A stretch of 59,414 bases of DNA, filler included, from Basidiobolus ranarum (lineage: Eukaryota), in the NCBI GenBank assembly GCA_040143965.1. It is 7 parts of 7 records of this genome, joined end to end, with 100 filler letters (N's around TTAATTAATTAA, not from the genome) between each part and the next. Parts side by side here need not be neighbours in the genome. Positions count along the whole stretch, not along the records: positions 1 to 8,428 come from JASJQH010007846.1; 6 more parts are not named here. One strand, written 5' to 3'. This document shows, piece by piece, positions 1 to 59,414 of the stretch. Within the stretch, counting starts at the first letter, position 1. Every line of letters starts with the position of its first letter. The notes below the pieces were generated by a model. That model did not search any database. It was given only the letters and a program-made list of their open reading frames with translations, and had not been told where the DNA came from. Made by a program: the position numbers and the translations under genes.

Positions 1-1
1 A

Positions 2-320
2 AAATCATTATTTGAGTGGGGGAGGGCGCGATCGCTATCGATGAATCGAAACGACGCGGGCGACGGTTTGCAGGCGTACAATCGATTCCGGTAAGAATGC
101 ATCGTAATTCTCTTCAGTTCTAATATTATGCTGACACTTTCCAGTGACGAGATCAAAGCGTTCTTAGAGCCATATGCTGCATCTGGCAAAGTTGTCACAG
201 CGAATGATATTGAGAAGTTCTTTCAGGTATTTGATGATCGAAGTCCATTTTCAGTATAAGGGCAATTGTATTGACGTCTATGAATTGCAGGAAAAACAAT
301 TGGAAAGAGTAATTCAGTAA
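2..320 (+). CDS. 3' end of an unidentified spliced gene, truncated by contig start
   Basis: GT-AG introns 91-144 and 227-290 join an open frame KSLFEWGRARSLSMNRNDAGDGLQAYNRFRDEIKAFLEPYAASGKVVTANDIEKFFQEKQLERVIQ*. Family not recognised. Confidence 0.55.
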
Positions 321-1322
321 GTCTATCACGCTAATGGTTTAGTGAGTGCAGAGCCATCTTTTGGCCATTCTTGGGCAATTTCCATGAGAATAGCTAGTAT
401 GAAAGGAAATTTGTGAAGGAGCGTATGAATGCTCTTTAAGAATAGATCCTGGTCAATGAATAAAATCTATCATTAATTGTTAATAGGATTTAGTGAGTTG
501 TTGCTTTCTTTATTACTGTTAACCGGGATGTCATGGTTCTCAGTATTCTACACTTTATCCTCTGATAGAGACGCCGGGAACTAGGAAGCATTAATATAGT
601 CTCAGCCAGCAGTTTGAAGTTGGATTGATGCTTGGTGTGATTGGCTTGTTCTGATGATACTGTATATAGAAATATATTTGATGTGGATCTCCATGGTATG
701 CAATATCTTTAACAAAGTGAAATTATTTCGATTGAATCCTGAATGACTGCACAGTTGATAAGGCCTTGTATAGAGTGTAGGGGAGGTGGAACATGTTAAA
801 CTAGTCTAGAAACCCTAAGTGAAAACACACAATCAAGTTCAAGTCCACAGTCAAGACTTACTATGAGCTACAATGCATTGATTTCCATCACAAGAGAGAG
901 AAGTCCTCTAAACAATAAAAGAAATTGCCATTCTGTTACTCACTCGTAAAGCTACTAAGAGTGCTATAGTCCCGCGAAAGAAGTGGTAAGTAATTGCAAC
1001 ACAAAGTGGTCTGTGAACGCAATAGATCAATAGACAAAATACCTGGAAAACATTATGTCAAGTGGGAATGAGCCATCCAAATACTAAACAAATTCCGATC
1101 TTTCAAATTTAAAAAAACCAAATGAATAATGTGACGTTTCCCGTAGTAGATATTAATGAAATAACTAGAGCATTGATGTTTAGGTTAGATTTGTTTACAT
1201 TAATTGAGAAAACAAATCGAACCCAATATTGCTCTTGCTTTTTTCTTTACTCCCTTTCAGCAAAAAAAACATTTTGAAGTAGTTTCTTTTTAAAGCTAGT
1301 AGCGAGGATATATACATCGAAC

Positions 1323-4280
1323 ATGTCTAGACGACTATCAGATGCTTCAACCGCAATTTCGTCGTCAGTTAAGGAGGATCGTCCTATATGTAATGTTGAC
1401 TTTCTTTAGCAATTGGACTGAACTATATATTGACACATTATGTGCCTGAATTAAATTTAACCAGTTCGACAAAATTACCCTTCAACTCCTTTTCTTGAGC
1501 CTACTTCCCAATTCGTAGATGCCAAGGTATGCACACTTCTATTGCTAAGATTGAGTGATTTACAGTATTAAGCAAAGCTTAAAGTTTGTAGAAAATACCG
1601 ATATAAGCCAATATCAGCTAGAGCTGCAAGAATATTATATCATCCAAGACCTATTATTTGTTTTAATGGTAAGATTCATGAAGGTATATTCCAGATGCAG
1701 TAAGTCTTTGCTAACATGAACTATAACCAAATATAGGGTGTTGATGGGAAATTTATTCAGTTGGTAGAAATCAAACCAGTTGAAATCAACTTGTTACCTC
1801 GTGCAGAATGTCAAATCGAAGATTCTTTAGGTACAAACGTTTATTCAATACAGCCTGCTGTTAATTCTATTTAGTTACTAATCCTCTTCGATAGATGCAT
1901 CATTGTGCAGTCTCGTTAAAGAAATCACTCCTTTAGTTACCTATCATAGTACCATTAATAGTTTCCTAGAAAGTTATTCTCAATTTGACCGAGGGCGTAT
2001 CAATCACGCATTGTGTGCAGTAATTCGGAATTTACTCAAGGTTCGATTCATGAATAGGTCTCGACACAAAACAAGAATTATACTTACTACATTTTCTGTA
2101 GGAGTATTCACTTCTGATTGTTCAACTTGAGCATCAATTTCGTGCCTCTTCTTCCTTCACCCTTCAAAAACTTCGCTCTCATGTGTTCCCAAGCATCCAA
2201 ACGATGACTATTCTTCACTCATTGGTCGTGAAGATACACTCTGAAGTTAAGAGAAAGAGCCAAGGAACTTTGGCATATCCTAAAGGACATACTGTTCTCG
2301 ATGTCATCGCAAAAAGAATGCTCAGCACTAGCGGGTAAATGATAATGTTCAAATATGTGAGTGACTACGTCAATGAATTGCTAAACACAATGCTATATAG
2401 TGATCCTGGAGCTAAGCAACTTATTGCCCATTTACTGGCTAAAGCATCTGTACCATATTTTGAAATGCTATTATCCTGGATTAATTCTGGAAATCTCCGC
2501 GACCCATATGGCGAGTTTATGGTGAAGATTCGCGATGCTAAGCAATTGGATAGCAAATATGACGTGAACGATACATATCCTTCTGTTTTATCATCGATGC
2601 CAAATGATAATTCAATTTACCAATAATGTCCTTAACTTTTACTTACATTATGGGAAAAACAGTACGTATTCAGAGATGGAAGAATTCCATCGTTTCTTGA
2701 GCCTTACAAGGAGAAGATATTACTAGCTGGAAAATATCTCAACATCATTAAGCGCTGTAACATCTCTGTGGATAAAGCCCATCGACACGAGATTTTGAAG
2801 AATCAACAGTTTGAGCTAATAGAAGGTCTTGGGGATATCTTACGTGCCATGGGGGGCGGAAAGTAAGCATTAAAACCATCACCATCACCACTAAATATTC
2901 ATAGTTTCTTATATTTCTCTTGGTTAGATATATCCGCGATATCGAGGAGGCCTATCAATACTCAAATCGCCTTTTGCTTGATTATTTGACCGAAAACAAG
3001 AGCCTTCTTAGTCGGTTGAGGTGAGGTCTCTGTCTTCAACTCTCTGGAAATTTAAACTAACTTGTGCCGTTTTTTCAGATCTATCAAACGCTACTTTTTC
3101 TTGGATCAAGCGGATTTCCTCACCCATTTTTTGGATTTAGCAGCAGATGAACTCAAAAAAACTCATCGCGAGGTCTCTTATTCCAAATTGCAGGTGCTGT
3201 TAGATCTGGTGCTAAGAACCCCATCCTCTACTGCATCTAGTGACCCTTACAAAGAGAAATTGAAGGTAATGAAGTTGGGTCACATATCAACACCGAACTT
3301 GGCTGATTTCAAAAACTCGGTTGGAGATGTGGAGGGTGAGCTACAAAGACAAGTTGCGGGGATGACTGAGGATGCCAGCAGTAAGTTCCCTATATGTTGA
3401 TTTTGTGCAACTTCTGTATCTAAATCGGCACGTATTTTAAACCAGAAACCGGATACGATGTGCTTACGTTCGGCTATGATGTGGACTTCCCATTTTCTCT
3501 TGTAATCACGCCACGAACCATAGCCAAATACCAGCAAGTATTCCGACATTTACTGAAGCTTAAAAGAGTTGAACAACTACTCTCTCGTACGTGGGGATTA
3601 TCACGACAGATGTGGAAAACCATCCCCTCCAACGAATATCCACTTTTGATGAGAATTTACGCTCAATGTGGGAAAATGCTGTGTTTTGTCCAACAAGTTA
3701 TTTATTTCTTGGCCATCGAAGTTCTGGAGCCTAATTGGCAAGCATTAGAAAAACAACTAGCAAAGGTAAATACCTTGATTTTTTAGTGATTTGCTGTGGA
3801 ACAAGAGAACTTAGCCTAAATATTAATGTTAGGTTACAACTATCGATGAAGTGCTTCAATGCCACAATGATTATGTCGAAAGCTGTGTTCGTGAATGCAT
3901 GGTGGATAGCTCTAACCCTAGCCATAGTGAAGTAAGTTGCATAGATGTCTCTTGTCATCTCCGTTTATAGTGACTGGAACCATGCTCACAATCTTTTTTA
4001 GTTACTCTACAAAATATTGGATATCTGTACAAGATTTACGATCTCTGCTGATCGGATTATAAGACGCTTCAAGAATCCATCTAGACGCTCAGAGCCTTTA
4101 GAGAAAGCTCAGATACCTAAAGACGTTCAATCCTTAAACAATTCAGAGAAGCTATTTCACATCCATCTGGGTAAATTCTTAGATGGTCTTGATGTTCATG
4201 GCTCTGGAACCGCAAAACTACAGGCTCTGGCCGTGCGCCTAGATTATAATATGTATTATTCCAAATCCGCAAACGCGTGA
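1323..4280 (+). CDS. GCP2: Gamma-tubulin complex component 2 (GCP2/Spc97/Alp4), multi-exon
   Basis: Exon peptides QEYYIIQDLLFVLMGVDGKFI, ASVPYFEMLLSWINSGNLRDPYGEFMV, IPSFLEPYKEKILLAGKYLNII, SIKRYFFLDQADFLTHFLDLA, YDVDFPFSLVI..YQQVFRHLL and LAVRLDYNMYY are typical of GCP2. Many short GT-AG introns plus one AT-AC intron. Confidence 0.92.
2575..2646 (+). other. U12-type (minor spliceosome) AT-AC intron in GCP2
   Basis: 5' site ATATCCTT (2575-2582), branch point TCCTTAAC (2629-2636), 3' AC (2645-2646). Removal restores the frame DVNDT|LWEKQYVFRDGRIPSFL. Confidence 0.9.
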
Positions 4281-4399
4281 ATTAGATTACTCCATCTCGT
4301 ATAAATACCTATCTCTACTGTCTTCTACTTGAGATGGGTGATTGTTCTCTCACTTCATTGCACTAAAGCAATTATTCATTTGTCCTGCTTCTGTACAAT

Positions 4400-6180
4400 A
4401 AAATGACTCTCCTCAGCTATCCTGGACTTTTGAATCATGTTTGTTGATCATGTACATGCGATCCTGAGCAATCCCAGAAGTTTGAGAGTCGAATTCTAGC
4501 TCTCAACTGGGATCAGTCTTGTTAGACTGGAAAGAGGTTTCTTCAAACAGTGTAGAGAATACAAGGGGGATTCAATTGCGAGTTGTGTTCCATCGTGATA
4601 AGGATTACTCCAAATACTCGGGAATTTCTGACCAACTGCGAGATACTCGCTTGTAAGCCACGAGTTTTCTAGATGATGTGAGATACTATTTGATGTGCTC
4701 CAGTTTGCAAACTATAAAGCATGATGGTTTCTCGAAGAGCTTTATGTATGTATACTTTATACGTTATGGTAGACTAAAAGCCCATTAAGATGAATGAAGA
4801 AGTTAGGGTACCTCCGCGGTGTTCGAGGTTTGAAGTTAGAACTGCAGGTTGTGGCTACTGCAGCTACCACATTTATTGGAGACATGTACGTATGAGATCA
4901 GATCCGCATGAACAAGTAGCCATGTTGAAGGCGAGATATTAAATGAAATTGAGTTTGGCTACAGTTGGTCAGAAATGAGGTTTTCATATGGGAGATTGTT
5001 CAAGTGATAGTACTTCCTATTCAAGAACAAGCGATGTGGTATGTGCATTAAGATAGACATCGGATCGGGTACCATTCACAACAGAGGGAAAAGGGGAGGT
5101 AAGTAACTATAAAAACTTAACTGCGCGTTCCAAGAGGTTGGTGACTCATACCCAAGAACTCCCTTTTAGATTTAGCTACTTTCCCTAATCCATTCAAATG
5201 CTGAGCCTCAGAATGTGGTGGACATTAGTGCGGATGATCTGCTTTTGGCCCACTTTAGCTACCTCAAAGATAGTGCTCCAAGACCCCTATCCGCAAAATC
5301 TGATATGGGGATCCCAATCCTTAGGTAAGTCATCGGAATCAAATGTTTAAGCAGTGAACAGTGTTTAACAAGAATAATCGAACAGGCATCTGTGCTGGCC
5401 CGACTAAAATTAAATGGTATTTGTAAGCCTTCATTATCTCTCCCATTACCAGTAGAAAAAGCACTGATTTCGATTTCTAGTTCGCGAGCTTTAGAATGTG
5501 TAAGAAGAATTGGATACGAAACAAATGAGTTTGGCTTGTGCCGTGAGTCAGGAGAAGTAAGCAACTCTAAAGAAATCCAATTTTAGAAAATACCCCTTAA
5601 AGTTTATCATTATTTTACTTGTTTAGCTCGGTACTTCTTGTGGTGGAGTTCGGATAAACCCGAGAACCTTGGGTATATATCGTGCATCAACTAACTGTAA
5701 GCTTGGTCTGTCATGCAAACAAAGTCGCCGGTTCCCAAATATTCCTGGGAAATGTATGCCAGTCATTTAGTCCCAATACATTGGCCTCATTCATGAGCCT
5801 TATAAACCAATGGGCCCTCAATGCTGCTTTTGGTAAGCGTTGGTACTTTACTACTAAAGCTGGAGAATATTCTGCTACGCTCACAACGTGAATGGAAATA
5901 ATTTTAATCATAACTTTCATATCTTCCTTACTCACTCACCTCCATCCCTCTTAGTCATGCCTCAAGTTGATATTTTTTAAAGGCCTGATATGTACAAGCA
6001 TTATCATGGCTCTAGCCATCTAGCTGTTAATATCCCATGCCTCAATTTGAGATATTCTGTAACAAGTTGCTTTTTGACAGTCTTGGTTATCAAAAGGGAA
6101 TCCCATTTTCAAAATGATTAATTCCTGTCGGATAAATCCACCTGCAAGTCACTTAAGCGAGAAAAAGAAGGAAGCATGTA
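4400..6180 (-). pseudogene. Possible decayed multi-exon gene, unidentified
   Basis: Protein-like segments (ORFs 5711-5935, 5259-5564, LENSWLTSEYLAVGQKFPSIWSNPYHDGTQL) flanked by splice-like signals but broken by stops and frameshifts. No family recognised; boundaries approximate. Confidence 0.3.
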
Positions 6181-8428
6181 GGTTATTTTAAAGACAAATT
6201 AGTTTGTTGATGACATGTGTGGATGTGATCAAGAAATGAGATAGCTTAGTTAAAAAGCTTGGTTCTGTTTGATTCGCTTTATGATAATGTAACGCATGTT
6301 TCTACCAAACATAAATTCCTCATTATATACGTCTAGTTTTACTGTTGACATTCGCTTGAATGCTTTTCTATGAGTGTCTAATTTTAATTTTAGTTTGTCT
6401 AATATTTTTTGCAATCGTCTAATTTTAGGTTAAAACCCTGTAGAGCGTGTGTAACGACGAGTAGCCATCAGTATGATAATAGAGATTAGGGGGCATATTT
6501 AATGACGAATGTTGAGTCATATTGTGATTTGTGAAGTTCTTTTTTAACTACTATTACCTTGATGATTATTTTGTGACATAAACTACTGAACTCTCCCTAT
6601 AGGGAGGGAGGTTAGTTTGGCCATTATGCTGTGTAATTAATCTCATTCTTTATACTTTCAACTCTGTTACGCCTTCAATATCTTCTGGAAAACCCTACAA
6701 TATTGATATTTTAAGTATTTCACTTTTGGTTACCTACCTAGTGTTCAAAATTCATGCCTTTGAGACTCTTCTCACTTTACAAGAAAGCCATAACACATAG
6801 TCATGAGTCGAAAGATGAGTTCGCTCATCCCAAAACGTGTTAAAGATACATAAATATTTTAACTGTAGGCATTTTGATACTTGTCTGGCTTGCACCACAT
6901 AGCTGACATCTTTTCGTACAATGTAGAAAATTCAGTTTTTCAAGTGTAAGAAAATATCATATGGCATATGTTGCTAGTGCCAATGGTTCATTGATAATGT
7001 GGTACCATCTATTATCGGTCAAGAAGTGACGTTAGAAGCCGAGTCATTGATGATTCTAGGTACAGTTAGTAGCGACAGTACCGGCTTTCAAGCGTTTTTT
7101 CAAATCATTGTTCTTCACCTATGAGCCACACACATTAGGTTAGTACTATGCTCCGGAAAAAACCATTGTTTACGATCCTAGCAGCGATAAACCACGGCCC
7201 AGACTTGATCGTGATAACTGTAAAGATCAGGCGGTTATGGTGAAGAGTCAAAAAATTTTGCTACTAGTGCATAACTTGATGCTGCAGGCACCGTGTTGAT
7301 CTTTGTAATCATTCAAAACGCTGGTCTTGATTTTCAAGCATTGTAGGAATAATTTCCAGTATTTCGGACTGTAGCATTATCACTCCACTATTATCAATAA
7401 ATTACATTCCATCTTTTATTCATTACGTAGATTACATTTGAGACGCTTTAATGGAGAGTGATTCTTTTTGGTAGTAATGCATAATTTAGAAGAGATTCCA
7501 GTACTCTGGCGCATCTGCTGAGTTGATATTGTGCTGGTTCTTCGCCACATGCTCCGATCACTTTCATCCAACCTGCAGAGAATATCAACGCTCCGCTTTA
7601 GAAGTAATCTAACCTTGCACGCAATAAAATAGAGACCAGTCCATCCATGTCACGATGACCTCATTGACTCTTTCAGTACCTGGAATGAGCTGGCTATTGT
7701 AATTCTTAATGCTTCGCCTTGTTTAGGGGTTAGATATTTATAGGGGATCCAATAGAACCAGTGGATATGGATTGGCTACTGGAATTGTCATGCTGGCTAA
7801 CCCTTGGGAGTATCTCACATCCAAATCTAGTCCGACTCGGCTGATCAGTATTCGTTGAATATGAACTAATGAACGGTTGCTTAGTATTCATTTGATTATC
7901 CTGCACCTAGATCACGGACTGCAACACCGGTGCGTATTGGCCACCCCTGTGGGTGATGAATGGTGTGTGGATTACCGTCTGAAGAGTGCTCATAAACGTA
8001 TGGAAGTACATGCGAAGTAGTTTCGGCTGGATGCTCCTCACAATCAGAGTCAATTAAGTTAAATTAATTATCCAGAGTGCTATACTGGCCGATGGCTGAA
8101 CGGGAGTTACTTGCATAAGGCCATCTTTCAAGGCCATACTCAAGTGACTCTTCTAAAGATGCTATATTTGTATCCTGTTCCATAATTAGCGTGGACTTCG
8201 GGTATTCTTCGCCACGCAATAATCTGGATTTCCTAGGCTACCCACTAATGGCCAATAAATAAATGCCTGACTAAGCATTCCCATCTTACTCCTCCATGCT
8301 ACCAAACCAAATCATCCGAATTCCCATCGGACTTTACCAAAGCGACTCTCCATAGCCAAGATCCGTACGGGTGGAGTTTGCGAGACTGAACACAGGTTGG
8401 ATCTGAATTGAATTTCTATGTAAACAAA

Positions 8429-8528
8429 NNNNNNNNNNNNNNNNNNNNNNNNNNNNNNNNNNNNNNNNNNNNTTAATTAATTAANNNNNNNNNNNNNNNN
8501 NNNNNNNNNNNNNNNNNNNNNNNNNNNN
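8429..8528. other. Artificial contig-joining linker
   Basis: 44 N + TTAATTAATTAA (stops in all six frames) + 44 N. Confidence 0.97.
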
Positions 8529-8753
8529 TGACTCGTTTCAACATATCTGATGTTACGATAGAGTGAACATTGATCTATAGTCACAATATCACTCGCATTT
8601 GACAGTTTCAAGAATGTCATAAGCCATAGGTGTTTCAAAAGGATAGTTTCACTATTTTACCACGTCTTCCTTCCTAAAATTATATATATAATTGCTTGTG
8701 AGTGAAAGCTAGTAGTGCAGTTCAGGAATAAACTGAATTTGTATCTTCTATTG

Positions 8754-9272
8754 ATGGGTCGGTCAACTTTATTCATCGGATTGGCACTTCTGCTATGCCT
8801 CAGCGGGTACACTTATGGGCAGTTTGTCACTTCCGGTTGGACCGGCCCTCCCCCCTTCAATTTCAATCCTCCTTTAACATGTCCGGATACACTTGTGACA
8901 AACATCACTTACATTGATAATATGGGTTGTGCAAGAATTCGTGTATCTGATGATGGTCTCTTTATACCTTGCTGCGAATTGAAAGAACGGTGCTATGGTA
9001 CTTGTGGCATGACAAAATTATTGTGCGAAGAGCAATTTCGGTATTGTATGCACACTTTATGTCCAGTTTATTTTAGAAGACATCCAGATCGTGGAAATCC
9101 AGGACGATGTGCTCAGTTCTGGGGTAGGATGGGCGGCCAGGGCCCCTTTGAATGGAAGTTATCTCAAGCAAAAGATTTCTCTTGTAGTGCGTTTGAATCT
9201 GCGCAACTTAGGAGTCGCTGCACTGTAGAATATTCTACCCCATATGGAATTGCAAAGAAAAAAGCTTACTGA
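8754..9272 (+). CDS. Secreted group XII phospholipase A2-like protein, catalytic dyad substituted
   Basis: Signal peptide MGRSTLFIGLALLLCLSG. CCELKERCYGTCGMTKLLCEEQFRYCMHTLC follows the PLA2G12 spacing CCxxHDxCYxTCGxxKxxCDxxFxxCLxxxC. Intronless. Confidence 0.8.
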   Translation: MGRSTLFIGLALLLCLSGYTYGQFVTSGWTGPPPFNFNPPLTCPDTLVTNITYIDNMGCARIRVSDDGLFIPCCELKERCYGTCGMTKLLCEEQFRYCMHTLCPVYFRRHPDRGNPGRCAQFWGRMGGQGPFEWKLSQAKDFSCSAFESAQLRSRCTVEYSTPYGIAKKKAY

Positions 9273-9595
9273 TATGACTTAATAAAAATATTTACTTTCG
9301 TCATGGTATTAGTCAAGGTTACCCTATAATATCAGGCTTTATTGGAGTGGTTTTTCACTTGTGTCCAAGAGTATTTTGAGTAATAATGGTATATCATACA
9401 ATTTGGTCTAACTTGTCTTGTTGATTGCATCATTTATTCTAGTAAACGTGATGGATCCAGAGCTGCTTGATTTGAGCATCGATCATAGTTAGGATAGTTT
9501 TGGGTTTAGTTTACGTACCTAAGATATATTCTGAAGTATTTCTGAATGTACAAGTCACTGTAAAGTTGGATGATATTAGGAGCAACACAAGTTGC

Positions 9596-10227
9596 TTATT
9601 TCCATGGCTTTTTCTCGACATAAACATCGGTGGCCGGTTTGACGTCCTCTCTTTTTGTTGTCATAGAAACACCAGCAGTAGCAGTTAGGGCAATTATAGT
9701 GATAGCTTGGGCGTACATTCTAGCCTGTACGAGTTTTTGTGTAAACGTCATGTATTTTTGTCGAGAAAGGTAGAGCATAGAAATACTCATTCCAATCGCC
9801 CAGGTACCCCCAATAATACTGTACCGATGCTCAGCAATAAATTCTGACATAGAAGGAGCGGGCTCGGATTGAGTAACTACGTGCTCGTGCAAAATAGGGG
9901 CCATGTGCTTGGAAGGAATACTGGCCCTTACATGTCTATCAAATGTATGATATGCTCTCTCTCCATTAATTACTGCACCAGCGATGACAGCTGTAAAAGA
10001 TAATGACAAGAGTCAACAATACCGCTTAAGTTCCCTATCATACAAGCTCACATACCTGAACCGACCCAAAATGCTTTTAAAGGGACTGATAGAGTATTCA
10101 ACTTAGGGGCGAACTTGGGGCTCAAAAGTAAACCTATCCCACCTATAGCCAGCCCAGCGAGGCCGCCTGCTGCAGCACCCTTAACAGCGGAATCCCTGTA
10201 GCCTTCTAATTTCAAGTCAGAGGACAT
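9596..10227 (-). CDS. RCF2: HIG1-domain mitochondrial protein, respiratory supercomplex factor 2-like
   Basis: Two exons (intron 9991-10055). EHRYSIIGGTWAIGM...TFTQKLVQARMYAQAITI is the Rcf2-type HIG1 domain; N-terminal TM region present. Confidence 0.85.
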
Positions 10228-12553
10228 CGTATGCACGGAAATTATGAGTGTATATTAGTATGTAAGTAAATTCGTTCCTGTAGGAATTGTCGGCACTATT
10301 TATATCTTCCAGTATCCAATTATTATGTAGATTACTACTGGAATAGCTTACTCCCCACATGATATCACATTACTCGATCTTTGCTGACGAGTGTATGAAC
10401 GTAAATTACTTCATAGAACAGGTGCCAAGTATGCTGATTTAATCGAATCTTTTTGCTGCTAGATCGATGAAGCAATTAGGTGTTGAAAGGGTTTAAAATG
10501 TGACTCATAAGACTGGAAAATGCAGAAAACCATCCACAATATTAGTGGTAATTTTTCAATTGAAGAACGGGTTTCTGATTGCTAATCAATCTTGTTCAGT
10601 TGGGTGTATTAGCCAGTCTTCAAAAGAGTTATTTTAAAACATTCACTTCTCAACTTATTGCCATTTCGATAAGCATTACCGAGCAATTTGTATGCTGAAA
10701 TCCTTTCAGATGTGTCATCCACATTCATCAGGTATCATTGGTGCAGGTGTCATCAAAATAAGGAGCCATTAACAACGTTGCCTATCTATCAAGTATTTAC
10801 AGCAGGGCATTCAACTGCGGCATATGGGATGCCTTGCTAGTGAGTTCGGAGAAGTTCGTAAGAGATTGGTGACAGCCACTTGGTCTTGGATACTTCATGT
10901 GGCCTTCGATGTTGCAAAAAGAAAGCACGATTTATCAGATCACCAGGCCAAATGGTAGAATACCCTGTAGAGTCCAATTCTTGCATTGCTGTTGTATGCA
11001 ACTCTTTTCCAAATGATTATTTCAGTGATTTACTGGTTTATATCAAATAGTTACTGAATGAGACCTAAATTACCGTTCATAGATGCATGCAGGGACATGA
11101 CTTACTGCTCGAAGTATAAACATCCGAAAAAGTGGGAGAAAATCATGGAAGGCGCTTGGAGATATTAAATAACACCTTATTTCAGAACGAGTACGAGCTT
11201 GTATAGGTAGCTGATGATATGTGCTTATTATGGGGGGTTGGAATTCACTGTTAACCCGGCGCGGATCAATTTTCTAGCCATGAGATAGGCTAGATCTTGA
11301 TAGTTGCATGGGTTATATTTGGTCTAATTATATGGCGGAAGCTTAGTACTTGGATGCAGAGTAAGAAAACTTTCTATTATGCTTTTATCCCAATGAACCA
11401 ACACCACCTGCTATAGCCATGACGCTATATAGTAGCCAGCACTCAGCTCTACTCTCTGCTAATATAGTCTCAACATGACTACGTCATCGCCAAGCCCAAT
11501 ATGATGCGTACATATGCACTAGTGATTTCTCAATCTCTCTCGCCCAAATCACCTCCCATTTATAGCTTGACTATACAACCAATACATCCTCTAACCATCG
11601 CTTCCATATCTGAATGGGGGTTCTTGTGCGAACGATGGATTCGCCAGATAGTGTATTTTGGCCCAAGAGATAACATCGCCATGTCTTTGTTGGGCGTTGT
11701 GCTGGGCTTGAACTATGTTATTAGCACTCGAGTACTGAGTGTAAACTTAGATATAGGATAGAGACGAATTGGTGCATCCATATTCCCATCACAACTAAGC
11801 CTAATGTATATTTATAAACTGAAATTATAATTCCGATTTCCATGATAGTAATCATTTATCGAGATGATCAGCCCCGGCCCATTATAATAAAATCTAGTTA
11901 CTAATCCAGTAATATTTCGTTAGTGAGGGTTAGTTGGAAAATCTCTCTGTTCTGTGAATGCACGCCATTCTACCCCTCCAATAAGAAATGTTAAAATAAC
12001 CTCCGATTAGAATGTGGAAAATACGGACAATGTCAGTAAATCAAACGGTCCATTGAACTCAAGCATATGTTCTAAGATCCATCTCATTGCTAGTATTGGT
12101 AGCTTCCACTACAGTCTTGTTGAATAGTATACGCATACACAGCAGCAGATTAAAGTTCGCGAACTTGAGCATATGATGGCTTGTCGATGGTCCGTGTTGA
12201 TAGGGTATTCCGAGTTAGTTTGCATGCTTGGGGACTGACACAAACAAGTTAGCATCAAACTGTAGTCTCTTTTTCCTAACCTCGACCGCATATTATTGTG
12301 ACACAAACATATGACGAACTATTATGATGCAAGCTACATGTATATTTATATTAGCACTACCTATTTCAATTCATTTGATCACTATTTGTATGTTGATGCA
12401 GATATGTAGATAAATATAATTATTATATATGGGAAAGGTTTCACTTGGATCGCTTCAGTGTAATTGATATTCTGAGACAGATCTTTCTGGTCAATGAGTT
12501 TATTTAGCAAATAGATTTTTTTCTGGTAAAAATGATCCATCAAATATATGGCT

Positions 12554-13195
12554 TTACAAACTACTTTGACAAACGGTCGGTAGTTGATTAATGTAAGGGC
12601 ACTGTTGAAGGTCTGGATATTGCGGAGAATACTTGTTATACAAATCCAACCAGCCTTTGCCACAGTCAGTTGAGCAGAGTTCCTTGGTTGGAGCAGGTGG
12701 TTGCACATTACTAGTATCATTCAATGGATGATCTTGCACGTATTTTTGGACTTGCTCAGCTGAGCAATAGTTGTTTTGGGTTGTATCCTTTAAACATAAC
12801 ATATCCCGAGCGGGAAGGTAGTTGCGTATTATAGCGGTGGCTGCTTGTACATATGGATTTTGAGCATCATCTCCCTGACAATTGTTTTGAATGTCCGTTT
12901 GAAGTTTGGATAAGAAATCTGGAGTACATGTAGGAGCTGTACAGACATCATTCACTGCTTCCGAGATTTGTTGTTGAGAGCTAGAAGGATTTTGTTGGAT
13001 TTGCTTCAACAATGGGACTACTTGTGCAACTGGGATACATCCTTGATCCTGGTTGGTAAGCTTAACGGCCAGACCCACTTGTAAACATTTAAATGATGGT
13101 AAAGGTAAGTTTCCAGTGTCCATTGGGTTTAGCGGAGCCGCGCTGACTATACTCAAAGAAGAAGTAATTACAACGGCTAAAGTAGATGCTTTCAT
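12554..13195 (-). CDS. Secreted cysteine-rich fungal protein (possibly DUF7729-like)
   Basis: 213-aa intronless ORF with signal peptide MKASTLAVVITSSLSIVSA and Cys pattern C..CIP..VC...C..C..NPYV..Y..RDMLCLKD...YC..LC..C. TATA-like element upstream. Family label tentative. Confidence 0.8.
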   Translation of the reverse strand: MKASTLAVVITSSLSIVSAAPLNPMDTGNLPLPSFKCLQVGLAVKLTNQDQGCIPVAQVVPLLKQIQQNPSSSQQQISEAVNDVCTAPTCTPDFLSKLQTDIQNNCQGDDAQNPYVQAATAIIRNYLPARDMLCLKDTTQNNYCSAEQVQKYVQDHPLNDTSNVQPPAPTKELCSTDCGKGWLDLYNKYSPQYPDLQQCPYINQLPTVCQSSL

Positions 13196-14762
13196 AGTGG
13201 CTTTTGCGTGTTTGAATTGGTTGCAAGGAGGTTCTTAATCAGTCCAACGGATATGTTAAAGCTTTTATATCTGTATTTCTTTGGTACCAGTGGTAAGTAA
13301 ACCCAACTTGGTGACTCGACCTTTTGGATGAGCATGTAGTTTGAGTACATCATATGACGTATTCTTGAACCAGCACAATAATCAGCTCTTGGATAGTCCA
13401 TAGGGTCATGAGTCGAATCGGAGTTATCATCGACAATCTTGGCATACTCCTACCACTGGGAAGTCAAGAATACATGGTAAGAGGATCCATCCAAGCCATA
13501 CGGTGGGTGTTAGTATTCGAAAGGTATTATGAGCTGTGAAATATTTCATGCCAATGGTGGCGTTGAAAAAAACAATCGACACAAGCACTAGTCATCCTAT
13601 TACGTCTTTTAGCAGTAATTGATTAAAGGATTAAACAGCCATTCGTCTGACCTACAAAGACTCTTGGCCAATCAGATCAATGGAAGAGACCCTTCCCGGT
13701 GTTTTGAAAGGCTGCAGAGACAAACTCCAAATAAGGGCAAGTACTAAATCGGCCTTTATCGTTAATAGGATATACAAGAAAATAGGTTGTCAGCTATAAA
13801 TATATGTCTTAGAACCTATCAAGATTATTACTAATTAAGTGTGCTCGTAATATAGCAGTATTAGTAACAGGTATATGACTCAACGAACCTCTTGTACCCT
13901 ACTTGGAGTTACGAAGTTCTCCATTTCAAACCTCTTCAATGCTCAAGGACATACCTATGCGCAAGTCACTTGCGAGTATTCATCTTCAAATGCATTAAGC
14001 ACAATTCAATCGGTATGCAGGAGCTATGGATTGTTAGGAACTATATACACCACATATCTGCTGTATTATGTTTACCTGGCTTCAACAATATATAATATGA
14101 TCTGCGAAGAACGAGCCATAGTTTGATTTCAGATGGGTGCAGGCACCGAAGTGGTCTGGTAACATGGTGTAGTCTAGTGCAACTCGATATGGTGATGCTC
14201 ACCCCATATATATGTTCACCATCCAATTCGAAGGGAGCTGGTGCATCTGTTGTTTGACAAAGTAAACTTTGAACGTTTATCATTGTTACGCATAAGTTCG
14301 AATTTCAATTGGAAATACCTATTCCAAATATGTACTATGATCAATCCTTAAACTACACAATTGTTGGCGATGCTGTCTCTAATGTCTTGATATGGAGTAT
14401 TTATTCAACAATCGAGGCCATTATTGTTACACATCAATTAAGCGGGAGATTTGAAATTTCAAGGGTACTTCAATAAAGAAGTTGTTAGAGTCAATCCACT
14501 ATATCGAACAATTTAGAAGTCAACATGTACCAACAAATCAATAAAGAGGAAAGTGCCACAAGATAGCAATTCCATTTCAGTTTTATATTCTTCCCATTGT
14601 AGTACAGTAGTGCTCTTTTTTGTACCAAGAATTCAGTAACCCATCTATCTCCGATTTGAGGATCCATAGTAGTTTTAGACTGTCAAAAATGTATATATAT
14701 CAGAATAGTCTTGCCTTTAGGACATCACCCACTTCTCCATCTCATTCTCTTATACCTTAATC

Positions 14763-15467
14763 ATGAAATTCAGCACTACAGTAGGAGCTATTCTCACCTT
14801 TGTTGCCATTAGTGCTAACCAGGCGTTGGCTCAACAATCCCCTTGTGAAGCTAAATGCAGCCCAGAGGATATGATTTGCCGTGCCAAATGCTTCAATGTC
14901 CCTGCTCCCAGTGAGAAAGACAGTACGTATTTTAAGGATAGCTGTGATGATCAGTACTCCATATGCTAACATTTTTTTATAGTCAACGCTACCCAAGAGT
15001 GTGTAGCCAAGTGTGTTGATCCCGCTACAGCAGCCCAATGTTTCCAAGCCTGTATTGGTGCCAACTGGGGAGAATTACTTCCATCCGAGGCTCCTGTTGA
15101 GTCAAGTGCCAAGCCTTCCCCAACTGCTAGCTCCGCTGCTTCTAAATCTAACGATGCTAAACCTTCAGTCAGTGGAACACCTGCAGGTTCTGCTAGTGGA
15201 GTCAAGCCAAGTGCTACCACCATTGCCTCTCAAACTCCTGTTGCTTCTGCATCTGGTTCCAGCGGTGTTGCTACTCCATCTGGTTCCAGTGGTGTTGCTT
15301 CTGCATCCGGTAGTGTTGCCAACCCATCCCCCAGCCAGGCCTCTTCTATCCCAGCCAGCAGCAAGCCTTCCACTCCTGCTTCCACTCCTACAAATAGTGC
15401 CCAGTCTATTGTATTCAATACTGGACTTTTGTCAGTTGTTGGTGTAATTGCTCTTGCTTTAATCTAA
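14763..15467 (+). CDS. GPI-anchored Ser/Pro/Ala-rich cell-surface protein with N-terminal Cys-rich domain
   Basis: Signal peptide; intron 14923-14982; domain CEAKCSPEDMICRAKCFNVPAPS..TQECVAKC..CFQACI; low-complexity stalk; hydrophobic C-terminus GLLSVVGVIALALI*. Confidence 0.85.
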
Positions 15468-16326
15468 GTTCACGAAAAATGCCCCTTAATTGATTGAATC
15501 TTTTACTGAACAAATAGATATTTGTTCGGCAACATACAGATGATACTAATAGCATCAAAGTTTTATTTTAATTTCAAACCTTACTTACTTTGGTTTACAT
15601 GATTTCACATTCAATAAATACGGAAAGTTCCATTAACTCGATACGTTTTAATACCTATGTACAATTATAAATCCCGGTTAAGTTACTGAGTGTAATATAT
15701 ATAATACCGAATATATAAAAAATATATGATAGAATATAATAATAATAATAATAAGTCTTGACAACCAAGTGATCCCACATACGATTTCATTTCCTTAAAA
15801 GCTAAAGGCCAAGTGTATTAAAGATCCTTATTGTCATTGGAATTTCCTAGATGTAACATCGGGAATTAATTGAGGAGAAATAGAGAGATTCAAGGTGAAT
15901 CAACCGATGAGGCATGAGAAACAAGAGTACTATGATTTTTGGAATGCAACCGATTCGAAACACAATGATTTCTGGAAAGGAATCTTTTAGATGGAATTGT
16001 TATGTACGTCGAGTGCACACCTGCCTTGCATTAACTTCAAACGAATTATTCAAAATAGTTTCCAGATACATAATTGTTTGTTTCCTCAACGCTGGTAAAC
16101 TGGTAGTGTATAGTGGAAACATGAAACTACACTTTCCTACTTAAACACATAGTCTGCAACAAACACTCACATATTTTGTGCTTTAACTCTTCTACTCTGA
16201 GGAATCGGTCTAGTCTTTACTGGTATATAAACTAGCCCTCCGCTTCTCAACAATCAAGTTTGTAGACGCATTTATCAGAAACGTACCATTTCAAACCCTT
16301 GTAGTATCTTCCCTAGGAATTCAGAG

Positions 16327-16944
16327 ATGATGGAACAAAAATACCGCTATGTTAGGGAACTTGGTAAAGGCGCTTATGGCTTAGTTAGGTCAGCAAAATG
16401 TCTAGCCACCGGAGAAGAGGTGGCCGTAAAGAAAGTAACCAAAATATTCGAAAAGAAACTTTTGGCCAAGCGTGCATTGAGAGAATTGAAGTTGTTGAGA
16501 CATTTCAATGGCCACGAGAATGTCATCTCCGTGTATGATATGGAGCTAACAGATCCTCTCAAGTTTCAAGAGATCTATTTGGTTCAAGAGTTGATGGAAG
16601 CTGACTTGCACCAAATCATACGATCGAAGCAAGCCTTGACGAATGCGCATTATCAATACTTCATCTATCAGATATGTCGAGGTCTGAAGTATATTCACTC
16701 TGCCAATGTACTGCATCGGGATTTAAAACCAGGCAACTTACTGGTGAATCGCGACTGTGAACTAAAGATATGCGATTTCGGACTTGCTAGGGGGTTTGTT
16801 GACGCCACGAAAAATGAGAGCGGTTTTATGACTGAGTATGTAGCAACTCGATACTATAGAGCACCTGAAATCATGCTGTAGAATCAGTCCTACACAAAGG
16901 CAATTGATTTATGGTGGGTTGGATGCATATTTGCCGAGCTCCTG
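16327..16944 (+). pseudogene. MPK1: Cell-wall-integrity MAP kinase (Mpk1/Slt2 type), intronless, in-frame TAG at 16879-16881, truncated by contig end
   Basis: [49 protein letters not shown] and the TEY loop are present. Homology continues past the stop (NQSYTKAIDLWWVGCIFAELL). Kinase identity is secure; pseudogene status is uncertain. Confidence 0.7.
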
Positions 16945-17044
16945 NNNNNNNNNNNNNNNNNNNNNNNNNNNNNNNNNNNNNNNNNNNNTTAATTAATTAA
17001 NNNNNNNNNNNNNNNNNNNNNNNNNNNNNNNNNNNNNNNNNNNN
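16945..17044. other. Artificial contig-joining linker
   Basis: 44 N + TTAATTAATTAA + 44 N. Confidence 0.97.
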
Positions 17045-17779
17045 GAAATATAGTGGAATTCATGGCATTTTAGTTAGCTAACCCTTTTCCTTATGACGTA
17101 GGGGTTGGGTTGAAATCAAAATAGTCAAAAAAATATGTACCTACTTCATATTGACGTATACATTAGTATCAGTGCTTTTTATGTCAAAAGAAATACCATC
17201 TAAAGTGCATCGCCCCCAGATTTGTACCAAGAGCAAGCACCACCAAGATGATGAATAAATATAACTGTTTATAAAGATCGTTAAGTATGACAGGTCCATT
17301 TTGTATGACACCCTATTGACAGGTGGAGGCTTAATGCGAGAAAGATATTTTTTAAAATAGCAATCAAACCACCGTGTAACTTAACCACAGAGCCTTGTTT
17401 CTAGAACCATACGGAAGATAATATAGCAAATATTCAGTAATTGAAGAGATTACTGATTCAACAAGGAGTAGTAGCATAAACCTAGGAAGTTGAATATCTA
17501 TAACATAGGTGAAATAAAGGGATTGAGGATCACTTGCACAAACTTTGTATTTATATTTACCTTTGCCAAAACATCACTTACTTCACCATAGCAGTATACA
17601 CATGAGCAGTATAACAGCCATTCATTCTTTTGGTTAATTACAGCAGTATTTTCATGGTAACGCGATATTTACTTTGAACGAATTCTAAGCTTTATACATT
17701 AAAACTATATCAGAAATCATGATTTGGAAATATAACATTTCTGTTTATTTAGCTATCCAAGACGTCATCTACATATTGT

Positions 17780-17962
17780 TTACTTTCGTCCTTTAGATTC
17801 CTTTTCAATGGTCTCATTGAGTGGCTTTCCAGTACGCTCTTCGTGGATTTCTGACGCTTTATCCAACGACTCCTGTTGCTTTTCGGCTGACACATTTGGA
17901 TTATGGGCTGCTGCCTTGAGGCCTCCTTCGACATTTCCAGGGTTTTTTCCTTCGTATTCCAT
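17780..17962 (-). CDS. con-6: Conidiation protein 6 (Con-6)-like small hydrophilic protein
   Basis: KNPGNVEGGLKAAAHNPNVSAE matches the Con-6 repeat motif. TATA-like element upstream. Confidence 0.8.
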   Translation of the reverse strand: MEYEGKNPGNVEGGLKAAAHNPNVSAEKQQESLDKASEIHEERTGKPLNETIEKESKGRK

Positions 17963-18906
17963 TGTTAGTTAGCTGCGAGTGATGATTAGATGTGAGTGAT
18001 GATTATTTGATGTGTCTATCTTGGGCTTATATAGCTGATTATAGGATGCCCTCGACGAAGAGTCAGTGCTGGTGAATTGCGTAAAACTTGAATGATGTGT
18101 ATGCTGTAGCAACTACTAACCGATTGATCTACAATTTATTCAATGTATCAGCGTATCGTCGATCCAATTGCTCGATTGATCTCTCCGATAGATAGCAACA
18201 TCGATGACACCACACTTGTGTAAAAAATTGATGTATCTTTGCTCTGTTCATTACCGCAGAGATATGCTATCACTACCTGATAATGAAGAGATTGGAGGAA
18301 TTTAGAGTTTTGCATTATGTTTCCACATATGCCATATCTACCCTCAGTAATTCATCCATAAACAGTACCAAGAAGAGGGATCATGTCAACTCCGCTACAC
18401 TCACCCTTTCCTCACCTATCGCCTTGACTGTAGAGAAAGTAAGTGTAAATAAGTACTTTCTCTCGTATCATTGGACTAGTAATTGGCAGATATTCTTTCA
18501 AGGATGTTTGTTCCTGTTGTTATCTTCGCAGCTATTGCATATATTTTGCGATGCTCAGTCAGCGACATTCCTACTGAATTGATTACAAAATTGAAATCTA
18601 TTAGACTGTGTCTGTTGTTACAGTTTTAGTTATTGTGTGGTATAGAACTGAATCACCGTTTATACAATTCGCATCTATTATGGCTTTATTTCAGTCATCT
18701 ATGAGTAAACTCTCATATACTTACGCCAAAGCAATTCATCAATGGAGCATTACAGTTCAGGACATTCTTCATTCAATTGTCGTTCAATTGCCACATAAAA
18801 ATGATTCCAATTTTTTATGGGATGAAATCTAAAGGCGGCTCAAAATAAGCATGAAGAAACCTTCATCTGATTTGGTCACTAAGATAGAAACTCACCAGAT
18901 CAATTT

Positions 18907-18940
18907 GGAGATAGGGTTAGGAGATAGGGTTAGGAGATAG
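18907..18940. repeat. Short tandem repeat, 13 bp x 2.6
   Basis: GGAGATAGGGTTA GGAGATAGGGTTA GGAGATAG. Confidence 0.8.
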
Positions 18941-20068
18941 AAATAACTCTCTAATTTTATGTTGGTTCATGTCCAATGACGCATCGAGCCTATTTTGTTA
19001 ATCCAAGATGGATGGCCTGGATGCAATAGCCAATAAAATATTCAGATTATGGTTCTTGATATGTAGTGAACTCAACCATGGAATTTTCTCTAAGCCACCA
19101 GGAATAGTCTGTGAGAGCTACCGTCCTTAGAGTGATATGATCAGACCACTGGTAGTTCCAAACTTCCAAATGTGAATGTATAAACTAGGCCCTTTTTGGT
19201 GGGATACTTACGTGGTTGATTGCGTTAACATCAATACGATACTTATAATTGATTACCGAATCTTATATTATTCATAGACTATATATCATTCATAGACATG
19301 TAGTCTCTACACCACAAAGTAACAAATAACCAGGTTTAGAGGGAGGTTTACTTCGCATTGGTTGTAGAAAATGCCCTTTCAATGTGAGTCCAAATTTGGT
19401 ATATTGAGGGACCTTTATTTATACGGGATATAATACAATCTCAATTAGAATAGTGGGTTAATTTCTGGACGGTGCGAATGTGAGAAAATGGTTTCCACTG
19501 TCCTGTAACTTGGCTAACACATGTTGAGAGTGTGTTATATATGGAGATTTCAAACAGGCTGTAGTAACCTTGAGACGTTATCACACTACGGAGTGCGGAA
19601 TCCAAAATGAGTGTTACAAAAGATACACTATCAAACTACATAAAAATCTGAAGCCCATCGAATCAATTTTTATTTTGGACCACGACTTCATATGAGCTGA
19701 TATGTAGTCATCGTGCTTACTAGCTCTATTCCATGATTCGAATGACTGGTGGGAAAGCTGTGTATTCCATCCAACGTGGTAGATGAACGTCGGAACGATG
19801 AAAAAAACAAAATTGGAAAAGAAAGTAGAGTTTACCTAAAAAGGGAGGATTGTCAACTAAAATGGCGAGCGATTAGAGAACAGCAAAATTGGGGCACAAG
19901 TAGCGGCGTCTACGGAAGAAATATTTAAACAGGGTAGGATCCCATATAGTCTGGGCACAAACAGATATAGAATATCTGATCAAAACAAGGAAAATAAATC
20001 ATCTTAAATCTGTGAGCGAAAACTCACACCTGTTCTCGCTTTCGAGCTTCTTCTTTACACAAGAAAAG

Positions 20069-21295
20069 ATGGCTTTAACACGAGCGTTCCGTCCACTTCT
20101 TTTAATACTATTTGTTATTGCTACTTTAACATTTTGGTACATTTTCTATTGTTTCAGTCCCCATGATCAATCGACAGCAAGTAATTACATGCCCAATTTC
20201 CAAGAGATGCTATCTCCAAAAGCCAAGTTGGAACATGCATCTGACCAATACCCGGAATTCGCTATCGCTCTAAAGACAGGTAGAGATGTAGTTGCGGAGC
20301 GATGCGCTATCCAAACCAACACATTCCTCGGCAATGCAAAAAACGTGATTTTAATTGCAGAATCGTCAGAAGTTTCACTCGGTGACATTCCAGTTTACGA
20401 CGTATACACAGACACACTTAAGAACAGCACACATAAGCAGCTGAAAAAAAGAGCGAAAGACGCCGTTACGGTTGATGAAAGCAGTTTAGGCTGGCAATTA
20501 GACGCACATAAAAATATTCCTGGAATGCGCCTTCTATACGAAAAATATCCACACGCTGAATGGTATATAATGCTCGACGATGATACCTATATGTTTTTTG
20601 ACAATCTCCGAAGACGCATCAAAAGTCAAAAACTGGATCCAACTCAACCTCATTACCTTGGAGCAAGTAGCGTGTTCACGGGTTGTGATGGCATTACTTC
20701 CTTCGATGACAGCCCGGGCTTCGCTCATGGAGGTAGTGGAATAGTCGTCTCTAAAGGAGCGTTGGAAAAAATGTTGAAGGTGATAGATAACTGTATTGAT
20801 CGGTATAGAGACTGCTGGGGTGGTGATATTCGCCTGGCACTTTGCATGAGAGATGCTGGAGTGCTCCTTACACCTGAATCTGATTTCAACTCAAATCCAC
20901 CGAATGTGGAGTTTCCCTTCCATGATCGAAACCCATGTACACAACCAATCACTTTCCATCACTTGTTACCACAGCAAATCCAATTGCTGTATGAAACAGA
21001 GAGGAAGATGCAAGGAAATGTTACCTATGCGGATGTTGTGGATCGCTTCAAGCACCTGAACCATAACACAGTCAACAAACTGGAACGGGATGGCGACGGT
21101 TACACCAAGATCAGTGTCACAGATATGAAAAAGTGCCGATCATTATGTGAAAATGATACTCGATGCATTTCTTGGTCGTTTGTTGATAGTGTATGCCACT
21201 TAAGAGACTCTCAGACTCAACTCACTCGTGTTGAGAATGAGAAGTCCTTTTCGAACATCTATCCAATGCACTACACCTGTTCTCACAGTCAGTGA
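20069..21295 (+). CDS. GT31 (Fringe/C1GALT1-like) glycosyltransferase with C-terminal PAN/apple domain
   Basis: Type II TM anchor; WYIMLDDDTYMF (DxD); FAHGGSGIVVS; GDIRLALC; PITFHH. C-terminal CRSLCENDTRCISWSFVDSVCHL is PAN-like. Intronless. Confidence 0.88.
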   Translation: MALTRAFRPLLLILFVIATLTFWYIFYCFSPHDQSTASNYMPNFQEMLSPKAKLEHASDQYPEFAIALKTGRDVVAERCAIQTNTFLGNAKNVILIAESSEVSLGDIPVYDVYTDTLKNSTHKQLKKRAKDAVTVDESSLGWQLDAHKNIPGMRLLYEKYPHAEWYIMLDDDTYMFFDNLRRRIKSQKLDPTQPHYLGASSVFTGCDGITSFDDSPGFAHGGSGIVVSKGALEKMLKVIDNCIDRYRDCWGGDIRLALCMRDAGVLLTPESDFNSNPPNVEFPFHDRNPCTQPITFHHLLPQQIQLLYETERKMQGNVTYADVVDRFKHLNHNTVNKLERDGDGYTKISVTDMKKCRSLCENDTRCISWSFVDSVCHLRDSQTQLTRVENEKSFSNIYPMHYTCSHSQ

Positions 21296-22299
21296 TACCT
21301 ATCCAAGTGATACCTATCCGACATCCAATGCACTAGACTTGTTCCCACAGTAGATGCTCTTGTTCCGCCAAAAAGGGTTCTTTTCTCTATTTTGCCCACC
21401 CTTTTTTATTTTATTACCCTATTTTGCTATACCCTACTTTACGCTACTATATTTGGCTTGCTACCATACGGAATGTATACGGAATGTTCCATTCATATGT
21501 TAATACCTTTGTTTGCTTCAGGCCACTTGTACTTGCCTATCGACTATAAGATAGAAGATAAAACCCGTATCTAGATGTTCTGCCGATCCTTCTAATGGTT
21601 GAATAGAATTCTTACGCTGGTTACTGCATCTCGTAGAATAGAAACGTATTTGGATTTTTAATGGATAAACATTGCTTTAACTGCCAAGATGTTAATTAAC
21701 TGTTCAGAATGTTTACCCAGTTATATTCTACCATTCTAATAGAACTTATCCACCAAAGCTCCTCTATCCACGCTGAGTACCATGCAATCATCCAAAACCA
21801 TTGATATCTTAATTCTGCATTCTCATATTATGTATGTTTCACAATAGAAATTTGTACTCTTGTTGCAACCATAGGGTTAGGCATATGTAGCAGATTTAAT
21901 ATCTATTTATTGAATGTTATTCCATTTGCTTTTTTTCAAACTGTTTTAAACCGGTGCCAAACTTCCCAAATATTTCTTCCGACTTTGTATCTTAAAAACT
22001 CAATGCTGTTGCTATTTTTCTTCATTTCTTACATAACTACAGATAGCTATTTGCAATTTAATAATAAACCAAACCCAAATTGTGAATTTCTATTGACCAG
22101 ACTAAGCACTTTCAATTTAAGCTTCTTTAACTTCAAATAAATACTGTATAGCTGGAGCATGATTAGTGCTAGCCAGGCTCATCCTTACACAATTCACATA
22201 AATATCTGTATCTGAAGTATTTAGAAGCCCTAATACAGCCATTGCTCAAGTACAGATACAGCAGCTTATGAATACGACACTAAAATCCAACTATTTGTT

Positions 22300-23515
22300 G
22301 AAGTATTTTAGGAGTTGTTTGAAGTGTTAAAATATTTGGAAGCCTGTTAGAAGTGGTCTGGAGAATCAGAGCAATTGGTGGTTTTCACTTATTAATTTAT
22401 TGAGTAGAAAGTTGATATTGATACTTTTGTTAGGATGTAAGCAAACTAACATGTAGAGTGTGCTAAGAAAGGGCCCAGGAACATGTGTGCAATGTTTGGG
22501 ACTTCTAGCACAAGTTTGGAAAATCTATATATCTGAGAACTTCAAAGTTGGTAAAAATATTAAAGTAAATTCCAATTGAGAATATTGGTTAATATCTTAG
22601 TTCAATATAGGATAACTAAATACTAAGCTATATATAACTATATACTAAGCAATATATGACTGTATAGGTGTTTAGGTAATGCTAATTTCAACAGGAAGTG
22701 ACTTGGGGAACTAAAAGAGTTGGTGGTTACACTTGTTGATTTATTGCATAGTAAGTTAACATATACTATTTTGTCAAGAAGTAAGCAAGCAGTCATGTAG
22801 AATATGTTAAGGAAGGTCTAAAAGCATTTTGAAGTATTTTGGGAGTTTGTTGAAAGTGGTCTGGAGAACTAGAAGAATTGATAGTTGTCACCTATTGATT
22901 TATTGAGTAAAAAGTTAATATATGTAGTTTTTTCAGGATGTAAGCAAATAGACATGTAGAATGTGTTAAAGAAGGTCCTAGAAACATGTGTGCACAGTTT
23001 GAGACTCCTAGCATGGGCTTAAAGAACCTGTATATCTGAGAACTAAGTTGGTGCCAATATTCTCAGTGAATTTTGATTGAGAATAGTTTGTGATTTCTTT
23101 GTGAAGTATGTGTTGAAATTAGCATTGCCTAAGCACCTATATAGTCATATATTGCTTAGTATATAGTCATATATAGCTTAGTATTTAGTTATCCTATATT
23201 GAACTAAGATATTACCCATTATTCTCATGAAGAATTTACTTAGATGTTGTCAGATATATAGATTTTTCAAAGCCGCAAACTTTGCACACATGTTTCTGGG
23301 ACTTTTCTTAACACATTCTGCATGCTAGTTTGTTTACATCTTGACAAAACTATAAATGTCAACTTTCAACTCAATAAATCAGTAAGTGAAAACCACCAAC
23401 TTCTCTAGTTCTCCAAATTACTTCCGACAGGCTTCCAAAGTACTTTAGCAATATGGAGTAACTAAATACTACGCTATATATAACTATATAGATGTTTAGG
23501 CTATGTTAATTTCAA
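22300..23515. repeat. Complex fold-back repeat: long inverted arms enclosing direct copies of the same unit
   Basis: 22325-22693 is the reverse complement of 23111-23450 (core 22577-22693 vs 23111-23227: 6 mismatches in 117 nt). Direct copy at about 22831-23085; partial copies at about 22720-22830 and 23458-23515. Confidence 0.85.
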
Positions 23516-24110
23516 TATTATTTACACTCACGGTCAGTTTTGAAATAATTCATGCCAAAGGCGATTTTTGAAGCGTTCAGTTACAAATATTAAGTGTCAA
23601 AATGAATGTAGCAAAATGTATCCTTGTAACTCTATATGTTTTATATGAATATCTTGACGAGATGCTTCAGAAACTTGATTATCATTATGCCTGGATATTT
23701 CACGAAGGTAGTGCTATTTTGGCTGACACGCTCTAGTTGATAAAAGCACAACTCTGCATCGTGCCGGTGGATAAATCGCCAGCTTTAATGCTTTACACAC
23801 TGTATCCTTTTGATTGGTTTGCGAGGACTCAACTATATAACATCGCTTGATATGGATCCACACCTCCACATCTGTAAATGATGGCGACTAACTCCAGTCT
23901 AACCAAATAAGCTTGCTCTCATCATTTGCACCTTTAACCTTTGCTGATTAAGTTCATATTGATATGTATTCAGATTAAATTTATTTACCAATTAGTCATT
24001 AAAGATGGTTGATTATTATGGACTTTATGTTCATAGTATTTACGGTTTACTCACTCTTTGATGAGAACGCAGTCAATGGTGTTAATACAATTAACAGGTG
24101 AGAACCTCTT

Positions 24111-47960: not shown

Positions 47961-48945
47961 TCAACGATTTTCATTCAAATAACCACCGATTTCTCTTCTT
48001 ACTGCTTCGGTAGTGAAGTGTTCCTATTGAAATAGAATTTTAAATTTCATATTATTAATGTATGTTCTATTGTATGATATTGTAAGTTAACTGTTATTCA
48101 GAAATCACTCCAACTTACTCCTTCCAGTTTGACAATGAACTGATTGACCGACGGATCTAGTTCGGGTCTTTCTTCACGGATCTTTCCAATTCCAGTGTGG
48201 AACGAGAGAGTATCTAGAAACAAGTGTTAATGAATATATCAATTCCCTTTGGTTAACCCCAAATTGTGAGTGAAGGTAATGTAATATGTACCATTGTCTC
48301 GGAACGAGAGCGACAATTGGTCCGAGTCCACCCAAACTAGAGAGTAAAAATGCTCCCAAGTATCGAAGTTAAGCTGTACCCTATTGGAATGGTCCAGTTG
48401 TAGAGTCTGAATCTGAACCCCAAACTTAGTAAACCATAAAGATGAAACCTTTAGTCAGTTATTCCTACTATATATTGGTAAATAATATCAGTCAACCTGA
48501 AGGTCTAAATCCTGCGACCGCCAAATCTCAATAGTTTGGGTTAGAACCTTGCCGGAGAAGATAAAACGCGTGTTACGACACTCCTCTAACGTTAAAATTT
48601 AAAAGGAATGTTCTCTATATGAGCACCAAAATCATTCCATTTACCAATCTTGATTCTAGTGCAGGTACTGTTGATGATGTATTCCATATTATCGCATTCT
48701 TGAAAATATAAAGTGGTTGAAGCGGAAGGTAAATCCTCTGATTCGATGGTGGTCTGTTGTCCAGTTTCTCTAACCTACACAAGAGTAAGATATGTATTAA
48801 AAAGAAAAGTAATACACGTAATTTCCTAAGAGTACTTCAGTTTTACATAATACTTATTCTGTGGTGGTCTAAACACCCCTAACCTTCCAAAACCACTAAG
48901 TCTTCCCGGCTCTTCGTTTTGAGTCCCACGTCCAGGTGCCACCAT
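47961..48945 (-). CDS. Stand-alone CAP_C/CARP (adenylate cyclase-associated protein C-terminal) beta-helix-like protein, 202 aa, 6 exons
   Basis: Exons 48945-48847, 48774-48645, 48585-48497, 48424-48292, 48213-48119 and 48023-47961 splice in frame, all GT-AG. TLYFQECDNMEYIINSTCTRIKIEECRNTRFIFSGKVLTQTIEIWRSQDLDLQFGVQIQTLQLD...NQFIVKLEGEHFTTE parallels CAP_C. Confidence 0.8.
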
Positions 48946-49185
48946 AGTTCAAGAAAACGTTGCGGTTGCATTCATTACCTGCTATTTAATCATGCTCATT
49001 TGATTTTATCAAATTATCATCTAGTATTGTTTGATGCTATTAAAATATCCGTAATCTTGAAATGATGGTTTATTGCTGGTATATATATGTAGATCTTGTT
49101 GAAAAAAAGGGATGTTAATTTACTGTCAAATTAACATTACTCTACAATTTAGAATATCTTTTAGGTTGGGTATTCTTAACATTAA

Positions 49186-50934
49186 ATGCGTCGTGAACAG
49201 TTCACCAACTCTAAAGACAGTAATAGAGGTACTCCTCTATTGTTGGAGCGTAGAATTCCAAGAACCTTGTCTGATCAGGCCCTTCCTGGAAGTGCAAATA
49301 CGAGGAATAAAGAGGAGTCTAGTCGTGGCAATGGGCGAAGCTATCGTGGTGACCGAAGCTTTAGCAAACGTGGAGGTGACTCTTCTACTTTCACTAGAAG
49401 CGACAGAAAAACTGAAGATCGTCCAATAGTTAACAATAATGTTACTAGTGAGGCCGAGACTGTGATAAATAAGGGTCCCTCTGTGAAGTTTTTAACTGAA
49501 AAAGGTAAAATTCAGCAAGATTTGGTTTTGAAGGTAGGATGTGGTCTGTCGATTTCTTATCTTATAAAAAATGCGAGTTAAACTATTCCTCTCGTATCGA
49601 AGTCACTATTGGATCTACCCGGTCATTTGGTAGTTGGAGTAATTGGCCCTGAAGGAGTAGGGAAGTCCACCATTTTAAACGGATTTTTGCCGTGTAACGA
49701 GGTGAGTTTTCTGTGTAAAGTTTGTTTCTATCTGAGAATTTTAACAGAGCCTAAAGTGATCTTCAGGTGTTCGCGATGCAAACTCTGGACACTCAAATGA
49801 AGCTTGGCCATGAAACTCATGGAATCGACATGTATATAACACCCGAACGAATTGTTTTACTTGATGTCCAGGTACTTATATTTACTCTACATTTCTATAA
49901 TATTTGTGCTTAAAGATAACGAACTCGTCTTCAAAGCCATTTTTTAGCATGTCTATACTGGAATCGTCAATTCGAGACAACTCAATACCTGAGTCGGTAT
50001 CACCCGAGGTTTGGTTGGAGATGCAGGTAAGTTGCAGCGGATAACTATGGTTATGCCTATGGGCTCGTGTTTAAACTTTGCCTCCTACGTAGGATGTCCA
50101 ATTTGGAATTTTCCTGATGTCCATATGCGATATCCTAGTCGTAGTGTCTGATGGAGTGGCCGATCTAGTGCTATGGAAGTTCATACGTACACTTGAAATG
50201 CTGAAATACAAAATCCCAGAATATCCTAGCATAACACCCAAACCAAATCCAGCCAAGAGTGAGGAAGAAACAGAGTATTATCCTGAAATCGGTAAAGATA
50301 TGGGGATTCTTGCAACTTCACCTAAAGAGCCAATCGATCCTTACAACTCTTGAATTTCAGTGTTCGTAGGAAATAAGGTGCGCAAAGAAGAGTGGTCTCA
50401 GGAGTTGTACGAGAAAACCTGTCTGCTCCATCGTACAATCTTTGCAAAGAGTCATATGAAAATGTATTGTTAGTGTCCGTTGGTTTTATACACCTTTTTC
50501 TCTATCCTCTTGACAAGATCACTTGCTGACATTTTCACCATTGGTAACTACATAATAGCCAATGTCGTGATGGAGAAGTCTCCTTACCCATTTAAAACCT
50601 CTCTACCATTAACACCGAATCTGGTTCTATTGCCGTATGAGGAATCGAGAGATGAGACGCGAGCAACTGATTGTTTCAAGAGTGGAATTGAAACACAAGA
50701 GTTCACCTCGGCATTAAAGTCCCTCCGAAACATGGTGATAGGCTTGCCAAGAAAAGGAAGTAAACGTGGCCAGATTGGGGAAAAAGAATGGTAATTTCAT
50801 TTTATTTCAGTCAATTTTGTTCCATTTGATTTTGAACGCAACACTTCATTTCATGCAGGTTGAGAAGTGCGGTTAAAGTCTGGGATCTTGTCAAACGGTC
50901 GGATATGTTGGCTGAATATAACAAAATCCTACGT
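49186..50934 (+). CDS. SMG9: Nonsense-mediated decay factor SMG9, multi-exon, 3' truncated
   Basis: Disordered N-terminus; P-loop VVGVIGPEGVGKSTIL; HETHGIDMYITPERIVLLDVQP; FLMSICDILVVV; FIRTLEMLK; YYPEIVFVGNK; EKEWLRSAVKVWDLVKRS. Confidence 0.88.
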
Positions 50935-51034
50935 NNNNNNNNNNNNNNNNNNNNNNNNNNNNNNNNNNNNNNNNNNNNTTAATTAATTAANNNNNNNNNN
51001 NNNNNNNNNNNNNNNNNNNNNNNNNNNNNNNNNN
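50935..51034. other. Artificial contig-joining linker
   Basis: 44 N + TTAATTAATTAA + 44 N. Confidence 0.97.
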
Positions 51035-52028
51035 CTATTAGACTTTTGCTGATCAAGAGAAAGCTCACTCGTACGGTAGTTATTGAGCAATCATAGGACA
51101 ATCAGTATGGATGTACAAACCTGCTTTTGTAACTTCTGAACTCGGTTATCAAGTCGAAAGATTAACTCATTATCCGCTACCAAAAATTTTGAATTTAAAT
51201 AAACTTGACTCCACTAATCATTAGAGCATCTTGATTTTGTACCTCCATTATTATCTTGGTCATCATAAGTCAAGTAACTTTGATCTAGTTCACCACCAAG
51301 ATGAGTGATAGCTTTCAAAGGTAAAGATAAATATACCGAGTTAATGGCAGCTTAATAAATAAACGGTTTTTAGTAAATGTTACCATCGATGCCACTAATA
51401 CTGGGCTCAGGGGTCTGTATCGTGGAGCATATTTCTTCATCGAGGTTACTATCTTTTAACTTGACTGTCTCTTCATTTCGATTGTTAGAGTCCGTAGTAG
51501 ATTCGATATTAGAACTTGGAACATCAATATCGTTTTTCACGTCTACGGGAAGAAGAGCTTCTTTCAAAGAGTTTGAAGAGCTTTCTACTATGGCCGAATT
51601 TATGGTTTGGGAGTCGTTGATTGTTGTGATTTCAACAGTCTTTTTTTCCACTTTTAGGCTTACTACTTCTTCAGATTTGGCGTTTTCGCGTGGCATACTC
51701 GTTTGCTGAAGGTTCTCTTTTTTCACTTCAACTGTTGGTACTATAGGTTGGTCAGAATTGTAAGTGTTTGCTCTAATTGGAGCGTAGGGTTGTGGCAGTA
51801 CTTCTTTACTCTTTTCGTTTACTGGCTAAGAGATAAATAATATTACTAAATTGGGTAATAAGAGAGTAACATTCAAAGGAAAACACATACTGAAGAAAAA
51901 GAATAGGATCTAATATCCCGAGAACTACTCTCAGAGTTACGCGTCTTCTTGGTACCAAGTAAATTAAACCGTTTGGTATCATTTTGGTCGTCTTTAGTGC
52001 TCGGCTTTTTCTTCCAACTTTTAAACAT
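51035..52028 (-). CDS. 5' part of a multi-exon hypothetical protein (low complexity, then coiled coil), truncated by contig edge
   Basis: ATG 52028 (MFKSWKKKPS...); GT-AG introns link to ORF 51370-51726 and later exons (ELIFRLDNRVQKLQKQ). Confidence 0.6.
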
Positions 52029-52393
52029 CGAGTATAACGAGAAGAAAGGGTTATCAAGTAGAAATATTAAAGTATATCTGAGTAAACACGGCCAAACCAC
52101 CAGGAATATGGTATTCGAAGTCCTCAAAAAAAAGGAAATTAAATCCCATCAAAAATATGTTGCCGTATATTATGATTAACCACGGCCATAGCCAAATAAG
52201 TTACCATCGATTCTGATTAACTATAGCCGTAGCCATAATCAAATCAAAACAAAACAAATTCACTAATCGCATGAAGACGTCCACGGATGAGATTTCAAGC
52301 CACGTCCAGTCTAGTCACAGCACCTCTCAAGTTAATAGCAGGTTACGCTATGACAATAAAACGAGATCCATCAAGGCACGTGAACTCTCTACC

Positions 52394-54272
52394 ATGGACC
52401 AACATCCAACTCAACACTTGAAAGATCCAATCCAAACAGGAGGAGACACTAGGCCAAAAGCTACGCAAGATGCAGTATTGCTGGGAGGATTAGAGCGATT
52501 AATATGCGATGTATACCGAACACATCGATGGCTCTTATCTTGACTAGTTGGTAAATCTGGCATTATTTTAGAAGCGCTTCTGTCCCACCAACACTGTCGC
52601 AACATTCTCTGTACTCGCTCTCCAAATATATATATCCGCCCACATCCAGGTGTAACCATCCGGAATGCCCAATCAGGACTGAGATTCAACTCCGTTCGCT
52701 GCCAGGTGAATCCGTCGAGTAATACCAATCAACAGATTATGGACGAATTTCGAGATTTGGACTTCTTACAGTAATGATAATTAATCATTGCGCTTGGCTC
52801 GGTTAAAAAGAGCAACAATTTGGATGAGCGCTCTCATAAATGGCTAAATTACATTCTGTTTGACATTGGTCAAAAACTTAATTCTAGGCTGATTCATTTT
52901 TTTTTGGTCAGTGGTATATCAATAAGGTTTACCTTTTAGCATCCCTTATAACTTTAGAGGTTTCTTTGAGCTTTGGGAATGAACTCCAATCACCTTGATA
53001 CCAATGTAAATATCGATGTCTTCTTTTCTCTTTGGGCATATAACTTAATTCTTTTATTAGTTCACCCTTGTTCAAAATTCCAACGACTTTATCCCCAGAG
53101 ATAACTTCCTCGGGGAATTGCAACGACTTCAGGAGAACGTGTATGCTTTAACAAACACTGTCAAAGTATTACAAACCAACGTGAATGTACTACAGAAAGA
53201 GAACAGCATTCTGAAAAATGAAATCAAATCTTTGAAGGAGGCTTTAGATACTTCTACCGAAGATTATTCAACCAATTCACGAACCCTGGCTCCTTCCCCA
53301 GAGGAGGCACGTAAGATAAAGGTAGTGTTTACTTGAATCTATTCTATTCTGCTTCAAACAGCCCTTGAACTTATTGGTATACCCTCTAGGCACTCATTCG
53401 ACATCTGACCTCTCATATGAGAGACGATGCGCTTGACCTCAATGACGACAAACTTCGCTTTGATTTGTCAAAGCCGTTAGCAGACCGGAAAAATACTGAG
53501 ATATTTCATGTGATTGTGGACTCTGTATTTCAAAGTTCTAACTGCACACGCGAATACGCTGAGCAACGCGTAAGAAAGCGATTTGATAATCTTCGTGAAG
53601 AATATAACAAGAATGATTACAAGAAGACTCGTGATAACATTCGTAAGCGAAGAAACAAAAGAAAACACGATGTACGACTTTTTTATATTGTATTGAGCAA
53701 ACTCATATCATTCTCTAACCTTCTTTACTGTTCTGTGATATAGCTTCTGAAGAAAAGACAAAAAACCTTCTCCAAATTCCGGGAAGAGTTTCCTCAAGAA
53801 TTCAAACCTCAAGACAATTTGTCTAATTACGAGAAATACTTGATGTTGGATATAATGTCAAGCGATGAAACCGATGAGGACCCTCTTGGGCAGAAGGTCT
53901 TCAAGCGACACTGTGTAGATCATCGCAGCCATGAGGTAGGTATCAAGAAAGGCATCGGGCTGTTTGACCAGATATCTCTAACTAGGGCATCTTTGCTTTG
54001 AATAGGTTAAGCGATTTCTTTACTATCTTGATAACAAAGCAGGGGCCAACTTTGGTAAGCGTCCACTCCCAAATGGGGAAGAGTATTACACTTTCGAAAA
54101 TACGCTACAAACATCCATGCAAAACACCATGCAGCAAACACCACAGCTTCTAGAAGCCAACAATGCTGATGAGTTTGCGCAGACCTTGGAGCACTTCAAC
54201 TTCACTAACAACGTAAATCTCACCATGCCCCCTGGTTTGCCCCAATGGAGTTATACATCCAGTTTCATGTAA
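52394..54272 (+). CDS. Multi-exon coiled-coil protein with C14orf93/DUF4616-like (transposon accessory-like) C-terminal region
   Basis: Spliced exons give a leucine-zipper-like LQENV..L...V..LQ..V..LQKEN..LK.EI..L, then RFDLSKP, RVRKRFDNLREEY, RKRRNKRKHDLLKKR, MSSDETD, HRSHEVKRFLYYLD, PPGLPQW. Start codon and first exons uncertain. Confidence 0.7.
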
Positions 54273-55007
54273 TTCTTTCGTGATAGTCCGTTTAATTATT
54301 TATGATTTAGTTTAATATTGTTGAGTTTATTTTATTGATTAGAAATTAACTGCAAGCTTGATGTAAATATCCAAACACTGTACATAATCTCTTCACAAAT
54401 GGTTCAAGTAAAGTTCGATTGAGTTTAGAGCCTGACCGCACATGCACCACGAGGCTCGAAGGTTCGCCACAAGGTCTCGACCAATCACAGAGATTGTATA
54501 GTTTCTAGAATAATCTGTCACATCGATTCACCGAATAAGCCAGTTCGTGTTGAGGATCTCTAGTTCCTGTCTAAGCCACTGCTAAAGATAAACATGTTTG
54601 AATATGAGAGCATTTAGAATGATTAACCAGATATTCCAGGGTGGGTCCTTGATCTCTGATTCGATTTAGCTATCTGACTACGGCAAAGCAGACAGTAGGG
54701 TTCCTTTTCAATCAATAGGTCATCATCGAGTGTGGGTTTTCAAATTTTCGAATTTCGTCACTGTTAAAAATAAACACATTTCTGTGAAGGACTAGTGTTT
54801 TCTTGTTGTATATTATATATACAGTTTCTCTACTGTTTCACTTTGGCTCAATTTTTTTAAAGAGAACTTTGAAATATAGTGAACTTATACTCAGTTTTAG
54901 TGGATTTTATTACTTTGAAATTTTGTTTACAAATTCTTGACAAGTCAAGTACTTTCTTTCTTTTAGTAATAGGGAGTTTATTAAACAACAAAAACGGTCA
55001 ATAAGTA

Positions 55008-56322
55008 ATGCCTTCAGATTCGGAAAATCAGGAGCGTAGTCAAAATACAACGAGGGGTCGTACGCATTGGTGCCATCAATGTCAAACTGATATCACCCCT
55101 ATGTTGACACCGCATCCAACCTGTCCTCACTGTTTAGGGGAATTTGTTGAAGAGGTAGTTAGCGATTGATGACTAGTTCAGTCTATTTATATTGACCATT
55201 TTGTTCAGATTGAGGATGAAAACGATCCGAGAGATTTCTTTGCCCAAGTGGAAACCGACGAAGAGTTTGACTTCAATGAAGGTGGCCCTAATACGGAAGG
55301 GAGAAACCAAGAAGTTGTTAATATTGTACAATCTATGTTACAACAACTTTTAGGTCCCAACGCATCTATCACTGTTGAAACACAGGGACCAGGATTTCCT
55401 AGAGGACCCACTCCTTTTGATGGAATGACAGAGGAGGGTCAAAATAACGACGATCCTAATAGACCTACTGTATTTTCTACCAGCTTTAATGTCTCAGGGG
55501 GTAATGCTGATGGTGTTGAATCAACAGGTACCAATCCTACCGCTACTGACGGTACTCGTGCCGCTTCTGTTACCAATTTTTCAAAGTTAGTCCCTGTCAT
55601 AAATATGCTCATATGAATGATTGTAAGTAATATTGATTTACCTTGACTAGTTTTATCCAGCGTTTACTTGGAGGTAATGCAGAAACTACGCAACAAGCAA
55701 GTGGTGCTGGTGCTGCTAATCTTAATCCATTATGGAATATCTTTCAGCTCCCTGGAAATGCCGGCGATTATGTCTTTGGACAACAGGCTTTAGATAATAT
55801 TCTCTCCCAGTTGATGGAACAGGCAGGGTTTGTTGGATTCATAAGCAGACAGGTTTATACAATCAATACACGATACAAATGTTGACTGCTCCATATTTAA
55901 TTATTTAGTAGAAATGCACCGCCACCAGCCCCAGAAGATATCATCAATAATTTACCTCGAGAAAAGATTACCAGAGCTCAAGTAGAAGATGGAATCGACT
56001 GTGCAGTATGCAAAGAAGATTTCAACGAAGGTGAAGAAACAACCGGCTTGCCTTGCCACCATTTATTCCATGATGGCTGCATTCGACCATGGCTCGAGCT
56101 AAATGGCACATGTCCAGTTTGGTAAAGTGATATCAGATTTAAAGCCCATGTTCAATTTCAACCACTAAACTTTACCATAGTCGATACTCTCTTGTCTCTA
56201 AAGATGGTGCTCAAGACCCAGGAAATCATGATTCCACTGGCAATACTGAAAATAGCAACTCCGAACGCCAGACTGAGACTCATCTACCTGGGGCTTTCCC
56301 TGAGCCTGATCCATTGGACTGA
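55008..56322 (+). CDS. RING-H2 E3 ubiquitin ligase, RNF126/RNF115-like
   Basis: N-terminal zinc ribbon WCHQC...CPHC.GEFVEEI; GDYVFGQQALDNILSQLMEQ; RING CAVCKEDF...[26 protein letters not shown]. Four GT-AG introns. Confidence 0.92.
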
Positions 56323-56692
56323 AATGGATAATTTTAGCTATTCTATTCATTCGTTCTTCCATCTTGACTCCTTTATGAGTTGATCAGAATATAGAGCTTG
56401 TACTCAACCCAAGTCTTATTAAATTACTTCACGAACATTTGGTGGTTTTTTTATTCAATCTTGTATCTTTCATATATACAGAAAGAACGTGTCTATGGGG
56501 GTTTTCGTGGGAAGAAATTGATAGAAGTTGGATATTCTCTGCAAAACAGTCAGTATAATATACAAAAATGAGAGGGAGAGTAGTGGATCATATGATGACG
56601 GAAATGAATGAGAAAAGAGAACAGTTAATAAATTAGAGACCAGTCCTGGCAGTCGAGTCATGAGGAGAATGATGGATTTAGCTTTTCTTGTT

Positions 56693-57841
56693 CTACTCAG
56701 AGTTAGAACCGTGGGTGTCTGGCGCTAGTTCATCTTCGTTATCACTTTCACCTTCGCTAGAATTCACCTCCTTTCGAAGATTGCTGGGAGCCTTTGGTGG
56801 TTGACGAGGGGTTTCTTCGATCTTTATCTTTTTGTTCTCTCGAGCACCATTCTCGGATGGCTCATGTGATCCATTGGCTCCACTATATGAAGACATTTCT
56901 TTCTCATAACGCTCCTTGTCTTTCTCGTACATGTCATAATATTTCTGAAGTGACGAAGAAGACAACCCGTTAAAAAAGTATCTAAGATTTGAAGCATGAA
57001 ACGCAGTCAGAAGATTACCTTTTTCTCAGTTGGATCTAGCGTTTTCCAACTTGCAGATAACATCTTAGTTAAATCGCCAAGACTAGCATCCTGATGTTCC
57101 TCTTTAAGTTGAGACCTTTGTAACTGGCAATACATGAAAAATGCATTGGCCGGTCGTTTAGGGGCGTTAGGATCTTTTTCTGGACGTTTTGGTGTGATTG
57201 TCTCCTTCTCGGGACGTTTTTGCTTTTCCACGGCTGCAATGGCCTCTGTTTCTGACTGTTTAACGTATATAAAGGTTACATTCATGGCTTTTTCAACTGG
57301 TTCGATAACCTCAGTAAATATCCTTTCTTACCTCGGAATGTGAATCCCCAGCAGCTCCACCCTGTGTCTCTTCTAGTATTCCAAACAGAAAGCTAAAGTT
57401 GTGGGTTAATTTCAAAAGGTTACGAAAGAGGAGGAAAGTTGAATTCTGCATCCGATAAACAAACATAGAATTCATCTTAAAATAAAGAAAATAAACAAAA
57501 AAATTCACCTTCTTTCGACTTTCAAACGTTGAACTCTCTTTTTAGCTCGATTAATTTTGATAACAAATCTTTCGTTTGTCTGATATTTTTTGAAGAAATT
57601 AAGAGTTTAGTGAAAGGTTATTTATGGTGGTGAGGGATATGTAAAGTGAGTGAGTGTTATCTTACTTGCTCTATTTCACCAACTTTCCTCTTTAATTCTT
57701 TATACTTCTTTTTATACTTGAACTCTATAAGAAATAGATAAAGGGTTAAACACTTTTTTCTAGAATTTAGTGAATTGCTCAAGATCACGTTTACAAGGTA
57801 AGGTGAACCGATGCGAAGAAAGGAAATTTACCATCTGACAT
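56693..57841 (-). CDS. NHP10: HMG-box protein, Nhp10-like INO80 complex subunit
   Basis: N-terminal coiled coil KYKKKYKELKRKVGEIEQ..RAKKRVQRLKVERSFL; HMG box KDPNAPKRPANAFFMYC...LSASWKTL...KYYDMYEKDKERYEKEM. Multi-exon. Confidence 0.8.
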
Positions 57842-58390
57842 AGCTGAAGATCTTGGGGGGAAGGAGTATGGGAAAAGTCTATTTATTGTATCAGTAGAAA
57901 CCAACTGGAAGTTAAGCAAAACTTTCTATACGAGAGTGTACACTTGTAGTATATACCGGTATTTTGTTTAACCAATTCTCAACTTAGAAGTTGCACGGTT
58001 TTACCAAACACTAGTCAGATTTTTCCCTTTGTTGGGACCTTTTTTTTTCTTGACTTTGGTCATATCCTTCCGAGCCACACCATCTATGAATCGTTGTGTG
58101 ATTTGTGTGTATAGTTGTTTAGAATCATGTTAAAATATCTAGAAGATCCTTGATGTATTCGAAATAAAAGTCTAGATCAAGAAATAGTACCCATTGAATC
58201 CAAATAATCTATGGGTTGAGATGGGATGGGCACTAATGTCTACTATTAGTGAAGCATCATGAACAGCTACTCAAATCATCCTTTTTTTTTATCGATAAAT
58301 AATTTCCGGAAATTTCTTGACTAAGGAATATGTGGAGATGATTCCACTTGTTCAGATATTTTTCGCGTTCCAAACCTACCTTTCAAGAAC

Positions 58391-59039
58391 ATGACCACAA
58401 ATCCACCGAGTCAAACGATCTATCTACGTAATCTAAACGAGAAAGTTAGAAAAGATGGTAAAGAGAGAATCTGTATATTCATCACAGGATCTTTACTAAT
58501 TTTAAAGGGGATCTTGTTTTTTTTCTTCCAACTGTGTTTAGAGTTGAAAATGTCACTTTACGCACTTTTCTCTGCATATGGACGTATACAGGATGTGGTG
58601 GCATTAAAAACAACGAAAATGAGAGGACAAGCTTTCATTTGTTTTGAAGAGATCTCTTCGGCCACCTCTGCTATACGCGGTCTTCAAGGATTTGCTTTTT
58701 ATGATAAACCCATGGTAAGTAAAAATTTCCCTTGAAACCTTACCCAATAGCACTATATTTATATTTGGACTTCACCTAGGAAATTCAATACAGTAAGACA
58801 AAGTCCAACGTAATCAAAAGAATGAATGGCGTCTACGATGATTCTTTCAGAAAACGTGAACGTGAAGAAGATGGAGGTAAATGATACTTAAATAGGATGA
58901 TTTATTCTCAATATGATATTCTAACCTGATACTTTATTTTCTTTTATCCCCTCCTTTCACTCTTTTTTTTCTCTTTCATTCCTTGGATTATGTAGATTTA
59001 AACCCAACGAAGTTTAGAGAAACCAGTATAATGTCTTGA
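58391..59039 (+). CDS. MSL1: U2 snRNP B'' (U1A/U2B'' family), single RRM, 4 exons
   Basis: [44 protein letters not shown] (U2B''-type VALKT loop), [15 protein letters not shown]; stop TGA 59037-59039. Confidence 0.85.
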
Positions 59040-59414
59040 ATCTGATTTAATACAATGGACATCCTTTCTTTTCAACAACCATTATAATATCCATGAATAT
59101 ATACATATACAAGCGTCATTTCCCTGTCAGATAATCCATTGGTTTACCAAACTTATTGGTGAGATTAAAGAGATGTTTTCATTGTATGAGTGCCTGACCA
59201 CATAGCTTCTACGCAGTCACTTGAATCTCAACCTATATCACACATTAGAATAATTCATAATTCAATCGGTTGAAACTTTGTAAATGGGGAGGGAAGTCCC
59301 ATATCATCTCCAAAGTGGGTAGTCACACACAACATGGTCAGAACAAAATGGTTTTATAATTGAAGGTTTAAGAGTTCGGAAAGGTTGTAGATCGATATGA
59401 GTGTCATTGGAGAC

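Follow-up and report, generated by a model that had tools for sequence, protein, structure and literature searches.

The gene for a gamma-tubulin complex subunit of Basidiobolus ranarum is interrupted between its seventh and eighth exons by a 72-nt stretch that begins with AT and ends with AC, which raises the question of where this stretch is cut and by which spliceosome. It occupies positions 2575–2646 (+) of the window (the whole 59-kb stretch of DNA that was analysed, 59,414 nt) and reads ATATCCTTCTGTTTTATCATCGATGCCAAATGATAATTCAATTTACCAATAATGTCCTTAACTTTTACTTAC, with a G+C content of 28%. A first-pass annotation had interpreted it as an AT-AC intron of the U12 type within a fungal GCP2 gene. 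Its coordinates and motifs were found to be exact, and the motifs, their spacing, the reading frame, the conserved GCP2 segment restored by removal and the junction in a public protein all agree with the description. Judged from the sequence, the stretch is very probably a U12-type AT-AC intron of GCP2 that is excised at 2574/2647; it is referred to below as intron 7.

The host gene was identified by searching with the translation of exon 8 (window 2648–2860), which returned an NCBI protein of 722 aa from B. ranarum that was 100% identical (P0001, named 'gamma tubulin complex Spc97/GCP2 subunit Alp4 [Basidiobolus ranarum]') and a protein of B. meristosporus that was 87% identical (P0002). Mapping of P0001 onto the window placed 722 of 722 residues without mismatch in 13 blocks, the two remaining residues being derived from split codons. 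The GCP2/Spc97/Alp4 coding sequence accordingly extends on the plus strand from 1323 to 4280 (stop included) and comprises exons 1 (1323–1389), 2 (1465–1526), 3 (1585–1668), 4 (1737–1830), 5 (1895–2040), 6 (2102–2334), 7 (2401–2574), 8 (2647–2862), 9 (2928–3020), 10 (3079–3380), 11 (3446–3765), 12 (3833–3931) and 13 (4002–4280, stop included), all on the plus strand. P0001 contains the Pfam domains GCP_N_terminal (PF17681, 1e-68) and GCP_C_terminal (GRIP; PF04130, 1.8e-65). Its best matches among solved structures were GCP2 chains (E values of 3.7e-104 to 4.9e-102), followed in the same search by GCP3 (6.4e-47) and GCP4 (~1e-19); by these structure-chain E values, the gene appears closer to GCP2 than to GCP3 or GCP4. 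NCBI taxonomy assigns B. ranarum to the Basidiobolomycota, and the genus Basidiobolus is placed in the Zoopagomycota in PMC10639083 and PMC11347168.

All donor/acceptor pairs that reproduce P0001 were enumerated, giving 12 introns. A GT-AG solution was obtained for 11 of them (58–75 nt long), and intron 7 was the sole non-GT-AG intron of the gene: six equivalent cut positions reproduce P0001 here, and recognised termini are found only in the AT-AC solution 2575–2646 (+), an intron of phase 2. Exon 7 ends in ...KYDVND followed by AC, the first two bases of a Thr codon, and exon 8 starts with the A that completes this codon and continues with LWEKQYVFRDGRIPSFLEPYKEKILLAGKYLN. The joined flanks read ...GAC GTG AAC GAT AC|A TTA TGG GAA AAA CAG TAC..., corresponding to DVNDT|LWEKQY, so that excision of a segment with AT-AC termini restores the frame and reproduces P0001 exactly. 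Retention of the intron would place in-frame stops at 2621–2623 and 2630–2632, and with the upstream AC at 2641–2642 as the acceptor, the intron would be only 68 nt long and the frame would be shifted.

The internal elements are those of the minor class. The 5' splice site ATATCCTT (2575–2582, +), the site for pairing with U11 and U6atac, matches the U12 consensus [A/G]TATCCTT from the first base of the intron. The branch-point sequence (2629–2636, +), the site for U12 pairing, is an exact TCCTTAAC and agrees with the TTCCTTRAY-type consensus. Ten bases lie between its end and the end of the intron, whose terminal AC is located at 2645–2646 (+). The branch adenosine is presumably A2634 or A2635, which lie 12 and 11 nt, respectively, from the last base of the intron. 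The usual distance between the branch point and the 3' splice site of U12-type introns is about 10–15 nt, and the distance found here is short, in keeping with the constraint on this class. According to PMC11347168, the minor 5' site is bound by U11 and U6atac through its positions +4 to +9, and the spacing between the minor branch site and the 3' site is defined.

Either 8-mer by itself is unremarkable, RTATCCTT alone having 8 matches in the window (5.6 expected) and TCCTTAAC alone having 3 (2.1 expected). The combined pattern ATATCCTT-N30-60-TCCTTAAC-N6-14-AC occurs once in the window, at 2575–2646, and was absent from all of 100 dinucleotide-preserving shuffles; its ends match, to the base, the junction demanded by protein homology. 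A relaxed scan of both strands of the window for a consensus 5' site and a consensus branch site at a short distance from the 3' end gave no second site. The RTATCCTT matches at 12783, 23618, 23802, 28894, 47294 (minus strand), 57318 and 58062 are not accompanied by a suitably spaced consensus branch motif and were rejected as chance occurrences. The match at 57318 is antisense to an HMG-box open reading frame, those at 12783 and 47294 lie opposite open reading frames on the other strand, and that at 58062 precedes the start codon of a U1A/U2B''-like gene.

The peptide that results from splicing at 2574/2647 is conserved. In HMMER, it can be aligned without gaps to the GCP2 chains of solved Xenopus and human structures (skydvndtlwekqyvfrdgripsfle in B. 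ranarum, qedyndkywdqrytivqqqipsflq in the structures). A wider alignment was assembled from 121 GCP2 proteins, including those of fungi and vertebrates (6 from the exon 8 search and 115 from a further search). Trp289 and Tyr293 were invariant in 121 of 121 proteins. The 11-residue motif carried a small insertion in two of the 121 and a gap, with the upstream half missing, in one (P0003, considered below).

This conservation bears on the possibility that a conventional U2-type GT-AG or GC-AG intron is spliced through nearby sites, for instance 2585–2662 or 2564–2662, and that the AT-AC arrangement is coincidental. Between exons 7 and 8, 48 alternatives are in frame and free of stops (23 GT-AG and 25 GC-AG), the shortest being 2599–2673 (75 nt, GC-AG), 2585–2662 (78 nt) and 2564–2662 (99 nt), and the gene is not free of weak donors (intron 5 begins with GTTCGA). 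The first-pass annotation had reported finding no GT-AG alternative; taken literally, this is contradicted by the 23 in-frame GT-AG combinations, although they are rejected by the conservation of Trp289. AG is absent between the last in-frame stop (2630–2632) and the Trp codon (2651–2653), and every one of the 48 alternatives, with acceptors at or beyond 2662, therefore deletes this residue, which is invariant in all 121 proteins. Moreover, none of the alternatives reproduces P0001, their lengths (75–279 nt) are mostly far above the 58–75 nt of the other introns, and a conventional intron would leave the perfect U12 motifs (0 of 100 shuffles) as an unexplained coincidence. Since conservation rejects the GT-AG and GC-AG alternatives, the AT-AC solution is supported, and a conventional intron is considered very improbable.

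A second alternative accepts the AT-AC termini and assigns their removal to the major (U2-dependent) spliceosome, as for a few AT-AC introns. Termini alone leave the spliceosome undefined, and intron termini and class are described as decoupled in PMC10639083 and PMC11347168. Against this, both elements diagnostic of the minor class, ATATCCTT and TCCTTAAC, are present in consensus form, the latter with a short, fixed spacing to the 3' end. U2-type AT-AC introns are characterised by a 5' site of the major type and are not known to carry these minor-class elements. This alternative is judged just as improbable as the first. Least credible of all, to the point of being negligible, is that the stretch is left unspliced in a pseudogene or an assembly artefact, as its two in-frame stops on retention might suggest, given that none of the other 12 exons is disrupted, the scores of both GCP domains greatly exceed their cut-offs, the B. 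meristosporus orthologue is 90% identical over residues 180–420, and the stretch has an intron-like length and composition (28% G+C).

For a U12-type intron 7, established minor-class behaviour predicts the following course. The 5' end would be recognised by U11 snRNA and later by U6atac, each pairing with ATATCCTT, whereas U12 snRNA would pair with TCCTTAAC, bulging the branch adenosine 11–12 nt from the 3' end. The minor spliceosome would then cut out everything from C2574 to A2647, both exclusive, so that AC|A forms the Thr codon of ...KYDVNDT-LWEKQY.... The TTAAC within the branch motif also matches the loose U2 branch consensus, so that occasional use of the AG at 2661–2662 is compatible with the sequence; occasional splicing to this downstream site is possible.

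The first-pass annotation had further suspected that GCP2 is probably mis-annotated. This suspicion was not borne out, as P0001 is already spliced at 2574/2647, reading DVNDT|LWEKQY, and P0002, the B. meristosporus orthologue, has the same peptide junction; both proteins read ...KYDVNDTLWEKQY..., and the junction peptide of P0001 recurs unchanged in P0002 and in a B. ranarum paralogue, P0004. Protein homology could be the source of the 2574/2647 junction in the annotation of P0001. An annotation problem was met with in the second GCP2 paralogue. The B. meristosporus copy of this paralogue, P0003, reads ...VDWGG-TLWERQ... and is without exactly the exon 7-equivalent residues, which are retained in the B. 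ranarum copy, P0004 (...VDWGGDQSTKY...KYDVNDTLWERQ). The gene model of P0003 does look wrong from this comparison, and the gap would fit a predictor unable to use an AT-AC intron.

Excision of intron 7 as a U12-type intron presupposes minor-class snRNAs. At the gathering score, Rfam gave no match in the 59-kb window, so no gene for U11, U12, U4atac or U6atac lies there, a result that carries little weight for the genome as a whole. Two matches obtained in the window at E<=1, MIR8675 (29.7 bits; gathering score, 90.8) and GlsR14 (23.4 bits; gathering score, 90), were dismissed as chance. For B. meristosporus, 249 minor introns (0.554% of introns) have been reported by Larue & Roy 2023 (PMC10639083) and 237 by Olthof et al. 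2024 (PMC11347168), and no other fungus is known to have so high a density of minor introns. According to PMC11347168, its snRNA genes above the Rfam threshold comprise two for U11 and one for U6atac, and U12 and U4atac are represented only by lower-confidence candidates below the threshold. Intron 7 and the B. meristosporus data together make a working minor spliceosome in B. ranarum very likely, and the species should carry U11, U12, U4atac and U6atac. As far as reported in PMC10639083, convincing minor introns are not found in Ascomycota or Basidiomycota and the class is absent from Dikarya, and some early-diverging fungi have minor introns; the first-pass annotation, according to which minor introns were lost in Dikarya and kept in some early-diverging fungi, agrees with this source.

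The age of the intron position was approached through a trace that an unspliced donor leaves at the protein level, the phase-2 read-through of AC|ATATCCTTCT being translated as T-Y-P-S. Intron 7 interrupts, in phase 2, the codon that precedes the invariant Tyr/Leu-Trp. With exon 7 and its read-through (window 2402–2620) as the query, an exhaustive HMMER search returned 208 proteins at E<=0.001, of which the best 150 were taken, 140 of them new. According to the profile alignment, 93 of these 140 cross the junction; one of the 93, P0213, belongs with the fragments described next. In five short ORF-like fragments among the best 150 of the 208, GCP2 homology ends exactly with the residue that aligns to Thr287, and the fragment goes on with x-Tyr-Pro: P0122 (DVNDT|YPLL), P0139 (DYNDK|YPFL), P0149 (DLLDE|YPLL), P0169 (DYNDG|YPII) and P0213 (DYNDA|YPWI). 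This is the phase-2 translation of [A/G]TATCC. The x residues (T, K, E, G and A) all allow a purine at the third codon position, K and E require one, and the codon after x-Tyr-Pro can begin with T, as in TATCCTT, in four of the five fragments. P0122, P0169 and P0213 are closest to fish GCP2 (54–62% over ~60 residues), and P0149 shares 92% identity with P0038 of Thamnocephalis over 36 residues. A word-indexed search for short GCP2 fragments (40–128 aa) with exon 7 plus read-through yielded no candidate.

At least four other fragments stop matching at the same codon with a GT-type read-through or an immediate stop, which is a U2-like pattern. P0146 (A|YVPY) corresponds to GTATGT and P0130 (T|CVQ) to GTGTGT; P0145 and P0171 end immediately, as GTAA, GTGA or GTAG would cause them to do; and P0142 reads N|Y and then ends. 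In P0240, which shares 98% identity with Neocallimastigomycota-like proteins, the break comes one residue sooner (D|VNNHF, corresponding to GTAAAT in phase 0). The continuation of P0128, EEYHICK, which follows a break at the same codon as in intron 7, is uninterpretable. From these read-through signatures, there is an even chance that the position is old, still occupied by a U12-type intron in several distant lineages (animal-like and Thamnocephalis-like ones among them), by a U2-type intron elsewhere (Mucorales-like lineages and others) and no longer by a minor intron in mammals. A gain of intron 7 specific to Basidiobolus is less likely, given the x-Tyr-Pro fragments from other lineages. If the position is indeed old, GCP2 would provide a natural series for studies of U12-to-U2 conversion.

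Intron 7 may be regarded as a textbook-quality fungal minor intron and can serve as a positive control for the annotation of Basidiobolus genomes. The U12 class is already published, as are its occurrence among early-diverging fungi and the large number of such introns in Basidiobolus, and intron 7 is implicitly present in the public coding sequence. Existing knowledge is unchanged, as the genus already held the density record and the public protein already has the junction. The added value is modest and lies in a minor intron in GCP2, a gene outside the searched human and mouse minor-intron lists, and in the read-through signatures, which hint at an ancient position whose type has changed in some lineages.

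The human and mouse minor-intron lists in eight supplementary files of PMC6717393 include MAPK8, E2F1 and NEDD1, which served as positive controls, and contain neither TUBGCP nor TUBG. TUBGCP likewise did not occur in the supplements of PMC11347168, and neither did the Ensembl identifiers of human TUBGCP2-6, the identifiers providing a weak check. Literature searches retrieved no paper on a minor intron in GCP2/TUBGCP2. Within the gene itself, introns 1–6 and 8–12 resemble intron 7 in length (58–75 nt) and low G+C content. They differ from it in their termini, starting with GT (GTA in 9 of 11) and ending with AG, whereas intron 7 has AT and AC. Several of them carry a CTAAC-like branch site, and TATCC and TCCTTAAC are found in none of the 11. 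Among known minor introns, the AT-AC intron of human and mouse E2F1 shares the 5' core ATATCCTT with intron 7. The human intron is listed in PMC6717393 with the 5' splice site GCGATATCCTTG and the branch-point sequence TGGTCCTTGACT, whose core TCCTTGAC is near-identical to the TCCTTAAC of intron 7; it resides in a different gene and is 660 nt long, as opposed to 72 nt. The closest counterparts are the minor introns of B. meristosporus, the species analysed in the published surveys, whereas intron 7 is from B. ranarum. They belong to the same genus and the same class, and the GCP2 orthologue of B. meristosporus, P0002, carries the identical junction peptide.

A second GCP2 paralogue is present in Basidiobolus. 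The B. ranarum protein (P0004) shows 58% identity across residues 180–420, and it shares the junction ...KYDVNDTLWERQY with the GCP2 encoded in the window. The B. meristosporus model of this paralogue (P0003) lacks precisely the equivalent of exon 7 and reads ..VDWGG|TLWERQ.. at this point, a loss that would fit the failure of a gene predictor at an AT-AC intron. The extra Thr in P0003 could be a codon made up of the intron's terminal AC and the base that opens the following exon.

Five short GCP2 fragments retrieved by the HMMER search (P0122, P0139, P0149, P0169 and P0213) break at the homologous codon and continue with x-Tyr-Pro, the translation of [A/G]TATCC by read-through. GT-type read-through or an instant stop was found in other fragments (P0130, P0142, P0145, P0146 and P0171), and P0240 breaks one residue earlier. 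Since fragments break at the homologous codon with differing read-through, these protein records suggest that the intron position in GCP2 is old and that its type differs between lineages.

Elsewhere in the window, ATATCCTT, a match to the U12-type 5' splice site pattern, occurs at 58062, upstream of the start codon (at about 58394) of a U1A/U2B''-like snRNP protein gene (58394–59414, +); no good branch motif was found for this match. The RRM ORF of the gene (58325–58732, +) matches the human U2B'' and U1A chains (E about 4e-22 for the RRM exon), and its product belongs to the major spliceosome and is not specific to the minor one. A further ATATCCTT at 57318 (+) was rejected as an intron signal and regarded as a chance match, because it lies antisense to an HMG-box ORF (57010–57327, −; PF00505, 3.2e-13).

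The window consists of unremarkable fungal DNA that is dense in genes and has a G+C content of about 33–42%. Exon-sized ORFs within 8706–31063 have Pfam matches to HIG_1_N (9599–10012, −), DUF7729 (12557–13234, −), protein kinase (16231–16878, +), Fringe-like/DUF604 with a PAN domain (19904–21292, +), ABC transporter (24114–25499, −), ArfGAP (25624–26013, +), CAP family (27479–28027, −) and DUF4646 (30089–31063, −); there is also a PLA2G12-like ORF (8706–9269, +) whose weak match falls under the cut-off. Rfam gave two sub-threshold matches, both probably due to chance. MIR8675 (38624–38705, +) scores 29.7 bits against a gathering score of 90.8 (E 0.1). For the C/D-box snoRNA GlsR14 (16581–16661, −), the score is 23.4 bits against 90 (E 0.28).

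NEDD1, a gamma-tubulin ring complex targeting factor, is identified in the gene list by its symbol alone. As far as the mouse and human minor-intron lists in supplement file 1 of PMC6717393 are concerned, no TUBGCP or TUBG genes are included, and NEDD1 appears as a minor-intron gene in both species.
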